From Heptranchias perlo (taxonomy: Eukaryota), in the NCBI RefSeq assembly GCF_035084215.1, contig NC_090339.1:38812001-38876000 (forward strand): a stretch of DNA of 64,000 nucleotides, read 5' to 3'. The notes below the pieces were generated by a model that was not told where the DNA came from, searched no databases, and was given only the letters and a program-made list of their open reading frames with translations. Below, piece after piece: positions 1 through 64,000 of this stretch. How positions within the stretch are numbered: position 1 is the stretch's first letter; every line of letters begins with the position of its first letter. The position numbers were made by a program, and so were the translations under genes.

Positions 1-83
1 ATTTAGGTGAACTGTTAAACCTTTTCTAATTAAATATTTTTCTTGTTAGTTTCTCATGGTTCTTAATTGTTTTCGTCTTGTAG

Positions 84-192
84 GCAAGAAGAGGAACGCA
101 GAAGACGCGACGAAGAAATACTGCTGCGTCAGCGTGAAAAAGAAGAAATGATGAGAAGACAACAGGAGGGATTCCGAGGAAACTTTGAAAAT
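84..192 (+). CDS. NONO: DBHS-family protein (NONO/p54nrb-like) coding exon, end of coiled-coil
   Basis: Acceptor ttcgtcttgtag and donor GTAAGT at 193. Translates (R)[36 protein letters not shown], similar to human NONO [28 protein letters not shown]. Upstream exons lie outside the window. Family call is firm; the paralog call (NONO vs PSPC1) is less so. Confidence 0.85.
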
Positions 193-2029
193 GTAAGTGT
201 TCTGCAATATTAATGCCATTCAAAGCAAAGGTGAGGTAGGTGGCCTACAAGAACATTCGGATGTTATTAATACATTTGTGGCAAAAAATTGTTCATATAA
301 ATGCCAGCATATTGATTTAAACACAGGAAAAGTTGAAATATTTCAGACGGCATCAGTTTAGCAGATACTGTATTGGGGCAGCAAGTGGTGTTGGATGAGG
401 GTTGTTTGATCACCCACATCGACTTTCTGATCATTGAACTGTTTAAGGACAGTTGACTGACTATAGAAATAACTGACTAACCATAGACGTGGCTACAGTG
501 ACACTGTTTTTGCCACATGCACTAATTTTAGTAGAAAACACCTTGTAGGTAAATGTACTTCACGTGCATATTCAACAAATCTCTACCACCGTTCAGTGTG
601 AAACTTTGCAATCTTTCTCTTTCACCAAAATTTGGAATTCTGGCATGAATTTATTAGACACAGCACACCTTAGTACAGCGTCTGGTTTTTTGTTCAGCAA
701 TTACCAGCGGTACTTTGACTTCATCAGAATGATTGCTGAGAATGTTGATTCACACAACGAGACATGCCAGACCTACCACTGATTTCAATCCAGATGCAAT
801 TAGATGCTGCTTGCCCGTCGCCATGATGTGCCTTGCTGGAGCAGCTTGTTATTGGTTGGGCTTGCATTCTTCTGGCCTGGAGCTGTTATCCAATTGGTTG
901 AACTGACCATGACGACAGCACCCCTATCTATACACTGGTATTTCCATGGTTCTGAATTTCAATGATTCTTCACCCGTGTTGCACACCATTTTAGCAGATA
1001 ACCAATAAGCAGTAACCAAAGAAGTAAAGCATGTGTGTGCATGTGCACACTCTGCTTTTTGTCTTAGTTTTACCAATAAACACACAAAAGGTTAGAATCA
1101 CATGCACACGCCTTGCAAATATTAATATTGAGATCACATGCCTAATACCAGTGTCCATTACTCAATTAGCCATATCTGGATTCCCACTTGGCCACCTATG
1201 TCTAATTGCTAATATATTGGACAACACTGGACCAAGGGATTCTACCAATTTGCCAACTAACATGATTTGGTTTAATGGATCAGACATGAATTATGCTTTT
1301 TTTTTAAATCTGTTGATGGGCCGTTCTCCAGGAGAATGGCGCAGTGACAGAATTGATTGGTTGGTTGAAATAGTTGCGGAGGCGTGAATAGCCTGAGCGA
1401 GGCCATGAATAATTGCTAAAGGTACCTGCTCGTGTCCTGTTGGAGCAAAAATTGTCAGTATTGGCAGAGGTCTGGGAGCAGGTCAACTGCCTCCCATTTT
1501 AGTTGTGGAATGACAGAAAAAGTAAAGAGCAATCAAACACACAGTACTGAATATTTTTAAGCAAAAGAAAATGACCCCCCCACCCCCCCATGCCAACTTC
1601 TCCTTCAAAGATGCTTACTCAAAATGGTTATGGTTTCACAGGTGTGGGCAGCTCTCCATTACCCCCCTGAATGCTTATCTTTCATGGGCAAGCCTTTATG
1701 ATTGGTGTTGTCATGCTGTTTCACTGTGTGTGTGGGGGGAGGAGGGGGAGGTGGCATTGCATCTGAACCTGATCCTGTCCTTATTGCACTCTTCAGAATG
1801 CTATTGGGTTTTGGTCCAGATTTGCTTGTCTGGAGAATTAACCTGCAAAGACCTGGAATTCAACTAGAGACCTTTTTGGTCTGTATAGATTAGTACCATA
1901 CTTGGGTTGTGCTTTGACCTGTTGAGTGCACTGACGTGGTCTGAATTGGATTAAATGGTAACCAGTCATTTATAGGGCTGGCATCCTGTGAATTTTAATT
2001 TTCTTAATGAGTATCCTTTGAGACTTTGT

Positions 2030-2310
2030 GTTGACCAGTGCATGATCTGTTGAATTTGCTGAACTCAGCCAGAGTAACAGAAGTGGCACCACTATTGGTA
2101 TCATTTCTCCCAGGCAGAGGCAAAGCAGCCAGGTTTCCTACTCATTGTTATCCAACATCTCCTGGTGAAAGTGCATGTGTATGGAGGTAATAATCGGTTG
2201 TGCTGCCTTCCCTATCCTCCAATTGAATACCTTGTTGATGCACACTGTTAAGGTTCTTTGAATTATGAGCGTTTGGGTAAAATATCAGGGTAATTGGAAG
2301 CCATGGACAT
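2030..2310 (+). mobile_element. Decayed SINE-like repeat (family B)
   Basis: Similar to 39280-39500 (tgctga..tcagcc, attgg, agccagg.ttcct, tatcca...cctg) and to reverse-strand copies at 10.5-11.7 kb. Confidence 0.5.
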
Positions 2311-2397
2311 GTAACTCAGCCAAAATGTTAATGTTTTCAGGAGCGTAGGAGAGAACATTGGTCAGTTTTTCATTCAGTATATGCATTACATTTTTAG

Positions 2398-2452
2398 AGA
2401 GAAAATATGAGGATGGAAGAAATGGCCCAACGTAGTGGAATGGCCATGCCAG
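2398..2452 (+). CDS. NONO: DBHS/NONO-like coding exon (55 nt)
   Basis: tttttag acceptor and GTAAGA donor. Reads RENMRMEEMAQRSGMAMP+G (cf. NONO REQEIRMGQMAMG, PSPC1 REQEMRMGDMG). Phase is compatible with both neighbouring exons. Confidence 0.85.
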
Positions 2453-4723
2453 GTAAGACTCAAAGAAAATTTTGGAATAGGGTAGTATGAAAAAGATGAA
2501 TTTTTCTTTCCAAAGAGCTGATAAACATTTCTCGATGGCGGTGAGCATATTGATTCAATGTTATATGTTTGAGAGTCATTCATATGGTATCAATTAATGT
2601 TTATTAAAATGATACATAAATGTGTCAAGAAATGGTTCATTGTTCCTCTTTGAACGTTTCAAAAATTTATGCAAATACAATATAGAAAATAAGCCATCTA
2701 TATATAATGAAACAATGGTTTTTAATGTGTATGCATTTGTATAGATTTCAGATCAGGCAGGATAGAATGATGTGTTAGAGCTTTGTATGAGCTAGCAAAG
2801 TTGGCGCTTCATGGTTATAAATATTTTATTACCTCTATCAGAAATGTAGAGTGGAATGATAGACATTTAAAAAAAAATTCCTGTCTACAAAACCTTACTT
2901 CCTGTTGTGTTTTTGCAATTTTATCAAATTGCATGTCGATATTTATAATTGCCCAGGTAAATTGGTTGCAATGGAATTATGCCTTCCAGCCAGTGGTGAT
3001 GCTGTAGCACTTCTAAGTTTTAAGTCTCCCAGCTCTTCAGCCTCTTATTGCAGAGAAACTTCTATGCTCCAGCCACCTCTGCTACACAAATTGCTGCAAG
3101 AGTTGCTATTTAACTATGAATATAAGATCAAAGTATTAAAAATTAGGGTAGAATGTATAATGTAAAATGAGGGCAGAATTACATCTGCTTCCCTGGTCCA
3201 ATTATCTGCTTTTCTCTAACCTGCCTCAGCTGAAAACTACATTTGGTCTTGATGTATCATGTGTAGTGTCATGGTTGATCATTCATTTTATATAAATGGA
3301 GTATTTTCTTCATACTTTTTTTGTGTAAAATTATGATTTTATGTCGTGTAGGAAAATTCAATAGGGCTGTTGCCATGGGCTTTATTTGTGGGTTGAAATC
3401 GGCCCTCTTAAAGTTTTGAAATTTGGCTTTAGTGACTAAAAGGAATGTTAAATTTGTCTAGAAAAATATTCTCAATTTATCATGAAGCAAAAGTTTTTTT
3501 TTATGCTTTAATGTGTACGCTTAGTTTATTGATCTGTTGGTCGCGACAGTGCTGCATAATGAGTAGATGTACCCCATAAATTTTAATTATTAAGCTTGCC
3601 TGTTATGACTGAGCCTGGAGAGCGTAGGTACCTTGGGAATCTTAATTTTAGTTACAAGCATGTGTTCCATCCTCTTTGCCGTTGAACATATTTGGAGGAT
3701 TGCGATGAGAGCTATTGTTGATTCCAGGAACGGATAGTAATTTTTTTTTCTTTAGTGCTGAATTAAGTTAAGTTATGTCTGTTAAAACTCCTCGGAATGC
3801 TTTTGTATGCTAATAGCTGTTTGGTGTCCATTACTAGCTGGGAGACTGGAGTGACTCCTCAGTTTATTCAGTCTATGTAGACTCATACTCCAGTTTGAGT
3901 AAAAGGAAGAACTGTCTTTAATGGTCAAATTTTGAACATAAGGTATTCCTCCCAGTCTTCTCCCCAGTGTTGAATTAGAAATAAAGCTAAAACTTAAACT
4001 AATTACAAACTTAAACATCATACACACTAAATCCTGTGCCAATTTTGATGTCAGTTTCATTTTGTCATTACTTAGCAGATTCTACAAAATGTTAAAATGG
4101 AATAAATTAGTAGTGACTTATTTTAGAAATGTAAAGCTGTAAACCTAAGTCGGGATGTATCTTTTCCAGTTTGAATTTTAAAGATGTCTTACTGATTCAT
4201 AGTCTACTTCTATGTTGTGGATCCTTCAGATGCATTGAAGGAATTGTTGAAAGTTTGTTAGGCATGGCATTCCTTAGAATTTTTTTTTTACTTTGTTTCC
4301 TGTTTCCATTCATTTTAGTGGGACTAACTGCGGCTGATTTTACAAATCTTAAAGCAGGTATGGAATGAATCAGATTTTAAATAAACGCTTCATTGGGATT
4401 ACTGCTTTTTTGCATGACTTGCACCATTTTCTTTGAAATGGACCCAATATACAGGTGTATGATTGTATTCTAAGCAGGAAAAAATCAATGTGAAAAAAAA
4501 ACGATTGCTGCACCTAAGATCAGGTGTAGCCGTTTATATTTCCTTGAAATTGCAAAGCAATGTAAAATTTTCCAGTAAGAATGGCTTTAATTATTTATTG
4601 ATGGATATTGCGTTGATGGTGCAGTGTTCTGTATTTATTTTTGGGGCAAGTACTTGACTAGATGAATGGCAAATGTGCCAATAACTTTCAGCTGATATTT
4701 TACCAAAATACTGTACTTATCAG

Positions 4724-4851
4724 CCTCTGCAAACCAAGTTCCTCAGCCACTTATGGGAATGAACAGACCGACTGTGAATACTAATGCGCCACCTCCGCAA
4801 GGACCACCTGGAAGTCTGGGAAACCAAATGCCAGAAAACAACATGGGAATG
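4724..4851 (+). CDS. NONO: DBHS/NONO-like coding exon, G/P/M/N-rich low-complexity tail
   Basis: cttatcag acceptor and GTAATG donor. Reads (A)SANQVPQPLMGMNRPTVNTNAPPPQGPPGSLGNQMPENNMGM. Phase 1 in and phase 0 out fit the flanking exons. Confidence 0.8.
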
Positions 4852-7800
4852 GTAATGTATTAACAAAATATCAAGTTCATGAGAGTAGCCTAGGGTTTTA
4901 CATATCAGATAAGGGGATAGTGAATTTGAAGTTGTAGGCATGTTTTTTTTTCCCCTAACCTTTGGGGTGCTAGTGTGGGGCTGTGTGAGACTGTTAATGT
5001 TGAACCTATACACAGTTAAGTTTGATGGTTTGGTTTTAGTGAAGTTCTAACTCTGAATACACATGGTGCAGAGCTCCTTCTTTGGATGCCCTCTCTAAAG
5101 GAAATATAGTGTGTTAATCAATGTAATGAAGTTTTATTTGCCTCGAATTTGATAGTTTCTTGGTTCTTTTTCCCAATTTAGGATTTAGTTTACAGGACAG
5201 TTTCTCCACCCCCCCCCCCCAAACAACCCCGCTCCAGCTTGTCAGCTAAGTCCTTGGGATGAAAATGCAAAGTATGTCAGTAATTCTGTCTTTAAAGCAT
5301 GCAATGGCAGAGTATCTGTCTGTCTGTTACCCCTTACAATCAAGTTGTTGGAAATATTCCAAATTTATACAATATTTTTAGTATACTGGATGTCATGTAA
5401 GATAATAACTTGGATTTTCAACACTACCCTCATTTAGGTGTATTGCACAATAACTGAATGATTCTTTGGGTTAATCCAATTTCTACAAGTGATAAATGCA
5501 CTCATACAGGAGAATTAGAACTGCAAGAGTTCAGATATCATCTAGTTTATAAGATCCTAAGTCTTTATAAAAGCAAGTTATGACAGGAAACTGTCAGAGC
5601 TGTGGATATGCTCCCATGGTGCTAGTTTTCCACTAACAGTTACTCAATGACCGAATTGTGATAGTAATGGTTACAGTGTATAAACAAAATCATTCCTGTA
5701 CAGTGAATTTAGTGAAACCATCCTGTTTCAAGATAGAAGCTGTTGTGAAATACGCACATTTGTGACTTACCAATTATTTTTTTAGACAGTTGAGTTGTCA
5801 TTTAGGAAAGTACAGATACTCTTTAAGGACATTGATTCGAATGCATTTTTTTTTCTTGGCAGCAGCTTAAACACTTTTTTTAAGTTCTATTTTAATCTTT
5901 ATTAACATTTCTGATCAGATTACCAGGCTCCTAATTGATTTCTCAATTTACCTCTTTACCTCCATTTGCTTTCTGGAGTAGATCAGGATGAATTATGACG
6001 AGTTTCCTACTGGACCAACTTCTGCATAACTGTTAACACAGGAGGTTCAGTAAAAGAATGAACTGGGTTTCATACTGTGGTCAAAATGAGATGCAGGAAT
6101 GGATAGAAAAGTACAAGAAAACCTAAAGGGGAAGGTATGAATGCAGACTTCTGGAAATGCTGAGGAAGAGGCTTAAAAAGTTTAAATGAGTGAAAGTCAA
6201 CATCTCAAAAAAAAAAAAAATACTCCTGGGGAACTATTCTTAAATTGAGTTTTGTACTCCATTTATCTGGTTTTGTGTAGACTTACCTGTTTAAGGCTCC
6301 ACAGTTATATTGAGAGCAAGTTTTTTCTTGTAACCTTTATGATGCAGTGTGTTCCAGTTATTGTACATACTCTTGCTTGAAGTCTGTAATTGTCACTTAT
6401 TGGATATATCTATTAATACCGTAAAAATATTATCTGTGCACTGTCAACTCTTTCCATTACATTCCTGTGTCCAGATTCATAAAGCTGGCTATTTAAAACT
6501 TGTCAGGTTGTAATTACCTGCTCTCCACCAGTGGAGGTGTTGGAGCTCCACCACTGGAAGGAAGATCCAATTACATTGTGCTAAGTTTATATAGGCAGTT
6601 TCCATTATAAATGTGAAAATAGGAATGTATAATGGTTAAAAAATAAGGACAGAATATATGACTAAAATGGGGACTGAATTACATCTGTACGCCCAACTCC
6701 AATTATCCCTTCACCTGAAGACTGCACTTGGTCTTGACTCGGTGTGCAGTGCTACGGGAGGCTGACTAGTATACTAAAATTATAATTGGCAAGCAGGTAC
6801 TAATCCTCAATGGTCATACATTCCAAAAGCAGTACTACTTATGTTCTTAAACGGATGATGTGCCAAACTATTTACTAATGTATATAGTGAATAAGGGCAA
6901 AGATTCTGTACTGGAATGAAGGGCACTGATGGAACATGGTTACCTGTATCAGTTTTGATGGTCCTGTTGTAATATATAGCGTTTGTGTCAATGCACCGCT
7001 GTGTGTCAAGTGAAAATAAAAATTTTTTTAGAAGCTTGAAAAGCTTATTTGGCCCAACAGTCATTTTTTAAAGAAAATCCCACCTACCTGACTTCTCACC
7101 AAATCACTCAATCCATTCTCTCTCCAGAATCTCATCAGCTATCTGTGAGCCCATTTGTACATTATTGTAATTGTACAATAACTTTTGCAGTTTATTAGTA
7201 GCTTATTCTCAGTTGGAAATATTTTGTGAATTTCTGTTTCCTGGAGTTGTTCTTGTATTTAAACAGTCATTTTATAAACTCGTGTACCTCCAGACTATAC
7301 GTTAAAAAAAAAATCAATTAATGAATCCTTAGGTAGCATAGTTACACTTTGTACAGTAGTTTTTCTTGTCAGATTGTGTGTGCTTTCTCATTCTGGAAAT
7401 CAATGTGATATTTTTGAATAGAAACATTTATGAACTAACAATACTATTAGTTTACCATCCATCATGAGTATATTGATTGCAAAAAAAAACTTAAATTTAT
7501 GGAAGAATGTTACTGTAAAATCAGTTGGTGTCTTTCAAAATAAATTAGGGACTGTAAATCATAAGTTATATTTTAGGGCAACTTTGGTTTTCAGGTTGAA
7601 CGTTAGGTTGATTACCAACATGCTTTCAGTTCAGACTAATCTCATAATCCCTTGATTGTGGCATGAGCTTTCAATGGATTTATAGGAGTTTTGGTATGCA
7701 TGGTGGCTTGTGTGGAGAGGAAGATATATAAGGAACAATAGATAGGTGGTTACTAGAGATGTGAAGAAATTCATGTGCGGTTACTTTGTAGGCTGTGTAT

Positions 7801-8449
7801 CTTTTTGAAAGTAATCTTTCAAAGGGGGAGCTATATATGAAAGAGATCCTTTTAATGGTATTGGCTACTCTGCAGACATTTTGGTGACTGGTCTTGCATA
7901 CAGATTGTTGTATTCACAGGGACTGATCTGGTAATTGCATTGGCAATTGCTTTCTTGTTTGTTGCTGACATTGGTTACAATGTATCTTGATAGTGAGGCT
8001 CTAAGTGGCTTTTCTGTTCATAAGTGGACTGAAATGCATTGGTTGTAGTAAACTGTAGCTATTAAGGTGGATTATTGAATCAGTCCAGTCTGAGTTTATT
8101 TATCCATTACTACCATTTTCATCTGTTGAATGTGTGATTCTTGGTATTATAGGATACATACTTAATAAATTTTAATGGTTGCAGACTTGGATTTAAGGGT
8201 ATGTTTTCCAGCAATATCGAGCAACATGACCAAAAAAAATTAGAACTCTGCTTTAAATATACTTTGCTTTCTCACTGATTACTACAGTTATTATACATTG
8301 AAATCCACAGCCCAAATTGAGCCAATTTCTGCATTTTATTAAACTATTTTTAGCAATTTTTAAAATATAGATAAATACTTGCCTGTATATCTGATTTTTT
8401 AAAAAATAGCTGAGAACCTGCAGCACAACGTGGTGACTTTTTTTTCCAG

Positions 8450-8498
8450 AACAGTGATGATTATTTGCATTATTGTGGAGAAGTGCAAGAGAATGCAG
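8450..8498 (+). other. Candidate 49-nt alternative cassette exon in the last intron
   Basis: Strong acceptor cttttttttccag and strong donor CAG|GTAAGG. Open in the incoming frame (NSDDYLHYCGEVQENA). Confidence 0.4.
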
Positions 8499-10494
8499 GT
8501 AAGGCCCCCCAGAAGCAACTATGAACTCCCCAGCAGTTGGTTTAATATGGCTTCTGAAGGGCCCCATTGGTCGTTCCTTTAAGCACCCTCTGGTGTGTGG
8601 TGGACTAGGAGGAAAATGGATTCATTATATTATTAAAGCAACAGTTTAACAAATCAATGAGTACATGTGCTGTCACAAATATGCAGATAGTATTGTAGGT
8701 GTTTTTGCCTCCAGAAGTATTGACCTATACTACATGGTGCTTTTTTACAGACCTATGGAGGGTACTGCTGACTGCTATTTGTTTTCTCGCCACGGCAGGC
8801 TGAGTGCATTGCTAGCCTATTTCGACATTGGTGCAGATCCGTGGCCAGAAGCTTATTGTTGAAAATATAACTACTTTCCCAATCTTGTGCATGAAGAGCT
8901 ACTTCAATATCATTTAAGAATGTTAGTAGTTACTTCAGGGTTCAAATATCTAATCTTCCCTAGTTTGCGCAGACACTGAAGTATTTGTCCAAATGAACAC
9001 AAGATTTTTTGCAGTCTGAATGTTTGCACATGCCTATAGGCCAGCTAGGAGAATTTAGAAATTTCTCTGCATGGCTACTGTGAAAATGAATGGTTAAACT
9101 GTTGTTTTAATAAGTTAAACTTTTCTTTCAAAATGAAATGGGGTAGAAAACTGAGAAGAGATGAAATGAGTGTGTTCAATGGCACGTGGATTGTTTTATC
9201 ATCCTTTATCTGTGTTGAATGTGAGTCAATCTTCTTTCAGCATTTTTGCCAGCAAAAAATGTGTTGGGGCATGAAAATAAGGATCCCAAATACATATTCA
9301 ATTACTGCTGTACTCAAATCCACTAACTGAAATGTCAACTCTTGCAGCAATTTTAAGCTTTTGTTACCCAATATTGCTGATGGAATATCTTCAATTGATC
9401 AGTGTATTCCTGGAATTATAGCATTTGCTTTTAAACCATTGGCTGAATAATTTGTACTTTCTTTTGTTAAAATCTTTGTAGTTTTCTTCCCTCCCTGTCT
9501 CTTCTGAAGATATTGAGATATGGTTCCTTGGATGCCAATTCATGCAAGAAACCAGCAGGCAGTAACCATGCATGTGTGGACCTAGGTGATAAATTACGTG
9601 AATGTGAGGGAGAAGTATCACAGCAGAGTTTGATCCCAACTTGCCCACCACCCGCGTGCACTTCTGTCAGGGGTTGATGAATAGTGATCAAGGTTGGGAA
9701 TTTTTTTGCCTTTTCCTTTACCCAGGTTCATAAACCCAATTATAATATGCACGTTCTGGTATGTAGTGGGTTTTTTTCTCCTCCCCCACCCTCCATCCTT
9801 TACTCTGCCCCCAAATACTAATTAGGGATGAATGCAGCAAATTTATTCACAAAACCAAGACACAAATCCCTTACAAGATATTCTGTTTGCCAAACCAAAG
9901 ATAACTTTTCATTGAGTATTCCTTGAATACTATAACCGATTCAGTATTGAAGTGAGATTCATTATTGAAGTGAGTAGCAGCTTTGATCGTTAACCAACTG
10001 TAGTTTTGATGTAAGTTACGTTAAACAATTACTCCTGAAGATAATAGGTGAGATTATCTGCATAAAATTCTTGTTTTCTTTCCACTTAACAGTTAAACAT
10101 GAGAGCACACTGGTTTTCACAGAAAACGCATATTGTCGTTAGTTTTAAAATTGAAGGATGCAACTTGTTTTTCCTTAAATTGATATTTAACACTCCAAAA
10201 ACTTTGGCCTCAAAACAGTTTGCAATACATACTTCAATAGATTGATGGAAATTTTGAAAGTGTGACTTGTACTCATAATGAGTTTATTTTGCTGCTGACT
10301 TGAGACATGATGCACTTGAGGTCAAACTGAGAAACCCACCCAATCTATCTAGATTTATTGGTATTGTTAAATTTTTGGAAAATTCCTTTTTTTTTGTGGA
10401 GAACATTAAAAGTGAAGTCATGTAGTTTTAATCTTGATAGTTTTAATTTCAAGTGCCACCCCTGTTTTTTCTCTGAGCTGCATTATGATACTAT

Positions 10495-10710
10495 GTAGCT
10501 GATTTCCCCCCTTCCCCCATCCTTTTCTTACCCCAGGGGTACTGAGGCCAATAGTGCTCAAGCTTCTATGCTGACACTTGCTGATATGTTCCTCCACTGT
10601 CAGCTTCCCCAATTCCTTGCTCAAATGGTCATTAATTTGTGATCTGGACAACGAACATTAGCAAGATATTCAGTAGTGCAGGGCATTGCAGCTGATGTTG
10701 GCCTGGCCTA
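10495..10710 (-). mobile_element. Decayed SINE-like repeat (family B); further fragments near 10805-10900 and 11560-11690
   Basis: Reverse-complement matches to the family B body, e.g. tgatttccccc...cccaggggtactgaggccaat. Confidence 0.45.
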
Positions 10711-12169
10711 ATGTATGTGGATGCACGTTTTGCAGCAGGGGTGGCTACACGATCATAAGTGGGTTGATTTTCTTCCCCCCCCGCCCCCCCCCCCCCCCCC
10801 CCCAACTTTCTTCCCTAGCCCAGAGGAACTAAAGGCACTAGTGCTGGAATTTCTGCTCTGGGCAAGATCTGTTAATTCAGTTAGGGACTTTCAGGACTGT
10901 ACTTCGCGGTGTAAAAGGCACCATTCCGAGTAATACTAAGGGAAATGCTCAAAAATAAATTTCATGTTAGGGCCTAAGTTGATGTTATTTTGGTTAAGAT
11001 TTTTTTTAAAAAACAGAAACATTACACTGTACTCTAATTGGGGATGGAAGGTGAATTAGTGGTTAAATCACATTGATGCATGCATGAGCAGGCAGGAGAA
11101 CTGTATGTTTGCTGTGACTATAGAATTTTTGGAATATTTGAAGTAGAAATGTCAGCTGGAGGCATCCTGCATCCAATTGTATATTAGTATAACTGGTAAT
11201 GAAACCCAAGTTGATTTTTGAAGGGGAAGTATAAAGTGACATTATAAAATTGTATTGCCCATTTCAGTGTGGGAAATAGAATGTAATCTGCTAGTATTGT
11301 TGCTTTAGTAGGAATGTTCCCATTGCAGAAACTTAAACACATTGTACCATACTTGTACTGCTGTAGTTCATATTCATTCTCTGTGTGTGCATTTATCATG
11401 CTACACTGAGATTGCTTGTGCAGTTAGCTTCTATGAGGATCAGGTTTGCTCTTTCTTGCCAATTTTCTCCCCATCTCACTTTTAAGATCATAACTCCTAC
11501 TGTGATATGGTGTCATGTATGAACCTACTCTGACTATTGGCAGGTTATTTGAGAACTGAGGCATTACAGCCAAGTCCAGTTCTTTCAGCAAGCTTCTAAA
11601 GGGGGTCATGCATAGCAATTGAGAGATCGGCTAACTGCACAAACCAGAAGTAGAACCTGGAACCTGTGGTATGTAATCACCTCAGCCATTATTTAAGGTC
11701 ACTAAAGCTGGCATGCACATTATTCTGATGACAGTGAGCTGAGGTCACAAAATGCCTTTGTGGAGCATGTCCCAGTCTATAAAAATGGTAAGCTCTGACC
11801 GAAGGGGATGTGTGTGTGTGTAGGCCCACGGATTGTTGACTGACTTGAGTTTGGAAGAGTAGGTGGCGTTTATTTTTCTTTCCCTAATTTCGTTTTCATT
11901 TTACAAACATTTGAGATTAATTTTGTGAAGCGTTTTAGTAAATACTGTGTACAGATGGCAAGAGGAAGGTGTTGAATTTTTTCCCTAAGTTTGCTGTTAC
12001 CTTGTAAGTCTAATGTGATGACCCCTTTCCCTTTTTTTATCGGTACTTCTGGACTCTGCTGACTTTCATCGTTCCAATGGGGGATTCTCAACCTGCCTAA
12101 TGTTAAATCTACGTGGGACTTGCAATGAACACTAATGTCCAATCCTACATATTTTAACTAAATTAATAG

Positions 12170-12307
12170 CCTAATGATCGATTTGTTCCTGGAAATATGG
12201 ATGGTCAAGCAAATAACATGGGCGGTCCGATGGTTGGCAGCCCTGCTGGGTTTCCCCGTGGAAATCAAGTTGGAGAGTTTGGTGCAAACAAACGCCGTAG
12301 ATACTAA
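12170..12307 (+). CDS. NONO: DBHS/NONO-like terminal coding exon with C-terminal NLS
   Basis: aattaatag acceptor. Reads PNDRFVPGNMDGQANNMGGPMVGSPAGFPRGNQVGEFGANKRRRY* with TAA at 12305-12307. The NKRRRY terminus is shared by NONO and PSPC1; GEFGANKRRRY is closest to NONO AEFAPNKRRRY. Confidence 0.9.
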   Translation, partial: PNDRFVPGNMDGQANNMGGPMVGSPAGFPRGNQVGEFGANKRRRY

Positions 12308-13165
12308 TTACAGACCTGAAAAATACAGTAGCCTTTAGCCATTCCACTTAAAATTGCCTCAAGTATTTTTGCAGATTGTATCAGTTGTAATGAGCTTTAG
12401 TACACAAGGTCTTTGGTATTTTACTGTTTCGAATATTCTTTTAACTTCTTGTTAGATGTATTTGGTAAATGTGCATGATATGTTTCAGTAATCCACAATG
12501 TACATAATGTAATGCACAAGTTGCAGAAAATTTGGACAAGAACTCTCATTGAGATGTTACTATTTTGATATTTGTTTAGCTACTCTAGCAACCTTCTCTG
12601 ATGAAACAGTCTTCTGGAACAATTTCGTATTTTGTGACTTTTGTTTTTTTTAAAAGTGATTTCAGACAGTAAAATTGGAATCTCAAATGGCTTGTGTGTT
12701 TTTATTTTCCATTGCTGAAGGCTTTTACGCTGATGTGTTTGGTATTTTAAATATAGCGGGGAGGAGAAATGTAGGGTATAGGTGGGTTTGCATTTGAGTT
12801 TATGTTGGAATGTGGAATGGGCGTAAGTTTTTGACATGAAATAGGCAGAATTGAGGTTCATTGACCATACCACGCTGTGTTCGCTTTTAAGGATATGGTG
12901 TATTCTGTTTTTGGTAGTTCTAAAGTTTGAAATATTTGAAACCACTGACTATATCTAATAGGAGTGACTTGTATTTGTAGAATGGGACATTGGGCTTAAA
13001 ATTCACCTTGTCCCTGGAAAACATGCCTAACTTACAGGAAAAGTAAATCAAATATAAACCCACCTTTTTGAACTTTATACCTCTGGTTTGTTTTAAATAC
13101 ATTGCCTGGTATACATACCAATACACACTTTAAAATGCAAATAAAGTTCTCAGCAATCTTTCCTG
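12308..13165 (+). other. 3' UTR of the DBHS gene
   Basis: U-rich, repeat-free sequence after the stop codon, ending at an AATAAA followed by a GT/T-rich tract. Contains TGCATG (12472) and a Pumilio-type TGTACATA (12499). Confidence 0.65.
13140..13145 (+). terminator. Polyadenylation signal AATAAA
   Basis: Canonical hexamer about 830 nt after the stop codon, with a downstream T/GT-rich element. Confidence 0.65.
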
Positions 13166-14059
13166 TATTGTAATGTATTCATTTACTGCCCTAATTGTAT
13201 TTTTTGTTCAGTTATTGTATAACTGTTGCTCATTTCTGAGTAGCATCTATTAAATTTTTTGAAAAGTTTGTAATCCCTGATTTTAGTTATTTAGCATTTT
13301 TAGATGGGTGCATAACAAGAATTGGTAGGAATGTTGAGTTTTTAACTTTACCCTGCAGTTTTTAAAGGGTGGAACGGAGGATTTTAAGTTTTTTTTTCCA
13401 AAAGTAATCCATAGAAATACGTAGTTTTAAGCAACTGAACTATTTAATTCGAAGGATGTCTTGAGATCTTGAAGATACACTTGTCAGGATTTCTTTTTCT
13501 CCATCGCCCAAACTTAAATTCACAATAACCAAAGGCAACCAGCAGGTGACTGGTGACCTTATTATGGTCCAAAATTAGTTGCTGAATTTGTTAACCAGGT
13601 ATCTCCAACCAAAGAAATGAACCATAATAGCAAATGTGTTTGGCAGTTACCAGAAAAATGGAATATTTTAATGGGAATGTATTTCTTTTTTTCTGTCCCC
13701 AACCCTTTTGGAGATGCTCATTGTTGCTGTTTGGGTGTAACAAACCCTCTGGTAGCTCACCCATATAGCAATTCTTCATGAGAGCCCAGATGGTGGGTGC
13801 TAATTTAGAACGGACTGGAAGTTGAATCAGCGGCCTTTCTAGTGTTTGCCTTGGTGCTGTTGGGTCATTGGAGAAGTCATGTTCGAACAAAATCACAACA
13901 AAATAGCAGGAAAAAAGATGGGGATGCAATTAGAAATTTTGTAAACTGGAGGAAAGACTAAGTGGGATTTTAAAAAAAAATTACAGAATGGTTAAAAGTG
14001 GGAGTTGCAGTATTAGGCGCAGGACTGCAATTTTGAGGACAGTCTGGAGCAAGTAAAGG

Positions 14060-15660
14060 CAAATCGTCCCATCAAGTTCACTCCATCCAGAGTCCATGTA
14101 TATCTTATTTTGGAGTTTTTAAACCCAGCTTTCCTGCCTTCATGTGTTGATTTTTATTTCATGAATTTATTCCCCCAACCACTTTTGAGGGAAGGGAGCA
14201 GGAAAGGGGAAAATAAAGTAGTACTCTTTTTTGTGGTCTTCAATTCCGCATGGCAACAGATATTGATCCAGCTCCCTTTTATAGGTGTCAATTAACTTTT
14301 AATCAAATTTCTCTGATGGCCTGTCCACAATCCTGTTTTTTAAAAAAAACTTTGTAAGACTCCAACCTCACTTGAGGCTTTTGAATTTGTGGATTATTCC
14401 CATAATCTACAAGTTAAAAAGGTTATTAACTCCAGTCTTATCTGTATTTTTCATTTTCGAAGACCTTGTTTCCCCCCCTCTTGAGTCACTTGAATTTTTG
14501 TTCATAACTTGCTCTATTTAAGGCTTGGACATCTCCCAGTTTACTGTTCTCTGTACCTTTTCTAATGCATCTGTATCCTTTTTGAAGTAGTGATTAAAAA
14601 TGCCTGTAGTTCTCCTAAGTTGGCTTCACCATTGATCTGTACAATGTCACTGTAACTTGTTCCACCTAGCCCAGTGCACTGTGGCATCTAATAGCTGCAT
14701 CACACTGACCAGATGTTTTCAGGTTCTGATTGATTACTCCTTAATCCCTTTTCTTATTTGTACCATCAGTGGAAACTCATGTTATATACATGTTAATTAT
14801 ATGTATATGCATGCCTTTGCATCTAGTCATATTAAAATCTATCTGCCGTATCTTAGTCCATTTACACAATTGATCCAAGTCTCTCTGCAGATAATGCATC
14901 TCCTTTTTAAACATTACCTTCCAGCACAGGATTGTGCTGTCAGCAAATTTAGTAATACTATGGGCATCTTGTTCCATATTCACAAATAATGTGACCAGTA
15001 GAGGTCTGAAACAATTACACTGGTTGCTTTTATTTCCTCCAGGCAGGCTATTTTCTGTTCATCAGTCTTTTGCTGCTGAACCAATTCTCAATAACCTAAA
15101 CCATTTGTCAACAATGCTGTGAGCCGTAACCTTCTCTGCTAATCTCACATGATGAACTTTATTGAATGTTTTTTGAAAATCCATGTAAACTACTGGCTAC
15201 CCTTGTTATCTCAGATTTCCAGTAGCTTTTGTAAGTCACAACCTGTATTATTTCTAAAATCATGCTGTGTAGGATACCTGTGATTTTTAGGTGTTCATTC
15301 ATAGCATCCTGTAGCATGCCCTCAAGCACTTGTCTTCACTATTCATGTTGAATTGGACAGACTGATTAGTTGGTTCATGCATAATTTTTTTTGAATATTG
15401 GAACTAGATTTACTAATGTTATTACTTCAGCAAAAGCATCTCTGATTTTTCTCTCCATTCCTTGACAATGATAGGAAATATCTCAGCCTAGTGGATGTTT
15501 AATCCTTCCTATTTCTGCATACTTATTAACGAACCTCTGTGTTATGGATCACTTAGCACATTTACTATTACAGGAGTTTGTCTACAGTCCTTGTGTGTGA
15601 CACCTGATGGGAAGAATCGATTCAATATATCTGCCATATCCTGCTCATCTGTGATTTTGA
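14060..15660 (-). mobile_element. Old CR1-type LINE, RT/3' part (outer element of a nest)
   Basis: Degenerate RT motifs on the minus strand: ITKFADST...LQRDLDQLCKW..QIDFNMTRCKGMH, and ITDEQDMADILNRFF. Confidence 0.7.
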
Positions 15661-15819
15661 CTATCCCAAGATATCCTGGGATAAAGGTAATGTATGTGTT
15701 CAAAGTGGGGAATGGATCTGAGACTGCTTCCTAGATCAATATGTTTTTAGTCTAATGATGAAAGAAGTACTGTTTGATTTAGTTCTAGGAAATTAAATGG
15801 AACAAAACATTAGGAGAAC

Positions 15820-16553
15820 AATTGGGAAGTAGTGACCACAGCATAGGTTCACTGTGAAAAGAGGAAAGGTTAACTGCTGGCCTGGAAAAAGGCAAAGTTC
15901 AGTGAGATAAGATGGACTCTGACCCAAATTAACTGGGCAGAAATGTTAGCAAAAAGGGTATTGATTAGCAGTAGGGAATGTTCAAATGAGATTGATTATG
16001 TATAAAATAGATACTACTTTAAGGTGGAAGGAGCGCAGCAAAAGATAGTTCCATGAATAAGTAGAGATTAAAACAAAACTGAAACTTAAAAGCTGAGGCA
16101 CAGTATAAGATGGGCTAACAAAAATCGTAAATATGGAAAATAGAGGGGAGGTGAGAAGGGAGATTAGAATGCTAAAAGGGAATATGAAAAAAAGGCTAGC
16201 AGATAAAAGGAAATATTAGGTGCTTTTAAAACTAAAAAGTAAAAGTAACGGCTGAAGGGGAGAATTGAGTTGTGGCGGATGAAGGTACGATGGAGTTATT
16301 ACATACATTTGATGCATCAGGTTTACTAATGGTAGTGAAAGTGAGCTTACTAGAAGAGGATATGGAACAATTGATAGTAACTGTAGAAAGGAATTGGTTT
16401 GAAAAAAATAACAGCCAGTGGGCCCTGGTGGCATGCATCCTAGGCTGTTGCCAGAAGCCAGGGATAGCAAACATTTTGACTGAAATTTTTGAATTCTCTT
16501 CAGATATGTAAATTGTGCTGGGGAGAATAGCCAGTGTAATGGCTCTGTTTAAG
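15820..16553 (+). mobile_element. Old CR1 LINE ORF2 fragment, continued at 19760-21360 and 23830-23950
   Basis: Decayed WKKAKFSE, GPGGMHPR and LFK motifs. The reading resumes as GSKKDRQGNF after the inserted LINE. Confidence 0.65.
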
Positions 16554-18468
16554 AATCATAGAAAGGTTACAGCATGGCAAGAGGCCATTTAGCCCATCAA
16601 GTCCACGCGAGCTCTATGCTAGTCCCACTCCCCTGCCCTAACCCTATAGCCTTGCAATTTTTTTTTTCCTTTCAAGTACTTATCCCATTCCCTTTTGATG
16701 GCCATGATTGAATCTGCCTCCATTACCCCCTCGGGCAATGAATTCCAGATCCTTACCACTTGCAGTGTTTTTTAAAAAAAAAAAGTTTTTCCTCATGTCA
16801 CCGTTGGTTCTTTTGCCATTCACCTTAAATCTATGCCCTCTGGTTTTTGACCCTTCCGCCAATGGGAACAGTTTCTCTCTCTACTTTGTCTAGACCCTTC
16901 ACGATTCTGAATACCTCTATCAAATCTCCTCGCAAGCGTCTCTGTTCCAAGGAGAACCCCAACTTCTCGAGTCTATCCACCTAGCTAATGTCCCTCATCC
17001 CTAGAATCATTCTAGTAAATCTCATCTGCACCCTCTCTAAGGCCTTCACATCTTTCCTAAAGTGCGGTGCCCAGAAATGGACACAATACTCCAGTTGTGG
17101 CCGAACCAGTGTTTTATAAAGGTTGATTGTGACTCCCTTACTTTTGTACTCTGCCTCTATTTATACAGTCCAGGACCCCGTATGCTTTTTTAACAGCTTT
17201 CTTAACCTGCCCTGCCACCTTCAACGATTTGTGTACATACAGCCCCAGATCTCTGTTCCTTTACCCCTTTTAGAATTGTGCCCTTTAGTTCATATTGCCT
17301 CTCCTCAATTTTCCTACCGAAATGCGTTAAATTTCATTAGCCACGTGTCTGTCCATACCACCAGCCTGTCTATTTCCTCTTGAAAGTCTATCACTATCCT
17401 CCTCACTGTTCACTACCCTTCCATGTTTTGTGTCATCTGCAAATTTGGAAATTGTGCCCTGTACACCCGAGTCCAAGTCATTACTATATATATCAAGAAA
17501 AGCAGTGGCCCTAGTACCAACCCCTGGGGAACAGCACTGTACACCTCCCTCCAGTCCAAAAAACAACTGTGCACCACTACTCTCTCTTTCCTGTTACTTA
17601 GCCAATTCTGTACCCATGTTGCTACTGCCCCCTTTATTCCATGGGCTGCAATCTTGATGACAAGCCTACCATGTGGCATTTTATCAAACGCCTTTTGAAA
17701 GTCCAAATACACCACATCAACTGCATTGCCCTTATCTACCCTCTCTTGTTACCTCATCAAAAAACACTCTCAGGTTAGTTAATCACGATTTGCCTTTAAC
17801 AAATCTGTGCCGTCTTTCCCTAATCAATCTACGCTCGACCAAGACTCTTAATTCTGTCCTGGATTATCGATTCTAAAAGTTTACCCGCCACCGGAGTTAA
17901 ACTGGCCTATAGTTGCTGGGATTATCCTTGCACCCTTTTTTGAACAAGGGTGTAACATTTGCAGTTCTCCAGTCCTCTGGCATCACCCCCATATCTAAGG
18001 ATGTTTGGAACATTATGGCCAGTACCCCTGCAATTTCCACCCATACTTCCCTCAGCAACCTATGATGCATCCCATCTGGACCAGGTGACTTATCTACTTT
18101 AAGTACAGTTAGCTTTTCAAGTACCTCATCAATTTTTAGCCCATCTAGTATCTCAACTCTATCATCCTTTTACTGAGACTCGCAGTATCTTCTTCCTTGG
18201 TAAAGGCAGATCCAAAGTACTCATTTAGTACCTCAGCCATGTCCTCTGCCTCCATGAGTAGATCTCCTTTATGGTCCCTAATCAGCCCCATCCCTCCTGT
18301 TACGACCCGTTTACTGTTTACATCCCTGTAGAAGAGTTTTGGATTCCCTTTTTTATGTTGGCTGCCAGTCTGTTCTCATACTTTATCTCTCTGCTCCTCA
18401 TTTCCTTTTTCACGTCCCCTCTGAATTTTCTATATTCTGCCTGGTTCTCACTTGTGTTATCAACCTGA

Positions 18469-18505
<37 letters not shown>

Positions 18506-19760
18506 CTCGCTCTCGCTCTCGCCATCCAGGGAGCTCTGGCTTTTGTTGTCCTACCTTTCTCCCTTGTGGGAATGTACCTAGACTGTACCCTCTTTAAAGG
18601 CCAATATTCAATTAGAGTTTTGCCTGCCAATCTTTGATTCCAATTTACACAGGCCAGATCTGTTCTCATCCCACTGAAATTGGCCCTCCTCCAATTGAAT
18701 ATTTTTACTTTAGAATGGTCTATGTCCTTTACCGTAGCTATTCTAAACCTTATACTATGATCGCTGCTCCCTAAATGTTCCCCCACTGACACTTGCTCCA
18801 CTTGGCCCGCCTCATTCCCTAGAACCAAGTCCAGCAATGCCTCCTTCCTTGCTGGGTCAGAAACGTACTGGTCAAGAAGGTTATCCCGAACACATTTCAA
18901 AAATTCCTCCCCCTCTTTACCCCTTATTATCCCACTCTATATTAGGATAGTTGAAGTCCTCTGTCACCATTCTATAGCTTTTACACCTCTTTGTAATTTC
19001 CCTGCAAATTTGCTCCTCTATATCCTTCCCACTAGTTGGTGGCCTACAGAATACACCCAGTAGTGTAATGGCACCTCTTCTCTGTTTATTAACTCTAACC
19101 AAATAGATTCTGCCCGTGAGTCCTCCAGGACATCCCCTCTCTCCAGCACTGCAATATTCTCCTTGCCACCCACCCCCATCCCCCTTTCCTTCCCTATCTT
19201 TCCTGAACACCTTGTATCCAGGAATATTTAGTACCCAATCTTGTCCTTTTTTGAGCCAGGTCTCCATTTTCGCCACGACATCGTATTCCCATGTGGTTAT
19301 TTGTGCCTGCAGCTCACCAGCCTGGTTTACCACGCTTCATGTGTTTACACACATGCACTGCAAACCAGTCTTAGACTTTATTGTACTCTTAGTCTGATCC
19401 CACCTAATACGATACTATTTATTGCTCTAGTGCTGTTTTTCTCTCCCGATCATTTGTGCCCCTTGTTTCTCATTTCCAATGCTACACCCTGGTGCCCACC
19501 CCCCTGCCAAATTAGGTTTAACCCCCCCCCAACAGCACTAGCGAACCTCCCCACGAGGACGTTGGTCCCAGCTCTGAGGTGCAACCTTTCCGGCCTGTAC
19601 AGGTCCCCACCTCCCCCAGAACTGATCCCAGTGCCCCAGGAATCTAAAGCCTTCCCTCCTGCACCATCTCTCCAGCCATGCATTCATCTGCTTTATCCTC
19701 TTATTTCTATACTCATTAGCATGTGGCATCAGGAGTAATCTGGAGATTACAACCTTTTGA
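16554..19760 (-). mobile_element. CR1 LINE, near full length, disrupted (ORF1 esterase end, APE endonuclease, RT, 3' tail)
   Basis: ORF track shows NAWLERWCRREGFRFLGHW (SGNH-like ORF1), ETWLKKGQDWVLNIPGY...DFNYP, LLDLVLGNE...SDH, YLDFQKAFDK..H and ISKFADDTK. Confidence 0.92.
18470..18522. repeat. (CT)n/(CTCGCT)n microsatellite inside the LINE
   Basis: Visible tctctc... run grading into tcgctc units. Confidence 0.9.
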
Positions 19761-21360
19761 GGTAGTAAGAAGGATAGACAAGGTAACTTTAGTTCAGTTG
19801 CAGGCAAATTCTTAAGAATCCATAATTTGAGTCAGATTAATGAGCATTGAGAGATTTAGATAATTGAGGCCAGCCAGCATGGACTTGGTAGACTCATTCT
19901 GTTTGACAAGTGTAACAGTTTCTTTTAAAGGAGTGACCGACTATAGATAAATGGAATGCATTGGATGAAATATATGTGCACGTTCTGTAGACATTCATTA
20001 AGGTGTCTTTCGGCATATGGTATATGAGGAAATGTTGAAGTGTGGATATGAAGTTGATTGTTAGACAGGAAACAGTGTTCGAGGGTTAATGGGTGTTGCT
20101 TGCATTGGAGATGGGTTGGAAGTAGTGTACCCCAGGGGCCAGTGCTGGGCATACTCTTTGTTAAGCTATCAGAATATATGCATGATTTTGGTTTGAGATT
20201 TAGGTAGTATGACAGATTTGCTAATGACCCAAGGTAGGTGTAACAAACTGGGGATCACTATCAGACTTGAGGGCAGAATGCCATACAGGTGGCAGATGTA
20301 ATTTGTGAAGAAGTGTGAATAACGTACTATAAGGGAAAATGAGGACTGAGAATATAAACTAAATGAAAAGGTGCTGCAGGGTCTGGCGAAACAGACATCT
20401 AGGGGTGTAAACAAAAATCCTTGAAAGTGTGGTTAGATATGCCATAAACAATCCAATAGGATTCTGAGGTTTATAAATTGGGGCGAAGAGTACCAGACCA
20501 TAGAGCTGATAAGTTTGTACTATGCAATGGTTAGGCCACAGTTAGTGTGCTGTGTGCAGTTTTGGGCACCCCATTATAGAAAAGACAGAGGGGTAGATTT
20601 TCACCCTGCCTGATAGTGCCAGCGGAAGCCCCAATCCATTTTGAGCCAGATCTTTAGTATTCGGCTGCAGGTGAAATAAGAACGCAAACCCGCCTGCGGT
20701 CGTCTGAACATCTGCAGATGGGTCAGAAGAAGGTGGGTCTGTGAGGGGTGGGAAGTGGCAGTAGACCAGCACTTCTGCTCCTCCCCTCTCCACAAAAATA
20801 AACAACTTGCATGTTGGCTCCTCATCGGCTGGACCACCAATGGATACTGGGCGAGGTATGTGCAGGGCGCGCTGGAGCCTGGGACTGTTCTAAAATGGCC
20901 GGCCGGCCAGATTCCGGCAGCCACAGTGACTGTAGAGATGGGGTGATAAGTCACTTCCCACCATATTTGGGGCGCTAGCACCCCGCTTCTGCAGAGTGGG
21001 AGGTCTCGAAATCTACCCTGGAGAGTTTACAGTGTTGATTCAGTATGTTGGCACAAGGGATGGGAAAATGCAATTAGGAGAGACTTGAGATGATGGGACT
21101 ATTTCCATTGGAAGAGGGAACGCCAAGGGAAAATTGAATAGAGGTTTTAAAAATTATTATGAAGTGTTCTAATAGGGTGAATGGTAAAAGACTATCACCT
21201 CAGGTTGGTGAGCCAACGTTGAGGGATGATCAATTTAAAATGGTCAGAAGAGAAGTTACGAGAAATTTCTTTACGCAGAGTGGTTAGAAGGATGGAATGA
21301 TTTGCCACAGGGAGTAGTTGAGGCAATATAAAAGATAAACGTTTGAAGTGGAGAAAGATA
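19760..21360 (+). mobile_element. Old CR1 LINE RT remnant interrupted by a MITE
   Basis: Decayed gtaccccaggggccagtgctggg (VPQGPVLG), gttaggccacagttag and tgtgcagttttgggcacc motifs. Confidence 0.7.
20591..21018. mobile_element. Non-autonomous DNA transposon (MITE, PIF/Harbinger-like ends)
   Basis: 10-bp terminal inverted repeat GGGTAGATTT / AAATCTACCC around a GC-rich interior. It interrupts a LINE. Confidence 0.65.
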
Positions 21361-23830
21361 GGAGCTAAGGAACAAAAAAGGGGCAGTCACACTATTGGGG
21401 GTGTACTATAGACCCCAAACAGTCAGAGGGAGATAGAAGAGCAAATATGTAGGCAAATTTCTGAAAAGTGCAAAGACAGTAGGGGATTTCAAGCACCCTA
21501 ATATTAACTGGGACACAAATAGTGTGAAGGGAATAGAGGGTGCAAAATTCTTAAATTGCATTCAGGAGAACTTTTTAGCCAGTAGGTAGCAAGCCGAACA
21601 AGAGAGGGGGCAGTTCTGGATTTAGTTGTAAGAAATGAGGCTGGGCAGTTGGAAGGAGTATCAGTGGGAGAGCATTTTGGTGGTCGTGATCATAATTCAG
21701 TTAGCTTTAGTATAGTTATGGAAAAGGACAAAGATAGAGCAGGAGTTAAAGTTCTCAATTGGGGAACGGCCAATTTTGCTAAATCATTTCTTAGCTTAGC
21801 AAAAGTGGACTGGAAACAGTCAGAGCAGTGGGAGGCATTCTAGAGGAAGATTCAAGGGGTGCAGAGTAAATATGTTCCCACAAAGAAAAAGGGTGGGACT
21901 GCCAAATCTAGAGCCCCCTGGATGTGGAGGAGCATATAGGGTACGATAAGGCAGAAAAGTAAAGCTATGTCAATCCCTGAGAACTCAATACTACAGAGAG
22001 CCTGGAGCAGTATAAAAAGTGCAGGGGTGAAATTAAAGAAGAAATTAGGAAAGCAGAGCACAAAAAAATATTGGCAAGGAAAATCCAAAGATGTTTTATA
22101 AATACGTAAAGAGCAAGAAGATAACTAAGGAAAGAGTAGGGCCTATTAGAGATCAAAAAGGTAACCTATATGTGGAGGTGCAAGATGTTGGTATGGGTCT
22201 TGATGAATACTTTGCGTCTGTTTTCACAAAAGAGAGTGACGATGCAGACATTGTAGTTAGGGGGGAGGGGTGTGAAATATTGGATGGGATAAACTTAGTG
22301 AGAGGGGAAGTGTTAAGGTGATTAGTATCTTCGAAAGTAGATAAATCACCAGGGGCGGACGAAATGTATCCAGGCTGTTAAAAGAATCAAGAGAGGAAAT
22401 AGCGGAGGCTCTGACCATTATTTTCCAATCCTCATTGGATATAGGTGTGGTGCCGGAGGACTGCTAATGTTGAACCATTGTTTTAAAAAGGGAGCGAGGG
22501 ATAGACCAAGTAATTACAGGCCAGTCAGTCCAACCTCTGGTGGGCAAATTATTGGAATCAATTCTGAGGGACAGGATAAACAGTCACTTAGAAAGGCACA
22601 GAGTAATCAAGGACAGTCGGCATGGATTTGTTAAGGGAAGGTCATGTCTGACAAATGATTGAATTTTTTGAGGAGGGTAGCAAGTTTGATGTAGTCTACA
22701 TGAATTTTAGCAAGGCTTTTGACAAGGTCCCACATGGCAGACTGGTCAAAAAAGTACAAGCCCATGGGATCCAAGGGAAAGTGGCAAGATGGATCGAAAA
22801 TTGGCTCAGTGGCAGAAAGCAAAGGGTAATGGTCAACGGGTGTTTTTGTGACTGGAAGGCTATTTCCAGTTGGGTTCCCCACGGCTCAGTACTAGGTTCC
22901 CTTTTGTGATGATATATTAATGATTTGGACTTAAAAAGTTTGCAGATGGTACAAAAATTGGCTGTGTGGTTGATAGTGAGGAGGAAAGCTGTAGACTGCA
23001 GGAAGATATCAATGGACTGGTCAGGTGGGCAAAAAAATGGCAAATGAAATTCAATTTGGAGAAGTGAGAGGTAATGCATTTGGGGAGGGCAAACAAGGCA
23101 AGGGAATACACAATAAATGGGAGGATACTGAAAGGTGTAGAGGAAGTGAGGGACCTTGGAGTGCATGTCCACAGATCCCTGAAGGTAGCAGAATAGGTAG
23201 ATACAGTGGTTAAGAAGGCTCATGCAATACTTTCCTTTATTAGCTGAGGCATAAAATATAAGAGCAGGGAAGTTATGCTGGACCTGTATAAAACACTGGT
23301 TAGGCCACAGCTTGAGTACTGTGTACAGTTCTGGTCACCACATTACACTAGAGAGGGTACAGAGGAGATTTATGAGGATGTTGCCAGGACTGGAGAATTT
23401 TAGCTATGAGGAAAGAGTGGATAGGCTGGGTTGTTCTCTTTGGAACAGAGGAGGCTGAGGGGTGATTTAATTGAGGTGTACAAAATTATATGGGGCCTAG
23501 ATAGAGTGGATAAGAAGGAGCTATTTCCCTTAGCAGAGAGGTCAATAACCAGGGGCCATAGATTTAAAGTGATTGGTAGAAGGATTAGAGGGGAACTGAG
23601 GAAAATATTTTTCACCCAGAGGGCAATGGGGGTCTGGAATTCTGCCTGAAAGGGAGGTAGAGGCAGAAACCCTCAACTCATTTTAAAAATTAACTGGATG
23701 TGCACCTGAAGTGCCGTGACAAGGCTACGGACCAAGTGCTGGAAAGTGGGATTAGGCTGGGTGGTTCATTTTCGGCTGGCGCGAACATGATGGGCTGAAT
23801 GGCCTCCTGTGCCGTAAATTTTCAATGATA
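21360..23830 (+). mobile_element. CR1 LINE, 5'-truncated ORF2 plus 3' tail
   Basis: LLGVYYRP, GEHFGGRDHNSV, FSKAFDKVPHGRL, GVPHGSVLG-like and FSLEQRRLRGDLIEVYKI motifs, with frameshifts. Confidence 0.92.
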
Positions 23831-23959
23831 GCAGATAAGGAAGAGAATGGGACGTTGGGAGTAGTTTTGAATAGCTCCAGGACAGAGATGGCACAGACAT
23901 GATGGGCTAAATGGCTCCTGTCTTTGCAGTAAACCTCTGGTTCTATGTTATAGAACTAC

Positions 23960-26480
23960 ATAATTTATCCTTTTAATAAACCTGGTTCTTTGACCATTCT
24001 ACTATCGATGTGATTCTAAGAGTTTTTATTTCCCTCTTGATGCTCTGCGCTTCACTTTTTAAAAAGAAACATATTATCTATTTTCAGTTAATTTATGAAT
24101 CCCAGTCCTTTTTTTGTATCTTTTAAAGTATTTTTGCTTGTTTTTAGTTCCTTCTCTCATTAAATCACTGTGGTCTAGGCCTTGCTAGGTTTCTTTCTTT
24201 TTAAAGATGATCAATATTTTCTCTCCACATCCTGTTTTCGTCTGTTCTATTTTTATGCATGGTCCCCTGAGACTCTTCTCATAGCTTAACAGTATGTTCT
24301 CGAGTCTTTTAGCACTGTCTCATTTTTGCAATGGTGTTGACAAAAGTAACAACTTTAGCAATACAAAATAATTGCTAGATCTGAGGTGATCAACCTCTAG
24401 GGTAAATGGACAAATCAAGGATAACAGGTAGAGATGAGTGAAAATAAAAACAAGTTCACTGAGGTGGTTCCTCGCATGCGGCCAGTTACTAGAGCAGAAG
24501 CTGTGTTGGATTGGAGTGTCGCATTCCACTGGAACTGATTAGCATACTGTGATCTGCAGCCCTCCTGTCCTACCCCAAAACCCCCCTCTTGCCTACTCAT
24601 TTAGTGGCCTATGGCAAGTACCAAATAATAATTTGCTGCCCTTATTATTATCCATTTTATTTCAACCTGATTCCCCATTTGCTACAACCTTTTTTACAAC
24701 CGCTGAATTGTTTATCAATAACCTAACTTGTACGTCTATCTTTGTGAAACATTTTATACCCTGTCAGCGACTGGCTATTCTCTGCTGTTGGCCATGTTTG
24801 AGATGCCAGTACTTCATTCCTGATGTGCCTGTGTTTTGTATATTAAAAAAAACATTTACGGCTTTGCTTCAAAACATTGCTTCTGTGTGATTTTTGTGCC
24901 GTTGATAGAAATCTATTTTCTTTTTGGTTTGTTTTATTTATCTCATGCCTTATTAGTATAAATTCTTTCCCCATGCCCTATTCTTGCTGAAAAACATTGG
25001 TACCAGTTTGGTTCATCTCTTCCCTTCCTCAGAACTTGTCCAAATGTCCAGAATCTGAAACAGCTTGCATTTGCATAGTGGCTTTAGCATAGAAAAAATT
25101 TCTTGAGGCTTCCCAAAAGCATAATCGGACAAAAATGGACGCTGAGCCAAAGAAGGAGATATTAAGAAGGCTTTGATCAAAGAAGTGGGTTTTAAGGAGG
25201 GCCTTAAAGGAGGAGAGGGAAGTGGAGAGGTTTTGGGAGGAAATTCAATAGGGACTTGAAGACACTACCTGGGGTGGGGGGGAAGAGTACAGGACAAAGC
25301 AAAGTGGGGGATGTACAAGAGGCCAGCATCAGAGGAAAGGAGAGTTTGGGGGTTGTCGCGCTGAAGCACATTAGAAAGGGAGATGTGAGGCCATGTAGCG
25401 ATTTAAATACGAGGATGAGATTTTTAAATTGGTACTGGACAGGAATGATGGGTGAGCAATACTTGGCGTAGGATAGCATATGGGCAGCAGAGTTTGGGTG
25501 AACTGAAGTTTAGAGTGAGGAGAATTGGCCACCCGGAGCATTGGAATATTAGATTCTGGAGTTGACAAATGCAAGGGCAAGGATGAGCATTTTATTCGCA
25601 GATGGGCTGAGGGAGGAGCAGAGCTGGGTGATGTCATGGAGGTGGAAGTAGGCGGTAAACCCTACATCTTCGTGATCTCTCTCCAGTCGCATACAGACAT
25701 ATTTGTTTCTCCCTAACTAACCTAGTGCATAATTCCTACCCTTGAGGTCTTGTACTGTAGATCTCAACTCAAATTCCTTCTGCAAAATCTGTGTCCTATT
25801 CTCCTGTGCCAGTGGCTCAAATGTGAACCATGACCTCTGATTGTTTTCCCTCCTTTTCCAGACATTTTTCTATTCACTGTTAATTCCTTTACTCATTGGG
25901 AACTCTTGTTTAAGGGTGCAAATCAGGCGGATGCCCCCTTATTATGGAATCCACACTACCATTGTGTTTGTCCTCATAGTGTTCTACTTTCCCATGGGTA
26001 ACTGCTTGCCCCATGATGCTACAGTGGTGGTTTTGGTTACTTTCCAAATCATAGGTGTTGAACTGTATACCTATTAGGCAAATCAGGCCAGCAGAGTTTA
26101 CCTTTTCTGGTTTCCCCTGGAGGTGATCACCTGATTCCTCCTCTATGCTTCATTGTTGTTTTCAATCTGGGTGACCACCATTTGGAATGTGTCTTCCTTG
26201 TATGTTGTGAGCACAGCCAGTTGACCCTTGTTCAGTGTTTCTCTGCTGGAGCAACATAACTGACATTTCATGTGTATGTATTTCCTCTTGAATATCTAAA
26301 TATGTGGAATAACCCACATCATGCATGTTGCACACAAAACTAATGTGCCACCATTTTTATACTCCCAACTACAGTGCTACTCACATTAACTGGAATTAAT
26401 TTCACTTACTTACCCTGGTCTTGACAGACTGACTCGTTGCTGAACTCCTGCTCAGGCTAAATTCCCTTCTCACCTTTTCT
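23960..26480 (-). mobile_element. Very decayed CR1 5' part (endonuclease and ORF1), probable continuation of 14060-15660
   Basis: Minus strand near 26350 reads GTLVLCATCMMW (CR1 ORF1 zinc-finger start). Sequence near 23960-24000 resembles the region just upstream of ITDEQDMA in ORF2. Confidence 0.45.
25060..25655 (-). mobile_element. L2-clade LINE 3' fragment
   Basis: FKNLILVFKSLHGLT motif and reverse complement of a ...ctatgcaaatgcaagctg tail like that of the Deu-type SINEs. Confidence 0.65.
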
Positions 26481-27919
26481 CAGTGCAAACTCTCTCAGCT
26501 TTTTACTTTTTTTTGCAGTTTAAGTAGTTTCACCTGCAAACCAATTACATTTGTACTTATTGAAATAACTGGTTAATGATATTTGTGTTTTTGGGGGAGG
26601 AGAAATTTCTTCACTCTTTCTGATTCCTATTTTAGATCCCAAAGTGATGTTCACCACAATGCTCGTGAAGCATTTATGACCTTGGAAGATACATTATTGG
26701 TATAAACTTAATTCTGCTTCCTTATGCAAATGTTACTACTATGTACCTTTTTATTTAAGTGCATATAGAAAATTGTACCTTTACCAGAAGGCTTCCATTT
26801 GGCTGAAGAAAACCGGGGTAGATGCAAGTAAATTTATACTGACAAGAAATTGGTGACTGAATTCAAACTGAATTACAATGGAAGAATCTCTGAAATAAAC
26901 CCGGGCTTTTACAGCTTTATTTCTAAATACAGTGGAACTTCCATTATTTCCATTGAGTTGCCCACCAGAATTTTTGTGGGCGGTGGGGAGGGGTTGGGGG
27001 AAGAGAACCTGGTAGGAAATATTAAAGCTGTATAATGTAGGTTTTGTTTGTATTTTTTCTCATGAATATAACGAAACAATGTTTCTTTTATTTATAATGT
27101 TCTTGTCTTTCCTGTCTCTGATGTACCATACATACAAGACTAAAATTGAACGATGCAGAAACTTGATTAATTGCCAATTTCCAAATGTTAGAAATTCCAC
27201 TGTATTGGGGGGGGGGTGGGGGGTTGCTTTAGTTTACTGTGTTTATTTCAACGTGTGTCATTAGTGACTGGAATACATCAGTTTTGAAGTCCAGAATTAT
27301 GTGCTTAATCCACAAGGCTGTGCACCCAGCTAAAAATAACATTGCTTTATTGTAATGTACAGCACATGTGCTGAACTGTGGCCAAATTGATGTACTGTAC
27401 AAATGTGTTTAAATACTAAGTAAGAAGTTTTAAGTGCTTATGGGCTGCAAAAAAAAAAGCCCTTTTTTGAAAAGCAAATCTCTTGGTAAGTTGCATACCT
27501 ATGGAAACTAACTCCAATGCAGATAGTGTTAAATCTCATTGTATTGCTTATTAGGTATTTTTCTTTTCCTCTCCTTCCTTGCCTTCCTCTTTCACCTCTA
27601 AATTGCCAAGAAAGATCCCAAGTAAAATGAGTTTTATGGTTCAGATGTTTGTTTATCTTTTTAAAGCATCCCAAATTCCTAGTAGTTAACTTAAGCATCT
27701 GAATTAATATTTAAAGGTTCCCGATCTTCAGTATTGTTGTCAATTTGATGTTGCTGCTCAAGTTCTTAAAGGAAGTTCTGGACAGCATTAGGTATGTAGA
27801 TAAAAGGAAAAACTTCTGCACAATAATTGGACATTCTCACAATGTTATTGTGGGATTTTAGATTTGGTATGCTTTTTCAGTTTGCGACTGCACCAGTTGG
27901 AAGAGTTCACACAGTAAAA

Positions 27920-28305
27920 ACATAAACAGGAGCAGGAGTAGGCTGTTTGGCCCCTTGAGCCTGTTCTGCCATTCAATAAGATCATGACTGATCTTCTACC
28001 TCAACTCCACTTTCCCACCCTCCCCAATATCCTTTGATTCCCTTAGTGTCCAAATATCCATCGATCTTAGTCTTGAATATACTCAACAACTGAGCATCCA
28101 CAGCCCTCGGGTAGAGAATGCCAGAGATTCGCAATCCACTGAGAGAAGAAATGCCTCCTCGTTTTGGTCCTAAATGGTCGACCCCTTATCTTGAGACTAT
28201 ACCCTCTAAGAATTTTATACGTTTCAGTGAGATCACCTCTCATTCTTCCAAACTCCAGAGAATATAGGCCCATTCTACTCAGTCTCTCCTCATAGGGCAA
28301 CCCTA
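27920..28305 (-). mobile_element. CR1 LINE 3' fragment
   Basis: YEERLSRMGLYSLEFGRMRGDLTETYKIL and a typical 3' tail. Confidence 0.88.
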
Positions 28306-28879
28306 TGAGACGAGATTGAGGAATGCAATAACATTTAAGATCTTGAATTTCTCAACACAGGTCATATTTGTGCTCAGAATTTAGAAGTGATGCAAAGCTA
28401 TTTTAAGGCAGTGAACAAGTTTCAAAGAAGAAACATTTAGTATTTTTATATGATGTTCGCAAACCTTGGTTTTGACTGACATTTTCACCAGAGATTCCAC
28501 CATATCTTATTTGGCAGTTTTGACTGTTGAACACAATGCAGAAGTTCACTTGCTTTTCAATACCCATTGCAAGTAAGCTACATAGTTATAGTCAAACCAA
28601 TATTTGCCTGTCTGTTAATTTGTATGGAGGATTATATGCCTCTCTGCAATGGAGGAAAAGAGATTGTTCTAAGATCTTGGTGCAGATTTCAAAAGGGCCT
28701 CTATTTGAAGATAGTGGATTAAAAAATAACTATTACAGGAAGCATGAAAAGTAAAAGGACTTTGTTCTTGGTTGTCTTGTGATACTTCTGTACTTTTATC
28801 TGTTCCTTTTTTTTTTGCATTTCATTCTATTTTGTCATTTGCTATGTAGTTGTATTTCTTCCCTTCTAACAGCCCTCAG

Positions 28880-29330
28880 GTGTCAGCTGTGGCTTAGTGG
28901 TAGCACTTGCCTGTGAGTCTGTTGGTTGTGGGTTCAAGTCCCACTCCAGATACTTGAGCACAAAATCTAGGCTGACACTTCAGTGCAATACTGAGGGAGT
29001 GCTGCACTGTTGGAAGTGCTGTCTTTCGGATGAGATGTTAAACAGACGTCTGCCCCCTCAGGTGGCGGTAAAAGATCCCATGGCACTATTTTGAAGAGCA
29101 GGGAGTTCTCTCCAGTGTCCTGTCCAATATTTATCTAAATCAACGTCACTAATTCAGATTATTTGGTAATTATCACATTGCTATTTGTGGGACCTTGCTG
29201 TGTGCCCATTGGCTGCCGTGTTTCCTGCATTACAACAGTGGCTACCATCAAACGTACTTCAGTGGCTGTAATGCGCTTTGGGATGTCCTGAGGTGGTGAA
29301 AAGCGCTATAAAAATGCAAGTCTTTCTTGT
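28880..29330 (+). mobile_element. tRNA-headed Deu-type SINE (SacSINE1-like), near full length
   Basis: A box tggcttagtgg, B box ggttcaagtcc, Deu core gtctttcggatgagatgttaaac...aaagatcccatggcacta, and tail ctataaaaatgcaagtctttc. Confidence 0.8.
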
Positions 29331-30334
29331 GGCTTTTTAAGCTGAAACCTTTATACTGAATAATTTAGCATTTCCTTCTACTTCCTTATAGCTTGTTCCT
29401 TTATTGTTTTTCCTCCTGATTTTCTACTTTGCTCTCCTGATTCTTGCTGGGATATGGTTCCGTGAATACAGTGTGCGCTCTGTTAATATACACAAGTGGC
29501 CAGCAAGTATTTGGATATTCAACTATTTGTCGAATTTTTTTTCGCAAACCTACCATTCATGAATCAGCACAGCCAATCAAATTGCTCAGTTTTCCTGCAC
29601 CTTCCTTTGAGGATATGATGCTTTTTGAGTCACAAACTGGGTATAATCTAAAAATTGATCTTATAACAAACATTACAGTAAATGGTTTTTCAACAAAATT
29701 ACACGTGGCCATAAACCTATTTTATCTTTATAATCACTGTAAAATCTATCTTCTACATTGGCCTGCCCTGTTTTTGTGCCTTGAGGGCTAGGGTGCTGCC
29801 AGGTTCCTGGGCTTGTGAGTATGCTCCACCTATTTGCAGCCTCTAACAAATTGTAAGGCTACCATTTTTATGCCTGTAAAAATATTTCTGGTTTTGTAAT
29901 ATCTTGCTCTTCACTGCTGCAATAAGTTGATGTAGGGGATTTCAGAAATAGAGATGGACTGCAAGAAATAGGTTGTAAAATGGACTAACAGACCGCATTT
30001 ATTTTTGCGGCATTCTGGGCTGTAACTAATATATTTGGAACTAGTTGTGTGACTAAACTGACTTGCACAAACTCCTGAGTTCATTTTCAGTATCAGCCAG
30101 ACTTTGACCATCCTCAATACTAATAACAACTAATGTAAGCACTCTCGCACCGTTGACTATGAATAAAACTCTATCCTACTAATACTGTGTATAATTATAA
30201 AATTGAACACAATATATAATATGGCCAAAACTGCAGCCCATTAATAAGACAGCACTGAGCAGCAATATTATTAATACACCCAGAACTGCATGCCTAATGT
30301 ATGATCTGTCTTGCCATGAGCATTGGGAGCAAAC

Positions 30335-30450
30335 TTATAGCTTTGTGGTAGCATTCCCACCTTGAGTCAGAAGGTGCAGGGTTCGAAACCTGCTCCAGGC
30401 AGTCCCAAAGTGTGAACTGGAGCTTTACCTCTGAATTCTTGTTTGATATC
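30335..30450 (+). mobile_element. tRNA-derived SINE head fragment
   Basis: gtggtagcattcccaccttgagtcagaaggtgcagggttcgaaacc resembles the heads at 28880 and 43420. Confidence 0.6.
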
Positions 30451-31044
30451 CAGTGGGATCCTTGCGTTGGGTGGTCATAGGTTGTGGGAGCCCATAAAAC
30501 CCTCCTGCTGCATAAGACCATCAGTTGACATAAAAGTGTTACGGCCATGGAGGTGTGTACACGTCGCATTGTTTGGCCTGCAAATCCTTCCACCATGTCA
30601 CACTTTTCCAAGGGAAAAAGTGTGAAGAGACGAAAACAGCCACGAGCAATGCTCTACTATTATTGCACAATGCATTGCATATCTTTCAGAATGCTGCTGT
30701 CATAGATATATCTTCCAACACCATAGGGATATATCTACCTCTACAGGATGTGGTAAAGTCATTAGTGTAAGAAAATTTTTGTGACATACAGCACAGAATA
30801 TTTTGATCAGCTCACGTTTGGGGGAAACACTCTGTATATGTCTCAAAAAATTATAGATTTCTCACCAACTCCACTATTTATCACTACAAATAAAGATTTA
30901 TAACCAATACTGAAAACATCTTTTAAAAATTGCATGAAACGCACCAATGAATTCATAAACTTCCATGTTTCAACTCCTTGCAGTGCAAACTTTTTCCCAC
31001 AGGCTTTCATTTTCTCAGCAACATCAGCCTTTAGTTATCTTCCA

Positions 31045-31350
31045 GCGCCAGAGGTGCCGTCTTTTGGAAGAGGCATTAAACTGAGGTCCCGTCTGCACAC
31101 TCAGATGGACATGAGATCCTATGGCACTACTTAAAGAAGAGCAAGTGTCGTAGCCAATATTTATCTCTCAAACAACATCACTTTTTAAAAGAAAATTAAT
31201 TATCTGATCATTTATCTCATTGCTGTTTGTTGGATCTTACTATGTGCAAATTTGGCTGTTGTGTTTTCTTATGTTACAGCTGTATTTCATTGACTGTAAA
31301 GTGCTTTGGCATACTGTGAGCTCCTGAAAGCTACTATATAAATGCAAATT
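31045..31350 (+). mobile_element. Deu-type SINE, headless copy
   Basis: gaggtgccgtcttttggaagaggcattaaactgagg core and ctatataaatgcaaa tail. Confidence 0.72.
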
Positions 31351-31639
31351 CATTCTTTGCAATAGCTTCCATCTTTTCTGGATGAGGTTATTCGGGGCCT
31401 CCATGCATGCAGACCTTGATTGCCTTTTACACACTGCAGTCTTAATTCCGTGTCTTCTGTACCCTGCTGAAGTGCATCCTCTTGGGCTTCTGTATGCAGG
31501 CCTTACTGAATCTCTCTTGTGAGGACTTTTATCTTGCACACTATATTTTCCCACCCTGCACAATGCTGAAAATAAATCCTTCTTTCTGTCCTGCTCACTG
31601 CACTCTCGGGCTCTGCCAGCAGATCATCAATCACCACCC

Positions 31640-32450
31640 TTCTCTGCATTTCTCTCCAGAATGTCTGTTCGCTTGCAAACAAGGCCCTTGACATCATGAT
31701 CTTACTGTGGATGGTTGCATTGACAACATGGCTTTGACTGAAACTTGGCATATGGGTGGGAACACTTAATCTTTTAACGAAGCCTCCCTGCTTGGCTATA
31801 CTTTCCACCACGTGTCTCTCCCAAACTGCCTCAGTAGAAGTGTGGCCTTGGTTTCTCCCTCAATTTCCAGCAAAGGCTTCTCTTTCTACCCCACACTGTT
31901 ACGTCTGGAGTCCCCCAAGGAGCTATCTGTGTTGGCCACTTCCTCATCTGGCTGTTGCCCCTTTGGGGCATCATCCTCATGTACACTGATGACACCAGCT
32001 CTATCTCTCCTCAACTTCTCTCAACCCCTCCACTGCATGTGAACGGTCAGACTTTTTGTCTGACATCAAGTCTTGGATAAACCATCGTTATCTTTGGCCC
32101 CTGCCACAATCTCTGCCCGTGCCACTGATTCCACCCACCTCCCTGCCATTGTCTTAGGTTGAACCAGACTGTTCGCAACATTGGCGTCCTAGTTGACCCC
32201 GAGCTGAGCATCCGACGTGTAACCTCCCATCACTGGTGGCTGCACTTTTAGCTTTCTAGGCTCTCTAATTCCCTCCAGCTTTCCACCTCGGTCTCCTCCT
32301 TTAAGACCCTCCCTAAAACCCACCTTTTTGTCATCTCTCCTAATATCTCATTGCTTGGGGTCCATTTTTTTTTGGCTGATTATGCCTCTGTGAAGCAACT
32401 TTTGGGGTATCTTTCTATATTAAAGCCACTATATAAATGCAAGTTGTTGA
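31640..32450 (+). mobile_element. L2-clade LINE remnant, internally deleted
   Basis: Endonuclease N-terminus (..RLQTR/HDLTVDGCIDNMALTETW), catgtacactgatgacacc (YxDD-like) and ctatataaatgcaagttgttg tail. Confidence 0.65.
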
Positions 32451-32919
32451 AACATGCAGTAAGTTCTTAATACCAGCTATCACTTTTAACCATCAACAGC
32501 TGCCTCTTCAATTCCTTCATCAGACTTCTCGTTTCTAACAGTTTATTTTGTGGGTAAGTTCAAGATGGTTTCTAGTCATGAGAAGAGATAGTTAATCCTT
32601 CTTGCTATTGACTGCAGGTGGAATTGTAGAAGCTGGTGATTATGGTGGCCAAGTGGGTGTAGAATACAGTGAACTCAAATCCCAAAGATTTTTTTGAAAA
32701 AGCAAGTTTGTTTTGGGATCATTTCACTTTCGTTATGTTACATTAATGTGCATTTAGCCTTCAGTGAACATGCACTAATATGCTCCACCAGACGTGTGCA
32801 TCCAGTTCAGAGCTGTATAATACATGTATTGTTACTTATCAACATTTCCTCTGACTTGCTGTGAGTAATGCTATCATATATTTAAAAAAAACAAATTTAC
32901 TAATTACAGTATAAGTATC

Positions 32920-34065
32920 AAAGTATGGTACAGCACAGAAGGAGGCCATTCGGCCCATCGTGCCTCTGCTGGCTCTTTGGAAGAGCTATCCAGTTAGTCC
33001 CACTCCCCAGCTCTTTCCTCATAGCCCTGTAAATTTTTCTCTAGTATTTATCCAATTCCCTTTTGAAAGTTACTATTGAATCTGTTTCCACCATCCTTTC
33101 AGGCAGTGCATTCCAGATCGTAACAACTCACTTTTTTAAAAAAAAAAGTTTCTTCGTGTTGCCTCTGGTTTTTTTTGACAATCACTTTTTTTATTCGTTC
33201 ATGGGATGTGGGCGTTGCTGGCGAGGCTGGCATTTATTGCCCATCCCTAATTGCCCTTGAGAAGGTGGTGGTGAGCTGCATTCTTGAACTGCTGCAGTCA
33301 GTGTGGTGAAGGTTCTCCCACAGTGCTGTTAGGAAGGGAGTTCCAGGATTTTGACCCAGCGATGATGAAGGAATGGCAATATATTTCCAAGTGATTTGGA
33401 GGGGAACGTGCAGGTGGTGTTCCAATGTACCTGCTGCTCTTGTCCTTGAATCTGTGTCCTCTGGTTACCGACCCTTCTGCTGCTGGAAACAGCTTTGCCT
33501 TATTTATTCTGTCAAAACTGTTCATGATTTTGGACACCTCTATCAAATCTCCTCTTAACCGTCTCTGTTCTAAGGAGAACAACCCCAGCTTCTCCAGTCT
33601 CCACATAACTGAAGTCCCTCATCCCTGGTACCATTCGAGTAAATCTCTTCTGCACCCTCTCTAAGGCCTTGACATCCTTCCTAATGTGTGGTACCCAGAA
33701 TTGAACACATTACTCCAGCTGAGGCCGAACCAGTGTGTTATAAATGTTTAGTATAACTTCCTTGCTTTTGTACTCGATGCCTGTATTTATAAAGCCAAGG
33801 TTCCCATATGCTTTTTTAACAACCTTCTCAACTTGTCCTGCCACCTTCAAAGATTTGTGTACATACACCCCCAGGTCTCTCTCTTCCTGCACTCTCTTTA
33901 AAATTGTACCATTTAATTTATATTGCCTCTCCTCATTTTTCCTACCAAAATGTGTATCTTCACACTTCTCTGCATTTAATTTCTTTTGCTGTGTGTCTGC
34001 CTATTTCACCATTCTGCCTGTGTCCTTCTGAAGTCTGTTACTATCCTCCACATTGTTTACTATTG
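32920..34065 (-). mobile_element. CR1 LINE 3' portion with a nested LINE tail
   Basis: EERDLGVYVHKSLKVAGQVEKVVKKAYG and LEKLGLFSLEQRRLRGDLIE motifs. Confidence 0.9.
33186..33445 (-). mobile_element. 3' end of a different non-LTR retrotransposon nested in CR1
   Basis: SFIIAGSKSWNSLPNS...gggcaattagggatgggcaataaatgc...atgaacgaataaaaaaaa. Same family as 59120-59322. Confidence 0.75.
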
Positions 34066-36928
34066 TATTAATGTATTCAGGCTAGTGAAGCTTTTATTGG
34101 GAATAATGCTTATTGGTTACTGATACTATTCACGCAGTATTACTTTAATACTTTATTATATAATAATGTACTATTTTTAAAGGGAGTAGTTAATCTTAGA
34201 CACCAATACTTTAAAGTATTTTGTAGGAGCTAACTCAACAACTAAATGAGAATTAAGCTGTTTAATTCTTTTGTCCTTTTTTATAATGAGATGACATGGA
34301 AATTGGAGTGAGGCAGTTATAATCCCAAATATATGATCGAATGTAAAAATAAACTGCAGTTTTGTAGATTACTGAGTAATGTTTTTAGAAACTCTTTTTC
34401 TCTCTCGGTTTCTCTTACTATAGTTGACTAAGTTCCTTTCACTCTATCCAAGAATGTGCCTCAGCCCAAATCTCAAAAAACCTTTTCTCCACCATGCTGC
34501 GCAGTCGGATTCTTATATTTGCAATCCTTCAGCCTCCCTGATTGATTTTGCCAATTTAGTGGTGAATTGGGACAGATTTGTAGGTGGATAATATAACTGA
34601 TAGGGAAACTATTGTAATTAAAAGACTACCTAACTTAACAGCGAACAAGAATCCACTTTCCATGAAACTGGATTTTTTTTTTGCAATTTAACTTTTTTTG
34701 TTATTCCAGGCCTCTTAGATTGGGAAACCAGGTGGCAGGTGCAAGAACCAAGGGAATTAAAGAGCAAGCCAACACTACACACTCTGGTATCTATTTATAT
34801 TCAGGGAAAATGTTTCATAGCTGTAAAGATCAATACAAATACAAGATATGTTCTACATCAACCCTACCTCCTTTTTTAAAAAGAAAGTCAATATTGAACA
34901 AGAAATATGGCAATATTCATCCTTTGACAAAGTAGTGAAATAATTTCTTTTTTGCTTACACTAACGCTTTAAACAGGGCACTTAAGCCATTTTTTATCTC
35001 TCATTCCAAGTGAAGAGTGGGCCAGTGGATGTCTTGTACTATCAGAATTTGAACTCACTGGATTGGAAACAGAACCTTTGAAAAGCTGCTCAATTTTTCT
35101 ACATGCACTTCATTATATTTTTTAAATAATACATAAGGACTTGTATTCAAAGCAGTGATGGGGCAGCTGCAAAGTAAAAAGTGTGTTCGTGTCACCATAC
35201 TGATGTTTCCTGGTTGCCTGATTACAGGATGCCTGTCTCAAAAGGAAAATTGAGTCAAGTTACACCCCAGTCAAATCATCATCAGAAGAGGTGAATTTTT
35301 ATCGGCAGTGAAATGGGAAGTGAATTTTTATTTGGCGTGAAGTGGCAGTCCACTATTGTGTGAGGATTGTGCTGTATTTTACTTGAAATATTCCTTGCAG
35401 AAATGGATCACAGGGCCTCCTTTTTAAATTAACACTAGAATGACAATATAGTATTGTGATCTACAGCCTCTTAAATACAATAACATCTTTTCACCAAGAA
35501 CAAGAAAATAATTTTCTTACGCCAGGTGATGTTTACAGTTAAAATGAATGGCCAATATAAAGGTTATGCTGTTTTATTTAATATTTCCCTTTTATAGAAT
35601 TATACATTTCAGATGTATTCACTAAAATTTAATACGCATTCAAACCTGTCCACTTGTACTAAATTTTGCATTGCACATTTTTTCTGTTCTAAGATGCAAA
35701 TTTTAATGCTTTTTCACGACATACTTCTGCACTTAAAAAAACATTTTAAATAAGATGTATTTTATCCCCATGTCCTCTGATCGATCTTTGCCTCATCAAG
35801 ATCCCTGATCAAGAAGTCATGCAGACAACTGCTCCCAGAGTTCTGTCAGTTCTGATATATATTTCCGACAACTAGGAGGTGAATTTAGGTGTGCAAAATG
35901 AGGATTTCTGGTACTGGGGTATGATACACATTTATCTTTGAATGTTGTGCTCATCAAGGTGAGTGGTGTTGGGAATGGAGCACTTTCTATTTTAGGCACC
36001 CATGTCAGCATTAAACATTCCCAGGTCAGCTACAGCAAGGTTAGCTATGTAGTAAAGCTAATTTTACACTGCTTCAGATGCAGAACCGCATTCTCCATTG
36101 TACTAATGTGACATGTTTACATTTTCCACGCAAGGTAGCCTGTGGCAGCTGAGAGAGATTGCTAAATAGTCCTGGATCAGGACATTGTTATGTTGTAGGC
36201 CCAGGTGCATTAGGAAATGGATGAGACTGCTCAAAATCTTAGAACTCTTACTGCCAACAGACAGAGGAGTCTTTCAGCCCATCAGTCTGGGCTAAACTTG
36301 AAATTGGTCAGAGAAATGAAAGGCCACTGTCCAAAGTACTGCACTATCCACTTCCTCCTCCCTCCCCTCAGGCGGTGAGGAAGCAACTTTTTAAAGTTTG
36401 GGCGTTTTCTCAAGGCCTTCACTTGTGCAAATGTTTAGATGACAAGTTTCCATTCAAAGACTGAGTTTCACATGAACTGAAACCTGTATCTTTATTCTTT
36501 GCCAATTCACAAAAGCATGAAGATGAGCAAGATATTAATATATAGTCGCCAAGCTTACACTGTATATAAACTGCATTGACTTTTTTTTAGAATGGCAGAA
36601 TTGGTCATGCAGTTCCTCTTACCAAATTCTTAGAAACACTGTCTGGTGGTAAATATGAATTTCTTGAATTCCTATCGCCCCCCTTTACATAGAGGCTCAG
36701 CAAATAGAAATCTGAGAATGCCCCTCGAAGTAGCAGTTTCCTTGATTGTCCTTTAGCAAACAGAATCTGACCAGACTTGCATCACAGTACATAATGAGCT
36801 AGTGGTCTAGGAATTGTTTCTCCTTTTGATAATATCTTCTCAGCTGGAATGGTTTTCAACACCTGCTAGCTGACACTGAGACAAATTCATGTAAAATAGT
36901 CTGTGGAGGATACCACAGACACTAAACA

Positions 36929-36982
36929 ATGGACTGTATTTTGGGCAACCCACTGGCGATATGAAACAGCTCCAAAAATACA
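36929..36982. repeat. ~55-bp hairpin-forming repeat, copy 1
   Basis: atggactgtattttgggcaacccactggcgatatgaaacagctccaaaaataca, nearly identical to 37750-37804. Confidence 0.8.
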
Positions 36983-37749
36983 TTTAGCGCATTGAATAAG
37001 TTGATAAGGGCTTACATATGTCCTGCAGCCAGTTATGTGTATTAGCCATCTAGACTAACCTTGCCACATAAAAGAAATTTCATGGATATCCAAGACGCAG
37101 CTGGTTGTCATTTCTAACATGGATTTACCCTTCTTAAAATCATATGGAATAAAAAGGGAAATGGCTATTTTTGTCATGCATCTATCCTCCACTTGTGATA
37201 TCCTTATGACTGCATTGCTTGCTGAGGGGCATTGTGGCAGTGAACACTTGCCATACCATTGTAGCATAACTAATTGAGTATCATTGTTACTGCCCTTTAA
37301 TTGACTTTGTTTTATATCTGCTTGAACTAGCCAATATGTTTGTTCACTTCACCTCCCTTTCCTCAAATGTAATGGCCAATTAGGACAAATGGTTACCGTT
37401 ACAATTTAAGGATTTTAAAATACACGTTTTCTTTTGGTGGTTTTACTGGTTCCAGTGGGCAGATCTTATCCCCTAAAATCCAGAAGCTGTACCTTTTTAG
37501 ATAAACTGTCCTCAACAGTGGTGTATATCCAGAGGATTAACAGTTGCTCTGCTTGTAGTAATTTGTTTACTGGACTAAATATGCTTTTGTCCTATGTTAC
37601 ACTTTGGAATAACAGATATTAAAAACAGACCAGGTTTTACAAACTACAGCAACATATGAAGCACAAATGTTCAGTAGCAATAAGTGCATTATATGAACAT
37701 ACATATTAGAAAGCTTTGTATTGTGGTCAACCTTGCATAAGAAAGATTT

Positions 37750-37804
37750 ATGGACTGTATTTTGGGCAACCCACTGGTGGTATGAAACAACCCCAAAAAT
37801 ACAG
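37750..37804. repeat. ~55-bp hairpin-forming repeat, copy 2
   Basis: Ends ctgtattttggg...cccaaaaatacag are self-complementary. Confidence 0.8.
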
Positions 37805-38959
37805 CACGTGTTAAACAAAGTTCTCTCAATGGTTATTTCCTCCCTTTCCCTTGGCTGAAACGGCTACATGGAAGCAAAATATTACTTTTAACATGTTAAT
37901 TCTTTTGAAGTGAGATTCTATGACAAACTTAACTCACATTAATTTTACAATTTATAACATTACATACAATATGCTCATAAAATACACTATGCAAGTGTGG
38001 AGCTGAACAAGATTCATGCCATAAATTGCAGGAAAATGCATTTGTGTCAGAAGATCATTGAAGATTCAAGCACTATTAATCCATCAATGAATGTAACAAT
38101 GACTGGTGAAATTGATTTTTTGAAATAAAAATTGTATTGATTTTTAGAACAGTACTGAAGGTTAGGTTTTGCTCTTTATATTGCCATTTCTAACAGTAAT
38201 TGTTATTTTGAACACTGAACTACTGATTGGTAATTTCCTTTGTTCTTCATACTGAAAGGGATTGATAAGACTGTATATTGATGCATAACTGTTTATGCTG
38301 AAATAAGGAATTTTTTTGCAGTAAATCAGCTCACTGCATTATCTAATAATATATCAAATCTTACAGAATCATAGAAATTTCAGATGGAACAAGGCCTCTT
38401 GGCTCATTTTGTCCTGATCTCAAGCTATCTACTTTGATCCTATTTCCCAGTTCTTTCCCCATAACCGTTAATATTTTTCTTTTTGTGTTGTAACTTGTTT
38501 AATCCCCTCCTGAATAAAAATAAAATTGAATTATCTTCTGGGAAATGCCCCTAGGGAGGTGCCCATAACTTGTTTTAGAGAAGGTCCACTATTTGTAAAT
38601 TAACTCACTATCACATGAGTTGGTATTGAATCTAATCCAAACATTCATTTTACAAAATAACTTCTCGAACAAGAAATTTCAGTGTATGAAAAATGGCAGA
38701 TATTAATTGTGCAACATAATGGAAGTGAGGGATAATGTTTGAATCAATATTTTAAGTGTTGGGTAAGGAATTTGATAGTTTGGGATTTCTTTTTTTCTTT
38801 TCGTGTGCTTATCCTCTTCCCAGAAATGTTTCTGTTCACGATGCTCCTGCTAAGAAAGTGGATTGGCTGAAATGGCAACTTCTGTATTTTTTCACTAGTT
38901 TTCCTTTTTTCCCTTGAACTCCTGAAAGTTGGGGTAAAGTTCCTCAGGGACCAGGAACC

Positions 38960-39500
38960 TTTAAGTATCTTGCCCAAATGGCCCAATTGTGAGCCTGGAC
39001 AGTGAGTATTGGCAAGGTATTTGACCTTGGAAAGAATCATAGCTGAGCCTGATATCCTGACCCACTTTCAGTGGCCCCATGTGATAGCAGTCAGGATTGG
39101 GAACCTTGCTTGATTTCCTTCCCCACATTAGCCCACGGCTGCTGAGAGCAATTTTAGTAACCTGGTTGTCCACTCTTACTGGAATAGAGTCTAGGACCTC
39201 CTGGTCTGTATGCCTTAGTGAACTTGAATAAGTGTTTTTAGTTGAATTGATTTAGTTCGGCTCCTGATCGCCTAGCTATCTGATGAATAGCTGAGCCACT
39301 TCGCAAGAAGGTCCCAGGTTTGATACCTGATCTGTACTGAGTTAATTATTGCCAGTAGGGGTGTCACAGTTGGACCCAGTACCGTGAGGCTAAGGAGGGG
39401 AAAATTGCCCATTGTCTTGCTTCTGATTATTATCCAGTGACTCCTGAAAGCACACGTGTGGATGTTGGTGACGAATGGATTGGAAAGCATTATCATGAAG
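38960..39500. mobile_element. Head-to-head pair of family B SINE-like repeats (- 38960-39220, + 39280-39500)
   Basis: ggacctcctggtctgta on the left versus gaaggtcccaggtttgatacc (B-box-like) on the right. Bodies match the copy at 2030-2310. Confidence 0.55.
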
Positions 39501-42500
39501 AAGAACCAAGGAATACTATTGGGAAGGTAAACTCATTATCTGGAATCTTTACATTTCAGTGTCTGCAGCTATAGGATTGTGATGGCTAGCTCACGATAAA
39601 CTTAAACTAAATCCAGTTTACATTTAGATCAAAGGTTTAATGTAACTTTAAGACAAAGTGTCTATGAGAAGCAGGTTGAATCCTTATTTCATATGGGTTG
39701 CCAAAACATATATGGAACTTTTATGAATGAACGAACCTCCAGGCACGACATTATTAGATATAAGATTTCATACTACTGAGGACATTTTGTTCCCTTTGAA
39801 GAGAATTGCCTATATTCATTAGGATAAGGCAGTTGAGCCCCTATTGGAGCATTGTTCATTGGCTTACAAGGACTGAATGTTGAAATCGAATTTTATTGCA
39901 TAGGATTTTTAACCAGTGTTTTAAGGATCGTATTCTACAATTCTGTCTGCTGTTCCATGAAAATCTTGTCTACAATATTCAAAGGGACTGTTAATTGTTA
40001 CGATTTGGGGCTTTTTAACTCACTCTCACTGCAAAAGGTAGCGTCCATAGGCGAACCCAATGCCTTATGGTCTGAAACTTAACCTGTGAATAGTATAAAC
40101 TATATAATGTGCTGTAAGACAAACAATCCTTCCTTTCATTGCACACTTTCTACTGATAGTATGTAAGATTCCATTGTGTCTGATTCCACTGTGTCTTGCA
40201 TCATTTCAGAAGATCGAAACATCAGCCATGCAAGATACTTTTCGTAGCAGGTTTATTCATAAATAAATTATTTACAAAAAATGATGCTCAGGATCCTGTC
40301 TACACACTTCCTGCTACCACTTTTCATGACATTAACCCAGCCCCCTCTGCACTTGGATGCCTCCTATCGCCCCCAACTGGACCTCAAGCCGTAGCTCATG
40401 CTGTCTCCTGTCCCTTGACCTGATCTTGAAGCTCACCTGCACCAAAAGCTTCATTCTGGACTGCTGCTGGGAGCCAGCTTTTGGTGTTTTCATTGTTTTT
40501 AAAATCAATGCTGATTTTAAAACTGCAGAAAGAACTTGAAGAAGCTGATACCCAGCAGCAGCTGGGAATGTGGTTTGGCACTGGGCAGATCAAGAAATTT
40601 GGGACTCCAATGGCTCACAGGAGACCAGGAACAGTGGAAAACCTATATTATTTAAAATAGTGATATTTATTGAAAATAAAATAGATTTTTCCAGTCATTA
40701 AGAAATCAACTAACCCCAGTTTATGACCAGATCCCACAGCTGCCCCTGCAGTGAATGGACCCCAAGGCCGGCATGGGGTCCGGTTATGGCAGGAAGTGGT
40801 GAGATTTGTTGAAAGGGTTCTCCCAGCAGTGACTGGAGAAAGACTGCATTATAATTAAAATAAATGTATGTGGCTGCACTTTAAGTCATACAGGTTTCCC
40901 CACATCATTTAAAAGAAAAATCAATCCCACCTGCTTGCCACAATCCAAACCCCTCCCAGCCTATTTTGAGCACCTCTGGCTTCTCTGTTCACTGCTGTCT
41001 CGCTCTTGAGATAGCCCCTATCGCCTTTGCTTTGTCAGCAGCATCCTGAAACCCATCCCCTAGTTATCCTGCACTCAGTACCCTCTTTTGCAATGCTTTT
41101 ATACCCTGCCACCATGATCCTAATGTGGCTATACCCTAAATCCACCTTCCTACTGTCTCAAGCAGCACTTTTTCCCAGTGCTAACGCACCCTGAGGCCCC
41201 ACTGTTACTCCCCAGAATTACATCTCCCTCCCCCAATGTTTATATTCTGACACACCTCCCCTACACCTGCCAGCCCCCTGTACCCTCTTCTCAGTGGGCC
41301 CAAAGTGACCATTCCCTCTAGTTCTTCCTCTTGCATCTCAGACCTTTGTACCTTCCCCAGTGCTCTTATATCCCATGACCCTTGCACCCAAAGTCCCACC
41401 CTCCCAATGCTACTAACTGACTTGTCCCTTTGATTCCTCATCACTTTGATTCCCCATCACTACTACACCCAGTTTCTATAACCTACCTTCTATCTACCAG
41501 TAATGTGGAATACTTTCTGCTGTAGCCTGAACTTTAAAAGAAGCGTAGAGATAAAATTAATTGCTTCGTTAAACAAAATTTTAATGTAATCAAGTCCACC
41601 GATTTAACAGCCTCCATGCAAATATCAAATGGTATGAGTCTGCAAATATAATTAACACATCTACACTACTTTGTAATAAAAATGCAGTTTGACTTAATCA
41701 CCTTCAGGCACTAGCCCTGATAATATCTTGTGCATTACATTACATTATTCTCTTAACTCACTATGAGCAATGCCATGGGAGATTTAGTAATAGTCTGACA
41801 TGGAGTGTGCAATTTTTATCATTTTTCCTTTGAGTTTTTCTGACACTCTTGATTGGCTCAAAGTAAGATAGCAAATCAGAGCTGATGAGGTATGGAATGT
41901 ATGAATCAAAAGAAAAGTAACCAACACTGAGGAACCGTTATGGTCTCATGAGAACAACCAATCCTGAATGACCAGTCAGAAGAACACCCCACTAAAAGAA
42001 AAAGGTGATCCAATAAAATTGCTCAAAACACTCTGAATTTGTTTTCTTAGCTTGGCATGTATTACTTAAAAATAAGATTCAATCTTTCTACCCTCAGTAC
42101 ACTAATATGGCAACGGGGATCTGTTCCGCTGGGTATTTGCCAGTTTTTATGGTAGTTTGATTGTCTCACTCCCTAATCTTAAAAAAAATTAAATCAAGGC
42201 ATAATGAAGTTTTGGCATCATGCAAAATGTTTTTGGTCATTATGCCTTCCTTTGTGACTCATTTAAGGGACATCTGTATAAAAGAGGTGTTCCTCATTAC
42301 TAAGACTCAATAGTCAAGGTGGAAGTGCCTTCAAGCTATCATAATTGTGTATTTGGCTGTTACTGGCAAAAACTTATTGTTCAGCCTTTGGTCAGTTCTG
42401 TCACCAGGGTTATAATGGAGCACAGAATTATAATGTGGAAGGCATACTTCCAAGTGCCTTGGATCTGCTGCAGCTCTGCAGTAAAGTATGGTAACAAGAA

Positions 42501-43419
42501 GTGGTGGTGTACTGAATGGTTAACAACTTGGCTTTGGAACGAAGTCATGGAAGAAGACAACCAAAGGCATCAGGGCTATGAGGAACATGACCAGCAGCAG
42601 CAAAATGAGTTTGCCCAGCTGATTTGGGAAATCTGAGAACAACATCTTCCCACTGCATTAATAGTCCTGTCAATATTCCATGCCTATCCCTGAGAATTCA
42701 CTATGCCTAGAATCTTAAGCAATCCCATCAAAACACCCAGCTTCCATTCATCAGATATCATCCCAGCCACTTGCTAGCCATTTTTTTGTCTTTTTTTTCT
42801 GTCATACCTTTCAGCTACACTTTTTGTCATACTTAGATGATTGGCTCAAAACAAAAGCAGCAAATCAGAATTGAATAGATAGGAAACATACAAATCAAAG
42901 CAAGGAAAGGGGCTAGAAAACTAATCCTGGATGACCAGTCAGGAGAATTTATGCATAAAAGGAGATGGTGACACAATTGAATTTGTATGCCAGTTTTTTC
43001 TCAGAAACTGAAATTTGTAATCTTCAAAATAAAGATTAACCAAAATAAAAACATTTAAAAAAATTGAATGATAACGTGATTAAAATTACTCATAGAATTG
43101 TCTTTTGTCTCTTTAATGCCTTCATTTTTGCATCAAGGGCAGAGCTGTCTCAAAAGCATAGGCTTCACCGGATAGTGTTTCTGCAGAAGGAGTTACCAAC
43201 CATACATGCGCAATCTAAGCATAAATATTTTTCAGAATTTCCCATCGTCCGTTAGTAAGTTTCTCTGGATTTTTCAAGCACAAACTTTATCCTGTCATAC
43301 TGTGACAATATTTCTGTTTCTTTGTATTTGAAAATATTTGAATACCATCCAGACCATACCATTTGTAAACACTACATTAATTTAAGCTATTACCAAATGT
43401 CTAATTTTTATTTTGGCGC

Positions 43420-43815
43420 TAGCCTTGGCTCAGTGGTAGCACTCTCACTTGAGTCAGAAGGTCATGGGTTCAAGCCATAAGCACATAGTCTATGCTGACA
43501 TTTCAGTCTGCACTGTCAGAGGTTCTGTCTTTTGGATGAGATGTTAAACCAAGGTCTACTGTCAGGTGAACATAAACGATCTCATTGAACCATTCGAGGA
43601 AGAGCAAGGGAGTTCCACCAGTGTACTGGACAATATTTATCCCTCGACCAACATCACCAAAGTGGATTATCTCATTCTTTGTTGGACCTTCCTGACTGCT
43701 GCATTTCCCTACATTCCAACAGTGACTACTCTGCAAAAGTACTTCATTGGCTGTAAAGTACTTTGGGGCATCCTGAGATTGTGAAAGATGCTATGTAAAT
43801 GTATGTTCTTTCTTT
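43420..43815 (+). mobile_element. tRNA-headed Deu-type SINE
   Basis: tggctcagtggtagc A box, ggttcaagcc B box, gtctttggatgagatgttaaacc core and ctatgtaaatgta tail. Confidence 0.8.
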
Positions 43816-44344
43816 GAAAGAGCATAATTTAAACATTGCTGGAGAGAAATAGGGACATGCAGATAGAGGGAGGGAACAGCTTTAGTAGGTATTGGAGAAA
43901 CAGCACAGATTTAATCATATAATTGTAAAGTTGTATTTTTGTGTGTTTATTATCTTAGTTTATTTTGGAGGTTTTATTTCTTATATATGACAAACAAATA
44001 AAACTTCAGTTCAGCAGAGCAAGCTAATTACATCAGCTATGTTATCTAATTGTAAACATAATCAACTACAGCTGTGTTAGTTATCGAATATGTGTACAGT
44101 TAGCAACTATATTGTTATAAAGTGCATTTCGTGCTTAAAACTGGCCTGAGGCTCATAGGCCCACTGTACCCCCGAACCAACCCCCATAATTGCTGCAAAA
44201 CCCTACAACCCTATTCCTACTACTGTTATGTCACATATGCCTATCTCCATCTTTTTTGTATCCTGGGTTTTAAAAAAGGTAAAAGATCAAAATTAAATAT
44301 GTAGGTAGAAGAGCATCTAATAATAATACGTGCTACTCGTTTAT

Positions 44345-44675
44345 GGTTTACCGTCTTTTGCACAAGATGTAAAATTGAAGCACCTTCTGCCTGTTCAGAT
44401 GGATGTAAAAGATCCTGTGGCACTATTCAAAGAAGATCTGGGGAGTTTCTTCTGGTGTTCTGGTGAATATTTATCTCTGAAACAATTAAACCAAAACAGA
44501 TTGACTGATTATTTGTCTTAATTTGTTGGTTGTGGGACCTTGCTATGTTTAAATTATCTGCTGCTTTATCCAACATAACAACAGGTACTACATTTAAAAG
44601 TAATTCATTAGCTGTGAAGTACTTTGGGGCATCTTGAGAATGTGAAAGGTGCTATATGAATGCAAGTTCTTTTCT
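44345..44675 (+). mobile_element. Deu-type SINE, headless copy
   Basis: ggatgtaaaagatcctgtggcactatt core and ctatatgaatgcaagttc tail. Confidence 0.72.
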
Positions 44676-45226
44676 TTCATGAAAAAAATGAGCAGAGTGC
44701 AGAATTCAACTTCCAAAATACTAATAAAAATATTAAGATACAATGTAATAAAAACAGAATTTGACTTATACATTACTGTAAATCCATGGTACTGGTAATA
44801 TATTGTGCATTATGTGGTATAACACCCCTATTGTTAAAGAACAACATATTCCTTGTCACACTTACAAGCTTGTTTAATCTAGGCAAATTTCTTGTAGCTG
44901 ATTGGCTCATATGCACATTTTTCTCAACAATTTATTTTTAGAAAAAAGGTAAAGAAAGTAAGTCATTGAAATTTAAAGAGCAACTTCTTCCCCTACATGA
45001 AAAACTTTATCAACACAGGAGTCAGAAATCAAAATCTTTAGTTTGGCCATTGTGCTAGCAGAAGTGTGCGGGCCGAGGTTTCTCCTGATACCATGCGTAA
45101 GTTGAAGACCTTAACCGATTTTCTAGGGTCAGCGAATTTAAATAATGTTGGGCTTCCAGGAGTTGGTAGTTTGTTTCAGGTGGAAAACCTCATGCTACTA
45201 CAGGATTTAGTATTGCAGCAGTTTAA

Positions 45227-45448
45227 ATGGCCAGACAGTACAGGAGTAAACGAATTAAATCACTGGCAGCGAGGACTACTTTGCTATGCCGGGCAACAGA
45301 TTTAACTGCTAGTGAGCTGGAGGTTCTTCTGCAGGAGTTGAGGCAGAGGAGGCATGATCTGTTTGGTGTGTTAGGCAAAAGATCAAGGTCAGTGGCTGCA
45401 GCACAATGGGGGGAGGGGGCACTACCAGTAAGATGCCATATGACCTAA
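45227..45448 (+). mobile_element. Myb/SANT-like ORF remnant of a PIF/Harbinger transposon
   Basis: RATDLTASELEVLLQELRQRRHDLFG...AQW resembles the first helices of Harbinger-associated Myb-like proteins (NAIF1/MSANTD4 type). Confidence 0.55.
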
Positions 45449-47279
45449 TGCTATGTTTACTTAACAACAATTCAATTTTGTAGCTTTAAAGGAACACAGG
45501 TGCAATTTAGTGGCAGAATAATACATTGTGCATTACAAGGGATAACACTCCTGTCCTTATACATCAGTACAGCATCCAACTTACCAGGAGCAGTGCCACA
45601 GAAGACCTGCTGGTATAATAATAAATATGGTATGTGTGAGCATTTATTGTACCTCATGTCACACTCCCTGTGCTGCCATTTCTGTCATACTTAATTATAG
45701 GGAAATTCTAAGCATGTAATTGGCTCATGCAAAATGTTTCCACCAATCTTAAAAAAGGTCACTAATTTAGAATGTAAAGAGAAACTCCCCCACCAACAGA
45801 AAAGTGAAGAGGATCCGGTACCAAATTGGTAGGACTGGAGTGTGCAGAGCATTACACCCACCAGTATAGACAAGTACCAACTGCATGGGATTTTCCATAG
45901 TCAGCTGATTTAATATATTCAGATTTAAGCAGGTGAGCTCTTGTGCTAAATTGAGTTTGCACTTGGAGTTCTTGGTGGGGGAAGGAGTCTTGTCCTCTTC
46001 AAAAATTAAAAGCAATGTGGCCACTTAAGTTGGAAGTGGTGGCCAGCTGAACTCTGTGTGTACTATCCAGGAGACCTGGAAACAGATGTGGAAGCAGATG
46101 GCACATCTTCAGTGTCAACATAAGCCTATCCAATGGTACCCAGTATGCATGCCAAAAAGTAGAGCATACTGTTGTACATTTATTAATGGCCTTGTCTACT
46201 TTGGAAATAAAAGCAGTGCAGCTGTGTGATGCTTCTCGTGCTATTGAGAAGCAAAATAGATGAAATGGCTGTACTTACTGATATATCAGTTCCATGTAGT
46301 TGTGGGCAGCGCATTAGCTAATATTGGAAATGATCCTTAGATTGGAAGAAAGCGAAGAAATAAAATTGAGTGCACTGGTACGGGGAAGTTTTCTAATTGG
46401 GTATCAAATGGGACACTATTGGTAGTGCGTCGGCAGTCCCTACCCAATGTGGCAACCTAGAAGCGCACACTTTTCCTGGGCGCTCCGCTACAGTTCACTG
46501 GTGTCCTGCGACAAAAAAACGGTCGGCTGTAGCAGGCTGGAAGAGTTTTGTAGCACCTGGAGGAGCACTCCTGCTTCCGGCCCTACAAAAATCTTAAAAA
46601 AGAACCACCGATTAGGCTTCTCAACACCAGGAGAAAGTGGGACTAGCATGTGCCATGCACGCTGCGTTCATTTCTCCACAAAAATTGCAATCTACGAGTA
46701 GAACCTCGATTTGCATATTAACACAAAATATGCCTGCTTCGGGTGGGAGTGCTGGGCACCCATTTAAAGGCCTGCAGGCCCCCACCAGATTTCCCTCCAC
46801 TAGTCACCTCTTTTTCAGGCGAGAAACGGATGGCTAGCAGTTGTAAATCCACCCCCCGCCCCCGGTAAACTTGCACGCCACTGCCTATCTCTACGATGCA
46901 GGTTGGCTACAAGTTTCCTTGCAGCAGATGGAACAATCTGCAAGCGGGGGTTCCATGCTGATCTCAGAGACTACAGACATTCCAGAGTAGATTTTCTGCC
47001 TTTTCTGCTAAATTTTTCCTGTAATTTGGGTAGGCAGCGGTGGGAAATTACTTTGGGGTATGTGCTGTGCTGCATCCCTGTCCATTTTTATATCATTTTA
47101 ATTTAGTCCTAGGTTGGTCCTCCCAACTGCATCTCCCAGGCTCATTATTTTCACTGAACAACCCTTACTTCTGCTGACTAGGTTACTTACAGAAGTACCA
47201 AGTACTTTTCAAACTCCTACTACCTTATTTCTTTTTCTGATCACATTCATCTTGAAGAAGAATAGTTTCTGAAAATTCT

Positions 47280-47790
47280 ATCTGATGTGAAAATAAATAA
47301 GTCTGCGAGGGCACCTGATCCACTGACCAAAAATTAAATAAACAATTGTGTTTGAGTTCTAAATCAATTAGATGTTTAACTTATATGCTGATTGCATGGG
47401 TTCCCTCACACTGTGCGTAAAATATGTAATTTGTAAATATAAATTTAAATGAGGTGCTGACCATACAAGGTCATGAAAATAAATAATTAATGAGTGGAAC
47501 CACCCATCCCAATGGGTGAAAATTAATTAATTTATCATATGTGAGCTACAAATTAATAAATCTAATTTGTAGGTTTAGTTTATGTGCTACCTTAATACTT
47601 TTCTTGTGTGAAATGTGCATACATATATTTATATTGTGCCCATACCATGTGAGGCCGACACGAAAATAAATAAATAAAATAAAATTACCCGACTCACCCA
47701 GTGAAAATTAATTAAATAAATAAATGATTGTCTGCAAGGTACAAATTAATTAACAAAATTGTGGACGTTTAATTTATGTGCTCACTCATT
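47280..47790. repeat. Degenerate AT-rich tandem repeat, about 3 units of ~190 bp
   Basis: gaaaataaataa recurs near 47289, 47475 and 47662; ttta(a/g)(c/t)ttat(a/g)tgct recurs near 47375, 47574 and 47768. Confidence 0.55.
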
Positions 47791-47900
47791 GGAGATAATG
47801 TTAACTTTTGGCGTTGGTGTAAAATGGGCGATATTGGATTGGCCTCCCGTTATACACACTGCCTGTTTTTCACCATCGGCGAAAGTTAAAATTACATCCA
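47790..47900. mobile_element. Small palindromic MITE-like element
   Basis: Imperfect ~34-bp inverted arms tggagataatgttaacttttggcgttggtgtaaaa / ttttcaccatcggcgaaagttaaaattacatcca. Confidence 0.55.
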
Positions 47901-48349
47901 TTTTTTTTTTCAAAATCTGTATGAAATGTGTATCTCTAAAATTAAATAATGTCCTTATTGTGTGAGCATTATGTGGAAATAATTATTTTGGTGAGAACAC
48001 CAAGTATTCAGATGAGACATTTTAAGTTGGTACAGGTTTTGACTCCTGTGTGTAATCGATTAAGTATAATATGTGGCAATGCTGATGATGAGACAGAGGG
48101 TATGGTGTTTTATAACAATAGGCATGTTATCAACAAACTGATTGGGAAAGTGTGACAAGTAAAATGTTACTGGAGTTAGATGTCACACTTTATAGGCAAG
48201 ACTTTTAATATATTAATAATATATACAAATATATCAACCCTTTAATATGTACATATACAATATCAAATATGTAAGAATTTCCTGTGGTATAATTTGTGGT
48301 GAGTTGCAGCATATGTGTTTTACAACAATAGAGTGATTGATTTACTGTG

Positions 48350-50160
48350 ACAGGCATATCAATAGTAAATGGGTAGTAAGAGGAGGGGTGGGGCCAATTA
48401 AGGACCATAAAGGAGATCTACTCACAGAGGCAGAGGGCATGGCCGAGGTACTAAGTGAGCACTTTGCATCTGTCTTTACCAAGGAAGAAGATGCTGCCAG
48501 AGTCTCAGTAAAGGAAGACATAGTTGAGATACTGGATGGGCTAAAAATTGATAAAGCTACTAGAAGTACTAGAAAGGCTAGCTGTACTTATAGTAGATAA
48601 GTCACCTGGTCCGGATGGGATGCATCCTAGGTTGCTGAGGGAAGTACGGGTGGAAATTTCAGAATTACTGGCTATAAACTTCCAAACATCCTTAGATACG
48701 GGGGTGGTGCCAGAGGACTGGAGAATTGTAAATGTTACACCCTTGTTCAAAAAAAGATGTAAGGATAAACCCAGCAACTATAGGCCAGTCAGTTTAACTT
48801 TGGTCGTGGGGAAACTTCTAGAAACAATAATCCGAGACAGAATTAACAGTCACTTGGACAAGTGTGGATTGATTAGGGAAAGCCAGCACGGATTTGTTAA
48901 AGGCAAATCGTGTTTAACTAACCTGAGAGTTTTTAGATGAGGTAACAGAGAGGGTAAATGAGGGCAATGCAGTTGATATGGTGTATATGGACTTTCAAAA
49001 GGCGTTTGCTAAAGTACTGCGTGGTAGGCTTGTCATCAAGATTGCGGCCCATTGAATAAAGGGGGCAGTGGCAACATGGATACAGAATTGGCTACGGGAC
49101 AGGAAACAGAGAGTAGTAGTGAACGGTTGTTTTTCAGACTGGAAGGAGGTGTACAGTGGTGGTCCCCAGGGTCGGTGCTGGGACTACTGCATTTCTTGAT
49201 ATATATTAATGATTTGGACTTGGGTGTACAGGGCACAATTTCAAAATTTGCAGATGACATAAAACTTGGAAGGGTAGTGAACAGTGAGGAGGATAGTGAT
49301 AGACTTCAAGAGGATATAGACAGAATGATGGCATGGGCGGACACTTGGCAGATGAAATTTAACGCAGAAAAATGAGAAGTGATACATTTCAGTAGGAAGA
49401 ACGAGGAGAGGCAATATAAACTAGAGGGTACAATTCTAAAAGAGTCTAGAGACAGAACTGAGGGTATATGTACACAAATCGTTGAAGGTGGCAGGGCAAG
49501 TTGAGAAAGCGGTTAAAAAAGCTTACGGAATCCTGGGTTTATAAATAGAGACATAGAAAACAAAAGCAAGGAAGTCACGAAGAACCTTTATAAAACACTT
49601 GTTCGGCCACAACTGGAGTGGTGTGTCCAGTTCTGGGCACCGCACTTTAGGAAAGATGTGAAGGCCTTAGAGGGGGTGCAGAAGAGATTTACTAGAATGA
49701 TTCCAGGGATGATGGACTTTAGTTACATGGATAGACTGGAGAAGCTGGGGTTGTTCTTCTTGGAACAGAGAAGGTTGTGAGAAGATTTGATAGAGGTATT
49801 CAAAATCATGAAGGGTCTAGACAGAGTAGGTCGAGAGAAACTGTTCACATTGGCGGACGGGTCAAGAACCAGAGGACATAGATTTAAGGTGATTGGCAAA
49901 AGAACCAAAGGTGACATGAGGAAAAACTTTTTTACACAGCGAGTGGTTAGGATTTGGAATGCACTGCCTGAGGGGGTGGTGGAGGCAGATTCAATCATGG
50001 CCTTCAAAAGGGTACTGGATAAGTACTTGAAAGTAAAAAATTTGCAGGGCTATGGGGATAGAGCGGGGGAGTGGGACTAGCTGGATTGCTCTTGCACAGA
50101 GCTGGCGTGGACTCAATGGGCCGAATGGCCTCCTTCCAGGCTGTTACCTTTCTATGATTC
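48350..50160 (+). mobile_element. CR1 LINE, 5'-truncated RT plus tail
   Basis: KSPGPDGMHPRLLRE...NYRPVSLT...SQHGFVKGKSCLTNL, ISKFADDIK and tail ending ttctatgattc. Confidence 0.93.
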
Positions 50161-50462
50161 AATGACTGAATTATGTCCAATTCCATTTGAGGAGTCTTAC
50201 CAGTGTTTGGGGATCGAATTCTGCAACTTTGCCCATTATTCTGCAAAAAACTGCAAATGAATGGCTTTCCTGCATATGTATTTCTTTACCCATGTAACTG
50301 CTTTGATTGTGACCCATGTCATTTTGGGGTCATGATGTTTAGCAGCATTGGAGCGTTTCTCAGGTTTGGCAGAACTAGGTTAGGGGTCTTGAAGTTTGGC
50401 TGCAATGAGCCAGGAGTGCTGGGCTTTGGTGCCACAGTGCAGTCTGGCGGAACTCAGGTGGG

Positions 50463-50773
50463 AATCATAGAACGATACGCACAGAAGGAGGCCATTTGGC
50501 CCATCGTGCCTGTGTTGGCTCTTTGCAAAAGCTATCCAATTAGTCCCAATCCCCTGCTCTTTTCCCATAGCTTTGCAAATTTTTCCGCTTCAAGTAATTA
50601 TCCAATTCCCTTTTGAAAGTTACCATTGAATCTGCTTCCACCATCCTTTCATGCAGCGCATTCCAGATCATAACAACTCGCTGCGTAAAAACTTTTTTCC
50701 TCATGTCGCCTCTGATTCTTTTGCCAATTACCTTAAATCTGTGTCCTTTGGTTACCGACCCTTCTGCCACTGG
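50463..50773 (-). mobile_element. CR1 LINE 3' fragment
   Basis: AEGSVTKGHRFKVIGKRIRGDMRKKVFTQRVVMIWNAL. Confidence 0.88.
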
Positions 50774-50785
50774 ATGTTTCCTCAC

Positions 50786-50944
50786 CTGGCACAAGGTGGA
50801 GCCCTCAGCTTGGGCAATTTTCACAATGGGGATCCACATAATAGAGAAGATCATACACCAGCCAAGTGCTGTTGCCCAGACAGCGTACTCAACAGGTCCA
50901 TATGTTGATGGGGCAAATGTTGCTGAGGACCAGATTAAGATTGC
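50786..50944 (-). pseudogene. Isolated degenerate exon of an SLC6 (SLC6A14-like) amino-acid transporter, TM11-TM12 region
   Basis: AILIWSSATFAPSTYGPVEYAVWATALGWCMIFSIMWIPIVKIAQAEGSTLCQ aligns with SLC6A14 AIFIWSLVQFHRPNYGAIPYPDWGVALGWCMIVFCIIWIPIMAIIKIIQAKG (recalled sequence). It ends in a CAG|GTGAGG donor and shows small in-frame deletions. No other exons were recognised. Confidence 0.75.
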
Positions 50945-51549
50945 TGCCAAATGTGGGGTTTGATTCATTGGTTGATTCCTGGAGTCCTACAGCCCTGGAA
51001 GCATTAAGAGGATGGGGAGAAGGAGGCACTCAATTAAGCGTTTATGATAGGTTCTTGTAAAATAAGTAAATGCCATTTTCCTTAGATAAATAAATGACAC
51101 AGCTACATAAATAAGTATAAAGATTCTACTCTCTCTGCCTCTGTCTCTACCTCCCTGGAGTGGTAAATAGACACATAGCAGCTTTAACTTTATTTTTACT
51201 TTCAATGAGCAAAATTCAGTCAGCAATTTTTTCATCTCTTGGAGAGTGTTTGAGAGAGGTCAGAATTCCAATTTGTAGCCTTTGTACACTCTTGTTAATC
51301 ACAAACACTAATAAAAATTACCTCAGAAACATTATTTATCTGAGTCCCAATGTATCCAGGAAAATAAAAAATTACAGAATGTACAGCACAGAAACAGACC
51401 ATTTGGTCCAACAGCTCCAGGCCGGTGTTTATGCTCCACACGAGTCGCCTTCCACCCTTCTACATCTAACCCCATCAACATATCCTTCTATTCCTTTCTT
51501 CCTCTTGTGTTTATCTAGCTTGCCCTTAAATGCACCTATGCTAGTCACC

Positions 51550-53865
51550 TGTGTTCATGAGAACGTTCTTGATCAGTATGTTTCCGACCCAACGAGGAAG
51601 GAGGCATTGCTGGATCTAGTTCTGGGGAATGAAGTGGGTCAAGTGGAGCAAGTCTCAGTGGGGGAATATTTAGGGAACGGTGATCATAGTATCATAAGGC
51701 TTAGATTAGTTATGGAAAAGGACATGGAGCAATCTAGAGTAAAAATGCTTAATTGGAGGAGGGCCAACTTCAGTGGGATGAGAACAGATCTGGCCTGGGT
51801 AAATTGGAATCAAAGATTGACAAGCAAAACTGTAATGGAACTGTAATGTAAAGAGATGGTTCAGATACAGTCTAGGTACATTCCCACGAGGGGGAAAGAT
51901 AGGGCAACCAAAGCCAGAGTTGACAAAAGAGATAGAGTGTAAGATAAAGCAGAAAATGGGGGCATATGACAGATGTCAGGTTGATAATACAAGTGAGAAC
52001 CAGGCTGAATATAGAAATTACAGAGGAGAAGTGAGAAAGGAAATAAGAGGGGCAAAGAGAGAGTATGAGAATAGACTAGCAGCTAATATAAAAAGGAATT
52101 CAAAAGTCTTCTATAGGTATATAAATAGTAAACGGGTGGTAAGAAGAGGGGTGGGGCCGATTAGGGACCAAAGAGGAGATCGACACAGGGAGGCAGAGGG
52201 CATAGCTGAGGTACTAAAAGAGTACTTTGCATCTGTCTTTACCAAGGAAGAAGATACTGCCAAAGTTACAGTAAAAGAGGAGGTAGTTGAGAAACTGGAT
52301 GGGCTAAAAATTGATAAAGAGGATGTACTAGAAAGGCTGTCTGTACTTAAAGTAGATAAGTCACTTGGTCTGGATGGGATGCATCCTTAGTTGCTGAGGG
52401 AAGCAAGAGTGGAAATTGCAGAGGTGCTGGCCATAATCTTCCAATCCTCCTTAGATATGGGGGTAGTGCCAGAGGACTGGAGAATTGCAAATGTTACCCC
52501 CTTGTTCAAAAAAGGGTGTAAGGATAAATCCGACAACCACAGGCCAGTGGTGGGTAAGCTTTTAGAAACGATAATCCGGGACAAAATTAATAGTCACTTG
52601 GACAAGTTTGGATTAGTAAAGGAAAGCCAGCACAGATTTGTTAAAGGCAAATCGTGTTTACCTAACTTGATTGAGCTTTTTGATGAGGTAACAGAGAGGG
52701 TTGATGAGGGCAATACGGTTGATGTGTATATGGACTTTCAAAAGTCATTTGATAAAGTGCCACATAATAGGCTTGTGAGCAAAACTGAAGCCCATGGAAT
52801 AAAAGGGGCAGTGGCAGCATGGATACAAAATTGGCTAAGTGACAGGAAGCAGAGAGTAGTGAACATTTGTTTTTTGGACTAGAGGAAAGTATACAGTGGT
52901 GTTTCCCGGGGGTCAGTACTAGGACCACTGCTTTTTTTGACATATATTAATGACTTGGACTTGGGTCTATCGGGCACAATTTCAAAAATTGCAGATAACA
53001 CAAAACTTGGAAGTGTAGTAAATAGTGAGGTGGATAGTAATAGACTTCAAGAGGACATAGACAAGCTGGTGGAGTGGGTGGACATGTGGCAGATGAAATT
53101 TAATGCAGAGAAGTGCGAAGTGATACATTTTGGCAGGAAGAATGAGAAGAGGCAATATAAACTAAAGGGGGTGCAGGAACAAAGAAACCTGGGGGGTATA
53201 TGTACACAAATCTTTGAAGGTGGCAGGACAGGTTGAGAAAGCGGTTAAAAAAAGCATACAGTATCCTGGGCTTTATAAAAGCAAGGAAGTTATGTTGAGC
53301 CTTTATGAAACACTGGTTCAGCCACAACTGGAGCATTGTGCCCAATTCTGGGCATTGCACTTAAGGAAGGATGTGAAGGCAGAGAGGGTGCAGAAAAGAT
53401 TTACTAGAATGATTCCAGGGATGACGGACTTCAATTATGTGGATAGACTGGAGAAGCTGGGGTTGTTCTCCTTAGAGCGGAGAAGGTTAAGAGGAGATTT
53501 GATGGGGTTGTTCAAAACCATGAAGGGTTTAGATAAAGCAAATAAAAAGAAACTTCCCATTGGCGGAAGGGTCGAGAACCAGAGGATGCAGATTTAAGGT
53601 GATTGGCAAAAAAACCAAAGATGACATGAGGAGAAAATTTTTTACGCACCGAGTAGTATGATCTGGAATGCGCTGCCTGAAAGAGTGGAAGCAGATTCAA
53701 TCGTGCCTTTCAAAAAGGAATTGGATAAATACTTGAAGGGAAAATGTTTGCAGGGCTAAGGAGAAAGAGCAGGGGATTGGAACTAACTGGATTGCTCTTA
53801 CAAAGCCGGTACAGGCTCGATGGGCTGAATGGCCTTCGCCTGTGCTTTAACCATTCCATGATTCA
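51550..53865 (+). mobile_element. CR1 LINE ORF2, disrupted, preceded by an inverted CR1 tail (51370-51550)
   Basis: LLDLVLGNE...GDHSII, VVPEDWRIANVTPLFKKG, YMDFQKSFDKVPH, KIADNTK and 3' tail. Confidence 0.93.
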
Positions 53866-54870
53866 GAGAATTCAATATGGTTGGTGAAGCCATGACCTTC
53901 CCTTTTGAAATCTGTGCTGACTATTATTATATTTTTGGTTTCCAGATGATTTTCTATTACATCTTTGAGTAAGCAATCCATTATCTTTCCTACCACTGAT
54001 GTTAGCTAACTGGTCTATAGTTCCCTGGACTTGTTCTATCTCCCTTTTTAAATTTAGTAATCACATTGGCTCTCTGCCAATCCTGGCACTATTCCCTTTT
54101 CTATTGAATTTTTATATATGTGTAGTAGTGCCTCTGCTACCTCTTCCTTAACTTATTTTAGTGTGCATAGATGTAATCCATTCGGACCAGGGGTTTTATC
54201 CTCTCTAAAGTTTGATTGGTTTATCAATTATCTCCCCCCTTTCTATCTTAAATGTCTTTATATCTTCTTTGATCTCTTCTAATGTCATGCCCACCATGTT
54301 AGTCTCCCTGTTAAATACTGAGGCATAGTTATTATTTAATATTTCTGCCAGTTCGCTGTCATTACCTGTGATTTTATCGTGTGTATCCCTTAGTGGCCCT
54401 ATCCCTATCCTGATTTTTCTTTTGTTATTTATGTGTCTGTAGAATACTTAACTATTTCTTTTTATAATATCCTTGATAATTTAATTTCATAGTTTCTCTT
54501 TGTCTTCCTGATTGTTTTTTTTGACTTCTTTCCTAACCTTTTCGTATTCCCTTTTGTCATCCTCTCCTTTGATGTCTCTGTACTTAGTGTATGCCTTTCT
54601 CTTTAGTTTCAGTTTTGCCCTTATTTCTTTATTCATCCATAGTGTGTCATTACTGGCTAGTTTGTACTTGCTTTTTAGTGGGATATATTTCTCCTGGACT
54701 CTACTGATCACTGTTCTAAATGTTTCCCACTGCTGTTCTATTTCTTTGTTTGTCAGTAAATTTTTCCAGTTTATTTTCCCTAGTTGCATTCTCATCCCCT
54801 TAAAATCAGCTTTTTCCAATTTATTACTTTGGTCTTTGCCTTACTTATGTCCTCAATCTTTATCTTAAAC

Positions 54871-55318
54871 ATGATGTGGAGATGCCGGTGATGGACTGGG
54901 GTGGACAAATGTAAGGAGTCACACAACACCAGGTTATAGTCCAACAGCTTTATTTGAAATCACAAGCTTTCGGAGCTTTGCTCCTTCATCACCTGACACA
55001 CTATGGATGAATAAAGAAATAAGGGCAAAACTGAAACTAAAGAGAAAGGCATACACTAAGTACATAGACATCAGAGGAGAGGATGACAAAAGGAAATATG
55101 AAAAGGTTAGGAAAGAAGTAAAAAAAACAATCAGGAAGACAAAGAGAAACTATGAAATTAAATTATCAAGGATATTATAAAAAGAAATAGTTAAGTATTC
55201 TACAGACACATAAATAACAAAAGAAAAATCAGGATAGGGATAGGGCCACAAACTCCGAAAGCTTGTGATTTCAAATAAAGCTGTTGGACTATAACCTGGT
55301 GTTGTGCGACTCCTTATA
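54871..55318 (-). mobile_element. Penelope-like terminal fragment with inverted arms, enclosing an inverted copy of flanking DNA; 12-bp TSD
   Basis: TTTATCTTAAAC at 54859-54870 and 55319-55330. Arms 54907-54975 and ~55254-55321 are inverted repeats. The LINE frame rejoins across the insert. Confidence 0.75.
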
Positions 55319-56382
55319 TTTATCTTAAACGTTATTATGCTGTGATCGCTATTGCCTAAATGTTCCCCTACGTTCACTTCGCTTATCTGTTCTGGTTCAT
55401 TTCCCATTACTACATCCAGCAGTGCTTCCACGCTTGTTGGGCTTTTTACATACTGGGTAAGAAAGGAGTCCTGCACATATTGTAAAAACTCCATTCCCTT
55501 TACCTACCTCTTCTTGCCAGTTCATTTGGGGGTAGTTAAAATCTCCCATGATTATTATTCTATGTCCTTTACTCATTTCACATACTTCTTTCTCAACCTC
55601 CTTTCCACTATTAGGTGATCTGTAGTATGCCCCTATTTGTCTGTCTGATTGATCCCTTATCTTTTATTTCAAACCATATGGATTCAGTTTCTATCCTTCG
55701 GTTAATTACGTCCCTTTTTTCTACTGCCATTATGTTATCCCTAATTAGTACAGCTACTCCAACACCCGCCCCCCCCCCGCTTCTCCCCTATCCTTTCTGA
55801 TTATGCTATAACCACCAATATTTAGTTACCAGTCCTGTTCTTTATGTAGCCATGTTTCAGTTATTCCTACTGTATCTGGTTCCGCGTTATGGATTATTGC
55901 CTCTAGTTCCCCATTTTATTTTGGACACTGTGCACATTGCTATACAGGCAGTTTAATTCGTCTTTAATAGTTATTCCTTTTATTTGTAACAGTCCTTTTA
56001 TACTTCTGTTTTATAACTGTTTTTGTTTCTTGACCGTTCATGTTATCTTTATTCCTTACCCTGGTTTGACCTTTAAACTCGTCTCCTGTTTCTTTTATCT
56101 TTAGGCTTTTGTTATTGCTACCAGATCCTTCCCCCCATCTTGCTAGTTTAAAGCCTTATCCACCGCCCTATTTATCCTTTCTGCTAGGACTCTGGTCTCA
56201 CTCTGGTTCAGGTGGAGCCCAGTACTGGTGCCAGTGTCCCATGAAATGGAACCCTCCTTCCTACACCACTCTTTCAGCCACGCATTCACCTTTCTGATCT
56301 GCCTATCAGTATGTCAATTAGCCTGTGGCTCAGGTAGTAATCCTGAGATTACCACCCGTGAGGTCCTGCTTTTTAATTTAGT

Positions 56383-56630
56383 TCATAGAAACATAGAAAA
56401 TAGGAGCAAGAGTAGGCCATTCTCCCTGCATCTAGTCTGTCTAGTCCTGTTAGAATTTTATATGTTTCGATGAGATCACCTCTCATTCTTCTAAACTCTA
56501 CTGAATATAGGCCTAGTCGATCCAATCTCTCCTCATACGTCAGTCCTGCCATCGAAGGAATCAGTCTGGTAAACCTTCGTTGCACTCCCTCCATGGCAAG
56601 GACATCCTTCCTCAGATAAGGAGAACAAAA
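56383..56630 (-). mobile_element. CR1 3' fragment nested in ORF1 of the host LINE
   Basis: MEGVQRRFTRLIPSMAGLTYEERLDRLGLYSVEFRRMRGDLIETYKIL. Confidence 0.85.
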
Positions 56631-58540
56631 ACGCTTCTGATACTAGCTTCTGATATTCTCTTAGCAGGACCTCCTCCTTGTTCTTCCTTATGTCATTGGT
56701 GCCGACATGGACCACAATAACTGGATCCTCCCCATCCCTTTCCAAGTTCCTCTCCAGTTGCTCTGAGATGTTTTTTATCCTTGCACTGGGTAGGCAATAC
56801 ACCCTCCTGGACTCTGTCGTGACTGCAGAGGATGCTATGTATCCCCCTAATTTTGGAATCCCGTATGACTACAACCTTTCTATTCTAGTCCTCCCCCTCC
56901 ATTCCACCTCCCCCTCCACCCCCCTTGGACTGCCTCATGCTCCAGGTTCCCTTAGTATTCTGGAAATCCTCCCTGCAGCTTTCATCCTTATCCTCACAGG
57001 TATCAAGTACCTTGCACCTGTTGGATAGGACTAGTGTCTGCGGGACCTCCTTCTCTGCCTCCTAAGTTCCCATTACCCTGCTGAGTGACAGTTACACTTT
57101 CCCCTTCTTGCACCTGTGCTTTCCTCTTGAGGTGTGACTGTACTCTGGAAAAACTATCTAGATATTCTTCCCCCTCCCGTATGTGTCGGAGTGTCTCTAA
57201 CTCGCACTCCAGCTCAAAGACTCTGAGCTGGAGTGTCTCAAGCCAGAGACATTTCCTGCAGATGTGGCAATCTGGGACCGTCTCGCTGTCCACAAACTCC
57301 CACACATTACAGTCCTGAGACACATTACAGTACTGCCATTTCTAGTTTTTTTTTATTATTATCAGTAATTTCTAGGACTAATAGAATCACTTGAGATCTA
57401 GATTATATATAGTAAATGGATTTTGAAATTATTAGTAATTACTTAGTCTTTAAAATTTAAGTTTTAAGAGTTGATTGATTAGTTTATAGTTCCTTGGTTT
57501 ACATTACTTAGCACCTCCTTCCCCCTCTGCACCTAATTCTCATGCTCACCAAATTCCCAGTTGAAAGTTCTCACTCTGTTAGCAGTTCACTCCGTTAGAA
57601 GTTCACTGTCTGTCTTTACCAACCTCACAAGCTCAGTTAACAAGTTAACATGCAAAAAAATGAATGACCTCAGTGTTATATGGTTTTACAATTTGAAGAT
57701 AAACAGAAGCAGTCCAGGTGTGTAATTAGTACATTTTGTCATGTTTGCACGTTTCTGTGTTTCCCTCTCACATACAGCCAATTTTTAGTTTTAAAAACTC
57801 AATATTAATTCTACCTGAATAAAGCTTTTGAAATTTGTTCTTAGTTTTCCGTAGTTATTTCAAGAAAAACTTATCATACTGTAGGAGGTTGAAGACAAGC
57901 ATTTTGCCTGTTGAGCTGATAAAATGTTAATAACACATCCTAGGAAATTGTGCACACTGCACATGCTGAGATTGCAGGCTCTGCTTTCAGCTAACAGTCA
58001 TAGCTCTGAGCAAAAATACAAATCCAAGGCCAAGCTTTTGAGAGATGCTAAAGTAAAAACATTAATGAAAGTATTCAAAGAAACAAAAGAAAACTTTGTA
58101 GTTAAATTTAATAATGTTATTCAAAAATTTGTGATTTTTATGCCCATATATGTTACAAACCTTATTTTGGACAACATAAATATCAGTTACTGAGTGAAAA
58201 ACAGGGGGCATTGTTTTTCAAACAGTGATTTTAGTGTTTTGATTGTTACAACTTCTTTGTTTTATAGGTAGGTTCTCCTCACTGGCCACTGAGGAGTGGT
58301 TGTTTTCATAAGACCTTAAAAGTGTGACAGAAAAGGAGTAATTAAAAGGAAGTAATTGTTACTTGAAAATACAGGAAGAAAGAAAAATTGACAGATAAAA
58401 CAGAGGACAAACAATAGGAAACTTTCAAACAGGAGATAATTAGGATGCAAATTAAATATATTCTGACAAGAACTAAAAGGGTTCTTAGATGGATAGGGAA
58501 ATTGAAATGAAAATGACAATTGCAGGTCTAATAATACAAA

Positions 58541-58757
58541 TTGTAAACAATTTTACAACACCAAGTTATAGTCCAACGATTTTTATTTGAAATCTACAAG
58601 CTTTCGGAGGCTTCCTCCTTCCTCAGACATTTACCTGAGGAAGGAGGAAGCCTCCGAAAGCTTGTAGATTTCAAATAAAAATCGTTGGACTATAATTTGG
58701 TGTTGTAAAATTGTTTACAATTGTCAACCCCAGTCCATCACCGGCATCTCCACATCA
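58541..58757 (+). mobile_element. Penelope-like terminal fragment forming an 88-bp inverted repeat; 12-bp TSD
   Basis: TAATAATACAAA at 58529-58540 and 58758-58769. Arms 58539-58626 and 58635-58722. Shares the terminus ccccagtccatcaccggcatctccacatca with the insert at 54871. Confidence 0.8.
58635..58670 (+). ncRNA. Minimal hammerhead-ribozyme-like motif (mirror copy on the - strand at ~58591-58626)
   Basis: CTGAGGA-A-GGAGG-aag-CCTCC-GAAA-GCTT gives the CUGANGA core, a 5-bp stem II, GAAA and a palindromic AAGCTT. The cleavage triplet and stem I are not clearly canonical. Confidence 0.5.
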
Positions 58758-59119
58758 TAATAATACAAAGACAATCAAGTAGGAAGTCCTCTGGTTAGGC
58801 ACAACAATGAAGGTGTTTGGCAGAACTGGGGTATGGAATGTGAGGTTTGGCTCACTAGTAGATTCCTGCAGTTTGGCAATACTTGGGGAATAAGAGCACA
58901 GGTCTGATATAACTGAGGCAGGGTCTCATTCTGGTTCGTAAGTTTCAAAGAGATCTTTGCAGGCCTTAAGTTAAATGTTTGTGGTTGATTTCAAACCCAA
59001 AGACTGTCACTGGGAAATAAAGTGGTCAAGCTCCAAGGTGGCAGGGAGCACAGTGATGGGAAGGCCTGAGGCACAAAGGTCATGGGGACAGGAGTTGGAA
59101 ATAAAATATCTGAGTCCTG

Positions 59120-59322
59120 AACCCTATATATTGCCGTTCCTTCATTGTCGCTGGGTCAAAATCGTGGCACTCCCTACCTAACAGCACTGTGGGAGTACCT
59201 TCACGGACTGCAGCGGTTCAAGAAGGCAGCTCACCACCACCTTCTCAAAGGCAATTAGGGATGGGCAATAAATGCTGGCCTTGCCAGCGACGCCCACATC
59301 CGATGAATTAATTTTAAAAAAA
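59120..59322 (+). mobile_element. Non-LTR retrotransposon 3' end (same family as 33186-33445)
   Basis: gctgggtcaaaatcgtggcactccctacctaacagcactgtggg...ggcaattagggatgggcaataaatgctggcc. Confidence 0.75.
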
Positions 59323-59912
59323 CCCTGAGGTGGCAAGGAGCAAATTGAAAACAGTGGGGGGGAGGCTGATGACAGTGTGAGTGGAATAGGCAACTTGGCG
59401 GCAGGGGGAACAGGCCAGGGTAGGCTGATGGGCAAAGGAGCGGGACATGGGAAGCTGAAAGCAGTAGGAGCAGGCCACAATTTTGGCCTCAGTGGTGACG
59501 GGAATAGTGTGGGTGAGAGTGACAAACAAGAAAGTTGAAATGTTAATAAAAGATTTAAATTTAAATATGATTTTTTCTAAACTTAAAAAATTTACTTCTA
59601 AGGTCTGATGCTTACCAAAGCAAACCAAAGCCGGAGATGGATCCAGGAAGTCTCAAAGATAAATAGGAAACAGCACCACCGACCTTAGAGATCTAGTAAT
59701 GCAGGGCCCAAGAGGTAAGTAAAATCAATTGTAAACTATCACAAAAATGTGACAGATGCTGCAACACTAGTACGACTGACACAAGAACCATGACGGAAAA
59801 AAATGTTTTGGAAGCGCATGCTGCACAACAGTAAGTGCGCACAGGTATAAGACTTTCAATATATAATGCGTTGTGGATCTGTTGTAACATTGCTTATGGG
59901 AAGATGAACAGT

Positions 59913-60978
59913 GGGGTAAATCTTAACCCCATGAACGGGTGGGTTGGGGGCGGGTGGGAAGGTAGAAATCATAAAAAAAGTAAAACCCGACGCGGTTTTA
60001 ACGGAGGCGGGTCGAGAGGCAGGCGACCAACCCGTTCCGAGAAGGCAGGTCGGTCAATTAAATCTTTTAAGGAGGCTGTGGGCCTCCATTTTGACAGGTT
60101 TTTTATTTTTAACTCATGGTGGCCGGGGTTCCTGGACCTTCTGCTTCACGCCACTTAAGAGGAGGCGCAGCCTTTATTGCACTGCTTGTGGGCCCTGAGG
60201 AGCAGGAGTATTTCCTCCAAGCCCAACAAGCCTACCTGCTGTGATCCCACACGTGCGATTGGTGACCCCCTCCCCACATCCGACCCCCCCCTCACGATCT
60301 CCGACCCCCCTCACGATCTCCGACCCCCCTCACGATCTCCGAGCCCCCTCCCACGATCTCCGAGCCCCCTCCCACGATCTCTGACCTCCACCCCGCGATC
60401 TCTGCCCCCCAAGATCATCGACCCCCCATGACTGAGCCCCTGATAACCCCCCCAATGACTGCTTCCCTTGACCCTGGCCCCCCCCAGACAACTGCCCCCA
60501 CCGATGATGGTCCCCCGATGACTGACTCCCCCGTGACTGACCCCACCTGATGACCCCAGACCCCCCCGATGATTGACCCCCCCCGATAACTGTTCCCCCC
60601 GTAACCCAGACCCCTCCCGATGACCCTGATGACCGACCGCCGCACAATGACTGACCCTCCCGATGACCCCTGATCTCTGATGATTAACTCCCCGATTACC
60701 GACTTCCCCCCCCCCTCCGATGTCCCCCGACTCCCCCCCCCCCCCCCCCCCATCTAAGACTTACCAGCTGGCATCTGCTCCCTGGCTGGTCTCCCGCCCG
60801 ACTGACTGCCAGCCTGTCAATCCGCCGGCCAGTCGGGCGGGAAGCCTATGGAAAAAAATTAAAGACGTCCTTACGCCAAAACCGTAAGGACATCCGGGAA
60901 ACCCGTACTTCCGGGTTTCCCATCAGGAATCCCCCTCCCCACCGCCCTCTTCCCGGCTCCCCTTTAAAATTTAACCCA
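59913..60978. mobile_element. GC-rich non-autonomous DNA transposon (Harbinger-like ends) with internal C-rich minisatellite
   Basis: Imperfect TIRs ggggtaaatcttaa / ttaaaatttaaccc around a CpG-rich interior that contrasts sharply with the AT-rich flanks. Confidence 0.55.
60262..60752. repeat. C-rich degenerate minisatellite (~18-20-nt units such as CCCCCTCACGATCTCCGA and CCCCCGATGACTGA)
   Basis: Directly visible tandem units ending in a poly-C run. Confidence 0.85.
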
Positions 60979-61737
60979 ATATGTTTGATTAGAAGAGGAG
61001 GATTAGATGATGTAGTAGAGAATATATAATTCTAATGGTTTATTTGAGATTTTTGGGGAATAAAGGGAATTTTAATTAAAAATAAATTAATGTAAAACAA
61101 ATTAAATGATCAAGAATATGTACAAAAAGATGAATGTAATTGAAAAATTACTTGAAATTGTATATTGTGAGGTTTTATATAATTGTAGTTATATGTGTAA
61201 AGGATTTGGGATTTAAATAAATTAATGTGAAATAATATGAAATAGTATATTAAAATGTATCCATGTTAATGGAACTTCAGAGTGTGTACATAATCTTTGT
61301 AGAGTAGATATTTTTATATAATGTGTGTATTTGATTTAATTGTGTGGAGTATTTTGTATGTAGATGAACATAATAAAAATATTTTAGAATTTTATATTTA
61401 TATTTGTCAGTTTCTATGTGGGTGGAAGGTGATGTTTAGTTTACTGAATTTGTGAATGTGTTTTGAGGGAGGAAAAACACAAGCACTGGAAATGGGGCTA
61501 CAAAAACACAGTGGGGGTGAAATTGAAATTGTGGCAGGCTGCAGCAGTTAAAAGACTGCTGGAGCTGAAATGACCAGAAGCACAACAGGTCACTCAGAAG
61601 AGGAAGAAAGAGAAATAAAGCTGGAGCTGAACCTGAACATTGAAAAGCGATGGCAGAAGGGGGAACATACTCTGGGAGGTCTGCAATGACCAAGGGCCCA
61701 AGGTTTTATAAGCTCTGGTGGAGATTTTTTTTTTAGC

Positions 61738-62050
61738 AATAGGAGCAGGAGTAGGCCAAATGGCCCCTCGAGCCTGCTCCGCCATTCATTAAGATCATGG
61801 CTGATCTTCGACCTCAAATCCACTTTCCCGCCGATCCCCATATCCCTTGATTCACTGAGAGTCCAAAAATCTATCTATCTCAGCCTTGAGTATACTCAAC
61901 GACTGAGCATCCACAGCACCCTGGGTAGAGAATTCCAAAGATTCACAACCCTCTGAATGAAGAAATTCCTCCTCATCTCAGTCTTAAATGGCCGATTCTT
62001 TATCCTTAGACTATGCCCCCTAGTTCTAGACTCTCCAGCCCGGGGAAACA
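61738..62050 (-). mobile_element. CR1 LINE 3' fragment
   Basis: FPRAGESRTRGHSLRIKNRPFKTEMRRNFFIQRVVNLWNSLP. Confidence 0.88.
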
Positions 62051-62379
62051 ACTGGCAGAGATAAGGGCCAGAAGACAAAGGCTCTTTCGCATCCAGAGAG
62101 TTATGTCTCAGAAAAAGGATTTGTGTCTCTGCCTCTCCATCTCCCCGCTTAACATGCTTTCTGAAGTAAAAAAAAAAGTTTGATGCTCAGTGCCATCTCT
62201 ACAACTCACAGTTATTAAGTGCCAGAAGTGTTTTAATGATCTCAAGGTAAAATCTGACAAGCAGCCTGGCACCTCCAGAGCTGTGGACAATAGAGTCACA
62301 CCTTTCAGAACTTGTGGGCTGCAAGGAGTGGGCACAGGTGACAATACACCTTCTTTATTGGAAGAGGTTGGTAATGATC

Positions 62380-62600
62380 TACCTAATGGAGTGCCTATGC
62401 CCATCTAGATTCTTCTTTTGAGCAAGGAGATTGGTCTCTTCTTCCCCTTCACCCTCTGGGCTTGGAAGGCACAAACCCTTGGTAATGGGCAAATTATACA
62501 GGATGCAGTAAACCACTACAATTCTGGAAACCATTACTGGACTATACTGCAGGGACCAGGCTGATGTCCAGGCACCAGAAATGGGACTTGACAATTCGAA
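62380..62600 (-). mobile_element. PIF/Harbinger (HARBI1-like) transposase C-terminal remnant
   Basis: LQYSPVMVSRIVVVYCILYNLPITKG followed by an acidic patch, matching the LQYSP..V..I...CC.LHN motif of Harbinger transposases. Confidence 0.7.
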
Positions 62601-63179
62601 TGGTCTGTTCCACAATAATCTTGGTAGCACCCAAGGGGATTCACTTTAATAGTGAAGCTCGGCGTAAATGGGAAATAGCGGCAGGTAGATGGCATCGGGC
62701 CATTAATGCCCTGTTTACACTGGCATCCTGGCCGCTGCCATCTTGTTAGGTGCCTTTAGATGGGTGGCCGGACTGCCTGCTTGTCTCGGGTGGAAGGCCA
62801 TTTTTACCATGCAAATTTGGGTCCTCTTATGTGCATGGGATACCGATTGCAATTTTGAGGTACAAATGGGTAGACAGTGTGCCACGCATGTTCCGCCCAT
62901 TTTTAATAGCATTGAGCAGCCTAATTCCCCCGAATGGTTCTTAAAGGGACCACTAGAGGCGTCTTAAAAATGGCCCAAAACTATTTTGATCTTTTATTTC
63001 TGTGGAGCCAGGAGGAGCAGAAATGTTCCTCCCGGCCCAACAAAAATACTTTGACCCTCTGCTGGCCTTTGCATGGCCTCCCTGGGATTGTCTAACCACC
63101 ACCGTCCCCAGGCCTGGACTGTCAGCTGGCTCAGTGTAGGAGCCAGACGATTTCTTGCTATCCCCACCATCAAGCTCCA

Positions 63180-64000
63180 TCATAGGAACAGGAGTAGGCC
63201 ATTCAGCCCCTCGTGCCTGCTCCGCCATTTGATAAGATCATGGCTGATCTGTATCTAACTCCATATACCCGCCTTAGGCCCCTATCCCTTAATACCTTTG
63301 ATTGCCAAAAAGCTATCTATCTCATATTTAAATTTAGCAATTGAGCTAGTATCAATTGCCGTTTGCGGAAGAGAGTTCCAAACTTCTACAACCCTTTGTG
63401 TGTAGAAATGTTTTCTAATCTCGCTCCTGAAAGGTCTGGCTCTAATTTTTAGATTGTGCCCCCTACTCCTAGAATCCCCAACCAGCGGAAATAGTTTCTC
63501 TCTATCCACCCTATCTGTTCCCCTTAATATCTTATAAACTTTGATCAGATCACCCCATAACCTTCAAAACTCTAGAGAATACAAGCCCAATTTGTGTTAT
63601 CTCTCCTCATAACTTAACCCTTGAAGTCCGGGTATCATTCTAGTAAACCTACGCTGCACTCCCTCCAAGGCCAATATGTCCTTCCGAAGGTGCAGTGCCC
63701 AGAACTGCTCACAGTACTCCAGGTGCGGTCTAACCAGGGTTTTGTATAGCTGCAGCATAACTTCTGTCCCCTTGTACTCTAGTTCTCGAGATATAAAGGC
63801 CAGCATTCCATTAGCCTTCTTGATTATTTTCTGCACCTGTTCATGACACTTCAATGATCTATGTACCTGAACCCCTAGGTCCCTTTGGACATCCACTGTT
63901 TTTAACTTTTTACCATTTAGAAAGTACCCTGTTCTATCCTTTTTTGATCCAAAGTGGATGACCTCACATTTGTCTACATTGAATTCCATTTGCCACAGTT
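63180..64000 (-). mobile_element. CR1 LINE 3' portion, running off the window
   Basis: MEFNVDKCEVIHFG...RDLGVQVH...LYKTLVRPHLEYC and FYTQRVVEVWNSLP. Confidence 0.93.

Follow-up and report, generated by a model that had tools for sequence, protein, structure and literature searches.

Penelope-like insertions in the genome of Heptranchias perlo that hold copies of their own flanking DNA

The window (the whole stretch of 64,000 nucleotides that was analysed) contains a Penelope-like insert lodged in a decayed LINE remnant of Heptranchias perlo. The features and their coordinates are listed in Table 1. The remnant, which we take to be CR1, gave a weak match to PF14529 (E=0.054). A preliminary description had the insert splitting a CR1 endonuclease region. 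A LINE is indeed the target, but the insertion site lies just downstream of its last endonuclease motif and the donor segment lies in the linker between endonuclease and reverse transcriptase (RT). As first described (about 450 bp with a 12-bp target site duplication, TSD), the insert is 448 nt in length with the 12-bp TSD TTTATCTTAAAC on both sides. The inverted arms (54904-54978 and 55250-55324) are 95% complementary. The 256-nt spacer is the reverse complement of the donor, and the 4 substitutions and 1 indel counted earlier by eye between it and DNA about 220 bp outside the insert were confirmed; identity was 97.7% over 260 columns when the alignment was extended to 54390.

Table 1. Features of the focal insertion and of the LINE around it, with positions in the window.
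Feature	Position	Strand	Basis
Decayed CR1-type LINE remnant (insertion target and donor source)	53847..55787 (approximate extent of ORF2 fragments seen)	-	Frames between stops, with peptides resembling an endonuclease C-terminus, a linker and an RT start
Donor segment, 221 nt left of the insertion	54393..54649	+	Alignment, genome match, shared variants
Left TSD, 12 bp	54859..54870	+	TSD comparison
Penelope 'tail' of about 36 nt, on one arm only	54871..54906	-	Sister copies; tail described in PMC3846280, PMC8557442 and PMC11167929
Left arm: element 3' end in antisense, ending inside the hammerhead-like motif	54907..54991	-	99% identical to many copies
Residue of the standard centre joint, a TCA overlap followed by sense CCTGAC, the last 4 nt of which are the donor microhomology	54989..54997	+	
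Captured spacer, copied inverted from 54393-54649; takes the place of about 8 nt of the sense arm	54994..55249	-	
Right arm: element 3' end in sense, without tail	55250..55318	+	
Right TSD, 12 bp	55319..55330	+	

The focal copy has the commonest centre of its own subfamily, but with about 8 nt of the sense arm swapped for the spacer. The same type of centre joint was present in L022, L023, L028, L041, L042, L044 and L046. Microhomology at the left junction had been noted as the 3 nt TGA. It is present but measures 4 nt, TGAC, as judged from sister copies, which read ...CATCACC-TGAC-GAAGG. The right spacer junction showed an imperfect match (C-T/A-AAG). The repeat pairs are interleaved in the order donor, arm, spacer, arm. 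One 256-bp stem was predicted on folding, as expected for any inverted duplication. The long nested dsRNA or cruciforms suggested earlier are unsupported, as the interleaved repeats give a stem with a 344-nt loop and the single 256-bp stem excludes pairing of arm with arm. The focal locus is a functionless scar from a known kind of process and bears no sign of function. A second, ordinary Penelope palindrome of another subfamily lies in the window at 58541-58757, with the tail on the right and no spacer; its 12-bp TSD is at 58529-58540 and 58758-58769.

The arms are the 3' end of a Penelope-like element (PLE), and long copies run on through a 3' UTR, a GIY-YIG-like frame, a linker and an RT. 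The RT fragment of the long copies matched PF00078 (E=3.6e-9) and contained GTAMG and YIDD motifs, presumably those of a PLE-type RT. Endonuclease-like residues were read by motif 3' of the RT in 4-5 copies (VYLIRC...WYIGET, then R/H/E/N-like residues). Neither the 241-aa frame adjoining the endonuclease frame nor an N-terminal PLE fragment had a match in Pfam. A C-x4-C-x2-C linker was found between RT and endonuclease in L030, L047, L049 and L201. The Neptune group is recognized by a CX2-5CxxC linker, which is in part common to Nematis and Naiad (PMC8557442). Going by this putative linker motif the element fits the Neptune definition. A one-sided tail of 30-40 nt, an inverted truncated end and a TSD were found, the features by which EN+ Penelope-like insertions are defined (PMC8557442, PMC3846280). 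Penelope-like inverted ends and a hammerhead-like motif on the minus strand, both claimed earlier, were seen, but the motif is without the first core C and its plus-strand version is split by the spacer. Sister copies carry a CTGAYGA-stem-GAAA pattern which is broken in the focal copy. A search of Rfam gave no hammerhead at E<=5 and no relevant family, and single-strand folds did not give the hammerhead shape. Minimal PLE hammerheads have been described (PMC7761336).

The usual product of this element is a short palindrome composed of TSD, tail and antisense arm, centre, sense arm and TSD, with both RNA 3' ends facing outward. At least 17,107 short two-armed copies were found with one exact pattern (centres of 16-76 nt). 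The modal TSD was 12-13 bp, and 104 of 132 simple one-tailed two-armed copies had a TSD of 9 or more. Canonical PLE insertions are similar to these, with head-to-head inverted ends, one tail of 30-40 nt, a TSD and host DNA between the repeats (PMC3846280, PMC8557442). The centres differed from copy to copy by overlaps of 0-3 nt or short added pieces. In many, the last bases of the arm had been copied again in short tandem, which points to repeated priming at the joint. Among 57 short copies, the tail-less arm extended deeper into the element in 25 and the tail arm in 13; some subfamilies in this sample have no long reference, and part of the copies had been retrieved with the centre sequence of the focal insert. 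A second arm made by plain fold-back of the tailed cDNA would not give the longer tail-less arms. Among 104 copies, none clearly joined arms of two subfamilies within a single TSD, L114 being only suggestive. In L055, L065 and L079 rare variants are common to the two arms of the same insertion, indicating either one source element or later homogenisation. Three near-identical complex Penelope joints lie within 25 kb of each other (G000:C3:86631350, 86637439 and 86656353), which suggests local tandem duplication. A long two-armed copy with a shared TSD (L031 with L201, G000:C18:65654604 onward) has PLE coding pieces in both orientations and encloses a LINE with a 739-aa open frame.

The spacer was searched against its own 3.25-Gb genome, giving 3621 candidates, of which 40 matches were scored. 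As the preliminary description had predicted, the best non-self match was the donor at 54393-54649 (98%) and private variants were shared; the next-best were at 92-93%, and the other 38 scored matches together spanned 90-93%. Three changes (five columns: 54450, 54467-9, 54510) were common to donor and spacer and occurred in none of the 18 next-best copies (0/18), and five more shared columns occurred in only 1-2 of the 18. Compared with these 18 copies, the differences between donor and spacer fell on both. The shared private variants and the best genome match identify a local source for the spacer, and changes on both donor and spacer are unlike a mis-assembled duplicate. The focal event is real and not a duplicated piece of contig, and it is much younger than the host LINE copy. 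No element arms were found at the 18 next-best spacer matches (0/18). The composite was absent from these matches, and no re-mobilised composite was seen; the earlier idea that host DNA could be transduced is unsupported. Nearly the same LINE linker segment was captured independently at L192 (G000:C5:85408392-85408668), from that locus's own local copy (99.5%).

Local spacers were absent from the 29 best sister copies. They were also absent from 30 loci picked with a pattern that excludes the usual right-arm join, which were mostly direct joins. Long-centre two-armed copies were examined at 121 loci (35 of 130, 43 of 108, 32 of 71 and 11 of 173 listed), of which 65 were taken automatically and 56 were picked by hand before their flanks were seen, mostly for a centre that did not look like the element. 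Local donors were found in 1/15, 7/24 and 13/26 of the automatic sets. Non-element centres numbered 65. A clear donor in the own flank was found for 49, five were ambiguous (L141, L149, L157, L214, L216) and 11 had no nearby donor in the 1.5-4 kb of flank examined. The 49 include six weaker cases, namely L096, L135, L153 and L195, which are LINE-derived (93-95%), and L123 and L150, with 20-26 nt. Loci L106 and L126 were set aside as nested insertions. The recurrence test proposed earlier, there for DNA within 1 kb of the insertion, gave 49 clear further cases in the flanks examined here. As a rough estimate, with bins scaled, the genome holds about 100-150 capture events, or 0.5-1% of two-armed copies. 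Two of the 11 donor-less centres were searched genome-wide and both were distant in origin. The 210-nt spacer of L101 had one 97% match on another contig (G000:C5:127630826-127631035), which may reflect distant capture or transduction. The L144:4031-4155 spacer was 100% identical to at least 32 places, some paired 7-10 kb apart, and is a piece of a very young high-copy repeat, possibly of LTR type, captured in trans.

The anatomy of capture was scored in 40 cases, the focal one included. The four classes were about equal in number. On the tail side 9 copies were inverted and 12 direct, and on the side without the tail 8 were inverted and 11 direct. Local inverted duplications, foreseen in the preliminary description, do occur, but that picture was too narrow: direct copies were as common (23 versus 17 of 40, p=0.43) and both flanks were used equally (21 versus 19). 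Spacers measured 20-282 nt and donors lay 52-1684 bp away (median 420 bp), 32 of the 40 within 1 kb. No donor beyond 1.7 kb was found among clear cases at loci where 4-kb flanks were examined. For all 40 spacers the own flank matched better than any other of about 199 examined loci. Of the 40, 28 had a recognizable TSD of 11-15 bp.

Microhomology of at least 2 nt was present at 18 of 30 clean junctions compared to 19% in a simulated null (p=7.5e-7). The focal locus was excluded from this count as it matched its own duplicates, L123, L150, L194 and L198 were omitted as short or nested, and five junctions were unscored. Extra bases were present, or the junction fell outside the reference set, at 35 of the 67 scored junctions. 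Donor-proximal and donor-distal junctions were no different in microhomology, so the direction of synthesis is not shown by it. Multi-piece spacers were found in L104, L105, L195 and L198; four spacers had two pieces, and one of these drew on both flanks. Together with the self-templated repeats in centres they fit repeated priming. Locus L208 (G000:C30:24258680-24258922) has three arms; one end folded back over its own arm and some 70 nt of flank, yet was joined to another, separate arm. In L100 and L122 (G000:C4:119859580 and C2:152208189) the palindrome runs 19-22 nt into the captured DNA and both arms meet the same distal donor end, as nascent-strand fold-back or later hairpin correction would give. 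These two loci do not follow from plain resection and stay unexplained.

Pooled divergence was 1.9% between spacer and donor, 1.9% between arms and 0.7% to the nearest copy. Arm-arm and spacer-donor divergence were weakly correlated per locus (0.29, p=0.08). Spacer-donor divergence rose with distance to the nearest other copy (Spearman 0.56, p=8e-4, n=33), and perfect spacers were present in 11 of the 20 youngest copies and in 0 of 4 older ones. Spacer age tracks element age, which favours capture at or near insertion, although an early secondary break would also be compatible and the arms may be homogenised.

In the reading that we prefer, with a probability of about 0.6, both target nicks would prime cDNA and the two 3' ends would be joined by synthesis-dependent end joining that sometimes copies the flank. 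The Neptune-type element would nick an AT-rich target on both strands, with 12 bp between the nicks. From each 3'-OH reverse transcription would start in the 3' region of the RNA, presumably at the end of the tail for one and at its start for the other. Priming at the two bounds of the tail would turn both arms outward and keep the TSD. Two-strand, two-start chemistry has been demonstrated in vitro for the lizard (Anolis) PLE (PMC11167929), and cutting and extension of both strands from two sites bounding the tail predicts outward arms with one tail. Both cDNAs would end close to the hammerhead stem-loop. The two single-stranded 3' ends would then need joining, as at a double-strand break, usually via 1-3 nt of microhomology. 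At the focal locus the top-strand end would make a first abortive join (CCTGAC), fold back to pair with its own strand at TGAC/GTCA, about 345 nt upstream, copy 256 nt away from the break, release and join the right arm. Inverted copies would arise by priming in cis and direct copies by priming on the partner end, in both cases with either flank as source. The 5' strands would be resected by up to 1-2 kb, with the extended 3' ends keeping the TSD. Resected 5' strands, and 3' ends priming on their own or the partner strand, would give the four classes seen.

The order of these steps, the resection and copying by a host repair polymerase are what we infer as the best, and probable, explanation of the observed local source, recurrence, geometry, microhomology and age correlation. 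The preliminary description had the RT or repair machinery switching template onto adjacent target DNA during integration. The local template and the guidance by microhomology were borne out and integration is the most likely time, while the element RT and a host polymerase as copier are not distinguishable from sequence. Several observations run against the end-joining reading. The focal spacer interrupts a standard centre that had already formed, which a later break would give too; arm-arm and spacer-donor divergence are only weakly correlated; 35 of the 67 scored junctions have extra bases or lie outside the reference set; microhomology is alike at the two donor ends; L100 and L122 do not fit plain resection; inserts of Pol-theta in C. 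elegans are far shorter and closer than Penelope spacers (PMC5068794); and 11 centres are without a nearby donor.

The position of the focal spacer, 6 nt beyond the standard centre joint, would suit a later accident in which a finished palindrome broke at its centre, through hairpin or cruciform cleavage or fork stalling, and repair copied local DNA. Near-perfect palindromes of 200 bp are fragile, the TSDs would survive such a break and at least 17,107 targets exist. Against this, spacer age tracks element age, none of the four older copies has a perfect spacer, and spacer-donor divergence (1.9%) is not below that between arms (1.9%) or to the nearest copy (0.7%). Spacer-bearing copies also have arms that extend to the usual centre region, a feature that the search pattern itself demanded. 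A later accident is unlikely. The LINE origin of the spacer and the abundance of LINE DNA of this kind (the 3621 candidates) might suggest an assembly artefact, or a pre-formed chimera of element and LINE piece whose landing close to a similar LINE copy was chance. Either is extremely unlikely, as private variants are shared, both copies have changed since duplication, 0/18 next-best matches carry arms, and many sister spacers have no good match in any other examined locus.

The element RT might instead jump during integration onto nearby single-stranded DNA or nascent local RNA, and then back or to the partner end. Template jumping and snap-back have been reported for R2 (PMC11371274) and capture of local pre-mRNA for L1 (PMC10191854). 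The two spacers of far origin, from another contig and from a young high-copy repeat, are as RNA capture would give, and L100 and L122 have both ends at a single donor end. Against this reading, both orientations and flanks are used equally and donors stop at about 1.7 kb, probably tighter than expected for intronic RNA, and the parts of the PLE sources covered here report no DNA-templated jumping by a PLE RT. Such jumping is unlikely. A bolder form, also unlikely, is that integration holds the break open, that 1-2 kb of the flanks become single-stranded and that the element's telomerase-related RT jumps onto host DNA. If true, the spacers, at least 100 in number, would document RT template jumping and the lengths of germline resection across the genome, and the trapped host DNA could be a first step of the PLEs' known intron-keeping gene capture.

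The end-joining reading has counterparts in known systems. In L1 twin priming, as proposed for PLEs, both nicks prime, the cDNA ends join by microhomology and the flank is copied in a small share of cases (bioRxiv 10.1101/2024.08.27.596794, PMC10191854, PMC11702581). Flank copying by L1 was reported in the same sources as 22 instances among about 3,598 insertions of a classified set, as 0.3% foldback of 52-220 bp and as 3 cases. The estimated PLE capture rate of about 0.5-1% resembles that of L1 templated insertions, but geometry and distance differ. The L1 templates described there typically lie at the 5' junction or no more than 15 bp from the site, compared to a median of 420 bp in either flank and orientation for the PLE. 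Unlike in L1, both PLE cDNAs start at the RNA 3' region and the copy sits between two arms. Synthesis-dependent MMEJ by Pol-theta likewise relies on short microhomology, copies templates in cis (inverted) or in trans (direct), primes repeatedly and on rare occasions takes a distant donor (PMC5068794). Its inserts in C. elegans are mostly below 25 bp and primed within 10 bp of the break (PMC5068794), whereas the PLE spacers are 20-282 nt from 52-1684 bp, in a search that was aimed at long centres. Of the marks of end joining, junction microhomology and a flank-derived template were found, and a short insert primed within about 10 bp was not. In the R2 5' snap-back the cDNA 3' end primes synthesis on itself or nearby target, as proposed here, but that system is single-ended, site-specific and engineered, with no second arm (PMC11371274).

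Among PLEs, unrelated host DNA has been described between pLTRs in Adineta vaga, and palindromes have been ascribed to self-priming on an antisense template (PMC3846280). The source of the captured Adineta DNA was untraced in the account given there (PMC3846280), whereas the own flank was the source in 49 clear cases here. A spacer taken from the own flank means that the centre was made or remade at the target site, which argues against a palindrome pre-formed by self-priming. In vitro the Anolis Poseidon PLE, like the element here, has both strands cut and extended, two RT starts bounding the tail and AT-rich targets; the parts of that work consulted leave the joining steps open and do not treat an inverted centre or flank capture (PMC11167929). 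No report of flank-templated centres in Penelope insertions was found in the literature searched, with subscription papers and supplements outside its scope, and one paper's phrase referred to RNA-templated products. The origin of PLE inverted ends is described as unresolved (PMC8557442, PMC11167929).

The flank-capture class is a new, countable variant that bears on this open question of PLE integration. Landing-site DNA in the centre of an insert links the cutting and extension of both strands seen in vitro to a structure found in genomes. The class is large, often young and can be found with one pattern, which makes timing, tract length and enzyme testable. Capture by PLEs is also a route to small local duplications.
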